Below are positions 1-36,813 of a DNA stretch of 36,813 nucleotides, one piece after another. Positions within the stretch are counted from its first letter, which is position 1. Each line of letters begins with the position of its first letter. Source of the DNA: an uncultured Clostridia bacterium (lineage in GTDB: Bacteria > Aerophobota > Aerophobia > Aerophobales > B3-G15); the NCBI GenBank assembly GCA_964482715.1, contig CAYZYX010000016.1, positions 1 through 36,813 on the forward strand, given 5' to 3'. Below the pieces are notes generated by a model. The model had not been told where the DNA came from and searched no databases. It worked only from the letters and a program-made list of their open reading frames with translations. A program made the translations under genes and the position numbers.

Positions 1-67
1 CCTTTACTCTTAGAGGAAGATCGTTAATTTTTAATAGGATCCTTAACATTTTTAGAAAGGGATAAAG

Positions 68-937
68 CTAGTCAGTGGGATGGACGAATAATTTGCCTTG
101 AGCCACAGGTTCACCTTTTTCTCTGATCGTAAAGGGCAATTCAGCCATTATCCTTTTTTTATCCGTGTAGTTGACAACTATTTTTGCCAGATAATCTCCC
201 GGAGGAAGCATTTCCTTAGTTATGATGGTAAATTTACGCATACTTTCGGGAAAAATAATTCCCTGTCCTACAGCAAGAGGAAATTTTTCTATTTCTTTAC
301 CCTTTTTATCTTCAATAACTAAAGTCCCCTGAGTGCGAATGTGTACATTACCTTCATTCTTTAAGGTAATTATAAACATAAGCTGACCTTTTTTCTTTAA
401 AGACTCGATTTCAATGTTTCCTAAAGTAACTTTACGTTGAAGCTTTTGTGATCCCTTTACTACAAGCACTAAAAAAGAAACCATTCGCCAGCTTACCGCA
501 TTTAGTTTATCATTAACTGCTTCTTCTGGAACCTGTTCCACTACGATGGCAGCATAATAGCCACCTTCCGAATCTGGAGGAATGTTTAAGGTAATCGGAA
601 CATCTTTTCTTTCCTCTGAGCTGACTACAATTTGTGAAGAGCCTAATTTTATCCATCGACTGGCTGAACGCTTTAAAGTTCCAGGTGGGTAAAATACAAC
701 CTCCCCTTCTTTGGTGAGACAAAAATCAAGAGGATAAAGACTTACTTTTATCCTCCCTCCTGTTGAGGAAGAATTAATGATGCTGAGCTTATAAACTTCT
801 TTTTGTTCAGGTTGAGTCTCTATTTCATAGATTACAGGAGTAACCATAAAAGAATTCTGTGAAAAGACTTTTCCTATCATAAAAAAAAGGGTTAACACTA
901 CTATGAAACATCCAATCACCTTTTCCAGTTTGTGCAT
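68..937 (-). CDS. Exported Ig-fold protein, PapD-like chaperone / DUF916-like
   Basis: 289 aa. N-terminal hydrophobic signal or anchor (VIGCFIVVLTLFFMIG), then beta-rich segments (ASRWIKL..., VPITLNIPPDSEGGYYAAIVVE, LKNEGNVHIR, GxIFPESMRKF, PPGDYLAKIVVNY) typical of PapD/DUF916-type Ig domains. Confidence 0.55.
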   Translation of the reverse strand: MHKLEKVIGCFIVVLTLFFMIGKVFSQNSFMVTPVIYEIETQPEQKEVYKLSIINSSSTGGRIKVSLYPLDFCLTKEGEVVFYPPGTLKRSASRWIKLGSSQIVVSSEERKDVPITLNIPPDSEGGYYAAIVVEQVPEEAVNDKLNAVSWRMVSFLVLVVKGSQKLQRKVTLGNIEIESLKKKGQLMFIITLKNEGNVHIRTQGTLVIEDKKGKEIEKFPLAVGQGIIFPESMRKFTIITKEMLPPGDYLAKIVVNYTDKKRIMAELPFTIREKGEPVAQGKLFVHPTD

Positions 938-1096
938 AAATCTACCTTACCAACGAACTTCTGGTTAAATAGTTAACAGTTTTTACCTCTTTGTCAAATA
1001 TCACCTAATTTTTAAGGTTTTAAATTCGAAGATAAGGTTATATTAAAGCAGGAGGGTAAATTAATTTTAGTATTTGCCGGGTTGACAAATTTGGAC

Positions 1097-1324
1097 TCAC
1101 CGACTTTTCTTTTCCTTCTGAAAGGCGATTCTGAATTCTCTGTAAATGGCAATTACTGAGAGGAAAAGGAGGGACACTCCCGGGAGAAGGAAAATAGGGC
1201 TTCCTCCAACCAAGGAGTAGTGGACTGATGTGATTCCCACCCAGACGGCTGCAGCTATACCCAAAGTCCAGAAGAAAAGAACGGTTTTCTCCAGAAAGGA
1301 TCTTGCTATTTTTCTTCCAGACAT
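1097..1324 (-). CDS. Small hypothetical membrane protein (2 TM)
   Basis: 75 aa with two hydrophobic stretches and a basic C-tail. ATG preceded by GAGGG; starts 9 bp after the upstream ORF stop. Confidence 0.6.
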   Translation of the reverse strand: MSGRKIARSFLEKTVLFFWTLGIAAAVWVGITSVHYSLVGGSPIFLLPGVSLLFLSVIAIYREFRIAFQKEKKSR

Positions 1325-1333
1325 AGTTTACCC

Positions 1334-1666
1334 TCACCAGGCAAGCTCCAATTTGGAGCGGAGGTAATTTATAAGACTGTTGCAAAATTCTCTCTCAAGG
1401 GATACCTCGTTTCTTTCTTTCTTTTTCTCCTCTTTCTGCTGGGAGAGGCCTGTTTCCTCTTCTTCCGCTTTTTCAATGATAAGCTCGGGATGGTTTATTT
1501 TAAAGGTTCTTTCCTCAAGTCTCTTTTTAAATTCCTCAAGTTCTGATATTCTCCACTCTGACCTTGCAATTTCGCGATCAACCTGGCTTATTCTCTCATC
1601 AAGTTTTGCTCTTCTTTCTTCAAGTTCTTTTATCCACTCAACTATTTCATTTTCTCTCTCTGACAA
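1334..1666 (-). CDS. Small coiled-coil hypothetical protein
   Basis: 110 aa, E/K/R-rich with heptad pattern. TTG start preceded by AAGAGG. Confidence 0.65.
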   Translation of the reverse strand: MSERENEIVEWIKELEERRAKLDERISQVDREIARSEWRISELEEFKKRLEERTFKINHPELIIEKAEEEETGLSQQKEEKKKERNEVSLEREFCNSLINYLRSKLELAW

Positions 1667-1751
1667 AGCTTTCCTCTTTTCTCTGATATTTTACAAAACA
1701 AAATTATATCCTTGCTTGCACCAGTAAGGTTCAAACCCATTTTTATCAGAA

Positions 1752-1913
1752 TTATCTTAAATTTCTCTCTGTCTTAATAAGGGGAAGATCACCCAGAGGC
1801 GTTCTTATTTTGCCCTTTTCCACAGCAATTTCAAAGCTTTCTCCTCTTATGGCAAGGTAAATTTTCTGTCCACCACTTGTTCCAAGAAATGTGAAAATCT
1901 GGCCTCCTTTCAA
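1752..1913 (-). CDS. Unannotated 53-aa small protein (MKGGQIFTFLGTSGGQKIYLAIRGESFEIAVEKGKIRTPLGDLPLIKTERNLR)
   Basis: Read manually; absent from the ORF track, whose shortest entries are 60 aa. TTG start preceded by strong SD AAAGGAGAGG and directly downstream of a sigma-54 promoter. Confidence 0.65.
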   Translation of the reverse strand: MKGGQIFTFLGTSGGQKIYLAIRGESFEIAVEKGKIRTPLGDLPLIKTERNLR

Positions 1914-1960
1914 CTTACCTCTCCTTTAGTTATTCAATTTTTTATTTTGTTTTAAGGAGG

Positions 1961-1975
1961 GCAAATTTTATGCCA
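1961..1975 (-). promoter_or_regulatory. Sigma-54 (-24/-12) promoter
   Basis: Minus strand reads TGGCATAAAATTTGC: GG-N10-GC spacing with TGGCA and TTGC cores. It is intergenic and adjacent to a bEBP/rpoN cluster. Confidence 0.75.
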
Positions 1976-1994
1976 TTTGAGAGGAGGGATTTAA

Positions 1995-3347
1995 TTAAAT
2001 CTTTATTCTGTATTTTTTTATTTTTCGGCGGAGGGTGTTACGGTGGATTCCAAGAAGCCGGGAAGCTTTAGTTTGATTTCCACCGGTAGCCCTGAGGGCA
2101 TCAAGAATGAGCTTTTTTTCTGCTTCTTCAATGGAGGGAGGAGAAGACTCCTCAGAAATCCGGGCTTTTTGAAAGTGAGGAGAAAGATCTTCCAGGGTCA
2201 AAATTTCCCTGCCAGAGAGTATAACGGCTCTTTCCATTACATTTTCCAGTTCCCTCACATTTCCCGGCCAACTGTAACTTAAAAGCCTTTCCATAACCCG
2301 GGGAGAAATATTTTTAACCTTCTTTCCATGAATCTGGTTGTATTTTTTTAAAAAATGCCAGGCTAAAAGAGGAATATCTTCTTTCCTGTCTCTAAGAGGT
2401 GGAACAAAAATACCCACGACATTTAACCTGTAGTATAGATCTTCCCGAAAACTTCCTTCTTTAATCATCTTTTCCAGATCTCTGTTGGTGGCAGCAAGGA
2501 TCCGAACATCAACCTGTATAGGCTTTGTGCCTCCCACACGGGTAAAGCTCCTTTCCTGGATAACTCTTAATATCTTCGCCTGCATTCTGAGAGTCATATC
2601 AGAGATTTCATCAAGAAAAATTGTTCCCCTGTTTGCCACCTCAAACATTCCTTCTTTTTTGTAAGTAGCATCAGTAAAGGCACCTTTTTCATGTCCAAAG
2701 AGTTCTGCTTCCAGTAAACTCTCCGGAAGAGCGGCACAATTGACAGGAACAAAGGGAGCTTTTTTTCTCGGTGAGTTATAATGAATGGCTCTGGCAATGA
2801 GTTCTTTTCCTGTACCACTTTCCCCCCTGATCAGGACGGTAGAGCTTGTGGGTGCTATTTTGGAGATAAGCTCAAAAAGCTGGTGCATCTTTTTACATTT
2901 TCCTACAATGTGGTCAAACTTATATTTTTCTTCAAGCTGTCTTTCCAGCTCTCTGACTTTTTTCTCCAGATTTTTCATGTGCAGAACTCTTCTAAGAACC
3001 ACCTTCAACTCCTCAAGATCAAAGGGTTTGGGGAAAAAATCCTGCACACCCAGTCTTACTGCTTCCTGAGGGGCCTTTTTGTTTTTGCTCCCGGTCATAA
3101 TAATCACTCCTACATCAGGATAGAAACTTCTAAGATGGGAGAGTAATTTAAGTCCCTCCTCAGGACCTGTGGACCTGGGGGGGAGCTGAAGGTCAAGAAG
3201 AACAGCTTCTATACCGCATTCATCGAGAACCTTGCAGGCAACATCCACATTCTTTGCCTCCAGAACCCGGTATTCATCCTTCAAAGCCCAGAGAAGCTGT
3301 TTCCTTAATGTATCATCATCCTCAACTATAAGAATTCCCGGCTTCAC
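1995..3347 (-). CDS. Sigma-54-dependent response regulator (REC-AAA+-Fis HTH), PrsR/NtrC-like
   Basis: Receiver domain (LIVEDD...LLDLQLPP...KPF), GESGTGKE, GAFTDA loop, FLDEI, FREDLYYRLNV, WPGNVREL, C-terminal Fis HTH (GNQTKASRLLGIHRNTL). Confidence 0.95.
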   Translation of the reverse strand: MKPGILIVEDDDTLRKQLLWALKDEYRVLEAKNVDVACKVLDECGIEAVLLDLQLPPRSTGPEEGLKLLSHLRSFYPDVGVIIMTGSKNKKAPQEAVRLGVQDFFPKPFDLEELKVVLRRVLHMKNLEKKVRELERQLEEKYKFDHIVGKCKKMHQLFELISKIAPTSSTVLIRGESGTGKELIARAIHYNSPRKKAPFVPVNCAALPESLLEAELFGHEKGAFTDATYKKEGMFEVANRGTIFLDEISDMTLRMQAKILRVIQERSFTRVGGTKPIQVDVRILAATNRDLEKMIKEGSFREDLYYRLNVVGIFVPPLRDRKEDIPLLAWHFLKKYNQIHGKKVKNISPRVMERLLSYSWPGNVRELENVMERAVILSGREILTLEDLSPHFQKARISEESSPPSIEEAEKKLILDALRATGGNQTKASRLLGIHRNTLRRKIKKYRIKI

Positions 3348-5482
3348 AGGCGTTCCTCCAAAATCCTCTCCAGCATTTTCTTTTCAGCTTCTCTCTGTTT
3401 TTCCAGAGCGATCTCTATCTCGCTTCTCCTTATATATCCCATGTCTATAAGAATTCTGCCTATCCTTCTTTTGTCTGTAGCCTGAACCTGCATGGCTTTC
3501 TTGAGCTTTTCTTCTGAGATAACCCCCATGTCAAGAAGATACTGACCGAGTCTTTTTCTCACAAGTCCCTTCCTTGCATTCTGAGCAAAAAGGGGAATTT
3601 TGATTCTGAATAATGTTCCTTTCCGGGGAGCACTTTCTACCTCAATTTCCCCTCCATGAAGACGCACTATTTCCCGGGCAGAATAAAGAGCAAGACCAAG
3701 ACCTTTCTCTTTGGTGCTGACAAAGGGCTTAAAAAGACGACTTTCGATGAAATCCTGGCTCATTCCCACTCCACTGTCTTTTATCTCCACATACACCTGG
3801 GAATCAGAGATTTTGGCCAGGGACTTTATTTCCAGAATTCCTCCCTCCGGCATAGCCTCAAGAGCATTCATCATGATGTTACGAAACACTCTTTTTATAG
3901 AGGAGGCATCAAGCATAAGCAGGGGAATATCGCCGTACTTTTCCCGCAGACTGATACCGGGAATACTTCTTAATCCCAGTTCCTCAACGACTTCTTTTAG
4001 TATTTGATTTACAGAGTAAGGTTTAAGTTCAAGTTGCGCCGGGTGTTCACCTATTTTCTCGGTAAGGGACTGAATCTTTTTCACGCTGGCAGAAATTGTG
4101 GCCAGAAAATCCTCCTTAAATTGAGGATCGTTATAGTAACGTCTGGCATTGTGCAAGGACAGGGATAGCTTGGCAATAGCTCCTCTCAGGTCGTGAAGGA
4201 TTATGGAAGCAAGACGGTTAAAAGAATCAAGTTGCCTTGATTCCAGCATGAGATCCAGGAGAAAAGAATTTTCCATTATTAGATTTGCTTCTTCCAGAAA
4301 GGTGGATACCATCTGAAGCTCATCAAAGTCAAACCCCTTTTCCTGAGAGTTAAGGACCACTATTCCCCAGAGAGAATTTTTAGCCATCAGAGGATAGGCA
4401 AAAGCTGTAACTCTTTTTATATCCTTTAGAGGAAGATTAAGCTCAAGGGATACTTCTTTCTGGTTTATTACACCAAGAGCCTTGCCTGAATTTGCCACTT
4501 TTTGGGCAAGTCGGGTAAAAAACTCTTTATCTATACCTTCACCCCTGGTTGCCCGGGGAAGGAGCTTCTTTCCTGAAAGGGAGAAAAAAACACCCTGGTC
4601 TGCCCGGGAAATGTTCATGCTGATGGATAAGATAAAGCTGAATTTCCTTCCCGACGAAAGAGAAGTTCTTAAAGCCTTGGTTGCACGGTTTAAAAGCTGG
4701 AGAGTCTGGATTTTTCTCTCCAACCTTTCATTGTAAAAGGCGGAGTTCTTGTTTGCCTCTTCAAGTTTTTCTTTTTCCTCTTTAAGGGTTTCTACCATCC
4801 GGTTAAATACACTGGATAACCTCCCCACTTCGTCTTTGCTTTTTACCGGTATTTTCACCGAGAAATTGCCCCGGGAAATATTTTCAGTTGCCTGAATTAG
4901 TTTTTCAATGGGATGGGTAATTCTGTCACCAATAATAAGAAAAATCAAAGATGCTCCAGCAATTACTGCCAGGGTGAGAAGGAGGAAAAGCTGGATAGCT
5001 TTTTTTACTTGCTGATTGAGAGATTCAAGACTAAAACCAATTCTCACATTTCCCCATCTAATAGAGGAAAACTGAATGGGAGAGGAAATCTCGTATATTT
5101 TAAGGTCTTTTAGCTTATAGGTTTGATAAATCACCCCTTTTGCTCTTACCGCTCTTATGCTTACAGGGTCATAGAGAATGTCAGAACTTCGAGAATAATC
5201 GGTGGTGAGAATAACCTTCCCCTGAGGATCGGTAATTATGATGTATTCAATATCCTTATCTTTGATCAGCTCGTTTATGTAGAAATTTAGGTCAGAGAAA
5301 TTGCTGGTGACAAAGGAGTTGATTGAAGCAAGGGAAAGGGTTTGGGAGAGAGCAAGGCCTCTTTCTTCAAGCCTTTTGTAAAAAGCCTCTTTTTCCCGAT
5401 GAAGACTTATCATCTGCAGGGTGAAGAGAACAAGCAGTGTAGAGGCAAAAAAGAGAAGATAAAACTTGTTTTTTAGTTTCAT
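3344..5482 (-). CDS. Sensor histidine kinase (TM-periplasmic sensor-TM-HAMP-GAF-HisKA-HATPase) with C-terminal MshEN motif
   Basis: HAMP (ITHPIEKL...DEVGRL). PrsK-like H-box (RQLDSFNRLASIILHDL...NDPQFKEDFLATI). N/G1/F/G2 boxes (NIMMNALEAM, DSGVGM, LFKPFVSTK, GLGLAL). Tandem RLG/RIG motifs at aa 644-696. Confidence 0.92.
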   Translation of the reverse strand: MKLKNKFYLLFFASTLLVLFTLQMISLHREKEAFYKRLEERGLALSQTLSLASINSFVTSNFSDLNFYINELIKDKDIEYIIITDPQGKVILTTDYSRSSDILYDPVSIRAVRAKGVIYQTYKLKDLKIYEISSPIQFSSIRWGNVRIGFSLESLNQQVKKAIQLFLLLTLAVIAGASLIFLIIGDRITHPIEKLIQATENISRGNFSVKIPVKSKDEVGRLSSVFNRMVETLKEEKEKLEEANKNSAFYNERLERKIQTLQLLNRATKALRTSLSSGRKFSFILSISMNISRADQGVFFSLSGKKLLPRATRGEGIDKEFFTRLAQKVANSGKALGVINQKEVSLELNLPLKDIKRVTAFAYPLMAKNSLWGIVVLNSQEKGFDFDELQMVSTFLEEANLIMENSFLLDLMLESRQLDSFNRLASIILHDLRGAIAKLSLSLHNARRYYNDPQFKEDFLATISASVKKIQSLTEKIGEHPAQLELKPYSVNQILKEVVEELGLRSIPGISLREKYGDIPLLMLDASSIKRVFRNIMMNALEAMPEGGILEIKSLAKISDSQVYVEIKDSGVGMSQDFIESRLFKPFVSTKEKGLGLALYSAREIVRLHGGEIEVESAPRKGTLFRIKIPLFAQNARKGLVRKRLGQYLLDMGVISEEKLKKAMQVQATDKRRIGRILIDMGYIRRSEIEIALEKQREAEKKMLERILEERL

Positions 5483-5497
5483 TTTAAAATCCTGTGG

Positions 5498-6802
5498 TTA
5501 AAATTCGGCAAATATAACTGTATAGATTTTTCCTCTCCGGGTAACCTCTTCTTTTAAACTTATACCGGAATACTGTCTAAAGATTCCCTGACTATTTTTT
5601 GACTCCGGGTAGTTTAAGAGGAGATCTTTAACCTTCTGCAAAAGCTCTGGAGAAATATTTTTTCTTGCCACCAGAACATCAGCCGGAACCTTGGTTGAAC
5701 GAGCAAGGATACGCATTTTGGGAGAGATATTTTCGGTTGAGGTAAGGTAGTTAAATATGTGTTCGGCCAGAGCTCCCGCATCCACTCTTTTTTCCAGTAA
5801 GCTGTAGAAAACCTCTTCCTGGGAATTCATGTAATAAACCCGGGAAAAATACAATGGGTTTATACCCCTTTCAAGAAGAGTCATTTGAGGAAGAATAAAA
5901 CCAGTTAGAGAGTCTTTTTTACCAAAAGCAAAACTTTTCCCCTCCAGTTGTTTAAGACTGTAAATATCCTGCTCGGAGGTAACTATAACACTTCGCTGGG
6001 TGCTTTCCTTATTGGAGGAAACAAGAAAAAGAGGGGTTATCTCTTCTTGATATTCTATATTCATGAGGTCCTCCGGGCCAAGAATGGCAATGTCAATTTC
6101 TCCTTTCTGCAGGTATTTTGCAAGAACCTCGTACCTGGAAAAGAGGGAAAGTTCGATGCGACAGTTTAAATTTCGAGAAAGACGACCCAAAAGAGGCTGA
6201 ACCACCTTCAATGTTGTTAAGGGGGTAAGTTCCGATTTAATCCCCACTTTAAGAATATATGGAGAGTGGCGAAGTTCCTCCTGATATGCTTTTTTTAAAG
6301 TGGAAAGAAGTTTTGGGTTATTGGGAAAGACTTTACTTGCCTTAAGAAGCAGTTCAACTGCGCGGGAAGGCTCTCTTTCCTTAAGGTAAAGCTCGGAAAG
6401 GTAAAGGTAACCCTCGAGGAGTTTTGGATTAAACTCAATTGCTTTTTTAAAACTCTCCATTGCCTTTTCAGTATCTTGCTGACTCAGGTATTCTCTGCCC
6501 CGAGCAAGTATCTTAATGGAACACCAGTGAATTCTTACCTGCCATAAGGAAAAAAATATAACTACTCCTATGCCTCCCACCATTAACCATTTTATTTTAT
6601 TTATTTTGCTGGGAAAAACCCTGCCAGAAATTTCTGACCTAAAATAGTGCACTATTTTAGAAGGAAAAATTTTCTTTACTACATCCTTACTTCGATGCAA
6701 AATCTCTAAGAATTTTTGCATCAAAATGCAGCAGATTCTTTTCCCTGAATCTCTTATTTTACCTGAAGCCCTTTTTTCTCTCTCCCCGCTTTTGAACAGC
6801 AA
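5498..6802 (-). CDS. Membrane-anchored TPR + PhnD/SsuA-type periplasmic substrate-binding protein
   Basis: One TM segment, about 2 TPR repeats (GREYL...FKKAIEFNPK...YLYLSELY), then a PhnD-like domain (GEIDIAILGP, SLKQLEGKSFAFG..DSLTGFILP, VDAGAL). The true start may lie downstream of the TTG at 6802. Confidence 0.8.
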   Translation of the reverse strand: MLFKSGEREKRASGKIRDSGKRICCILMQKFLEILHRSKDVVKKIFPSKIVHYFRSEISGRVFPSKINKIKWLMVGGIGVVIFFSLWQVRIHWCSIKILARGREYLSQQDTEKAMESFKKAIEFNPKLLEGYLYLSELYLKEREPSRAVELLLKASKVFPNNPKLLSTLKKAYQEELRHSPYILKVGIKSELTPLTTLKVVQPLLGRLSRNLNCRIELSLFSRYEVLAKYLQKGEIDIAILGPEDLMNIEYQEEITPLFLVSSNKESTQRSVIVTSEQDIYSLKQLEGKSFAFGKKDSLTGFILPQMTLLERGINPLYFSRVYYMNSQEEVFYSLLEKRVDAGALAEHIFNYLTSTENISPKMRILARSTKVPADVLVARKNISPELLQKVKDLLLNYPESKNSQGIFRQYSGISLKEEVTRRGKIYTVIFAEF

Positions 6803-6805
6803 TTT

Positions 6806-7951
6806 TTATGCCATCCTTTTGAGTTTCTTTCTTTCCAGAGAAGAGGGAATTTTTAATTCTCTGCGATACTTGGCTACAGTGCGGCGGGCAATCCTTATTC
6901 CAAATTTTAACCTGAGTTCTCTTGCTATTTCTGCATCATTCAAAGGTAAATCCTGGATTCCCCTTTTTATTTTCTCTTTCTCCTGACTTATTATCCTGAC
7001 GAGAAGCGCCTTAATTTTTTCTTTTTCTCCCGGGAAAAATTCCTTCAGTTCTTTTTCCTCTCCCCAGGGACAAATTATGCTCTTTCTGGCTATGGTTCTG
7101 CTTACGGTTGACGGATTAACCTGGAGAGTGCCGGCTACTTCTTTTTGAGTTAAAGGGACAAGCTGGCGGGGATTTCCGGATAAAAAGTAGGGACGTTGCC
7201 TTTCCTTTATGTGAGTGAGTATTTGATAGAGAGTTGTGGTCCGCTGGTTGATCATATCTAACTTTCGAAAAAGGCTGGATATTTTCTTTACCTTCCAGGG
7301 AGGAATTTCCCTTTCTTTGACAAGAATTTCCCAGCGCTGGTAATCTATGATGTATCTTCCCCGAACGAGATAGGTGGAATCATCAAGAGGAAGTATGTAG
7401 AGTTTTCCCTCACGATTCTCGATATAAGCCACACGCTCCTTTCTGGGAAGATACGCTGGAGGAGATGAACCATCAGTCTCAACGGTAAAAAAGCTCTCCT
7501 GAAGTTGAAAACTGTTAATAAAATCCTTAAATTTTTGAGTTTCTTCAGGGGAAAGATCACATTCCCGGGAAATATCATCAAAGGAGAGGCTATTTTTTCC
7601 CTCTAAAAATAAAGAAAATTTTTCTTCTCCGATTTGAAGAGCCACCTTTTTTACCACTTCCCAGCTATCCGGATCTTTCTGGACAAGCTCGGTAAAATCA
7701 AAGCTATCTCCAGGAGTGAGCTCTTCTTTCAATTCCAGGGAAGGAGGAACAGGCTTAACTGCGGGGAATTTTCGATACCTCACTATTCTGTATTTTCTTA
7801 AAATTTCCTGAAAAAGCTCGTCCTTTTCTATTTTTTCTATGAACTGGCTGAACTGCTTTTCTGAAAGAGAGAAAAAATTTCCCAGTTTCATTCTCCCCAT
7901 AAGTTTAGCTCGGGGAACAAGCTTCGTCCTGGGTCTGTAGGAAAGCTCCAT
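6806..7951 (-). CDS. rpoN: Divergent RNA polymerase sigma-54 factor (RpoN-like)
   Basis: Intact RpoN box IARRTVAKYRRELKIPSS and -12 HTH region PLTQKEVA..L.VNPSTVSR. The N-terminal half is short and divergent. SD AAGGAGG. Confidence 0.85.
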   Translation of the reverse strand: MELSYRPRTKLVPRAKLMGRMKLGNFFSLSEKQFSQFIEKIEKDELFQEILRKYRIVRYRKFPAVKPVPPSLELKEELTPGDSFDFTELVQKDPDSWEVVKKVALQIGEEKFSLFLEGKNSLSFDDISRECDLSPEETQKFKDFINSFQLQESFFTVETDGSSPPAYLPRKERVAYIENREGKLYILPLDDSTYLVRGRYIIDYQRWEILVKEREIPPWKVKKISSLFRKLDMINQRTTTLYQILTHIKERQRPYFLSGNPRQLVPLTQKEVAGTLQVNPSTVSRTIARKSIICPWGEEKELKEFFPGEKEKIKALLVRIISQEKEKIKRGIQDLPLNDAEIARELRLKFGIRIARRTVAKYRRELKIPSSLERKKLKRMA

Positions 7952-7968
7952 ACATCCTCCTTGCCTTC

Positions 7969-7997
7969 ATTATACAGAAGCTTCCTCTTCAGGTCAA
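7969..7997 (-). promoter_or_regulatory. Sigma-70-type promoter of the rpoN-led operon
   Basis: TTGACC-N17-TATAAT on the minus strand, 18 bp upstream of the ATG. Confidence 0.75.
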
Positions 7998-8139
7998 GTC
8001 AGACAATAAAAATATTTTCCATTTTTTACTCGTTTACTCTGTCAGTTGACTATTCTTCTAAAAGAGTTAAATTAAACATGTATCAGGTCTCTAATTAAAT
8101 ATTAAAGAAAAATACTTCCTGAGGTTAGAGGGAATAAAA

Positions 8140-8385
8140 ATGAAAACTTATGTTTTTAGAGTGGTGATTGAGCCAGATGAGGATCGATGGTTTGCCTATT
8201 GCCCGGTGCTTGAAAATAAAGGAGCGGCCACCTGGGGGTACACTAAAGAGGAAGCTCTAAAAAACATTCAAGAAGTTGTCCAAATGATAGTGGAAGAACT
8301 TATCGAAGATGGAGAACCAATACCCCAAGAACCAAAGGAGGAAGTTCAGGTTTTCTCTGAGCTCCGAGTGGCAGTTACTACCTAA
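8140..8385 (+). CDS. hicB: HicB-family antitoxin (short form)
   Basis: F.VVIEPDED.WFAYCP.L...ATWG.T.EEAL.NI.E........EDGEPIP signature. Confidence 0.9.
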   Translation: MKTYVFRVVIEPDEDRWFAYCPVLENKGAATWGYTKEEALKNIQEVVQMIVEELIEDGEPIPQEPKEEVQVFSELRVAVTT

Positions 8386-8393
8386 CTAACATC

Positions 8394-8556
8394 ATGACTG
8401 TTGACTACAGTAAGCTGAGAAATCTAACTGCTCGTGAAATTATTAACGCCCTTTCTCGCGATGGATTTTACTTGAGAAAGCAAAGAGGAAGCCATCATTG
8501 AAAAACAGGCCAAATGGACTGAAAAAGATTTAAAAAGGTTAAAACTTTTAAAGTAA
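8394..8556 (+). pseudogene. hicA: HicA toxin pseudogene (internal deletion with frameshift)
   Basis: MTVDYSKLRNLTAREIINALSRDGFYLRKQRGSHH then stop at 8499-8501. A HicA-like C-terminus (IIEKQAKWTEKDLKRLKLLK*) resumes at once in another frame. Confidence 0.8.
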
Positions 8557-8810
8557 AGTCAAGTCCTTCAGTCCGGTAAGCATTTTCATTTCCCATTAAA
8601 TTAATTTACCCAGAAATTTTCCAATTTCAGGCTCTCTAAAATGTATATTTAAATAAAAACGATATGAATTGGTACAATGAACAAGAAATGAGATAAAAGA
8701 AAGCCTTGAAGAATCCCCAGGAAGAAAACTGTACTCTTAGAGAAAGTTAAGGATGAGCTACAAGGCAGAGCTTGAGAGGTATTTGTGCTCAAAGAAGAAA
8801 AAAGGGAAAT

Positions 8811-8838
8811 TTGGCAAAAAGGGGGAAGTTGGTATAAT
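8811..8838 (+). promoter_or_regulatory. Sigma-70-type promoter upstream of the methyltransferase
   Basis: TTGGCA-N16-TATAAT with extended TGn. Confidence 0.5.
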
Positions 8839-8871
8839 AAAAAAACAAAAACTTGCCCGTAGGATCAAAAT

Positions 8872-9381
8872 ATGCTTATCATAGCTGCTATACTGGCAGC
8901 AGTATCTGGTATGATAGTCTGGATTTACTGGCCAGAGCTTATTGGAGCAGGATGGAGTCCCACTCCTATGGAAAATGTGCGAAAGATGCTTGAGATGGCA
9001 GATGTCAAAAAGGATGACCTTGTCTACGATCTTGGATGTGGAGATGGCAGAATAATAGCTGTGGCAGCAGCTGAATTTGGTGCAAGAGCAGTTGGAATAG
9101 AGGCTGATCCCCTGCGCTTTCTCCTATCCTGGATGCGGATAAAACTGAGAGGACTTGGCAGGCAGGTTAAGGTGGTGTGGGGAGATTTTTTTAATCACGA
9201 TTTAAGTGATGCTACTGTGGTCTGTGTTTTTCTTTCCCATAAAGCAAATAGCAGACTGAAGAGAAAACTGGAGAGGGAACTTACTCCTGGAACAAGAATA
9301 GTCTCTTATTACTGGACCTTCAGTGGATGGAAAGCGGTAAAAATCGACCCTTCCTCTAATTTATACCTTTACCGGATTTAA
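8872..9381 (+). CDS. Class I SAM-dependent methyltransferase with N-terminal TM anchor
   Basis: WSPTP, VYDLGCGDGR motif I, GIEADP, GDFF..DLSDATVV, PGTRIVSY; hydrophobic N-terminus. Confidence 0.9.
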   Translation: MLIIAAILAAVSGMIVWIYWPELIGAGWSPTPMENVRKMLEMADVKKDDLVYDLGCGDGRIIAVAAAEFGARAVGIEADPLRFLLSWMRIKLRGLGRQVKVVWGDFFNHDLSDATVVCVFLSHKANSRLKRKLERELTPGTRIVSYYWTFSGWKAVKIDPSSNLYLYRI

Positions 9382-9410
9382 ACGTCTTTCTTTTCCTTCT
9401 TACTTTCTGG

Positions 9411-9548
9411 TTAATCTTCTTCCTTTAGCTTTCCCAGAAAATCCTTAACCAGAGGTGGGTAAGTTTCTTTTAATCTTGAAGCATCTTCAAGCACTATTTT
9501 TATCTTTCTAAGTTCTATTTCATAACTGTAGGTATGTCTGAAAAAGTA
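9411..9548 (-). pseudogene. C-terminal remnant of a HEPN (HepT-like) ribonuclease
   Basis: Manual translation gives YFFRHTYSYEIELRKIKIVLEDASRLKETYPPLVKDFLGKLKEED*. This resembles the (R)xFFRHxY end of HepT-like toxins. No start codon; in-frame stop just upstream. Confidence 0.5.
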
Positions 9549-9626
9549 TTAGTTCTAAGATGGAAAATCTTGCCTTGTCTATTCTATCCCTTCCTGGAGT
9601 ATTTTTTATTGTCAGTACTCTAAAAG

Positions 9627-9670
9627 TTGACAAGATAGACTCTATAATTAAAATGACTATAGATATGGTC
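9627..9670 (+). promoter_or_regulatory. Promoter and probable operator of phd-relE
   Basis: TTGACA-N16-TAAAAT followed by imperfect palindrome GACTATA-GA-TATGGTC (9655-9670). Confidence 0.55.
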
Positions 9671-9688
9671 AAAAAGGAGGAGGTAAGG

Positions 9689-9946
9689 ATGAAATTTGTA
9701 AGTGTTGCAGAAGCAAAAGCAAAATTCTCTGAAATTTTAAGGGAGAGTAAAAAGGAAGACATTATTATCACCAGCAGGGGAAAGCCTAAGGCTCTAATCC
9801 AGAGTTTAGAAGGAGAAGACTTCGAAGATTTCCTTATCTCTCACAGTAGAAAAATAAGAGAGTCAATAGAAAAAGCCTGGGAGGAGTGCAAAAGAGGAGA
9901 GGTGATACCATTAGAGGAGTTTATGAGGCGTGCAAAGCGGAAGTAA
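9689..9946 (+). CDS. Phd/YefM-family antitoxin
   Basis: MKFVSVAEAKAKFSEIL...IIITSRGKPKALI. Start moved to the ATG at 9689, after SD AAGGAGGAGG. Confidence 0.9.
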   Translation: MKFVSVAEAKAKFSEILRESKKEDIIITSRGKPKALIQSLEGEDFEDFLISHSRKIRESIEKAWEECKRGEVIPLEEFMRRAKRK

Positions 9947-10226
9947 ATTTACGGTGGTAATTGCAAAATCTGCCAGGAAGGATTTTGAGGGGCTACCACA
10001 AAATATAGTCGAGCGGATCTTTGCAGGTTTGCAAAGGCTATCTACTAATCCTTTTCCTGGTACATGGAAGGCAATTAGAAGGCTACGGCTCAAAGAGCCT
10101 ACTTATCGGCTAAGAATCAGCGATTATCGAGTTATTTATCGTGTACAGGAAAGGAAGATTTTCGTCCTTAAGATTGTGAGTAGAAAAGACTTAGAGAAAG
10201 AACTGAAAAAAATGAAATCCGGATAG
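9930..10226 (+). CDS. relE: RelE/ParE-family toxin
   Basis: SARKDF..LP...L.TNPFP...YRLRISDYRVIY; overlaps the antitoxin 3' end. Confidence 0.9.
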   Translation: MQSGSKFTVVIAKSARKDFEGLPQNIVERIFAGLQRLSTNPFPGTWKAIRRLRLKEPTYRLRISDYRVIYRVQERKIFVLKIVSRKDLEKELKKMKSG

Positions 10227-10237
10227 ATTGCCTTTTT

Positions 10238-10302
10238 CCCGCTGGCGTAGCTCGGTAAGCCTTCCTCCAGGACAAAAAGAGATGCTCCTCGCAAAGGTTT
10301 TA
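10238..10302. repeat. Dispersed ~63-bp repeat, copy 1
   Basis: Shares exact CCCGCTGGCGTAGCT plus CAAAAAGA..TGC..TCGCA.AGGTTTTA with 32015-32076. Confidence 0.75.
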
Positions 10303-10403
10303 TCTCACCTGTGATTTTACTGTAGTAGGCCTTTTCTTTTTGTGAGTGCAAAGTTTCCGCTAAGGCAAATTTTTGTTCGCTGAAAAAGTGTCCCGTCTCA
10401 GAT

Positions 10404-10438
10404 GGTCAATTTGACCGGAAATTTCTTTTTGCTATACT
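10404..10438 (+). promoter_or_regulatory. recO promoter with overlapping palindrome
   Basis: TTGACC-N16-TATACT with TGn extension. The -35 is the right arm of the palindrome GGTCAA-T-TTGACC. Confidence 0.55.
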
Positions 10439-10471
10439 TAAAGAGCTTTATTTTAGTGGTGGTGAGATAAA

Positions 10472-11254
10472 ATGAGATTTTTAAAAACCGGGGGGCTGGT
10501 GTTAACTGGCTTTGACCTTATGGAGCAGGATAAAATAGTAGTATTTTACACACCCTCAGGTATGTTAAAAGTGGTAGTTAAGGGGGCAAGGAGGATAAAA
10601 AGCAGATTTGCTCCTCTGGTGAGTCTTCCCTGCTACGCGGAGCTTCTTATCTACAGGAAAAGGGAGTCTGAGATGGGAATATTAACAGACGGTAAAATAA
10701 AACACCTTTTCCCTGGTATAAGAGGTGATATCTTCAAATTTGCTCAGGCAAATCATCTTGCTGAAGTGGTGCTTTTTTCTACCCGGGAGGGAAAAGAAGA
10801 CCGGGAAATTTTTGACCTTTTACTCAAAACTTTTTTCATGATAGAAAGAGAAAAAAGAGAAAATCTTGAAATTGTCAGTCTTGCATTTAAACTTAAATTC
10901 CTCCATCTTCTTGGATACACCCCCGAGCTTAAAAAATGCACCATTTGTGGTAGAAAAAGGGAGTTTTTTAAGACATATTACTTTTCTCCTGTTTATGGAG
11001 GAATAATCTGCGAAACTTGCCAGAAAGGTAGAACTCGGGTAAAAAGTATCTCTGAGTTTACCCTTCTTACCATGGACTTCCTTTTGCAAAATAAAATAGA
11101 AAAAGCTCCTTCTTCTGGTTTTAACCAGATAACCGGGCAAATTGAAGATCTTCTGGAGAAATATTTTTGCTATCATGTAGGAGAGAGGAAAATACCAAAA
11201 TCTTCTCTTTTTATAAAAAACCTGAAGAAATGTTTCATTAAGGAGGGGACTTGA
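10472..11254 (+). CDS. recO: DNA repair protein RecO
   Basis: N-terminal OB fold (E.DKIVVFYT..G....VKGARR.KSRF), LLGY.PEL..CxxC...GGIICxxC zinc finger. Confidence 0.92.
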   Translation: MRFLKTGGLVLTGFDLMEQDKIVVFYTPSGMLKVVVKGARRIKSRFAPLVSLPCYAELLIYRKRESEMGILTDGKIKHLFPGIRGDIFKFAQANHLAEVVLFSTREGKEDREIFDLLLKTFFMIEREKRENLEIVSLAFKLKFLHLLGYTPELKKCTICGRKREFFKTYYFSPVYGGIICETCQKGRTRVKSISEFTLLTMDFLLQNKIEKAPSSGFNQITGQIEDLLEKYFCYHVGERKIPKSSLFIKNLKKCFIKEGT

Positions 11255-11308
11255 CAGTAACAAATTCCTGTATGGATTATATCTATATTGGTGTTAAAAG
11301 GAGGAAAT

Positions 11309-12469
11309 GTGAATAGTGGTAACTTCAAGCTTGCACAGGAAAAACAAGTAGATACATCTCTTAGCAGATATCTAAAGGATATAGGCAAGACTCCTCTTTT
11401 AACTCCCGAAGAGGAGAAAGAGCTGGCTATAAAACTTAAAACCAGAAGGGAGGAACTTGCAGGAATAGTTTTAAAAATAATCCAGATAATCAAAAAGGTC
11501 CCCAGACTTAAAAGTTTCTTTCTAATGAATGGAAAAACCGAAAAGGATATGCAGCAGGTTAAGGAAAATATGGACAAATTAAGAGAAATTGCTGATTTTA
11601 TACTTAAAAATCAAGACCAAATACTGGAAATTGCAGGCAAAGAAGAGAGAAAAATCTTGGGTGGACTTATTGGAAAAATGAAAATTGCCAAAAACGCCTA
11701 TGAGCAGTACAAGAAGAAAATGATGGAGGCAAACCTCAGACTGGTGGTAAGTTTTGCCAAGAAGTACACCGGAAAAGGAGTCTCTTTCTCCGATCTTATC
11801 CAGGAGGGAAACATTGGGCTTTCCAAAGCCGTGGACAAATTTGATTATGAAACAGGAAAGAGGTTCAGCACTTATGCCAGCTGGTGGATAAGACAATCCC
11901 TGGCAAGGGCAATTACCGATCAGGCAAAGGCGATTCGTCTTCCCGTTCATATAGCTCACCTTATGAAAAAATTAACCACCATTTCTCGCAAGCTGGAACA
12001 GAAGCTCTCTCGAGAACCAACACCCGAGGAAATTGCCGAGGAAGCCGAACTTTCACCGGAAAAAATCAAAAAGACCCTGGGGCTCTCTCAGGAGACAGTT
12101 TCCTTTGAAACACCCGTGGGAGAGGAAAAAGATACCCCCATGATTGATTTTATTGCTAACGCAACCATTCCACCCCCTGTTTATGAGCTTACCCTGGAAA
12201 TGTTGAGAAAAGAGGTAAGAGAGCTTCTGGAGAAAGTGGTAAAGGACAAGAGGGAGCTTGAAATCTTGAAGCTCAGATTCGGGCTGGAAGGAGAAACTTA
12301 CTCCCTCAGGGAAATAGGAAAAAGATACGGGGTGAGCAGGGAAAGGATAAGGCAAATTCAGGAAAGGGCTCTCAAGCGACTTAGAACCCCGGCAGAGGAG
12401 AGAGGCTTAAGGGAATACCTTGAACTTCTGGATGAATTGAGGGCTCACCTGGAGGAAACTTATACATAA
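11309..12469 (+). CDS. RpoD/SigA-family sigma-70 factor lacking region 1.1
   Basis: Region 1.2 (YLKDIGKTPLLTPEEE), region 2 (ANLRLVVSFAKKY, DLIQEGNIGL, FSTYASWWIRQ), region 4 (LRFGL...SLREIG....VSRERIRQI). GTG at 11309 follows SD AAGGAGG; the ORF track start is 11288. Confidence 0.88.
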   Translation: MNSGNFKLAQEKQVDTSLSRYLKDIGKTPLLTPEEEKELAIKLKTRREELAGIVLKIIQIIKKVPRLKSFFLMNGKTEKDMQQVKENMDKLREIADFILKNQDQILEIAGKEERKILGGLIGKMKIAKNAYEQYKKKMMEANLRLVVSFAKKYTGKGVSFSDLIQEGNIGLSKAVDKFDYETGKRFSTYASWWIRQSLARAITDQAKAIRLPVHIAHLMKKLTTISRKLEQKLSREPTPEEIAEEAELSPEKIKKTLGLSQETVSFETPVGEEKDTPMIDFIANATIPPPVYELTLEMLRKEVRELLEKVVKDKRELEILKLRFGLEGETYSLREIGKRYGVSRERIRQIQERALKRLRTPAEERGLREYLELLDELRAHLEETYT

Positions 12470-12486
12470 AGCAGGGGAGGTTATTA

Positions 12487-13578
12487 TTGCCAACTTTCTC
12501 AGCCGGCATCATAGGTCTACCCAACGCCGGTAAATCTACTCTTTTTAATGCCCTCACACGGGGAAATGCCGAGGTTGCCAGTTTTCCTTTTTGCACTATC
12601 TCGCCTAATGTAAGTCAGATTTTCATTCCCGACCCCCGCCTTGATAAACTTGTCGCTTTAATTAAACCAGAAAGGGTGGTCCCGGCCTGGATTGAAGTGG
12701 TAGACGTGGCAGGACTTATCCGGGGGGCTCACCGGGGAGAAGGACTGGGCAATGAATTTTTAAGCAGAATAAGGGGGGTAAGTCTTCTGGTGGAAGTTGT
12801 TCGTTGCTTTGAATCTTCTGTTCCTCATCCTGAAGGAAATATTGATCCTGTGCGAGATGCAGAGACTATTAAGCTTGAACTTATCTTCTCTGACCTGGAA
12901 ATAATTGAAAGAAGGTTGACAAGACTGAATAAGCTATTAAAATCAAAGACTAATAGAACCCATCAGCAGAGGTTTGAACTTTTAACAGGATTGAAAAAAA
13001 TCCTGGAGAGGGGAGATTTTCCCCGCTTATATCTTTCCAGAGATGAGCTTGAAATGGCTGAAGAGGAAGGACTTCTTTCGGTTAAACCTCTGATTTTTGT
13101 AGCTAACATCGGTGAGGAAAGCTCTTCCTCCTTGCAGGCTCAGAAGCTCAGAGACTTTGCTGAAAAAGAAAGGATAGGAATGGTTGAAATCTGTGCTCAA
13201 CTGGAAATGGAACTTTCCCAGCTTGGTCCGGAAGAAGAGAAGAGTTTTCGTGAGGAAATGGAGGTGAAAAATCAGAACAAAGCAAAACTTATAGATCTTA
13301 TAGCCAAAGAACTTGAGCTTGTCACTTTTTTCACCGTTACGGGAGGAGAAGAGGTAAGAGCCTGGGCGGTAAAAAGGGGAACTCCAGCAGTAGAAGCAGC
13401 CGGAAAAGTGCACTCCGATATGAAAAGGGGTTTTATCCGGGCGGAAGTTCTACCGGTTGAACAGCTTCTTAAAATCGGGGACTGGAAAAAAGCCAGATCC
13501 GAAGGGAAGATGAGATTAGAAGGAAGAGATTACCAGGTGCAAGATGGTGATGTTATTCATTTTCGCTTTAACGTGTGA
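12487..13578 (+). CDS. ychF: Redox-regulated ATPase YchF
   Basis: GLPNAGKSTLFNALT, FPFCTI.PN, DVAGL..GA..GEGLGN.FL, TGS domain ending EG.DY.VQDGDV.HFRFNV. Confidence 0.97.
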   Translation: MPTFSAGIIGLPNAGKSTLFNALTRGNAEVASFPFCTISPNVSQIFIPDPRLDKLVALIKPERVVPAWIEVVDVAGLIRGAHRGEGLGNEFLSRIRGVSLLVEVVRCFESSVPHPEGNIDPVRDAETIKLELIFSDLEIIERRLTRLNKLLKSKTNRTHQQRFELLTGLKKILERGDFPRLYLSRDELEMAEEEGLLSVKPLIFVANIGEESSSSLQAQKLRDFAEKERIGMVEICAQLEMELSQLGPEEEKSFREEMEVKNQNKAKLIDLIAKELELVTFFTVTGGEEVRAWAVKRGTPAVEAAGKVHSDMKRGFIRAEVLPVEQLLKIGDWKKARSEGKMRLEGRDYQVQDGDVIHFRFNV

Positions 13579-13600
13579 CAGTTTTTCCAGGAGGTGGTGA

Positions 13601-13942
13601 ATGCCCCTTTATCAACTCTGTTTTGCTTTAAGACCCAATACGGATGAAGAGGTAATCAAGGCTATAAGGGACAGGATAGGAGTTTTTGTTGGAGAACGGG
13701 GAGGAAGAATTGAGGAGGTTGAAGAGTTTGGTCAAAAACCCCTTTCCTATGAGGTGAAAGGAGAAGAGGAGGGAATTTTTATAAGAGTGTTTTTTACTCT
13801 GGAAAACCCCTCTTCTCTGGATGAGCTTGCCAGATGGATGAGAGCCCAGAATGAAGTTATAAGGCTCATTTTGATAAAAATGAAAAAACCTTTAACCAGA
13901 GAAGAGAAAAAAATAAAGGAGAAAAAAGCCCATGTTAAATAG
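13601..13942 (+). CDS. rpsF: 30S ribosomal protein S6
   Basis: Divergent S6 pattern (GG.I..VEEFG.K.LSYEVK...G) in rpsF-ssb-rpsR-rplI synteny. Confidence 0.88.
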
Positions 13943-14384
13943 AGTGATATTAATAGGTAACCTGACTCAGGACCCCGAACTCCGTTACACACCTGATGGA
14001 ACTCCGGTGGCCAGTTTTACCCTGGCAGTCAATCGCCCCTACATCAATCAAAGTGGTGAGAGAGAAACCGACTTCATCCCGGTGGTTGTCTGGAGAAAAC
14101 AGGCGGAGAGATGCTCTGATTATCTCACCAAGGGTTCCCAGGTTGCCGTTGATGGAAGGCTTCAGATACGCTCCTACGAAGATAGAGATGGCATCAGGAG
14201 AAAAGTAAGTGAGGTAATAGCCTGGAGGGTTGAATTTCTCCAGAGACTGAAAAAACCCTTAACCCAGGAGGCACCTGACCGGGTGGAAGAGGAGGTAGAA
14301 AATGATATAGACAGCATCTCTATTCCCGGTGAACAGGTGAATGAGGAAAAAGATGAAGGTGGTGAACATGAGGAAGGTAAATAA
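13932..14384 (+). CDS. ssb: Single-stranded DNA-binding protein
   Basis: [28 protein letters not shown]. Confidence 0.97.
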
Positions 14385-14409
14385 AAAATAAAGGAGACAG
14401 GATTTAAAA

Positions 14410-14628
14410 ATGATTAACAAGTTCTTCAAGAAAAAAAAGATATGCCAGTTCTGTCATTCCGGTGTTGAACAGATAGACTTTATGCAGGCTGACGTTTTGA
14501 GAAACTACATAGACAATCGTGCCAGGATAAAAAACAGGCGAAGGACCGGGGTCTGTGCCAAACACCAGAGACAACTCACCCGAGCCATAAAAATTGCCCG
14601 GCAGATGGCCCTTTTACCCTATAAGTAG
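14410..14628 (+). CDS. rpsR: 30S ribosomal protein S18 (Zn-binding C+ type)
   Basis: CQFC...RRRTGVCAKHQRQLTRAIK.ARQMALLPY. Confidence 0.96.
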   Translation: MINKFFKKKKICQFCHSGVEQIDFMQADVLRNYIDNRARIKNRRRTGVCAKHQRQLTRAIKIARQMALLPYK

Positions 14629-14637
14629 GAGTGGAAA

Positions 14638-15099
14638 ATGAAGGTTATTTTGCAGCAAGATCTGGAGGAGCTTGGTTCAAAGGATCAGATAATAGAGGTA
14701 AGTGATGGATATGCCCGTAATTTTCTCATCCCAAGAGGTTTAGCTATTGCGGCAACTCCTTCGGAACTCAAGAAATGGCAGGAAAGGAAAAAGGTTGAAA
14801 AAATAAAAAGAGAAAGGGAAAAATTTAAGGCTAAAAGGTTAGAAGAGAAACTGAAAGACACTACTCTGGTGATAGAAAGAGAGGTGGGAGAGGAAGGAAA
14901 ACTTTTTGGCTCGGTAACCAGTCAGGATATTGCCAGTATCATAAAAAAGAAATTTAACATTTCTCTTGATCACCGAAAGATAGCTCTGGAAGAGCCAATA
15001 AAGGTAATAGGGATACGGGAGATCCTCTTAAAACTGCATCCCGAAGTGCAAATCCCTGTTAAGGTGGAAGTTAAGAAAAAGGCCAAAGAGGAAAAGTAA
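14638..15099 (+). CDS. rplI: 50S ribosomal protein L9
   Basis: MKVIL...LG.....V.DGYARNFLIP; GKLFGSVT. Confidence 0.97.
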   Translation: MKVILQQDLEELGSKDQIIEVSDGYARNFLIPRGLAIAATPSELKKWQERKKVEKIKREREKFKAKRLEEKLKDTTLVIEREVGEEGKLFGSVTSQDIASIIKKKFNISLDHRKIALEEPIKVIGIREILLKLHPEVQIPVKVEVKKKAKEEK

Positions 15100-15104
15100 G
15101 GTTT

Positions 15105-16493
15105 TCACCTTATCTTTTTTCTAAGATGATTTAAAATTAAGATTGAAAGGTCTGTTATATCTCCTGCGCCTACCGTTATTACCAGATCCTTTTCTTTAAT
15201 ATTTTCACTTATAAATTCTAAAATCTCTTTCCAGGAGGAAAAAAAATAGGTGGGGAATTTTCTCCTTCTGGAAACTGCCTCAAAAAAAACCTCCTCGCTT
15301 ACTCCCTCAATAGGCCTCTCGCCAGCTGAGTAAATGGGGGTTAAAATAAGAACATCAACCTCTTCAAAGGCCTCCGCAAATTGAGGCAGAAAAAAACGTG
15401 ATCTTGTGTAGCGATGTGGTTGAAATATAACCAGGGTCCTTCTTCCCAGACGACGAATTTCCTTTATAGTAGCCTTAATTTCAGTGGGATGGTGAGCATA
15501 ATCATCAAATATCCAGATAGACCCTGCTTCACCTACCTTTTCCATTCTTCTTTTTACACCACTAAAAAAGCTAAGAGTTTTCTTTATTCTTTGCCAGGAA
15601 ATGCCAAGTTCAAGTCCAGCACAGATTGCAGCCAGACTGTTGTAAACATTGTGAATTCCAGCCAGAGGAACATCAACCCTGCCCAAAAGGTGAGTCCTGT
15701 AGTAAACACTGAAAGATGACTTAAGAGGGGAAAGTTCAATATTTCGGGCCATTATATGGGATTTATTTTTAATCCCGTAGGTAAAAATCTTTCTCTTTAG
15801 ATTTCTGGTGTGGATAAGATGATTGATTGGAGGATCATCCAGATTTAAAACCAGGAAACCCCGGGATTTAACCCCCTCCATAAATCGGTAAAAGGCAAGA
15901 AGAAGGTCTCTTTTTGAGCCATAATACTCCAGGTGATCATCTTCAATGTTGGTGACTACCCCCACACTGGGATGATGGAGAAGAAAGGAGCCATCAGATT
16001 CATCTGATTCCACAATCATCCATCTACTTTTTCCCAGCCGGCTGTTTGATTGTATCCTGTTTAATATGCCCCCTACCAGCAGGGTGGGATCCCGGCCCTC
16101 TTCCAGAAGAAGCTCGGCAATGAGGGAAGCTGTGGTGGTTTTCCCGTGAGTTCCAGCTACAACTATACTTTCCTTTAAGTTAGAGATTTCGGCTACCAGT
16201 TTTCCCCGTGAAACAAGGGAAATCCTTTTTCTTCTTGCCTCTTTGATTTCCGGATTATCCTCCCCTATAGCTGAAGAAAAAACAACAAGGTTGGCGTTTT
16301 TTACCCGGGCTCCCCTGTGTCCCTGACTGATAGAAGCCCCCATTTTTTTGAGTTTCCGGGTAAAGGCGTTTTCTTTAAGATCAGAACCTGTAACCCTGTA
16401 TCCTGCCTGAATAAAGATGCCCGCCAGTCCACTCATACCTATTCCACCAATCCCGACAAAGTGAAAGTGCATTTTAGACCTCACTCCGGCCAT
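15105..16493 (-). CDS. murC: UDP-N-acetylmuramate--L-alanine ligase
   Basis: HFVGIGGIGMSGLA, GTHGKTTT, ESDESDGSF, DDYAHHPTE, FQPHRYTR. Confidence 0.97.
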   Translation of the reverse strand: MAGVRSKMHFHFVGIGGIGMSGLAGIFIQAGYRVTGSDLKENAFTRKLKKMGASISQGHRGARVKNANLVVFSSAIGEDNPEIKEARRKRISLVSRGKLVAEISNLKESIVVAGTHGKTTTASLIAELLLEEGRDPTLLVGGILNRIQSNSRLGKSRWMIVESDESDGSFLLHHPSVGVVTNIEDDHLEYYGSKRDLLLAFYRFMEGVKSRGFLVLNLDDPPINHLIHTRNLKRKIFTYGIKNKSHIMARNIELSPLKSSFSVYYRTHLLGRVDVPLAGIHNVYNSLAAICAGLELGISWQRIKKTLSFFSGVKRRMEKVGEAGSIWIFDDYAHHPTEIKATIKEIRRLGRRTLVIFQPHRYTRSRFFLPQFAEAFEEVDVLILTPIYSAGERPIEGVSEEVFFEAVSRRRKFPTYFFSSWKEILEFISENIKEKDLVITVGAGDITDLSILILNHLRKKIR

Positions 16494-17583
16494 AGTGCAG
16501 GATTAAATTAGCTATTGCTGAGGCGGCTTGCTTATTTTGCTTGCTTTTACTTTTTTCTCTCATCTGGCTTAGAAGATTCTCATCTTCAGCCAGCTTTTTA
16601 ATCAAACCCTTTAAAAAAGAAGGAGTAAGTTTTTCCTGGGGAATTACCCTGGCTGCTCCTTTTTTTTCCATACAGAGAGCGTTTTTCATCTGGTGATTAT
16701 GGGTGGCAAAAGGATAGGGTATCAGGATGGCGGGAAGTCCACGAGCTGTAATTTCAGCCAGAGTAGTAGCTCCACTTCTGCAAATTACCAGGTCACTTGC
16801 AGCATAGGCAAGGTCAATCTGGTAGAGATAAGGAAAAACTTTTCCTTTTAGCTTTAACCTGTCAGTTTTTTCCTTAACCCGGGAATAATTCCTATCTCCG
16901 GTAATAATGATAAACTGAAATCTTTTATCTTCTTTCTCCAGAAGTCTTAAGGTTTCACAGGCAACCTGGTTTAAAAAATCAGCCCCCTGACTTCCTCCCA
17001 TAAAAAGAAAGGTAAATTTTCCTTCCTCCAGTCCGAGTTTTTCGATTGCTTTTTTCCTTGAAGTCTCTATGATCTCCTCTCTTACTGGATTACCGGTTAT
17101 TACAGCTTTCTTTTTTGCCCAGAAAGGCAGATGGTTAAAAGAATCCGGGAAGCTCAGGGCTATTCGGGAGGCAAAAGGCAAAAGCATCCTGTTGGTGAGG
17201 GAAAGATAGACATTTTGCTCACAGAGAATAAGAGGTTTGCCCAGAAAAAAGGCAGCAAGACCTACCGGGAAGGAGTGAAAACTTCCCATGGTCACAACGA
17301 CCCGGGGTCTAAAACGAAAAATGTATCTCATTGCCTGGCAGAAAGAGAGAAAAAGATGCACAAAAAACGTTGCAATTTTCAGGGAAAAAACTGAAGGAAA
17401 GGGACAGGCGGCTATTTTTTGAAATTTCACCTCCTTTTGAGGAACGAGTTTTTGCTCAAGCTTTCTCTTGCCACCTATCCAGAGAATCTGATGCTCCGGG
17501 TTTTGCTTTTTTAATTTTTTAACTATGGCAGCTGCTGGATAAATGTGACCTCCTGTGCCTCCAGCAACAATTAAAATCCTCAT
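16474..17583 (-). CDS. murG: Lipid II GlcNAc transferase MurG
   Basis: GGTGGHIYPA, TGNPVR, GGSQGA, RSGATTLAE, HQ..NA. Confidence 0.97.
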   Translation of the reverse strand: MRILIVAGGTGGHIYPAAAIVKKLKKQNPEHQILWIGGKRKLEQKLVPQKEVKFQKIAACPFPSVFSLKIATFFVHLFLSFCQAMRYIFRFRPRVVVTMGSFHSFPVGLAAFFLGKPLILCEQNVYLSLTNRMLLPFASRIALSFPDSFNHLPFWAKKKAVITGNPVREEIIETSRKKAIEKLGLEEGKFTFLFMGGSQGADFLNQVACETLRLLEKEDKRFQFIIITGDRNYSRVKEKTDRLKLKGKVFPYLYQIDLAYAASDLVICRSGATTLAEITARGLPAILIPYPFATHNHQMKNALCMEKKGAARVIPQEKLTPSFLKGLIKKLAEDENLLSQMREKSKSKQNKQAASAIANLILHYGRSEV

Positions 17584-17586
17584 TTT

Positions 17587-18696
17587 TTATTTCTTTTTAC
17601 CCCATATGTAAACTACCGGTGTGGCTACAAAACTTGAAGAATAAGTACCTACTATTACACCTACAAGGAGGGTAAAGGTGAAGGCACGTAGAGGCTGCCC
17701 ACCCCAGAGGAAAAGAACAAGAACTACAATAAAAGTGGTCAGGGAAGTGATAACAGTTCTCGAAAGTGACTGGTTTATACTTAGATTCAGGATGCTTCTA
17801 ATCAGTGTTTTTCTTTTTCGGTGGGTTTTCATATTTTCTCTTATTCTATCGTAGATGACTATGGTGTCGTTTAATGAATAACCCACAATGGTTAAAAGTG
17901 CTGCTATAACAGGCAAAGTAAATTCGTAGCCTCCCAGAGAAAGTGCTCCCACACTGATGACTACATCGTGAATAAGCGCAATAACTGCTCCCACGGCAAA
18001 TCTAAATTCAAACCGCCAGGCAATGTAGATGAGCATCCCGATAAGGGCAAAAATAATTGCCAGAATTGCACTGCGCTGAAGCTCCTTGCTCACCTTAGGG
18101 CCGATAAGGTTTATACTTATTATCTCAAAGGGGTTTTTTTCACCAAACTGCTCTTTCATTGCCTGCTCAATCCGGGAAACCATCTGGCGAGAATTCACTT
18201 CCTGAATAATGGAGGTAAGAGTTTCCCTATCAACCTTGTTTAAATTTACTCTTCCCTCGGCCTGAGGTTCAACAGTAAAAATGGCAGCAAGATTCTCATA
18301 ACCTACTCCCTCAATAGCGGGGACATTTTTTAACTCCTCTACACTTTCAAATCCCCCCTTTTTCTCCCGATAATCTATAATACCGGTAGCAATATCTTCA
18401 GAGATTCTCTCCATGTGATACCTTACCAGCACAGTGTTTTCGCTTCGAGGACCGTATTGCTGAATAACGGCTCTTCCCAGTCCAACTTTTGCCAGGGCCT
18501 GCCTTATCTGGCTTATAGATGGAAAATTCTCAAATCGAGCATGAACTTCAATCCCTCCGGTAAAATCAAGACCCAACCCGGGTCCACCCTTTACGATGAG
18601 AGAAATAACCCCTGCGGCAATAGCTATTGCCGAGATGACGAAAGCTATTTTCCTTAATCCGATAAAATCAATTTTAGTCTCTCCAAAAAACTGCAT
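17587..18696 (-). CDS. secF: Protein translocase subunit SecF with an inserted HhH-like domain
   Basis: GLDFTGG, IGPKVSKEL, ALIHDV, GYSLNDTIVIYDRIREN, GTYSS. Extra ~70 aa in the periplasmic loop. Confidence 0.95.
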   Translation of the reverse strand: MQFFGETKIDFIGLRKIAFVISAIAIAAGVISLIVKGGPGLGLDFTGGIEVHARFENFPSISQIRQALAKVGLGRAVIQQYGPRSENTVLVRYHMERISEDIATGIIDYREKKGGFESVEELKNVPAIEGVGYENLAAIFTVEPQAEGRVNLNKVDRETLTSIIQEVNSRQMVSRIEQAMKEQFGEKNPFEIISINLIGPKVSKELQRSAILAIIFALIGMLIYIAWRFEFRFAVGAVIALIHDVVISVGALSLGGYEFTLPVIAALLTIVGYSLNDTIVIYDRIRENMKTHRKRKTLIRSILNLSINQSLSRTVITSLTTFIVVLVLFLWGGQPLRAFTFTLLVGVIVGTYSSSFVATPVVYIWGKKK

Positions 18697-18708
18697 CTTT
18701 TCCCCTTT

Positions 18709-20001
18709 TTATATGCTGAGTTTCTGAACAGGTTTTCCTGCAAGAATCAGATTAAATATACTCCTTGTTACCACCACTGCTGTGAAAAGACTTGCCAGTA
18801 TTCCTATGGAAAGAGTGGTGGCAAATCCCTTTATGGGACCACTTCCAAACTGAAAAAGAATAAGAGCGGTAATTAAAGTGGTAATGTTGGCATCAAGGAT
18901 CGTTCTTAGAGCTCTATCGTAACCTGTATCAACTGCTGAACGGGGGGCTCTTTCTTTTTTTAACTCTTCCCGGATTCTTTCAAATATAATCACGTTAGCA
19001 TCCACACTCATACCAATGGTGAGGATTATTCCAGCAATTCCGGGTAAGGTAAGAGTTGCTTTGAGAGCAGCCAGAGCAGCCATTAAAAAAAGTAAATTAA
19101 GAAATAAAGCTGCATCAGCAATGAGCCCTGCCTTTTTGTAATAAATCCCCATAAATATAAGAACAGCTATAAGTCCGATGAGTCCGGAGATTAAACCCTT
19201 CCTGATTGAATCTCTCCCCAGCGAAGGACCAATGGTTGTGTTCTGGATTATATTAAAAGGAACAGGCAGTGCACCACTTTTTAAGACAATTCTAAGTTCA
19301 TTAGCCTCTTCCATGGTTCCAATTCCTTCAATAACAGCTTTCCCACCCGTAATCCGGGTCTTTATAACGGGGGCCGATTTTACCACATTATCCAGAACTA
19401 TGGCAAGTCTTTCTCCCACGTGTTTTCCTGTAATATCGGCAAACTTTTCTGCGCCCTCACTGGTGAAATCAAGTGCAACATAAGGCCTTCCCCACTGGTC
19501 AATCTGGACTCGAGCGTCCTTTATGGCACCACCAGTCAGGAGAGCTTCTTTTTTAACCAGGTAGGGTTTTCCCTCCGAATTGTAAAGGATTTCATCATCA
19601 GAAGGGACCATACCCTTGAGAGCCTCTTCCAGGTCACCCTTTTCATCAACCAGCTTAAACTCAAGAAGGGCGGTTTTCCCAATAAGTGCAATGGCTCTTT
19701 GAGGATCCTCAATTCCTGGAAGATCTACCACAATTCTCTTTTCACCTTCCCTTACTATGGTGGGTTCTCTTACTCCAAACTGGTCAATACGATTGCGTAT
19801 AATTTCCAGAGCCACATCTACAGCATCTCTAACATTTTCCCCTGGAGGGAGTTTCTTTACATCGGCTTCCAGAACAAGATGCATCCCTCCCCTTAAATCA
19901 AGACCAAGGTTAATTTTTTCCCCGGGAGGATAAATTGCCCATATGGAGAGAGCAACCAGAGCAACAACAAAAAGAAGCACCCATTTACTGTATCCTCGCA
20001 T
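18709..20001 (-). CDS. secD: Protein translocase subunit SecD
   Basis: LGLDLRGG, RIDQFGV.EP, LAIVLD, IGPSLG, GMSVDANVIIFERIREE. Confidence 0.97.
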   Translation of the reverse strand: MRGYSKWVLLFVVALVALSIWAIYPPGEKINLGLDLRGGMHLVLEADVKKLPPGENVRDAVDVALEIIRNRIDQFGVREPTIVREGEKRIVVDLPGIEDPQRAIALIGKTALLEFKLVDEKGDLEEALKGMVPSDDEILYNSEGKPYLVKKEALLTGGAIKDARVQIDQWGRPYVALDFTSEGAEKFADITGKHVGERLAIVLDNVVKSAPVIKTRITGGKAVIEGIGTMEEANELRIVLKSGALPVPFNIIQNTTIGPSLGRDSIRKGLISGLIGLIAVLIFMGIYYKKAGLIADAALFLNLLFLMAALAALKATLTLPGIAGIILTIGMSVDANVIIFERIREELKKERAPRSAVDTGYDRALRTILDANITTLITALILFQFGSGPIKGFATTLSIGILASLFTAVVVTRSIFNLILAGKPVQKLSI

Positions 20002-20032
20002 TATTTTTTCTCCTGTTTAGAGGCTGGTAAAT

Positions 20033-21025
20033 CTACCAATAATAGCTCATACTCATAGCCTCTTTTGCCTCTTTAATGGTTAAGGAGGCAAAAGAGGAAG
20101 CTTTTTCCCTTCCCTCATCAAGGATCTCGTTTATCAGGTTAATTTCTTCTTCAATTTGTTTTCTTTTCTCCCTGAAGGGAGCAAGAAAATTTATCAGAGC
20201 TTCTGCCAGTTCAGCTTTACAGGTAGTGCAACCTAACTTCCCTTCCCTGCACTCTAAAGCTATCCGCTTTAAATTTTCTCCCTGATCCACACCGAAAAGC
20301 TGATGATAGCTATAAACATTACACTGCTCTGGATGACCTGGATCCCCCCTGTAAATCTTGGTAGGATCGGTAAACATAGACATAACCTTTTTCTTTATAA
20401 TCTCCGGTGGGTCAGAGAGAGCAATGTAGTTATTGTAGGACTTTCCCATCTTTTTCTTTCCATCAATTCCCAGAATACGGGGACTATGGGAAAGGATAGG
20501 TTCTGGCTCGGGAAAAACCTTCCCGTAAAGGTTGTTAAACCTGCGGGCAATTTCACGTGTAAATTCCAGATGGGGAAGCTGGTCCTCTCCAACAGGAACT
20601 TTTTCCGCCTTGTAAATGAGAATATCAGCTGCCTGAAGAACAGGGTAACCCAGAAGCCCGTAGTTGGTGGGAGCTCCAGCATCTATCTTTTCCTTGTATG
20701 TTGGACAACGCTCCAGCCAGGAAATGGGAGTAATCATGGAAAGGAGAAGATGAAGTTCGGCATGTTGATGAACCTGAGACTGAAGAAAGAGAACTGATTT
20801 TTCAGGATCAAGTCCTGCGGCAAGCCAGTCAATGAGAACATCCTTAACATCTTCCCGCATCTTATCGGTATCGCTTCGGTCAGTGAGGGCATGCCAGTCA
20901 GCTATCATGAAAAAACAATCATACTCATCCTGGAGTTTTACCCAGTTAACCAGAGCTCCAAGGTAATTGCCCAGATGGAGCTTACCCGAAGGTCTCATTC
21001 CCGATAGTATTCTCTTTTTCTGCAT
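20033..21025 (-). CDS. trpS: Tryptophan--tRNA ligase
   Basis: SG.LHLGN (HIGH), YPVLQAADIL, VPVGEDQ, KMGKS. Confidence 0.97.
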   Translation of the reverse strand: MQKKRILSGMRPSGKLHLGNYLGALVNWVKLQDEYDCFFMIADWHALTDRSDTDKMREDVKDVLIDWLAAGLDPEKSVLFLQSQVHQHAELHLLLSMITPISWLERCPTYKEKIDAGAPTNYGLLGYPVLQAADILIYKAEKVPVGEDQLPHLEFTREIARRFNNLYGKVFPEPEPILSHSPRILGIDGKKKMGKSYNNYIALSDPPEIIKKKVMSMFTDPTKIYRGDPGHPEQCNVYSYHQLFGVDQGENLKRIALECREGKLGCTTCKAELAEALINFLAPFREKRKQIEEEINLINEILDEGREKASSFASLTIKEAKEAMSMSYYW

Positions 21026-21044
21026 AACTTAACAATCAAAATCC

Positions 21045-21122
21045 TGGTCGGGGCGACCGGATTCGAACCGGTGACCTCTTGCGCCCCATGCAAGTGCGCT
21101 AACCAGGCTGCGCCACGCCCCG
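21045..21122 (-). tRNA. tRNA-Pro(GGG)
   Basis: CGGGGCG acceptor stem, anticodon arm CTTGC-ATGGGGC-GCAAG, GTTCGAATC T-loop, encoded CCA. Confidence 0.96.
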
Positions 21123-21132
21123 ACCTGACTTC

Positions 21133-21501
21133 TTAACCAAGAATATCTATGATGTTTCTTATTTCTTCTTTTATCCGGGAAAGCCCGGGGATATCCCCTT
21201 CTTCCCGGCTTTTTTCCTCCTCGAATTGCTTTCTGACTCCTTCTATGGTATATCCCCTATCGTATAAAAGCTCCTTTATTTTTAAAATAAGTTCTATATC
21301 CTTTTTCTGGTACCTTCTATGACCTCCTCTGCTTTTCTGAGGTCTGAGAAAGGGAAACTTATCCTCCCAGAAACGTAAAACATAAGCAGGAAGATTGGTT
21401 ATTTCACTTACCTCTCCAATGGAAAAATACAGCTTTTCGGGAATAGCTTCCCTTTCCTGGTTCAAAATAACTCTCCTTCTAAGAGGTGGGGATATTCCCA
21501 C
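21133..21501 (-). CDS. MerR-family transcriptional regulator (IHF/HU-linked type)
   Basis: IPEKLYFSIGEVS......YVLRFWE..F..L.P.K..GGHRRY; conserved HU/IHF-MerR-tRNA-Pro synteny. Confidence 0.92.
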   Translation of the reverse strand: MGISPPLRRRVILNQEREAIPEKLYFSIGEVSEITNLPAYVLRFWEDKFPFLRPQKSRGGHRRYQKKDIELILKIKELLYDRGYTIEGVRKQFEEEKSREEGDIPGLSRIKEEIRNIIDILG

Positions 21502-21522
21502 CTCTTAGAAAAAGCTCAGTTT

Positions 21523-21795
21523 TTACTTAACCGCCTCCCTGAGGTCCTTTCCTGGATCAAATTTTGGGACTTCCTTAGCTGGTATCTGCAGCTCCTCTCC
21601 TGTTTGAGGATTTCTACCTCTTCTTGACTTACGGGTTATTACCTTAAAACTGCCAAACCCCACCAGTGTGACTTTTTCCCTCTTGGCGAGAGCATCGGTG
21701 ATAGTAGATATTACTGCATCCACAGTTTCCCGGCAAACCTTTTTACTTAACCCGGTTTGTCTTGCAACCTCGTCAACCAGTTCAGCCTTGTTCAT
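21523..21795 (-). CDS. hup: HU family DNA-binding protein
   Basis: MNKAELV..., VTLVGFGSF, GRNPQTGE...IPA...PKF.PGK.L. Confidence 0.96.
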   Translation of the reverse strand: MNKAELVDEVARQTGLSKKVCRETVDAVISTITDALAKREKVTLVGFGSFKVITRKSRRGRNPQTGEELQIPAKEVPKFDPGKDLREAVK

Positions 21796-21824
21796 CCTTG
21801 CCTCCTTTATGGATTTGTATTTTA

Positions 21825-22463
21825 CTATAATGAATTATTAAACCTTGACAAGTCCCCGATTTTCATGCCCAATTTGTTTTCTTTGCCAGATAAAAGCCTC
21901 TTCAGATTTGACCTGTGACGTAAAATAACAATTGCAGCTACCACCATCCCCAAAACAATGTATAAAAAACTCTGTTTACCCATGAGCACCCAGATGTAAA
22001 AGGGTAAAAGAGCAGCTGAAGTCATGGAACCAACTGATACATAACGGGTTAAGGCCACCACCAAAACCATGGTTAAAACACAGAAAAAAAGAGGCAGGGG
22101 AGTAAGGAGAAGAAAGACACCAGCTGAGGTAGCCACTCCTTTGCCACCCCTGAACTTTAAAAAAATCGGCCAGTTATGACCACTTATACAGGCAATACCA
22201 GCTAAGGCTTTAACCAGAGGGGGATTAATCTTAGCGGGCAATAACCCGGCTATGAAAATGGCTGCCATACCTTTTCCCAGATCTATCAAGAGCACAAGTA
22301 GAGCTTCTTTTTTCCCGAGAACCCTCAACACGTTGGTCATACCAATATTTCCACTGCCATACTTTCTAACGTCCACCCCTCTTAAACCTTTACCGACGAT
22401 CCATCCTCCGGGTATGGATCCAAGCAGGTAACCGACTATGACCGCTAAAAAAAGATAAAGCAT
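21825..22463 (-). CDS. plsY: Glycerol-3-phosphate acyltransferase PlsY
   Basis: YLLGSIP, GSGNIG.TN..R, GHNWP.FL.FRGGKGVAT, RH..N..RL..G.E. Confidence 0.96.
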   Translation of the reverse strand: MLYLFLAVIVGYLLGSIPGGWIVGKGLRGVDVRKYGSGNIGMTNVLRVLGKKEALLVLLIDLGKGMAAIFIAGLLPAKINPPLVKALAGIACISGHNWPIFLKFRGGKGVATSAGVFLLLTPLPLFFCVLTMVLVVALTRYVSVGSMTSAALLPFYIWVLMGKQSFLYIVLGMVVAAIVILRHRSNLKRLLSGKENKLGMKIGDLSRFNNSL

Positions 22464-24062
22464 TTACTTGGAAAACCCCTGCCTTAGCTTTTCCCTTATC
22501 TCCTCTTTTATGAAATCTCCGATAACCACCCCAACGTCTTCTTCATCAGAGGTTACCGGAGGGGCCTCATCCTCTTTTTCTTCTCTTTTCCCTTTTTGTT
22601 CTTTTTCCTTCAATTTTTTCACACTTAGCCTCACTCTTCTCTTCTCAGGGTCTATCTCCACAATCTCCGCGGTTATATTTTCTCCCACCGAGGTTACTTT
22701 TTCTGGATGATGGACATACTCGCTATCAAGCTCTGATACATGAATGAGTCCATCTATCCCGGGTGTAAGGTTAACAAAAACACCAAAGTTGGTTATCTCC
22801 TGAACTTTCCCGGAGACCACATCCCCCACTTTGTGTTTTTCCAGAAGTTTTTGCCAGGGATCAGGTTGAGTCTGTTTCAACCCCAGAGCCATCCTTTTTT
22901 CCTTTGCGTTTATATCCAGTATTTTCACCTTAACCTTCTGACCCACATAAACTACCTCTTTTGGATGAGATATACGCTTATCCCAGGATAAATCAGATAT
23001 ATGAATCAGCCCCTCAAGACCTTCTTCCAGCTCCACAAAAGCACCAAAGTTTGTTAGATGAGTAACCTTCCCGGTCACTATTGAACCAACCTGGTATTTT
23101 TGCTCCACGACACTCCAGGGGTCCGGTCGTGTCTGCTTTAACCCCAGAGAGATCTTTCCTTTGTCCCGGTCCAGTTTTAAAACTTTAACCTCAATTTCCT
23201 GGTTTATATCTACCACATCTCTTGGATTTTTCACCCATCCCCAGGAAAGGTTCTCGGGATGAATCAATCCGTCAATTCCTCCCAGATCAACAAATACACC
23301 AAATTTGGTTATGGAGTTAACCCTTCCTTTAACTATCTTGCCTTCCTCCAGGCTGGCTAAGGTTTTTTCTTTTCTTTTCTCCTTCTCTTCCAGTTCCAGA
23401 AATTTACGTGAAACAACTATGTTTTTGGATTTTTTATCAAGTTCAATTACTCTCACTTCTAAAGTCTCACCCAGATATTTTTTCAAGTCAATATTTCTCT
23501 TTAGACTTACATGGGAGGCGGGGATAAAACAGTTTAAACATCCTAAGGTGGCCAGAAGACCACCTTTTACTACTTTACTTACTTTAACTTTTATGGGTTT
23601 ACCCTCATCAAAGGCCTCAGCAAATTTGGCCCAGTCCAGGCGAAAATCAGCTTCTTTTTTAGAAAGAAAAAGACGTCCACTTTCGCTCTTGCGCATGACG
23701 TAAACGTTCATACTTTCCCCTACCCGGGGAGAATCACTTGAGGGAGAACCGTATTCATCCCAGGGCATAAAGGCTTCTGACTTCATCCCCACATCAAGCA
23801 ATATGCCGTCTCTTCCAACTTCAACAACTTTGGCTTTTATTATATCTCCCTCTTTTGGTGGAACAGGATTTTCGTATTTTTTCACCAGATGAGCAAAAAG
23901 TTCTTTTTCCTTTTTTTCATGGGTTTCTTCACTGGAAATTTCGCCTTTTACAGGCTCTTTAACTTCATTTTTGGTTTCTTTCTCTCTCCCTCCTTGTTTT
24001 GATCTTATTATGTTTTCGGTTGCTTTATCAAGCATTCTATCTTCTTTAGACTTCTCAGGCAC
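22464..24062 (-). CDS. rpsA: 30S ribosomal protein S1 (five S1 domains recognisable)
   Basis: Repeated FG.FV.L..G.DGLIH.S.LSW units with LG/LSLKQ..PDPW linkers; follows cmk-plsC-ispH. Confidence 0.95.
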   Translation of the reverse strand: MPEKSKEDRMLDKATENIIRSKQGGREKETKNEVKEPVKGEISSEETHEKKEKELFAHLVKKYENPVPPKEGDIIKAKVVEVGRDGILLDVGMKSEAFMPWDEYGSPSSDSPRVGESMNVYVMRKSESGRLFLSKKEADFRLDWAKFAEAFDEGKPIKVKVSKVVKGGLLATLGCLNCFIPASHVSLKRNIDLKKYLGETLEVRVIELDKKSKNIVVSRKFLELEEKEKRKEKTLASLEEGKIVKGRVNSITKFGVFVDLGGIDGLIHPENLSWGWVKNPRDVVDINQEIEVKVLKLDRDKGKISLGLKQTRPDPWSVVEQKYQVGSIVTGKVTHLTNFGAFVELEEGLEGLIHISDLSWDKRISHPKEVVYVGQKVKVKILDINAKEKRMALGLKQTQPDPWQKLLEKHKVGDVVSGKVQEITNFGVFVNLTPGIDGLIHVSELDSEYVHHPEKVTSVGENITAEIVEIDPEKRRVRLSVKKLKEKEQKGKREEKEDEAPPVTSDEEDVGVVIGDFIKEEIREKLRQGFSK

Positions 24063-24088
24063 TTCTACCCCCCTCCCTTAATTTAAAT

Positions 24089-24925
24089 TTAGGTTAATTC
24101 AATTATTGACTTTGCCACTTCTTTTACGGTCTCTTCCGGAGTTGACGTTCCTCCGGTTACCCCGACAGATTTTAATTTCTTAATTTCCTGGTAATTTAAA
24201 TCTTCCTTTTTCTCCACAAAAAAGGTTTTTACACCTTTTTCCTGGCAGATTTTAACAAGCTTCCGGGTATTAGAACTATTACGTCCACCCACCACAACCA
24301 TTGCCTCCACTTTTTCAGCCAGTTCTCTGGTCTCCTCCTGCCTTTCTCTTACCACCCTACAGAGAGTATTAAAAACCCTGACTTCCAATCTACCTTTTAA
24401 TAGATTGTTCACGATATTTTTAAAATTGTCAAGGGATTCAGTCGTTTGAGATAAAACTGCAATTTTTTTCAAAGAAGGTAGTTTCTTTACCTCTTCCGGG
24501 CAGCTGACAACATAAATATTAGCTTTAATATTGGCAATCAGCGAATCTATCTCAGGATGTTCTCTGGAACCCACTATTACAAGAGGATAAGACATTTCAG
24601 CCAGCCGTCGGGCAATTTTCTGAAGTCTAATCACATAAGGACAGGTGGTTTCAACTATTTTGATTTTTCTCTTTGCTGCTTCTTCTAAAACACTGTGCGG
24701 GGTTCCGTGAGCCCGGGTAAAAACCACCCCCCCTTTAACCTCCGAAAGATCGCTGATAACCTTAAGTCCTTTTCTCACCAGATTTTCCATAACCTCTGGA
24801 TTGTGAATAAGATCTCCCAGACAGTAAATTTTCTCTTTTCCCTCTTTTAATTTTTCCTCTACCCTGGAGATAGCTCTTTTTACTCCGAAGCAAAAACCAA
24901 CCTTATCTGGAAGAAAAACTCTCAT
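24089..24925 (-). CDS. ispH: 4-hydroxy-3-methylbut-2-enyl diphosphate reductase
   Basis: GFCFGVKRA, LIHNP, RAHG, TCPYV, HPE, QTT, NTLC, GGRNSSNT, G.STP. Confidence 0.96.
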   Translation of the reverse strand: MRVFLPDKVGFCFGVKRAISRVEEKLKEGKEKIYCLGDLIHNPEVMENLVRKGLKVISDLSEVKGGVVFTRAHGTPHSVLEEAAKRKIKIVETTCPYVIRLQKIARRLAEMSYPLVIVGSREHPEIDSLIANIKANIYVVSCPEEVKKLPSLKKIAVLSQTTESLDNFKNIVNNLLKGRLEVRVFNTLCRVVRERQEETRELAEKVEAMVVVGGRNSSNTRKLVKICQEKGVKTFFVEKKEDLNYQEIKKLKSVGVTGGTSTPEETVKEVAKSIIELT

Positions 24926-25551
24926 TCATTGGCACCCAGGGATATCATCTCGTCCTTCAACTGCTTTAAAGCCTTTTTAAATGCCTTTTCTCTTTCCTCT
25001 GGAGATGAAACGGGCAGGAAAGGTTTCCCCACCCTAAGCTTTATTTTTCCCCATCCGGGGATCTTTTTGCCCGGGGGGAGAACTTTCTCTGTTCCCTGAA
25101 TTACCACGGGTACCACAGGAACCCGGCAATGATGGGCTATCCTTATCGGTCCTTCTTTGAGCCTGCCTAATTTTCCTGAACGACTGCGAGTTCCCTCAGG
25201 AAAAAGAGCCAGAATCCTCCCTTCCTTTAAAATCTGAAGAGCTTTTTTAAAAGCAAGTTTATTCAGCCTTTCCCTTTTAACTGGAAAAGCCCCCAGGTTT
25301 CTTATCAGAAATCCAAAACCGGGATGACGGAAAAGTTCTTCTTTGGCCATAAAGTTCATTCTCCGGCGAACAAGTAAAGCAAGAACCACAGGGTCAAGGT
25401 AACTTCGATGATTGGCAGTGATAATCATTGCTCCCTTCCGGGGGATGCGTTCTTTACCCTCTATCTTCAACCCAAATAAAAACTTAAAGAGCAAAAGACC
25501 TGTAAACCAGAGAAGACTATACCACCAGGGGGTCTCCTTGATCTTGGTCAA
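24922..25551 (-). CDS. plsC: 1-acyl-sn-glycerol-3-phosphate acyltransferase
   Basis: NHRSYLDP, FMAKEELF, FPEGTRS. Confidence 0.93.
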   Translation of the reverse strand: MTKIKETPWWYSLLWFTGLLLFKFLFGLKIEGKERIPRKGAMIITANHRSYLDPVVLALLVRRRMNFMAKEELFRHPGFGFLIRNLGAFPVKRERLNKLAFKKALQILKEGRILALFPEGTRSRSGKLGRLKEGPIRIAHHCRVPVVPVVIQGTEKVLPPGKKIPGWGKIKLRVGKPFLPVSSPEEREKAFKKALKQLKDEMISLGANE

Positions 25552-26266
25552 CTTGTATCCTTGATTTTACTATTTTTAGGAGTTCACGTAAAGTGGAAAA
25601 AATATCAAGCCGGGTGTTATCTATAAGATAGGCATCCGGGGCCTTCTTCAATGGTGAAGTTTTCCTTTCGCTGTCCATTCTGTCCCTCATGTAAAGTTCC
25701 TCCTTAACCTTTTCCAGATCGCAGGAGATACCTTTTTCCCTGAGTTCCTTCCATCTTCTTTTTGCTCTCTCTTCCAGAGAGGCTACCAGAAATATCTTTA
25801 CATCTGCTTCTGGAAAAACTACTGTCCCCATATCTCTTCCTTCAGCCACAACCGAAGTCTTTCTGGCTATTTCTCTTTGCTTTTCAACCAGAGCTTTCCT
25901 TACTACTGGAATACTGGAAACCTGAGAAACCCACCGGTTAACCTGTGGAGTTCTGATGAGAGAAGAGATCTCCTTCCCGTCAACCCACACCCTGGTTCCC
26001 GGATGATCTCTGCAGGCTGCCAGCCTTATATCCAGGGTGGAAGCAACCTGAGAGATAGAACTCTCATCCTCAGGATTGACCCCTTGTTCCAGAACTTTCC
26101 AGGTGAGAGCCCGATACATGGCTCCAGTATCAAGATAGGTGAACCCGAGCTTTTTTGCAAGAAGATAAGCCGCTGTGCTTTTTCCAGAAGCTGCAGGTCC
26201 ATCTATGGCTATTACAAAATACCTCTTAGTGGATGAGAGATTGTAATTCCCGGATGAACGTTTCAT
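25517..26266 (-). CDS. cmk: Cytidylate kinase
   Basis: IAIDGPAASGKST, LDTGAMYRA, EGRDMGTVVFP.A..K.FL.AS. Confidence 0.96.
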   Translation of the reverse strand: MKRSSGNYNLSSTKRYFVIAIDGPAASGKSTAAYLLAKKLGFTYLDTGAMYRALTWKVLEQGVNPEDESSISQVASTLDIRLAACRDHPGTRVWVDGKEISSLIRTPQVNRWVSQVSSIPVVRKALVEKQREIARKTSVVAEGRDMGTVVFPEADVKIFLVASLEERAKRRWKELREKGISCDLEKVKEELYMRDRMDSERKTSPLKKAPDAYLIDNTRLDIFSTLRELLKIVKSRIQVDQDQGDPLVV

Positions 26267-27347
26267 TTTCTTCTCGGGTGCCTATGGTTAGTCTTATATG
26301 ATGAGGAAGATTGTATGGTTTCATTCCTCTTACTATAATACCTTTTTTAAGAAGAGCAAGGATAATTTCGGGAGTTCTCTCTCCCGTTTCAATCAGAATA
26401 AAATTTGCCTGAGTTGGAACAAAGGGGATTTTAAGCCGGTGGAGACTGTCATATAAAAAATTTTTTTCTTCCCTTATCAGCTTCTGGCTTTTTTCCAGAT
26501 GCTCCTTATCTTTCAAGGCAGCACGGGCGGCTACTTGAGCCAGAGAGTTGACATTGAAGGGGGGACGCACTTTATTAAGAAGAGAGATGATACTTTCTCT
26601 GGCAACTGCGTATCCTATCCGAAGTCCAGCAAGTCCGTAAATTTTGGAAAAAGTGCGTAAAACAACAATATTTTTCCCCTCCTTAATCAGAGAAATAGTC
26701 TCCGGATAAGAAGGGTCATCAACATACTCATGATAGGCTTCATCGGAAACCACAAGAACATGGGGAGGAATTTCCTCCATTAACTTTTGCAGTGCCTCTG
26801 CGGAAGTAATGGTACCTGTTGGATTGTTGGGATTGCTTATAAAGATAAGCCTGGTTCTCGATGTTATAGCTTTCAGAATAGCGGATGTGTCCATTTTAAA
26901 ACATTTCAGAGGAACACAGATCAATTTGCCCCGAGCAAGCTGGGTATCAATTTTATACATCAGAAAGGAGGGGTCACCCATGATTGCTTCGTCTCCGGGT
27001 TGAATGAAAATTCTGGTTAAAAGAGAAACAATTTCGTCCGATCCGTTTCCCGGTATTATGTTTTCCGGAGCAACCTGCAGATAGCTGGCTAAATCTCTTT
27101 TTAGATACCAGGCTCCTCCGTCGGGATAAAGGTGTATCCGGGAAAGACTCTCTTTGATAGCCTGTACAGCTTTCGGAGAGGGTCCCAGGGCATTTTCATT
27201 GGAGGCAAGTTTTATAACCCTGGAAAGTCCCAGTTCCCTTTTCACCTCCTCTATGGGTTTGCCCGGAACATAGGGGGTTATCTCCAGAATATTCTTTGGA
27301 ACCAGCCTGTATAGAGGATCCTCCTTAAATTCTTCTTTTCCTTTCAT
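26226..27347 (-). CDS. hisC: Histidinol-phosphate aminotransferase
   Basis: YVPGKP, KLASNEN, GNGSDE, NPNNPTG, DEAY, RTFSKIYGLAGLRIGY. Confidence 0.95.
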   Translation of the reverse strand: MKGKEEFKEDPLYRLVPKNILEITPYVPGKPIEEVKRELGLSRVIKLASNENALGPSPKAVQAIKESLSRIHLYPDGGAWYLKRDLASYLQVAPENIIPGNGSDEIVSLLTRIFIQPGDEAIMGDPSFLMYKIDTQLARGKLICVPLKCFKMDTSAILKAITSRTRLIFISNPNNPTGTITSAEALQKLMEEIPPHVLVVSDEAYHEYVDDPSYPETISLIKEGKNIVVLRTFSKIYGLAGLRIGYAVARESIISLLNKVRPPFNVNSLAQVAARAALKDKEHLEKSQKLIREEKNFLYDSLHRLKIPFVPTQANFILIETGERTPEIILALLKKGIIVRGMKPYNLPHHIRLTIGTREENETFIRELQSLIH

Positions 27348-27361
27348 TTCGCTTCCCGAAA

Positions 27362-29017
27362 TTATATTTTTAACACCGCACCTTCTGAAGCCGAACCAAC
27401 AAGTTGAGCATAGCGCAAAAGATAACCCTCTTTTACCTTAGGAGGGAGAGGTTTCCATTGCTTTTTTCTTTGCTCAAATACCGATGAAGAAATTTCCAGT
27501 TCTATTTTCCTTGCCGGGATATCAATTAAAATTGGATCACCATCTTCAATTAAAGCAATGGGACCGGCAGCGGCTGCCTCTGGAGATATATGTCCTATGC
27601 AGGGACCTCTTGTTCCTCCTGAAAAACGGCCATCCGTGATGAGAGCTACTTTTTCGGAAAGACCCATTCCAGCAACGGTGGCTGTGGGAGCAAGCATTTC
27701 TCTCATTCCCGGACCTCCCCGTGGACCCTCATATCTTATCACGATTACCTCTCCCGGGCAAATTTCCCGCTTAAAAAGAGCATCAACTGCTTCTTCCTCC
27801 TGATTAAAGACTCTGGCTTTGCCCCGAAAAGTCCGCATAGATTCAGCTACGGCCGACTGCTTAACCACAGCTCCCTCAGGAGCAAGAGAACCCTTAAGAA
27901 TGGCTATACCTCCTTCTTTTCTGTATGGATCATCTAAGCCTCTTATCACCGTAGAGTCCAGAACCTCTGCTTTTTCTGCTATCTCGAGGATTGATTTCCC
28001 TGTCACGGTAAGACAATCAGACAGTACAGGCAACATAACCTTGAGTAGTGCTGGTATTCCACCTGCCCATTCCAGATCTTCCATAAAGTTCTCCCCTCCA
28101 GGTCTTAAATTGACAATTTGTGGGATTTGCCTTCCTACAAGATCAAAATCTTCAAGAGAGAGATTAACTTTTGCCTCCCGGGCAATAGCCAGAAGATGAA
28201 GCACCGTGTTGGTAGAGCCTCCTGTAGCCATATCTACTTTTATGGCATTGATGAAAGCCTCTCTTTTCATTATATCCCGGGGAACAATTTCTTTTTTAAC
28301 AAGCTCTACTATTTTTATTCCGGAATCGTAGGCCAGTCTTCTTTTCTTACTGGAGACAGCCAGAGCAGAGCCTGAGCCGGGCAGACTCATTCCTAAAACT
28401 TCAGTAAGACAAGCCATGGTATTAGCCGTATAAAGACCCTGACAGGAACCTGGTCCAGGACAGGCTTCCATCTCCAGACAGGAAAGGGTCTCCTCATCAA
28501 TTTCACCTTTCTTAAATCTTCCCACAGCTTCAAAAGAATCCCTGACGTAGGAAAGTCTTTTTCCCCTGAATCTTCCTGATAGCATGGGGCCAGCGGTTAC
28601 AACTATGGAGGGAATGTTAAGACGGGCGGCAGCCATAAGCATTCCAGGAGTTATTTTGTCACAGTTGGTTAAAAGAACAACACCATCAAAGCAGTGGGCT
28701 TTGACAACTGACTCAATGGAGTCAGCTATAAGTTCCCTGGAAGGCAGGGAATATCTCATTCCATCATGTCCCATAGCAAGACCATCACATATGGAAGGAA
28801 CACCAAAGACAAAGGGATAGCCACCTGCTGCCTCTACACCCCTTTCGATAAATCTTTCCAGCTCTCTCATCCCGGTATGACCGGGAACAATATCACTAAA
28901 ACTGGAGGCTATACCTATAAATGGCTTTTTTATAGCAGATCTGCTGAAACCGGTGGCATAAAGCAAAGCTCTATGAGGAGTCCTTTCCACTCCTTTTTTG
29001 ATGTTATCGCTTCTCAT
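27362..29017 (-). CDS. ilvD: Dihydroxy-acid dehydratase
   Basis: [49 protein letters not shown]. Confidence 0.97.
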
Positions 29018-29109
29018 TTATTTTCTCCATTTTAAAAATTAAAATTCCCTCGTCCTCATCTCATCCTTTATCAGGAAGGATTTTTTTCTCTGGCAGGTTT
29101 AAACTGGTT

Positions 29110-29185
29110 TGGTGGAGGCAGGGGGAGTCGAACCCCCGACCTCGTCCACGCCAAGGACGCGCTCTCCCAACTGAGCTATGCCCCC
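29110..29185 (-). tRNA. tRNA-Ala(GGC)
   Basis: GGGGGCA acceptor stem with G3:U70, anticodon arm CGTCC-TTGGCGT-GGACG, GTTCGACTC T-loop, encoded CCA. Confidence 0.96.
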
Positions 29186-29187
29186 CT

Positions 29188-29556
29188 TCAACTTTTTACT
29201 TTCTCTCGAGAAACATCAGTAATTTCCTTTTTTCTGGCATCTGCCCAGAGTCTCTCCAGCTGGTAGTAATCCCGCGCTTCGGGAGAAAATATATGGATAA
29301 CTAAATTACCAAAATCCATAAGGATCCAGCGATCGTTGAAGTAATCTCCCGAATTTAAGAGATTCACACCCTTTTGCTCCAGCTTTTCTTCCAGTTCCCT
29401 GGCAATGGCTCGCATATGCACAGGGGATTCACCGGTACAGATGAGAAAGAAATCTGTAATTATGGAAATATCACTTATGTCTAAGAGAACAATTCTTTGT
29501 GCTTTCTTATCTTCAACTATCTTTGCCGCTTCTAAGGCAAGTTTTTGAGAGGTCAA
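29188..29556 (-). CDS. rsfS: Ribosome silencing factor RsfS
   Basis: DKKA..I..LD......DFF.IC.G.S..H; W.L.D.G....HIF....R.YY.LERLW. Confidence 0.95.
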   Translation of the reverse strand: MTSQKLALEAAKIVEDKKAQRIVLLDISDISIITDFFLICTGESPVHMRAIARELEEKLEQKGVNLLNSGDYFNDRWILMDFGNLVIHIFSPEARDYYQLERLWADARKKEITDVSREKVKS

Positions 29557-29581
29557 ATTCCCTTTTTCCCTCCAGATTTTA

Positions 29582-29609
29582 ATTATATTATAAATTTAGC
29601 TTTGGTCAA
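29582..29609 (-). promoter_or_regulatory. Sigma-70-type promoter for rsfS-tRNA-Ala
   Basis: TTGACC-N16-TATAAT. Confidence 0.6.
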
Positions 29610-29632
29610 GGTAAAATTCCCTTTTTGTTTTT

Positions 29633-30241
29633 CTAAGTTTTGGGTTGATAAAGGTGATTTTTGTATATATATTTTTCCACTGCTTCAGGAACAAGGTATT
29701 TTATAGTTTTCCCTTCTCTTACACGTCTTCTTATCTCAGTAGAGGAAATAGCAAGTGCCGGAACTTCTACAAGATAAGTGGACTTTCTAAACCGGGGATC
29801 TATTTTCTCCCAGGCAAGTTTATAACCAGGTCTTGAAGCAGCTATAAACTTGGCCAGTTTAGGAAGATCCTCTGTTTTATGCCAGGTGGAAATTTCCACT
29901 ATAGCATCAGCACCGGTTATAAAGAACATCTCGGTATCTTTACCGTAAATTTCCCTCAGCTGAAGCAAGGTATCTCGGGTATAAGACTCTCCTCCTCTTT
30001 CTATCTCAATAGCTGATGCGGAAAAGAACTCATTACTTGCTGTGGCAAGAAGAGTCATCATCCACCGATGTTCAGGAGACGCAATCTCATCGTTATCTTT
30101 ATGGGGAGGTTTTCCCGAAGGAACAAAGAGAACCTCATCCAGTTTAAACTCGTCTCTAATTGTCTCCGCTGCCACAAGGTGACCGAGGTGAATGGGGTTG
30201 AAGGTCCCCCCCATCACCCCTAACTTAAAAATTCTCTTCAC
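29633..30241 (-). CDS. nadD: Nicotinate-nucleotide adenylyltransferase
   Basis: [29 protein letters not shown]. Confidence 0.97.
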
Positions 30242-31779
30242 TTTGCGTATTCTATTGCCCTTAACTCTCTTATTACAGTTACCTTTATCTGACCAGGGTA
30301 ACTTAACTCCTTTTCGATCTTACTGGCAATCTCCCTGGAAAGAAAAGCAGCTTCCTCGTCTGTTATCTTATTGGGTTGAACAATGATTCTGATTTCCCTT
30401 CCAGCCTGAATGGCATAGGCTTTATCCACTCCATCATATGAACCTGCTATCCTCTCCAGAGTTTCTATTCTTTTAAGATAAGCCTCCAGGACTTCCTTTC
30501 TGGCTCCTGGTCTGGCGGCAGAAATAGCGTCCGCAGCCTGAATCAAAACAGCCAGAATCGTTTCCGCAGGCTTTTCTTCATGGTGAGCGGCTATAGCGTG
30601 CACAATTTCGGGACTTTCTCCGTATCTTCTGGCAATATGGGCACCTATAAGAGCATGGGGTCCTTCCATTTCCTGATCCGCTGCTTTACCGATGTCATGT
30701 AAAAGCCCTGCCCTTTTTGCCATACTCTGGGATAAACCTATTTCCGCAGCCATAATTCCAGCTATGTAAGCGACTTCCTTGGAATGTTGAAGAACGTTTT
30801 GTCCATAACTTGTTCGAAATTTAAGTTTTCCCAGAAGGTCTGTAAGCTCTATGGGAAGGTCCGAGATTCCCATGTCAAAGGCGGTTTTTTGCCCTTCCTC
30901 CCGTATGAGCTCCTCAACTTCCTTCCTGGCTTTTTCTACCACCTCTTCAATTCTGGCCGGATGTATCCTGGTATCGGCGATAAGCCTCTCCAGAGATATT
31001 TCGGCTATTTTTCTTCTCAAAGGATCAAAACAGGAAATAGCTACTGCCTCAGGTGTATCATCCACAATAAGGTCCACTCCGGTCAACGCCTCAAACGTCC
31101 TTATATTTCGACCTTCCCTGCCAATAACTCTTCCCTTCATCTCTTCATTAGGAAGAGGAACAATGGAGACCGCTGAATCAGCTACCTGATCGACTGAGCA
31201 GCGCTGTATGGCTGTGGCAATAATCATTCTTGCCTTTTTGTGGGCAACTTCTTTTGCTTCTTTTTCTGCCTGTTGAATTATCTGGGTAGCTTCCTCTCTT
31301 GCCTCCTTCTTTATGTTTTCAAGAAGAAGCTTTTTAGCCTCTTCAGAGGTCATACCGGCTACTTTTTCCAGTTTTAACCGATATTCCTCCTGAAGTTTAT
31401 CTAAATCTTTCTTCTGTCTTTCTATTTCTTGCTTTTGCTTTTGAAGAGTCCGCTCTCTTTTTTCCACCTCCTGAAGACGTTGATCTAACCGTTCTTCTTT
31501 TTCAATGAGTCTCCGGGAGAGTTTCCGCAATTCTTCCCTTCTCTCCTTGCTTTCCCGTTCAAAGGTGACTCTAATTCGGTGGAGTTCTTCTTTTTTCTCC
31601 AGCTCAAATTCTCTTTGACGCTCCTTTATCTGTTTTTCTGCATCAGCTAACTTTTTCTCTGCCTCAGCAAGGAGAGAATTTACCTTGACCCTGTTCAAAA
31701 GGGTAGCAATAAACCATCCAGCACCTACACCTGCAATTATGTATATTATGGAAAAAATTATCGTTGTAATCACTATCAC
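30238..31779 (-). CDS. rny: Ribonuclease Y
   Basis: N-terminal TM, coiled coil, KH domain ([14 protein letters not shown]), HD domain ([18 protein letters not shown]), ARPGAR. Confidence 0.98.
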
Positions 31780-31894
31780 CCCCTGTTGATTTCAAAGATC
31801 AAATTTATGTAAATTCACCGATTACTGTCATTTTTAATGGTTTTACTGTGGTTATACCATTATTTTCAATAATTTTTACACCACTCTATGTGAA

Positions 31895-31923
31895 AAGATA
31901 CAAAACTCCGAGAGATTTGTCAA
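31895..31923 (-). promoter_or_regulatory. Sigma-70-type promoter upstream of rny
   Basis: TTGACA-N17-TATCTT. Confidence 0.55.
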
Positions 31924-32014
31924 GAAAGCTGAACCTCAGGTTGGGAAAGTTTTTACCTGTACCTTTCTCTTCAGGCTCCCGGGTATCTCAGGGTAAATTG
32001 AGGGGGAAATATTC

Positions 32015-32076
32015 CCCGCTGGCGTAGCTTCGCTCGTTGCTCCCCGGGGCAAAAAGATGCCTTCGCACAGGTTTTA
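32015..32076. repeat. Dispersed ~63-bp repeat, copy 2
   Basis: Diverged copy of 10238-10302 in the same orientation. Confidence 0.75.
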
Positions 32077-32090
32077 GCAGGGATATGTCC

Positions 32091-33122
32091 TTATTTGTTT
32101 TCAGTTTGTTTTTTACTTTCTCTGTTAACAAATTGTTGTAGTTCAACCAATGATTTCAAATCAGATACTCCTCCCAGTGCTTTGGCAGCAAGATCCTGAA
32201 CCTTTTGATAAGCCGCCTCCAGCTGCTGAAGTAATCTGGCAATTTGTTCGCTCTGTTCTTTTGTTTTTCTCTCTAACATTTCAATCTTTGCCTGAAGAAC
32301 ATTTCGTTCCCCTTCAAATGCTTTTCTCAATAGAGCTTCTCTATTTTCGGCTTCCTGGCGCATCTTCTGCTGGGTTTCTTTTACCGCCCTGTTTACTGCT
32401 AATTCCATTTCCTTAGGAAAAGCATCGACCTTCTTTTTTAGCTGGTTAAACTCTTCTTCTCTCTGGCTGATAGCCCTTTCTCTTTCTGCCAGTTCTCTCT
32501 CAACAGACTCCCTTTTAAGGTGAAGTTCTTTGTCCAATTTTGCCTTCTCATCTTCAAACTTGTCTCTTGCCAGTTTTTGTTCTCGCTCCAAATTATAGGT
32601 ATATTCTTCCTGTTCTCGCTGCACTTTTCTTTTCTCACTTTCCCATTGTGTTTTTAGCTGCTGAATCTCCTTTTCTAATTCTTCCTTTCTATTTCTCATC
32701 TCTTCTTCGAACTCTTTCTTCTTCTGAGAATGAGCCTCTATCAAAGCAGTTAGGGTATGAGCGGCTTTTTCTATTTCGTAAATTTCTTTAAGTTCAGCTT
32801 TTTTAACCTCAATGGCCTCTTTGATTTTTTGATACTCACCAACTTGATTTTCCAGTTTTTCTGAGAGCTGGGTAAGCATCTTCCCGATTTCTAACCTTAA
32901 GTCATTTATTTTTCTCATAACACCTTCGGAAGACAGTGTATCAACTGCGTCTACAACTTCTCTGTTCTTTTTTTCGGCTATTTTCCTCTCCGGTTTTAAC
33001 TCAGCTTCTTCTTTTTCCTGAAGCTTTCTTAAAAGTTCGTTGTAAGCTTCCAGCATCTCCTTTTTGGTGCTTGCCATGGATATTTTTCTGGGTCTTTGTT
33101 CTTTCTTTTTGCCGTTTGCCAT
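32091..33122 (-). CDS. Long coiled-coil hypothetical protein
   Basis: 343 aa, nearly all E/K/R/Q/L heptads, no TM; SD AAGGGAGG. Confidence 0.85.
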   Translation of the reverse strand: MANGKKKEQRPRKISMASTKKEMLEAYNELLRKLQEKEEAELKPERKIAEKKNREVVDAVDTLSSEGVMRKINDLRLEIGKMLTQLSEKLENQVGEYQKIKEAIEVKKAELKEIYEIEKAAHTLTALIEAHSQKKKEFEEEMRNRKEELEKEIQQLKTQWESEKRKVQREQEEYTYNLEREQKLARDKFEDEKAKLDKELHLKRESVERELAERERAISQREEEFNQLKKKVDAFPKEMELAVNRAVKETQQKMRQEAENREALLRKAFEGERNVLQAKIEMLERKTKEQSEQIARLLQQLEAAYQKVQDLAAKALGGVSDLKSLVELQQFVNRESKKQTENK

Positions 33123-33250
33123 AATCTTATCCTCCCTTCATTAAAATTATACAAAAAACTTATGTGGTATTTATTATTTCAAAGTGGAACTTCTTAAAAG
33201 AAGTCATAGTGTCAAACTGATATTTTTCTGAAAGACAATTTAAAGTTTCT

Positions 33251-34504
33251 TTATCCCAGCCACCATAAAGGCACAAAGCAAATATTTCCTTTTTCAGAAA
33301 AATTTCCTGCATAGGCTACATAACCTTTTTGCAATCTGTAGTAATCCATAAAGGTGTAAAGAGCACGAGACGGTTTTCCAGACCTATTTACCTCAACAGG
33401 ATAAAGCCTTCCCGCGTGCTCCAGTATAAAATCTACTTCAGCCTTATTTTGTGTGCGCCAGAAGTACAATTTCACCTCCTCCCCTTTTTTCTTTAAACCA
33501 GAAAATGTAATAGCTTCCAGCAAAGCACCAATATCCTCTCTTTCCTCTGTAAAATAAAAATTGCTCCCTATCAGGTAATTCCGCAAACCGTTGTCTAAAA
33601 AATATACCTTATGAGTCTTCACCACTTCTTTTTTTTTGTTAGTAAAATAGGGAGGTAAAAGCTCTATAAGGTAAGTGTTCTCCAGAACCGTTACATATTG
33701 GGAGATTAAGTATCGAGGTATCCCCGCAGCAGAGGATAAAGAATTGACGTTAAGCAAGTTTGCTGAGTTAATGGCTAATAATTTAACTAACCTGTTAAAT
33801 TTTGCCACATCCTCTATTTGAAAAAGGCTACGAATATCTTTTAATATATAGGAGATTACTATTTCCTCTAAAACTTTTTTCTTCAGCTCCAGATCTTTAG
33901 CCATAGCCACACGAGGATAACCTCCAAAAATGACAAACTCAAGAAAATACCTTTTATACTCCTCAAGGAAAAAGTGAGTTTTATCTTCTCCCGAAAAATA
34001 CAGAAAAGAGCGTTGAGGAAGAAGCTTTGCCAAATCCTCCCTTTCTTTGAAAATTAAAAATTCATAAAAGTTTAACGGATAAAGATGAAAGATGAATTTC
34101 CTCCCCACCATGCTCTCTTTAAATTTCTTTTTTATCTCAAGGCTTGATGACCCGCTTACGATTAATTTAACCCGGGAAGAGTAATGATCCACCATAAGTT
34201 TGATGAATTTAGCTGGCTCCGAAAGATAATGTATCTCATCAATAAAAACTACGTTTCTTTTTTTTCTACTTGCTCCTTGAATTTCCAGAAATTGTAGAAA
34301 TTCCTCACAACCAGCCTCAACTTTTTCCAAATCCTGGGGTTTTTCCAGATCAAAATAAAAACAGGGAAATTCTTTCTCAATTCTTGATTTTATGCGAAGC
34401 ATCAGGCAGGTTTTTCCTACCTGCCTTGCTCCTAAAATGATAAGAGCCTCTTTTTCGGGAAGATATCTTAAAATTTCTCTTTCTAATAAACGAGGATATA
34501 ACAT
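33251..34504 (-). CDS. AAA_14 ATPase with DUF4143 domain
   Basis: GARQVGKT, FIDEIH, SGSSS, GRK....L.PLNF.EF, FGGYP, K.YF.DNGLRN, YFWRT....EVDFI......P.EV. Confidence 0.93.
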   Translation of the reverse strand: MLYPRLLEREILRYLPEKEALIILGARQVGKTCLMLRIKSRIEKEFPCFYFDLEKPQDLEKVEAGCEEFLQFLEIQGASRKKRNVVFIDEIHYLSEPAKFIKLMVDHYSSRVKLIVSGSSSLEIKKKFKESMVGRKFIFHLYPLNFYEFLIFKEREDLAKLLPQRSFLYFSGEDKTHFFLEEYKRYFLEFVIFGGYPRVAMAKDLELKKKVLEEIVISYILKDIRSLFQIEDVAKFNRLVKLLAINSANLLNVNSLSSAAGIPRYLISQYVTVLENTYLIELLPPYFTNKKKEVVKTHKVYFLDNGLRNYLIGSNFYFTEEREDIGALLEAITFSGLKKKGEEVKLYFWRTQNKAEVDFILEHAGRLYPVEVNRSGKPSRALYTFMDYYRLQKGYVAYAGNFSEKGNICFVPLWWLG

Positions 34505-34513
34505 TTCAGTTAA

Positions 34514-34568
34514 ATTGTATAATAACCAGGTTATTTGTCAATATTTTGTAAAAATAACCTGGTTATTT
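34514..34568 (-). promoter_or_regulatory. Promoter with two palindromic operators
   Basis: TTGACA-N16-TACAAT (34541-34514). AATAACC-W-GGTTATT palindromes in the spacer (34521-34535) and upstream (34553-34567). Confidence 0.8.
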
Positions 34569-34851
34569 CTCTAATTTTTATAGCAAGCTTTTACAAACCG
34601 GAGTATCTTGAAGCTCGCTCAGTAATTTCAACTTTTCGGTGCGATGAAATCATGCAAAAATATCTATGTATCTTTTCTCTCTTACCAATATAACTTTTTT
34701 ATCCAACCATCTTTGAAGAAGATGTCATTTCTTGAATTTTTTCTTTTTAAAAATAATCTTGAATACCAGATATTGAGGTCTCTAAGGAGTATTGTCATTT
34801 AATCCCCCTTTGTTATAATTGTAAGCGCCTGGCAGGGACAGATCATATACA

Positions 34852-35325
34852 GTGAGGAAAAGCGTTAAAGAGGTGACAGAATTGATAATATCAAGAGGTA
34901 ATCTGGGGGTAAAGATTACAAAAGATATGGAACAAAAAATAGCAGGAATTGGCAAAAAATACAAACTGAGGTTAGCTGTGATTTATGGCTCTTATGCAAA
35001 AGATAAAAGTCATAAGGCAAGCGATCTTGATATTGCGGTTTTAGGCAAGAAAGAATTGGATTTTAAAACTGTTCTGGAACTTTATTCTGAATTTAGCGAT
35101 GTTTTCAGGGGCAAGGAGATTGACATAAAGTCACTTCACCGGGTTGACCCGTTTTTTCGCTACCAGGTAATGCGAGACAGCATTCTTATCTATGGAGAGC
35201 CTCTTGAATATCATAACTTCAAAGCTTATGCTTTCCGAGCCTATATGGATTCCAGGGACTTATTGCGTCTGGAACAAATAATGTCTCAAAAAACTATTTC
35301 CTATTTGAGAGAATCACATGCTTGA
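34852..35325 (+). CDS. Minimal nucleotidyltransferase (MntA-like antitoxin)
   Basis: IYGSYAK......SDLDIAV (GSx10DxD) and EIDI. The start may be later, e.g. ATG at 34927. Confidence 0.88.
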   Translation: MRKSVKEVTELIISRGNLGVKITKDMEQKIAGIGKKYKLRLAVIYGSYAKDKSHKASDLDIAVLGKKELDFKTVLELYSEFSDVFRGKEIDIKSLHRVDPFFRYQVMRDSILIYGEPLEYHNFKAYAFRAYMDSRDLLRLEQIMSQKTISYLRESHA

Positions 35326-35449
35326 TGTAGAATTTATTCAACGAAAAATTAACCTGATTAGAGAAGACCTTATCAAATTAGAAAACTTTAAGGGTGTTAC
35401 CTTTGATGAATTATCAAAAGATTGGCTAAAGTGGAATGCCCTGGAACAT
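35318..35449 (+). pseudogene. Truncated HEPN/DUF86 toxin (N-terminus only)
   Basis: MLDVEFIQRKINLIREDLIKL..F...TFDE...D.....ALEH, overlapping the MNT stop. It then reads into the antisense of an ATPase remnant and has no Rx4H motif. Confidence 0.7.
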
Positions 35450-35464
35450 ACAAAAACCTTTAGT

Positions 35465-35713
35465 AAGAACCAGTGCTCTTTTATCAGGACGAAAAGCGAG
35501 CTCGTTAAAGCTATCAATAATGTAATTTCGAAAACCCATATCCATGAAATATAGTTTTGGATTTTTCTTTAGCTCCGTTGTTCTACCGGCAATGTAGATT
35601 TCATAGATATTTTTAAGAATTATCCGTTTGGTTTCCATATCTTCTGCTTTCACCACTTCTGGATAACCTCCAAACAGAGCATATTCTTCAAAATACCTTT
35701 CAAAATCACTTAT
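35465..35713 (-). pseudogene. Remnant of a second AAA/DUF4143 ATPase
   Basis: FEEYALFGGYPEVV...KRIILKNIYEIYI is joined directly to ELKKNPKLYFMDMGFRNY...D..AL. It is colinear with 33251-34504 but lacks both ends and about 67 internal aa. Confidence 0.8.
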
Positions 35714-35866
35714 CTTGCTCCTATTTCCCCCTTTTCTTTTTCACAAAATCCTGGCCGGTTGACAGCTATCAAATTAAGCCCCCGGGTCAGTTTCTCTCGG
35801 TTTTTTGTGCTAAAATAACTCATCACGGGATGTGTCTGAAAATACAGTTGCAGGCAGGGATACAGG

Positions 35867-36670
35867 TTAAATGTATCTTGAAAGAAATTTAAAAATCTTC
35901 TCATAGATGGGTCTTGAGTTCCTGATGAATTCTTTAATTGTTTTATAAAGAATATCCAGGTACTCGTGAGATAAAATATTCCTTAGTCTTGCAAAAGTTG
36001 AAAATTTTTCTGCTTCTTTTTCTTCCAGCCCTATAAGAAATCCAAACTTTAAAAGAGATTCCTGATAGGTTCGGGGCATCTCTCTTTTTTCGGAAGCCAA
36101 AATTATTTTAGAAATATCAATAGTAGCATTTATGATATTTTCGGCCCATCTCTCTATATTTCTTCTTTTCACTTTATCCTTTTGATATTCTTGAAAGGTT
36201 AAATTTTCAAAATCATCAATGTCTTTAAATTCATTTTCTAAAAACTGAATTCTCTCAATTAACCTTGTTTTATCCTCTGGGGTCAAAGACCTGCTTCTTT
36301 GATAAATATCCCGATAACTTTTTGCAAATTCATAAAAATCTTCAGCTTCAGAGGTCTTTGCAAGATACATATCCCAGAATAGATTTCTGTCCTTAATTAC
36401 AAGAGGGATCCCTGTTTTAAATATGTTTGAAATTAAGCTTGCGGGAGCGGTGTTGATGAGAACTAAGTCAACTTCTCTATCAGTAATCCTGCTTAATTTT
36501 GCCCAGATTTCGCCTTCTTTTTTTTCATCCTTCAGATACACTCCAATATCTATATCTGAATCCTCCCCGGAAATTCCTTTAGCCCATGATCCAAAAATAA
36601 AGGCTAAAATTACATTTTCCTCTTTTTTAAAATATTTTCTTAAGTACTCGAAAAGTCGCTTTTCAACCAT
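35867..36670 (-). CDS. Fused nucleotidyltransferase (MNT)-HEPN/DUF86 protein
   Basis: N-half FIFGSWAKG.....SDIDIGVY...EVDLV; C-half IERW.ENII.A.IDI...P.TY...RNILSHEY (Rx4HxY). Confidence 0.9.
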   Translation of the reverse strand: MVEKRLFEYLRKYFKKEENVILAFIFGSWAKGISGEDSDIDIGVYLKDEKKEGEIWAKLSRITDREVDLVLINTAPASLISNIFKTGIPLVIKDRNLFWDMYLAKTSEAEDFYEFAKSYRDIYQRSRSLTPEDKTRLIERIQFLENEFKDIDDFENLTFQEYQKDKVKRRNIERWAENIINATIDISKIILASEKREMPRTYQESLLKFGFLIGLEEKEAEKFSTFARLRNILSHEYLDILYKTIKEFIRNSRPIYEKIFKFLSRYI

Positions 36671-36813
36671 TTTCTTCAGTCTTTCTTACAGGGTCTTAAG
36701 GTCCTCTTCATTCAAAGTTTTTTCCATTACACAGGAACCTTTAACCGCCTGAAAGGTAATTTGATCCGTTTTATATAATTAGTGCCCGCTTTCATTATAA
36801 CTCTTTTTTACCC

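Follow-up and report, generated by a model that had tools for sequence, protein, structure and literature searches.

A conserved Aerophobetes-type cassette that probably joins a sigma-54 paralogue to a self-amplifying three-component sensor operon

Genes and promoters of the cassette

The window, i.e., the whole stretch of 36,813 nt that was analysed, carries four tightly packed genes on its minus strand, separated by 3, 15 and -4 bp when the longest ORFs are called and preceded by a sigma-70-type promoter, just as an earlier note on this DNA had described. The genes and their control elements are:

7969..7997, minus strand: sigma-70-type promoter TTGACC-17-TATAAT, upstream of the sigma-54-like gene (11/12 positions match)
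6806..7951, minus strand: clade-A sigma-54 paralogue, 381 aa, with RpoN box ARRTVAKYR and HTH (domain match, tree)
6798..6813, minus strand: internal -24/-12 promoter TGGCATAAAAATTGCT, overlapping the sigma-54-like stop codon (pattern match, conservation)
6717..6733, minus strand: imperfect inverted repeat TGCTGCATTTTGATGCA, over the likely start codon of the binding protein (sequence)
5498..6721, minus strand: membrane-anchored binding protein with one TM helix, TPR and a PtxB/PhnD/AioX-family domain (domain search, structure matches)
3344..5482, minus strand: sensor histidine kinase, 712 aa, with TM, sCache_3_2, TM, HAMP, GAF-like, H-box (His430), HATPase_c and MshEN tail (domain search)
3395..3553, minus strand: MshEN-type motif pair of the kinase, 24+5+24 residues, aa 644-696, putative c-di-GMP site (motif, structure-profile match)
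1995..3347, minus strand: NtrC-family response-regulator activator, 450 aa, with REC, Sigma54_activat AAA+ and HTH_8 (domain search)
2667..2684, minus strand: GAFTDA codons of the activator, an L1-loop variant of GAFTGA (translation)
1960..1975, minus strand: second -24/-12 promoter TGGCATAAAATTTGCC, 19 nt past the activator stop (pattern match)

Of the 14 sites listed for positions 1-8600, only the sigma-70-type one at 7997-7969 matches at 11/12 positions, and in 5 of 7 genomes the clade-A gene is preceded by a promoter resembling it. The gap of 3 bp before the binding-protein gene results from taking the longest ORF (5498-6802, 434 aa) as the gene. The likely start, ATG 6721, yields 407 aa, a length close to that of several listed relatives (406-407 aa), and leaves about 84 nt that contain the internal promoter. 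Positions 1-8100 are matched piecewise by DNA contigs, no single one of which covers the whole; a contig of run X2 spans 1737-3172, across the promoter at 1960-1975. Among the sequencing runs listed as containing this DNA, no RNA run was found.

The pattern TGGCAY-N5-TTGC was found twice in the window against 0.06 expected occurrences, and none of 100 shuffles reached two. Transcription is predicted to start near position 6787 from the internal promoter, which had been overlooked at first reading, and near 1949 from the second one. The cassette is readable in four genomes of two families (G000, G001, G009 and G015), where the internal promoter is invariant and is the sole cassette promoter kept in all four. 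From this conservation, we read the design as a sigma-54 paralogue under a sigma-70 promoter, with an operon behind it that depends on sigma-54. The target promoter had previously been placed about 20 bp past the activator stop. A -24/-12 site does lie there, at 19 nt, but it is not conserved; the conserved target is the internal promoter, and thus points to autoregulation.

The gene neighbourhood, which the earlier note had suggested comparing across relatives, is indeed shared: the same three genes follow four of the seven clade-A sigma-54-like genes, while a contig end cuts the locus in two further cases and one gene (G017) is unlinked. Parts of the cassette were detected in two further genomes: kinase-activator in G002, and the order activator, binding protein, kinase in G024.

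Palindromic elements lie near both -24/-12 promoters. Repeats resembling TGCAC-N7-GTGCA occupy the place of TGCTGCATTTTGATGCA in relatives, and an NtrC-like near-palindrome is located downstream of the second promoter (see the list below). A genome-wide search for TGCAC-N7-GTGCA with at most one mismatch returned 10 sites, 2 of them intergenic, against about 27 expected. As the motif is not enriched, we regard the palindromes as a lead only. They all lie downstream of the -24/-12 promoters and are weak in the source genome; upstream of these promoters, no enhancer was identified.

The binding protein and its sensor kinase

The 434-aa form of the binding protein matches TPR and Phosphonate-bd (E=5.2e-43). 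Its binding domain has its closest match in PtxB (E=1e-19); AioX and ArrX, family members with a signalling role, match as well (6e-9 to 3e-7). A scan of genome contigs returned the three known relatives and otherwise TPR-only matches, and no copy of the protein turned up in G003 or G005. For the proposed link between binding protein and kinase, support comes from a fold model of the predicted complex, with a score of 0.71, while the best of three controls reached 0.01. Solved complexes attained the mark used in 116 of 157 cases and mismatched pairs in 2 of 215, counts that are approximate because the alignments were self-built. The runs share at least 90% of contacts, with a partner pLDDT of at least 83; the modelled interface involves positions that do not vary in either alignment, and the TPR segment makes up much of it.

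The C-terminal tail of the kinase had been recognised as MshEN, and rightly so. Taking two 24-residue motifs of the type RLGxxLLxxGxIxxxxLxxxLxxQ with a 5-residue spacer as criterion (motif after PMC10519070), the exact 24+5+24 layout is found at aa 644-696, and it is intact in all five kinase orthologues. The tail matches the structures of MshE (5HTL, E=9e-7) and PilF (6F8L, E=5e-14). The domain is known from V. cholerae MshE (5HTL) and T. thermophilus PilF, which share with the kinase the two 24-residue motifs, the 5-residue joint and the conserved RLG, G and Q positions (PMC5013675). The known domains are situated at the N-terminus of pilus and secretion ATPases, in contrast to the C-terminal position described here, and histidine kinases are not mentioned in the main text of that paper (PMC5013675). 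Only the N-subdomain is present in the kinase, which is why the tail misses the Pfam model (PF05157); genome-wide, this model finds a PilB-like ATPase only. Four GGDEF matches occur in the genome. The GAF match of the kinase is weak.

Among named NCBIfam models, those for PrsK/PrsR of XrtA/PEP-CTERM loci (TIGR02916, TIGR02915) come closest to the kinase core and the activator, but both scores stay too low: the kinase core reaches 203.6 bits against a curated cut-off of 300, over residues 346-630 only, the activator 477.6 against 502.6 bits, and the N-terminal sensor differs. Unlike in the PrsK/PrsR context, exosortase (PF09721) was not found in the 94.7% complete genome; an lptB/hpf context is likewise absent, both as stated before. 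A parallel in gene content is given by the AioXSR and ArrXSR three-component systems (PMC5908839, PMC6011840, PMC7565993), where one operon also encodes a PhnD/PtxB-family periplasmic binding protein as sensor, a membrane histidine kinase and a sigma-54-dependent response regulator. Compared with AioXSR, the binding protein of the cassette is membrane-anchored, bears a TPR and is closer to PtxB than to AioX, and the kinase has a Cache domain and the MshEN tail. Arsenite oxidase (aio) genes were not found in the window.

Sigma-54 paralogues and activator loop types

The locus is probably best explained as a conserved Aerophobetes-type regulatory cassette with two promoter tiers, composed of a sigma-54 paralogue and a self-amplifying three-component sensor operon. 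The cassette is a new combination of known parts and not a new kind of system. The combination had been called unrecognised, which holds for the arrangement, while its parts are all of known kinds. A literature search for Aerophobetes together with sigma-54 found no paper.

The 381-aa protein matches Sigma54_DBD (PF04552, E=5.4e-30) and the RpoN entry 5UI5 (E=1.6e-14), and stays with 126.5 bits below the 277.35-bit cut-off of the TIGR02395 equivalog. Both sigma-54 genes of the genome lie far below this cut-off, and thus such genomes could pass as rpoN-free. The suggested check for a second rpoN brought up a second paralogue (clade B) elsewhere, in a flhBA-fliA flagellar cluster on contig C12; a canonical rpoN was looked for in the genome and not found. 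Clade B adjoins flhA/fliA at seven loci, and -24/-12 promoters precede flgF in 11 genomes and a PseB-like gene in three. A simple two-lineage history of these factors is disfavoured by a co-divergence test, in which forcing clade A and f5-I together, a group chosen after the tree had been seen, costs 13.4 log-likelihood units (p-AU 0.022).

The paralogues might also be interchangeable, with the rpoN copy standing there by chance and an ordinary NtrC-like autoregulated sensor system as the functional unit. We consider this unlikely, though it deserves serious attention. The -24/-12 elements hardly differ between cassette, flagellar, PseB-like and hydrogenase promoters, so that the two sigma factors may not divide the promoters between them. 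Both paralogues retain HTH and RpoN box, and the GAFTDA activators of Desulfovibrio vulgaris, where the variant is found in DVU2106, use a single sigma-54 (PMC4641369). On the other hand, both clades are maintained together in five genomes, and clade B tracks flagella, G003 (clade A only) having no flgF match. Linkage and promoter layout are moreover held over two families. The activators of the phylum comprise 39 of GAFTDA type and 39 of GAFTGA type, and the split tracks the sigma-54 paralogues: B-only genomes have GAFTGA activators only, A-only and f5-I-only genomes FTDA types only.

Based on this split, we tentatively propose two insulated sigma-54 channels per cell, each paralogue being paired with one L1-loop activator type; this is possible, but we would not yet expect it to be true. 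One channel would consist of clade A or f5-I with G(A/S)FTDA activators (sensor cassette, hydrogenase-linked), the other of clade B or f5-II with GAFTGA activators, the flagellar ones included. The -11 promoter base was rejected as a discriminator between cassette and flagellar promoters, as the pattern is not clean: it is T or C in cassette promoters, A ahead of flgF in 6/6 f1 genomes but T in four other families, and C in other promoters of the source genome. In five relatives, a pattern search found no cassette-type promoters besides the internal one, the PseB-like one and one each in G003 (behind a hydrogenase-type activator) and G005.

The output arm and alternative readings

Downstream of the activator, three small ORFs and an exported PapD-like protein had been reported, and they are present:

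1752..1913, minus strand: 53-aa ORF with AAGGAG-like ribosome-binding site, no family match (ORF list, domain search)
1717..1733, no strand assigned: NtrC-like near-palindrome TGAACC-N5-GGTGCA, in the spacer that separates the ORFs of 53 and 110 aa (sequence)
1334..1666, minus strand: 110-aa ORF, predicted coiled coil, no family match (ORF list, domain search)
1097..1324 (or 1038-1385), minus strand: 75-aa ORF, hydrophobic, two membrane segments by eye, no family match (ORF list)
68..937, minus strand: exported 289-aa protein, two Ig-like domains, WxLIP/PapD-like fold (model, Foldseek)

The contig ends 67 nt beyond the 289-aa gene. The model of its product has a pLDDT of 90.5; a single-sequence fold (pLDDT 37.9) was unusable. 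In Foldseek, the best match is WxLIP of E. faecium (9i1y, E=2.7e-12, TM 0.47-0.50), followed by the chaperone-usher chaperones CfaA, CsuC and PapD. Against PF06030, the protein scores 17.2 bits, under the cut-off of 27.3, which 3 of 12 scanned relatives pass. A word-based search gave three matches. The first metagenome scan found none, the second three loci, two with 526-aa tandem forms and none with cassette genes.

A self-contained circuit had been postulated from this arrangement, in which the clade-A factor serves the cassette activator only and switches on a surface-structure programme. Sigma factor, sensor and activator are tightly linked, a strong -24/-12 site follows the activator gene, the downstream protein is exported with a WxLIP/PapD-like fold, and in G001 a homologue with 28% identity is encoded about 3 kb away from the cassette. 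Nevertheless, we judge this reading quite improbable. The output arm is confined to the source genome and near strains. The small ORFs and the Ig-fold gene are absent behind the activator in G001 and G015, where convergent, unrelated PQQ-propeller and SBP_bac_5 genes are found instead, and the G001 homologue lacks a -24/-12 site upstream. The surface-structure programme is therefore at most a local output of the source genome. That the sigma factor is the cassette's own is equally unproven: clade A is the sole paralogue of G003, yet this genome also encodes an activator of hydrogenase type with its own -24/-12 site of cassette type behind it, and the hydrogenase-linked activator of the source genome has the same FTDA loop type as the cassette activator. 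Clade A is probably the cell's non-flagellar sigma-54, which would serve cassette and hydrogenase-linked activators without being a private factor.

Activator dependence of the paralogues is an assumption, since Pfam misses their activator-interacting and core-binding domains: Region I (PF00309) gave nothing at E<=1 genome-wide, core-binding (PF04963) matches neither paralogue, and hhalign places residues 112-377 of the 381-aa protein on canonical positions 214-470 (probability 99.8), leaving the divergent N-terminal ~110 residues unaligned. Sigma-54 factors as short as ~400 aa exist, however, the best match is the 342-residue chain of 5UI5, a Region-I-like N-terminal pattern, (F/L)(F/L)SLPE-x-EF...I...E-x-D-x-LF, occurs in all clades (by eye, no statistical test), and the genome retains four strong Sigma54_activat matches, with a -24/-12 site behind three of them, so that short proteins without working Region I, acting activator-free or as decoys for promoter or core polymerase while -24/-12 sites are regulated differently, are very improbable.

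Under the two-tier cassette reading, the sigma-70 promoter would transcribe the clade-A paralogue, and read-through would give a basal level of the sensor. The binding protein may take up an extracytoplasmic ligand, by class most likely an oxyanion (phosphite, phosphonate or arsenic), and dock by its last TPR helices onto the Cache domain of the kinase, whose output c-di-GMP would tune at the MshEN tail. The phosphorylated activator would then open the sigma-54 holoenzyme at the internal promoter, i.e., exert positive feedback, and may also act on lineage-specific output promoters, here 1960-1975 ahead of the three small ORFs and the gene of the WxLIP/PapD-like protein. Flagellar genes would be left to the clade-B paralogue of the flhBA-fliA cluster.

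Several sigma-54 paralogues per cell, one of them tied to flagella, are also found in Cereibacter (Rhodobacter) sphaeroides, where RpoN1-4 each have a cognate activator (NifA, FleQ, AprX), and specificity is reported to depend on the -11 promoter base and activator-specific contacts (PMC11999139). In contrast to that organism, a candidate partner operon and a conserved -24/-12 promoter lie directly behind the paralogue gene, the proteins are far more divergent, without Pfam Region I or core-binding match, and the -11 base differs only loosely (A in 6/6 for f1 flgF; T/C in the cassette). RpoN1/RpoN2 of Xanthomonas and Ralstonia are likewise two copies with partly separate roles, one flagella-linked, but they are canonical and full-length, and the abstracts mention no attached sensor cassette (PMC7970052, PMC7280030, PMC4371752).

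From a biological point of view, the TPR-docked, membrane-anchored PtxB/PhnD member may represent a third signalling case in its family, after the arsenic sensors, and a histidine kinase with a complete MshEN tail adds a candidate c-di-GMP receptor. Systems with several rpoN copies are known; to our knowledge, the matching of paralogue and activator is understood in essentially one organism. If the two channels are real, a single Gly/Asp change in the loop contacting Region I would amount to a natural code for specificity, and a sigma gene ahead of its partner operon would hold the pair together. The phylum thus offers natural sigma-54/activator pairs, with two very divergent coexisting clades and two evenly split loop types that track them.

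The regulatory cassette and its conservation

The window is contig C16 in full (36,813 bases; CAYZYX010000016.1 of GCA_964482715.1), one of 54 contigs of a 1.57 Mb genome, here G000, which is 94.7% complete. The regulatory cassette at its left end is real and conserved. Cassette and output arm are located entirely on the minus strand:

7997-7969, minus: sigma-70-type promoter TTGACC-17-TATAAT, the sole 11/12 match within positions 1-8600
6806-7951, minus: sigma-54-like protein, 381 aa (Sigma54_DBD, E=5.4e-30; TIGR02395, 126.5 bits vs a cut-off of 277)
6813-6798, minus: second -24/-12 site, TGGCATAAAAATTGCT, overlapping the stop codon of the sigma-54-like gene
5498-6802, minus: binding protein, 434 aa as longest ORF (TPR repeats; Phosphonate-bd, E=5.2e-43)
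3344-5482, minus: histidine kinase, 712 aa (sCache_3_2, HAMP, weak GAF, HATPase_c)
1995-3347, minus: activator, 450 aa (REC, Sigma54_activat, AAA lid, HTH_8)
1975-1960, minus: -24/-12 site, TGGCATAAAATTTGCC, 19 nt past the activator stop
1752-1913, minus: 53-aa ORF without family match
1334-1666, minus: 110-aa ORF without family match
1097-1324, minus: 75-aa ORF without family match
68-937, minus: exported Ig-fold protein, 289 aa

The remaining genes of C16 are housekeeping genes (recO, a sigma-70, ribosomal proteins, murC/G, secDF and others) and toxin-antitoxin pairs. Genes of the latter type (HicB-like, Phd/ParE and nucleotidyltransferase/HepT-like pairs) are found next to the cassette and fill the right contig end (8140-8385, 9560-10226, 34852-35554, 35867-36670). 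A 343-aa ORF at 32091-33122 on the minus strand has no Pfam match at E<=1e-6.

Two Sigma54_DBD matches are present in the genome, and neither Sigma54_CBD nor Sigma54_AID finds a match there at E<=1. The second sigma-54 gene, whose existence the earlier note had left to be checked, was found on contig C12 (372 aa), as the last gene of the cluster fliP-fliQ-fliR-flhB-flhA-fliA-small ORF. Both paralogues have the HTH and the RpoN box. In a profile comparison, residues 112-377 align with canonical sigma-54 positions 214-470 (probability 99.8), and the N-terminal ~110 residues stay unaligned; read by eye, a Region-I-like N-terminal pattern appears to be conserved across all clades. Such short sigma-54-like genes are the rule among the 31 genomes covered, which all belong to one order of the phylum. 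A tree of 33 rows, from which rows below 300 aa or with stops were left out, places the cassette paralogue in clade A (7 genes, SH-aLRT support 98) and the flagellar paralogue in its sister, clade B (9 genes, support 95). Next to A and B stands f5-I, a clade of family f5, and a second group of this family, f5-II, falls outside them. Clades A and B occur together in G000, G001, G005, G009 and G015, and clade B adjoins flhA/fliA in 7 loci.

Conservation extends directly 3' of the flagellar paralogue to genes for a DUF1670 HTH protein and a methyl-accepting chemotaxis protein (C12:3833-4726, locus L041, in G000; L034, L035, L038 and L042 in relatives); in G000, a PAS-GAF-HD(HD_5) protein comes next. 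A sigma-54-like copy in G017 (C179:25600-26682) carries three TGA and one TAA in frame, is probably a pseudogene, and has a kinase and a GSFTDA activator downstream.

The linkage of the cassette genes described in the earlier note recurs in relatives: binding protein, kinase and activator follow four of the seven clade-A genes (G000, G001, G009, G015). Two others run into contig ends (G003, G005), and the one in G017 is followed by a RadC-like gene, without cassette. A 2,081-base contig of G002 carries the activator at 72% identity and, at 62%, the end of the kinase with its tail. In G024, of family f5, the activator comes first, then the binding protein and the kinase, and TGGCAAAAAAATTGCT lies ~330 nt past the kinase gene. 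The binding protein was found in 5 of the 31 genomes. Word-based searches added 20 binding-protein clusters and 11 kinase clusters; five binding-protein/kinase pairs have equally long longest contigs, which suggests that they lie on common contigs.

Promoters and the candidate regulon

The clade-A gene is preceded by a sigma-70-type promoter in five of seven genomes. As to the promoters of the earlier note, this one and the -24/-12 site past the activator gene are present, but the internal -24/-12 site at 6813-6798 had been overlooked. The window has exactly two copies of the pattern TGGCAY-N5-TTGC versus 0.06 expected; none of 100 shuffles has two or more. The internal element is found directly 3' of the orthologous sigma-54-like gene in the three relatives with this region assembled (TGGTATAAAATTTGCT in G001, TGGCATAAAAGTTGCT in G015, TGGCATAAAGATTGCC in G009); in the alignment, the columns of the element do not vary, and the spacers around them have otherwise diverged.

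Position 6721 holds the first in-frame ATG past this promoter and yields a 407-aa binding protein; several metagenomic relatives have 406-407 aa, and alignment of the orthologues begins only at ~residue 70. The 3-bp gap reported between the two genes therefore arises only if the longest ORF is taken as the gene: they lie ~84 nt apart, with the promoter within. TGCAC-N7-GTGCA-like inverted repeats (6635-6733, and in relatives) lie between internal promoter and start codon or overlap the codon. Downstream of a promoter is an unusual enhancer position; operator, downstream enhancer and RNA hairpin are all candidates.

Besides the two cassette sites, the genome has four strong -24/-12 sites: on C14 before flgF-flgG-flgA-flgH-flgI and subsequent genes, on C53 before a MerR-PseB-like gene, at C6:29452-29467 behind a hydrogenase-linked kinase-activator pair, and at C12:33447-33462 behind a flagellar-region activator. 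Thus, counting the cassette, such a site lies behind three of the four activator genes. The elements look alike across all promoter classes. The flgF site recurs in 11 genomes; flgF itself was found in 12 of 31 genomes searched, and not in G003, which has clade A only.

Three side observations concern these sites. In 7 genomes, the flgF promoter has a conserved element like GAAAATTTTTCC ~95 nt upstream (G000 C14, about 15600-15660, L076; upstream regions in L077-L082), which could serve the flagellar activator as an enhancer. An activator gene, a -24/-12 promoter 150-200 nt downstream and a single-domain receiver gene form a recurrent layout (C6 and C12 of G000; C192 of G003, L097), which on C6 stands between a NiFe-hydrogenase large-subunit-like gene with the kinase-activator pair and a Mrp-antiporter-like gene. 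On C53 (3207-4469, L058; also L096 and L098), one protein combines a MerR-type HTH with a PseB/Polysacc_synt_2 dehydratase, and genes for an epimerase and a DegT aminotransferase come next; the promoter is conserved in G001 and G009, and the set may be a sigma-54-controlled sugar pathway, e.g., for flagellin glycosylation.

Sensor module and output arm

In the binding protein, a single N-terminal TM helix precedes TPR repeats and a binding domain. This domain is nearest to the phosphite-binding PtxB (E=1e-19), followed by PhnD and after it by the arsenic sensors AioX and ArrX (6e-9 to 3e-7). According to an excerpt of PMC5908839, AioX orthologues were at that time the sole signalling members of the PtxB/PhnD family. 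We modelled the periplasmic part (95-434) with the kinase Cache domain (26-168) on our own alignments. The complex scores 0.71 versus 0.01 for the best of 3 controls, a mark that 116 of 157 solved complexes attain, as do 2 of 215 mismatched pairs; these counts are a rough guide only as the alignments are self-made. At least 90% of contacts are common to the runs, and partner pLDDT is at least 83. In the modelled interface, the last TPR helices (149-180) meet kinase residues 104-113, among them the invariant Y104-D105-P106, and the model supports, as a prediction, a binding of the protein to the Cache domain.

At its other end, the kinase shows the 24+5+24 MshEN layout (residues 644-696), as given in an extract of PMC10519070. 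This tail matches MshE (5HTL) and PilF and is conserved in all five orthologues, and the genome has 4 GGDEF matches. The term 'histidine kinase' is absent from the main text of the MshEN paper.

The 289-aa protein, modelled on a 33-row alignment, reaches pLDDT 90.5 and best matches WxLIP of E. faecium (E=2.7e-12, TM 0.47-0.50), then chaperone-usher chaperones. Its family counts 4,608 representatives at E<=0.001, the best 150 of which are mostly ~500-600 aa with two matched stretches. A contig of run X2 spans 1737-3172, and the best supported indels there fall in spacers, none in the small ORFs. A homologue with 28% identity stands first in a convergent G001 operon that also contains SBP_bac_5 and a PQQ-propeller gene, and no -24/-12 site precedes the homologue; these convergent genes recur in G015. 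The small ORFs give no tblastn match in the relatives' loci compared. The output arm is thus real DNA in several assemblies, but lineage-specific, and a surface programme, as the earlier note proposed, is unsupported as a general property of the cassette.

Activator loops and sigma-54 paralogues

The L1 loop reads GAFTDA in the cassette activator, GSFTDA in the hydrogenase-linked one and GAFTGA in both activators on C12. Among 82 AAA+ matches in the phylum, 80 were read (all but two partial ones in G022) and gave 39 FTDA, 39 FTGA and 2 loops without motif by our pattern. Activators adjoining clade-A or f5-I genes carry FTDA in 5/5 readable cases, one of them at the degenerate G017 copy; those adjoining f5-II genes carry FTGA (5/5). 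FTDA and FTGA counts are 2 and 0 in G003, where only clade A was found, 3 and 0 in G011 and 4 and 0 in G029 (only f5-I), and 0 and 2 in G004 and G010 and 0 and 1 in G013 (only clade B). Exceptions are G002 (2 and 2, with a cassette fragment), G007 (1 and 2, 57% complete) and G028 (f5-II only; 3 and 1).

Several points speak against a specificity code. The genomes counted are close kin and incomplete. According to PMC4641369, a GAFTDA activator works with the single sigma-54 of D. vulgaris. Clade A plus f5-I as one side of a branch, a group named post hoc, is weakly rejected (p-AU 0.022). A private sigma factor, as in the circuit first proposed, is likewise unsupported as a general property.

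Judged from sequence, the cassette would best be seen as a gene for a sigma-54 paralogue, placed in front of a three-component sensor under sigma-54 autoregulation; the sensor kinase ends in a putative c-di-GMP receptor tail. It varies known kinds, namely multi-RpoN systems, AioXSR-type sensors and MshEN receptors, but their combination is new. The most interesting lead is how the activators divide between loop types, which can be put to the test.

Follow-up and report, generated by a model that had tools for sequence, protein, structure and literature searches.

A ComEA-type helix-hairpin-helix module, apparently circularly permuted, in the periplasmic P4 domain of an Aerophobetes SecF

SecDF assists the general secretion channel and is driven by protons; the P4 domain of its SecF subunit is usually regarded as a passive base. 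The helix-hairpin-helix (HhH) fold is used by GspK and PsbU for protein contacts rather than for DNA. According to passages of PMC8669966, the periplasmic domains of SecDF are believed to handle proteins as they emerge and may also contact outer-membrane machinery. For the competence protein ComEA of V. cholerae, passages of PMC3879209 assign the DNA contact, by experiment, to the hairpin of the first HhH motif (HhH1) and the lysine pair that follows it. In the same passages, binding was abolished when K62/K63 or one of the two HhH motifs was lost, and it is described as requiring the HhH1 G-I-G, K62/K63 and both HhH motifs.

Here we describe a secF gene whose product would join these two systems. 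It lies on the minus strand of the window, which is the whole 36,813-nucleotide stretch of DNA that was analysed. We have little doubt that this SecF carries an inserted ComEA-type module in circularly permuted order. The earlier note on this DNA knew of no described SecF with such an insert, and our literature searches, mostly judged by title or abstract, likewise gave no paper reporting an HhH insert in SecF or SecDF, or a permuted HhH domain. The combination of SecF and a permuted ComEA-like insert is one for which we found no published description.

A ComEA-type module within P4

Table 1. Positions of the secF region features in the window
Feature	Position	Strand	Product or residues	Remarks
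secD, partner subunit	18709-20001	minus	430 aa	12 nt upstream of secF
secF	17587-18696	minus	369 aa, stop codon included	
Periplasmic P4 domain of SecF	18100-18567	minus	aa 44-199	Ferredoxin-like fold; hosts the insert
Inserted module	18193-18405	minus	aa 98-168, ~70 residues	Boundaries uncertain by about 8 residues
N piece	18289-18405	minus	aa 98-136	HhH1 second helix and entire HhH2 (hairpin P-A-I-E-G)
Linker	18250-18288	minus	aa 137-149, 13 residues	Predicted small beta-hairpin; joins the unit's old C-end to its old N-end
C piece, VNLNKVDRETLTSI	18208-18249	minus	aa 150-163	'xNxN' cap and HhH1 first helix, apparently moved to the end

The host protein scored 300.7 bits against the equivalog profile TIGR00966 (cut-off 160) and matched PF02355 with an E-value of 3.4e-66. 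Its AlphaFold model (pLDDT 80) has the RND-type membrane fold and periplasmic P4 domain of solved SecDF proteins, as seen in VIA-align superpositions on T. thermophilus SecDF (3aqp_A; Z 21.9, 282 residues aligned, rmsd 3.5) and on the solved P4 domain 2rrn (Z 8.6, rmsd 2.7). The second of these recovered 80 of 92 P4 residues over the model range 44..199, so about 75 residues are an excursion from the P4 fold. Foldseek with the whole SecF model returned solely SecDF and RND transporters (e.g. 5yhf, E 3.2e-13), and the insert therefore cannot be judged by that search. The adjacent SecD scored 484.3 bits against TIGR01129 (cut-off 244.4) and contains the Pfam domains SecD_1st, SecDF_P1_head and SecD_SecF_C. 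This is the only SecD/SecF pair in the genome, which also has a single 1030-aa RND-like frame.

The insert is located in P4, between strand beta3 (aa 88-94) and helix alpha2. The residues from which the earlier note had read a ComEA/HHH_3-type module are present, aa 98-165 (18202-18405) being translated as IATGIIDYREKKGGFESVEELKNVPAIEGVGYENLAAIFTVEPQAEGRVNLNKVDRETLTSI..., and the Pfam search that it proposed bears out the reading. HHH_3 (PF12836) matched this SecF above the curated cut-off (36.7 bits versus 27; E 4.5e-9; aa 95-138 against profile positions 19-62 of 65) and scored 38.9 bits on the isolated 68-aa piece. An insert profile also matched the solved chains 8dfk (E 3.1e-5) and 8dss (E 1.7e-4). 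In a representative library, 40 proteins matched the insert at E<=1e-10, and every one scanned was an HHH_3 protein. The NCBIfam ComEA models (28.1 versus 152; 26.6 versus 53.1) and the GspK model NF037980 (22.7 versus 130) stayed below their cut-offs, as did Pfam T2SSK (PF03934) on the insert (19.1-20.6 versus 24.2 bits); Pfam gave no PsbU match on the insert. A search for the insert in longer proteins (647-2000 aa, e.g. fused SecDF) found none, which is weak evidence.

Canonical HHH_3 units run in the order xNxN cap, HhH1, loop, HhH2. In the SecF insert the pieces are in swapped order. The N piece aligned by hhalign with positions 17-55 of the canonical unit profile (Prob 98.8, E 1.2e-16), and the C piece alone aligned with positions 1-14 (Prob 85.7, P 5.4e-6). 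The C-piece score of 22.8 was reached in none of 200 column shuffles, whose maximum was 13.0. BLASTP of the insert against the genome's own ComEA gave two matches, again with the order swapped: the N piece matched residues 21-59 (44% identity, E 1e-8) and the C piece residues 1-18 (50% identity, E 4e-4). An HMM of the C piece alone gave 10 matches at iE<=0.01, nine of them in exact register with the start of the unit. When the canonical unit HMM was run on 122 SecF-family proteins, most insert-bearing proteins had a second match, in the right register, for the C piece. These plain-HMM scores are weak (-3.4 to +8.8 bits per protein, overlapping SecF noise matches of up to about 5 bits) and no better than noise, so profile-profile tests with shuffles were used instead. 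Re-permuting the insert profile, as had been suggested at the outset, raised the hhalign score from 68.8 to 80.6 and covered 55 of 56 unit columns. Furthermore, the insert profile matched the solved EEPD1 chain (E 4.9e-9) in such a way that, twice, its positions 52-68 end 3 residues before its positions 4-38. HHH_3, hhalign, BLASTP and the EEPD1 order thus support the circular permutation proposed in the earlier note, with the C-terminal two thirds of the unit first and the 'xNxN' cap plus first helix last.

The break of the permutation falls in the first HhH hairpin (unit positions 15-18), which is replaced by the junction with P4. According to this arrangement, the chain leaving P4 at beta3 would form HhH1's second helix, then the loop, the whole of HhH2 and the 13-residue beta-linker; the 'xNxN' cap would follow, and after it HhH1's first helix, running unbroken into alpha2. 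With this chain order, P4 would occupy the site of the module's former first G-I-G hairpin.

The match to TIGR00966 is broken into two stretches flanking the insert. The second stretch of this NCBIfam SecF profile starts at aa 152, so the C piece is partly alignable with ordinary SecF, as would be expected if the segment were an ordinary variable part of P4 and its HhH likeness were due to chance. However, close insert-less SecFs show a clean alignment gap of about 66-70 residues at the insert and lack the entire segment. The Pfam score above the curated cut-off, the representative-library matches and the hhalign E-value refute the ordinary-P4 reading, to which we attach next to no probability.

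The origin of the module may lie in tandem ComEA-like proteins. Among 1.84 billion proteins, the best 150 of 1074 insert matches mostly have 3-5 HHH_3 units, with E-values among the matches down to 7e-20 and identities of 35-52%. Many alignments to tandem proteins cross a unit junction, and the commonest spacing between successive HHH_3 units is 13 residues (50 of 370 junctions), the same length as the linker. We infer that the module derives from a tandem ComEA-like array, as a register-shifted slice of it, or from a duplicated ComEA.

Distribution, selection and predicted fold

The insert was found in 23 of the 31 genomes of the phylum, and 4 others have an intact insert-less SecF; among SecF relatives, where the earlier note had proposed to follow the insert, it is therefore present in 23 of 27 assessable species. 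Three changes are needed on the SecF tree to account for its presence and absence. G028, with the insert, and G029, without it, are sister species (support 100/99). There were at least two losses of the insert, and the metagenomic protein P0106 represents a further one. A single gain at the root of the Aerophobetes SecF clade, followed by at least two losses, would describe this history. Its repeated loss shows the module to be dispensable, which makes a weak or conditional role indistinguishable from a specific one. The SecD alignment of species with and without the insert has no indel that tracks the loss.

Where it is kept, the insert is under purifying selection. Its dN/dS is 0.24-0.61, compared to 0.16-0.42 for the P4 core (same 6 pairs, those with finite values), and its mean pairwise identity is 52.6%, compared to 56.6%. 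Across 63 insert sequences, N153 and R110 are invariant and G132 is 97% conserved. In the canonical unit, N makes up 99% at position 4. The core of the displaced helix is retained as well (N153 100%, L160 90%, an aliphatic residue at aa 163).

AlphaFold predicts helices at aa 98-113, 119-124, 128-131 and 133-137, a bridge between strands 139-140 and 150-151, and a helix at aa 157-184 that runs from the insert into alpha2. A model of the insert only (78 residues; pLDDT 89, pTM 0.76) has the same secondary structure as the whole-SecF model, including the bridge, and in both the last helix is continuous with alpha2. The earlier note had proposed structure prediction and Foldseek as a check for an HhH fold. 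Foldseek with the insert-only model found 0 matches at E<=0.001. A wide VIA-align search with the same model found nothing at Z >= 5. HhH proteins stood at ranks 1, 20 and 34 of the VIA-align list, with Z 4.2 for Tex, 3.6 for GspK (3ci0_K; rmsd 2.3, 52 residues aligned, model range 1..60) and 3.4 for ComEA (8dss_B; rmsd 2.5, 47 aligned, 38% identity); these scores are tied with those of unrelated helical proteins and cover model residues 1-60 only. Since both aligners apparently compare chains in sequential order, they give no score for the displaced helix. Judging from the AlphaFold confidence values, the permuted fold may close in three dimensions.

If it did not close, the segment would be a truncated HhH remnant of one and a half motifs, a tolerated spacer with no specific role in which the 'VNLN...' stretch is the leftover of the next tandem-array unit and merely lengthens alpha2. 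The continuity of the final helix with alpha2 in both models, the fold matches confined to module residues 1-60, the repeated losses (at least two, and again in P0106) and the contiguous matches over unit junctions, which are expected of a simple array slice, are all consistent with such a remnant. However, the core of the displaced helix is kept as in canonical units, a conservation that would be unnecessary in an exposed helical extension. A pTM of 0.76 over 78 residues points to one compact body, and the dN/dS values and an identity close to that of the P4 core argue against neutral drift. We therefore regard the remnant as distinctly improbable and favor a closed permuted module.

Inserts of a different kind may exist in another phylum. 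In hhalign comparisons, Acidobacteriota SecFs seem to have a second, unpermuted HhH-like insert, at the alpha2-beta4 loop of P4; an Atlas cluster of 2,423 members has the length of the Bryobacterales type of this phylum. Pfam HHH_3 matched the Acidobacteriota insert in 0 of 28 members at E<=1, and in a PDB search with the Acidobacteriota family profile no HhH chain came up at E<=10. It is rather unlikely that ComEA-derived HhH modules were added to SecF P4 independently in two unrelated phyla, with selection repeatedly favoring an HhH knob. If both grafts were real, P4 would be a docking platform through which a periplasmic ligand absent from the textbook model is coupled to the proton-driven movements of SecDF. 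This ligand could be a partner protein or else a polyanion, for instance DNA held via bridging cations.

DNA-contact features and function of the module

The earlier note had called the GIG hairpin degenerate, and this is the case: the ComEA G-I-G position reads A-I-E in this SecF and G-I-E in most relatives. The module does not have two G-h-G hairpins, as that of HhH1 is replaced by the P4 junction and that of HhH2 is A-I-E or G-I-E. In the 63 sequences, the second hairpin has G at aa 127 in 70% and E at aa 129 in 90%. K or R is found at unit positions 20, 23 and 24 in 30-39% of canonical units, compared to 11%, 0% and 16% in the insert. At aa 101, 11% of residues are K/R and 60% are D/E, and aa 102 and aa 104 are never K/R; the positions after the HhH1 hairpin that would be equivalent to K62/K63 of V. 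cholerae ComEA are acidic or neutral. The net charge of the module is -7 (family mean -4.75), compared to +0.3 for canonical units and +2 for the ComEA domain of the same genome. With the ComEA hairpin opened, the lysine pair gone, the second hairpin reading G-I-E and this difference in charge, DNA binding by the insert appears unlikely, and the nucleic-acid binding that the earlier note had put forward was not supported.

The same genome encodes its own ComEA (contig C11), ComEC and a secretin, which also weighs against DNA binding by the insert. ComEC, the secretin and Omp85, which it encodes as well, make periplasmic DNA traffic plausible. The module might still bind DNA or another periplasmic polyanion as an inner-membrane ComEA-like receptor tethered to the proton-driven SecDF. 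Its clear ComEA-type descent, its location in the same compartment as ComEA, a complete HhH2 (G at aa 127, G132) and the invariant R110 are consistent with such a receptor, and another HhH-like graft, probable in the SecF of Acidobacteriota, hints at a selective cause common to both. However, the permutation destroys the HhH1 hairpin and the lysine pair is absent, both features being essential in V. cholerae ComEA according to the passages of PMC3879209 cited above. The glycine of the second hairpin is replaced by E in 90% of sequences, the module is strongly acidic, and a canonical ComEA is already encoded in the genome. There is, in our estimation, only a small chance that the module is such a receptor.

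On balance we favor the explanation that this is a genuine SecF with a lineage-specific, permuted ComEA-type insertion of two HhH motifs that has an accessory role not involving DNA. The functional part of this explanation, an accessory protein-contact module without ComEA-style DNA binding, is tentative and falls somewhat short of even probability; it rests on absent features, and an acidic HhH could still bind DNA via bridging cations. The module may be a rigid acidic knob on P4 that contacts the mobile head of SecD, a periplasmic partner or the emerging substrate. Such a knob would be helpful yet dispensable to SecDF and would have its parallel in GspK and PsbU, HhH relatives that are likewise extracytoplasmic; a GspK-like interaction, also raised in the earlier note, is possible. 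A complex prediction for SecD P1 (aa 30-250) with the insert had a score of 0.00 with no controls and speaks neither way.

A P4 module that is conserved and selected across a candidate phylum, with probably another one in Acidobacteriota, suggests that P4 can have a function of its own. The permuted insert would be a natural example of how opening an internal hairpin allows a domain with ill-placed ends to enter a loop, and of a DNA-binding fold re-used outside the cytoplasm after its DNA-contact features have gone. It should also be noted that the automatic 'HHH_3 / ComEA' label on insert-bearing SecFs should not be taken to imply competence or DNA binding.

Comparison with described systems

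The whole SecF, the ferredoxin-like fold of P4 and the adjacent SecD partner resemble the SecDF proteins of Thermus thermophilus and Deinococcus radiodurans (3AQP, 5XAN, 2RRN). The solved proteins differ in having a short link, without an HhH module, between beta3 and alpha2 of P4.

Relative to the ComEA DNA-binding domain (HHH_3, PF12836; 8DSS/8DFK), the insert is homologous to the genome's own ComEA in both its N and C pieces. Both are extracytoplasmic and have the helix pattern described in part of PMC9747964, in which a loop connects two HhH motifs. Unlike the ComEA domain, the insert is apparently permuted, opened in the HhH1 hairpin and embedded rather than terminal, and it is acidic and without the G-I-G hairpins and lysine pair.

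GspK and PsbU are also extracytoplasmic members of the HhH superfamily, and the tandem units found as matches of the insert also hit both of these Pfam families, whereas the insert itself has a T2SSK match below the cut-off and no PsbU match. We know of neither GspK nor PsbU as a permuted insert in a transporter.

The best sequence match among solved structures was EEPD1 (9YI2), in which tandem HhH motifs precede an endonuclease/exonuclease/phosphatase domain and the two pieces are adjacent and in canonical order. Unlike the insert, EEPD1 is eukaryotic and intracellular, and its HhH region is terminal.

The best insert matches overall are the tandem HHH_3 arrays of ComEA-like proteins and secreted nucleases (e.g. 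P0122-P0134, with 4-5 units), some of which also have SLBB, PLD-like or GmrSD_C domains. These arrays are free-standing, near-neutral (mean +0.3) and in canonical register, whereas the SecF insert is a single unit whose register appears to be shifted.

The SecF insert and its permuted ComEA-like order

The segment lies in a frame that profile search identifies as SecF (TIGR00966, 300.7 bits, cut-off 160; Pfam SecD_SecF_C, E 3.4e-66), and translation confirmed that the residues quoted in the earlier note are exactly SecF aa 98-165. The neighbours of secD and secF are trpS, murG, murC and rplI. Only 3 nt separate the end of secF from the start of murG, murG and murC overlap, and trpS-secD-secF-murG-murC look like a single tightly packed transcription unit. 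The names of close database relatives assign the genome to Candidatus Aerophobetes. There is one SecD/SecF pair in the genome. Because the genome also encodes Omp85, the insert is exposed to a true periplasm.

Features of the SecF locus and of related proteins
Feature	Position	Strand	Description
secF	17587-18696	minus	369 aa
segment within secF	18202-18405	minus	HHH_3-like insert
start of the insert's first helix	18376-18405	minus	aa 98-107
secD	12 nt upstream of secF	minus	430 aa
murG/murC overlap	16474-16493	minus	20 nt
own ComEA	contig C11		TM anchor, SLBB-like part, one HHH_3 unit
protein with C-terminal HHH_3 unit	L003 (contig C18):1381-2565	minus	394 aa
Bryobacterales-type SecF	L014:6001-7167	plus	389 aa

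Pfam HHH_3 matches SecF at aa 95-138 with 36.7 bits (cut-off 27; profile positions 19-62 of 65), and the 68-aa piece by itself with 38.9 bits. The SecF profile is broken into two stretches, one on each side of the segment, and near SecF relatives of 300-308 aa show a clean gap of ~66-70 residues at this site. The insert's first helix starts with 'S-E-D-I-A-T-G-I-I', insert-less relatives P0096, P0100 and P0104 retain 'S-x-x-x-A-S-K-I-V' there, and outgroup SecFs read 'S-S-D-F/L-A-S/G'. Given this likeness, the first turns may be ancestral SecF sequence, so the left boundary is uncertain by ~8 residues; the likeness may also point to similar sequence at the junction.

We compared the insert with a profile of ordinary-order units (515 units taken from 145 tandem HHH_3 proteins that the insert had retrieved; seed, the genome's own ComEA domain). 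In profile-profile comparison the N-terminal piece (aa 98-136) matched unit positions 17-55 (Prob 98.8, E 1.2e-16), while the C-terminal piece alone (aa 150-163) matched positions 1-14 (Prob 85.7, P 5.4e-6). Re-permuting the insert profile raised the score from 68.8 to 80.6 and covered 55 of 56 unit columns. None of 200 column shuffles of the C-terminal piece reached the real score (maximum 13.0 vs 22.8), and an HMM of this piece gave 10 matches in the tandem proteins at iE<=0.01, nine of them exactly in register with the unit start. As plain HMM scores, the C-terminal piece gave -3.4 to +8.8 bits per protein, with equally good noise matches elsewhere in SecF. When the insert was compared with the ComEA domain of this genome, BLASTP paired insert residues 4-42 with ComEA 21-59 (44% identity, E 1e-8) and residues 52-69 with ComEA 1-18 (50% identity, E 4e-4), in swapped order. 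A solved EEPD1 chain matched by the insert profile (E 4.9e-9) places profile positions 52-68 three residues ahead of 4-38, a pattern seen twice. The observation made in the earlier note is confirmed, and a ComEA-like permuted identity of the insert is supported at the level of sequence. Unit positions 14 and 17 flank the break, which lies within the first P-G-I-G hairpin; P4 occupies the place of this hairpin.

An AlphaFold model of whole SecF (82-row alignment, pLDDT 80.0) predicts a strand at 88-94 and helices at 98-113, 119-124, 128-131 and 133-137, as well as a small bridge pairing 139-140 with 150-151 and a long helix over residues 157-184. VIA-align recovered the solved P4 domain 2rrn over model residues 44-199 (Z 8.6) with 80 residues aligned, so that ~75 residues form an excursion from the P4 fold, flanked by strand beta3 and helix alpha2. 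Modelled alone (23-row alignment), the insert has the same secondary structure (pLDDT 89.0, pTM 0.76). The displaced piece is conserved at its core positions as canonical units are: N153 in 100% (compared with 99% N at unit position 4) and L160 in 90% (compared with 73% L at position 11). Searches with the insert-only model gave no Foldseek match at E<=0.001 and nothing at Z>=5 in VIA-align, the aligners apparently being sequential. Matches to Tex (3bzc_A, Z 4.2, rmsd 2.7, 51 aligned), GspK (3ci0_K, Z 3.6, rmsd 2.3, 52 aligned) and ComEA (8dss_B, Z 3.4, rmsd 2.5, 47 aligned, 38% identity) cover model residues 1-60 only, at scores level with those of unrelated helical proteins. From the models we infer that the permuted module closes up in three dimensions. 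A tolerated remnant with no closed fold would suit these sparse structural matches; set beside the confident insert-only model and the conserved core, we consider it improbable.

Distribution, selection and origin

Among the best 120 SecF relatives listed, 93 have a precomputed HHH_3 call, P0089 and P0092 contain the insert by alignment, and 25 are without it. The insert is present in a SecF-sized frame in 23 of the 31 phylum species genomes surveyed, all from one order. Four genomes (G025, G026, G027, G029) have an intact insert-less SecF, contig ends cut SecF at the insert's place in G014 and G019, and no SecF was found with this query in G002 (69% complete) or G009 (74% complete). A maximum-likelihood SecF tree (27 Aerophobetes and 4 outgroup sequences, insert columns removed) needs three changes, and its starred branches force at least two. 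G028 (insert) and G029 (no insert) are sisters in one genus with 100/99 support. We read this history as a single gain followed by two losses; P0106, a metagenomic protein, seems to represent another loss.

For the six of eight close pairs with finite values, dN/dS was 0.24-0.61 in the insert, 0.16-0.42 in the P4 core and 0.06-0.22 in the membrane part. In pairwise comparison the insert sequences are on average 52.6% identical, and those of the P4 core 56.6%. These ratios, together with repeated loss, indicate that the module is under selection, yet dispensable.

Two further features of these proteins were observed. SecFs of Aerophobetes family f2 (441-453 aa) have a C-terminal tail of ~75 residues in which lysine, arginine and glutamate are abundant, with KKKRR-like runs at the end; by SecF topology the tail should be cytoplasmic. 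Some insert-less relatives have shorter tails. These tails were noted among proteins P0022, P0038, P0054, P0102, P0106 and P0109 and loci L024-L026, L028 and L030. At the insert-less locus L050 (G027, family f5), the SecD frame upstream of secF starts with an additional stretch ('...GGRKLAIIFDNVVK...') that resembles a second partial copy of the P1 head. This stretch sets it apart from every other SecD aligned and may reflect either a duplication or a misjoined frame.

Searching 1.84 billion representative proteins with the insert gave 1074 matches at E<=0.001 (40 at E<=1e-10). Most of the best 150 contain 3-5 matched stretches per protein. Of the non-SecF matches scanned, ten are HHH_3 proteins with double or tandem units, and SLBB, PLD-like nuclease or GmrSD_C domains occur in some of them. 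The classical route to permutation is a register-shifted slice of a tandem duplicate. Of 453 significant insert-HMM matches, 99 cross the unit junction unbroken, extending to at least aa 160, and the insert's 13-residue spacing from unit position 55 to the next position 1 is the commonest single value in tandem arrays (50 of 370 junctions); both fit this route. A donor from within the lineage is possible, since the genome's own ComEA resembles the insert as closely as the best global matches do. The genome uses HHH_3 elsewhere too, as a canonical unit at the C-terminal end of a protein with a radical-SAM-like cysteine motif (C-x-x-x-C-x-x-C).

A different P4 insert in Acidobacteriota

The Bryobacterales-type SecF has a different P4 insert, of ~85 residues between alpha2 and beta4, also present in 30 relatives (P0271-P0300; set P0270-P0300, SecFs of ~390 aa). 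None of 28 members matched Pfam HHH_3 at E<=1, and the family profile found no HhH chain in the PDB. In profile-profile comparison its C-terminal part matched unit positions 19-56 (Prob 91.2, 0/200 shuffles reaching the score), its N-terminal part aligned in register with positions 1-13 (1/200 shuffles), and the insert also aligned to the re-permuted Aerophobetes profile across 57 columns (Prob 84.6). To judge from these profiles, it resembles a canonically ordered HhH unit, whereas the Aerophobetes insert is permuted. If this is confirmed, P4 would have acquired HhH modules on two independent occasions. By protein language model, the window's SecF has as its neighbours SecF clusters of Acidobacteriota (391-407 aa), among them an Atlas cluster of 2,423 members; this is no more than a lead.

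The literature searched held no description of SecF or SecDF with such an HhH insert. SecF and HHH_3 are each known kinds, and the insert is a combination of them; its interest would grow if the second graft and a partner were confirmed.

DNA-contact features and possible function

In Vibrio cholerae ComEA, DNA binding requires K62/K63, a lysine pair beside the HhH1 G-I-G hairpin; DNA uptake is impaired when this hairpin carries G60E or G60V, and deletion of either HhH motif abolishes binding (PMC3879209). This hairpin is the point at which the SecF module is opened. The positions after this hairpin are acidic or neutral (aa 101: K/R 11%, D/E 60%; aa 102 and aa 104: K/R 0%). The second hairpin is G-I-E (E 90%), and after it comes G-Y-E, a conserved motif specific to the family. 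The window's module has a net charge of -7 (mean of 63 relatives -4.75), compared to an average of +0.3 for canonical units and +2 for the same genome's ComEA domain. The nucleic-acid binding guessed at in the earlier note is therefore not supported. Retained polyanion binding would accord with the ComEA-like ancestry, but is unlikely with such a charge.

Since the ComEA contact features are gone, the charge is acidic and the genome retains a canonical ComEA (with ComEC and a secretin), we tentatively favor, at somewhat short of even confidence, the view that a fold which once bound DNA now gives P4 an acidic knob for protein contact or with a structural role. Such a knob might contact the mobile P1 head of SecD, a partner in the periplasm or the emerging substrate. 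Its role would resemble that of the fold in GspK and PsbU, extracytoplasmic HhH relatives that use it for protein contact. The tandem HHH_3 units match the Pfam families of both, and the SecF insert itself scores below the cut-off of Pfam T2SSK.
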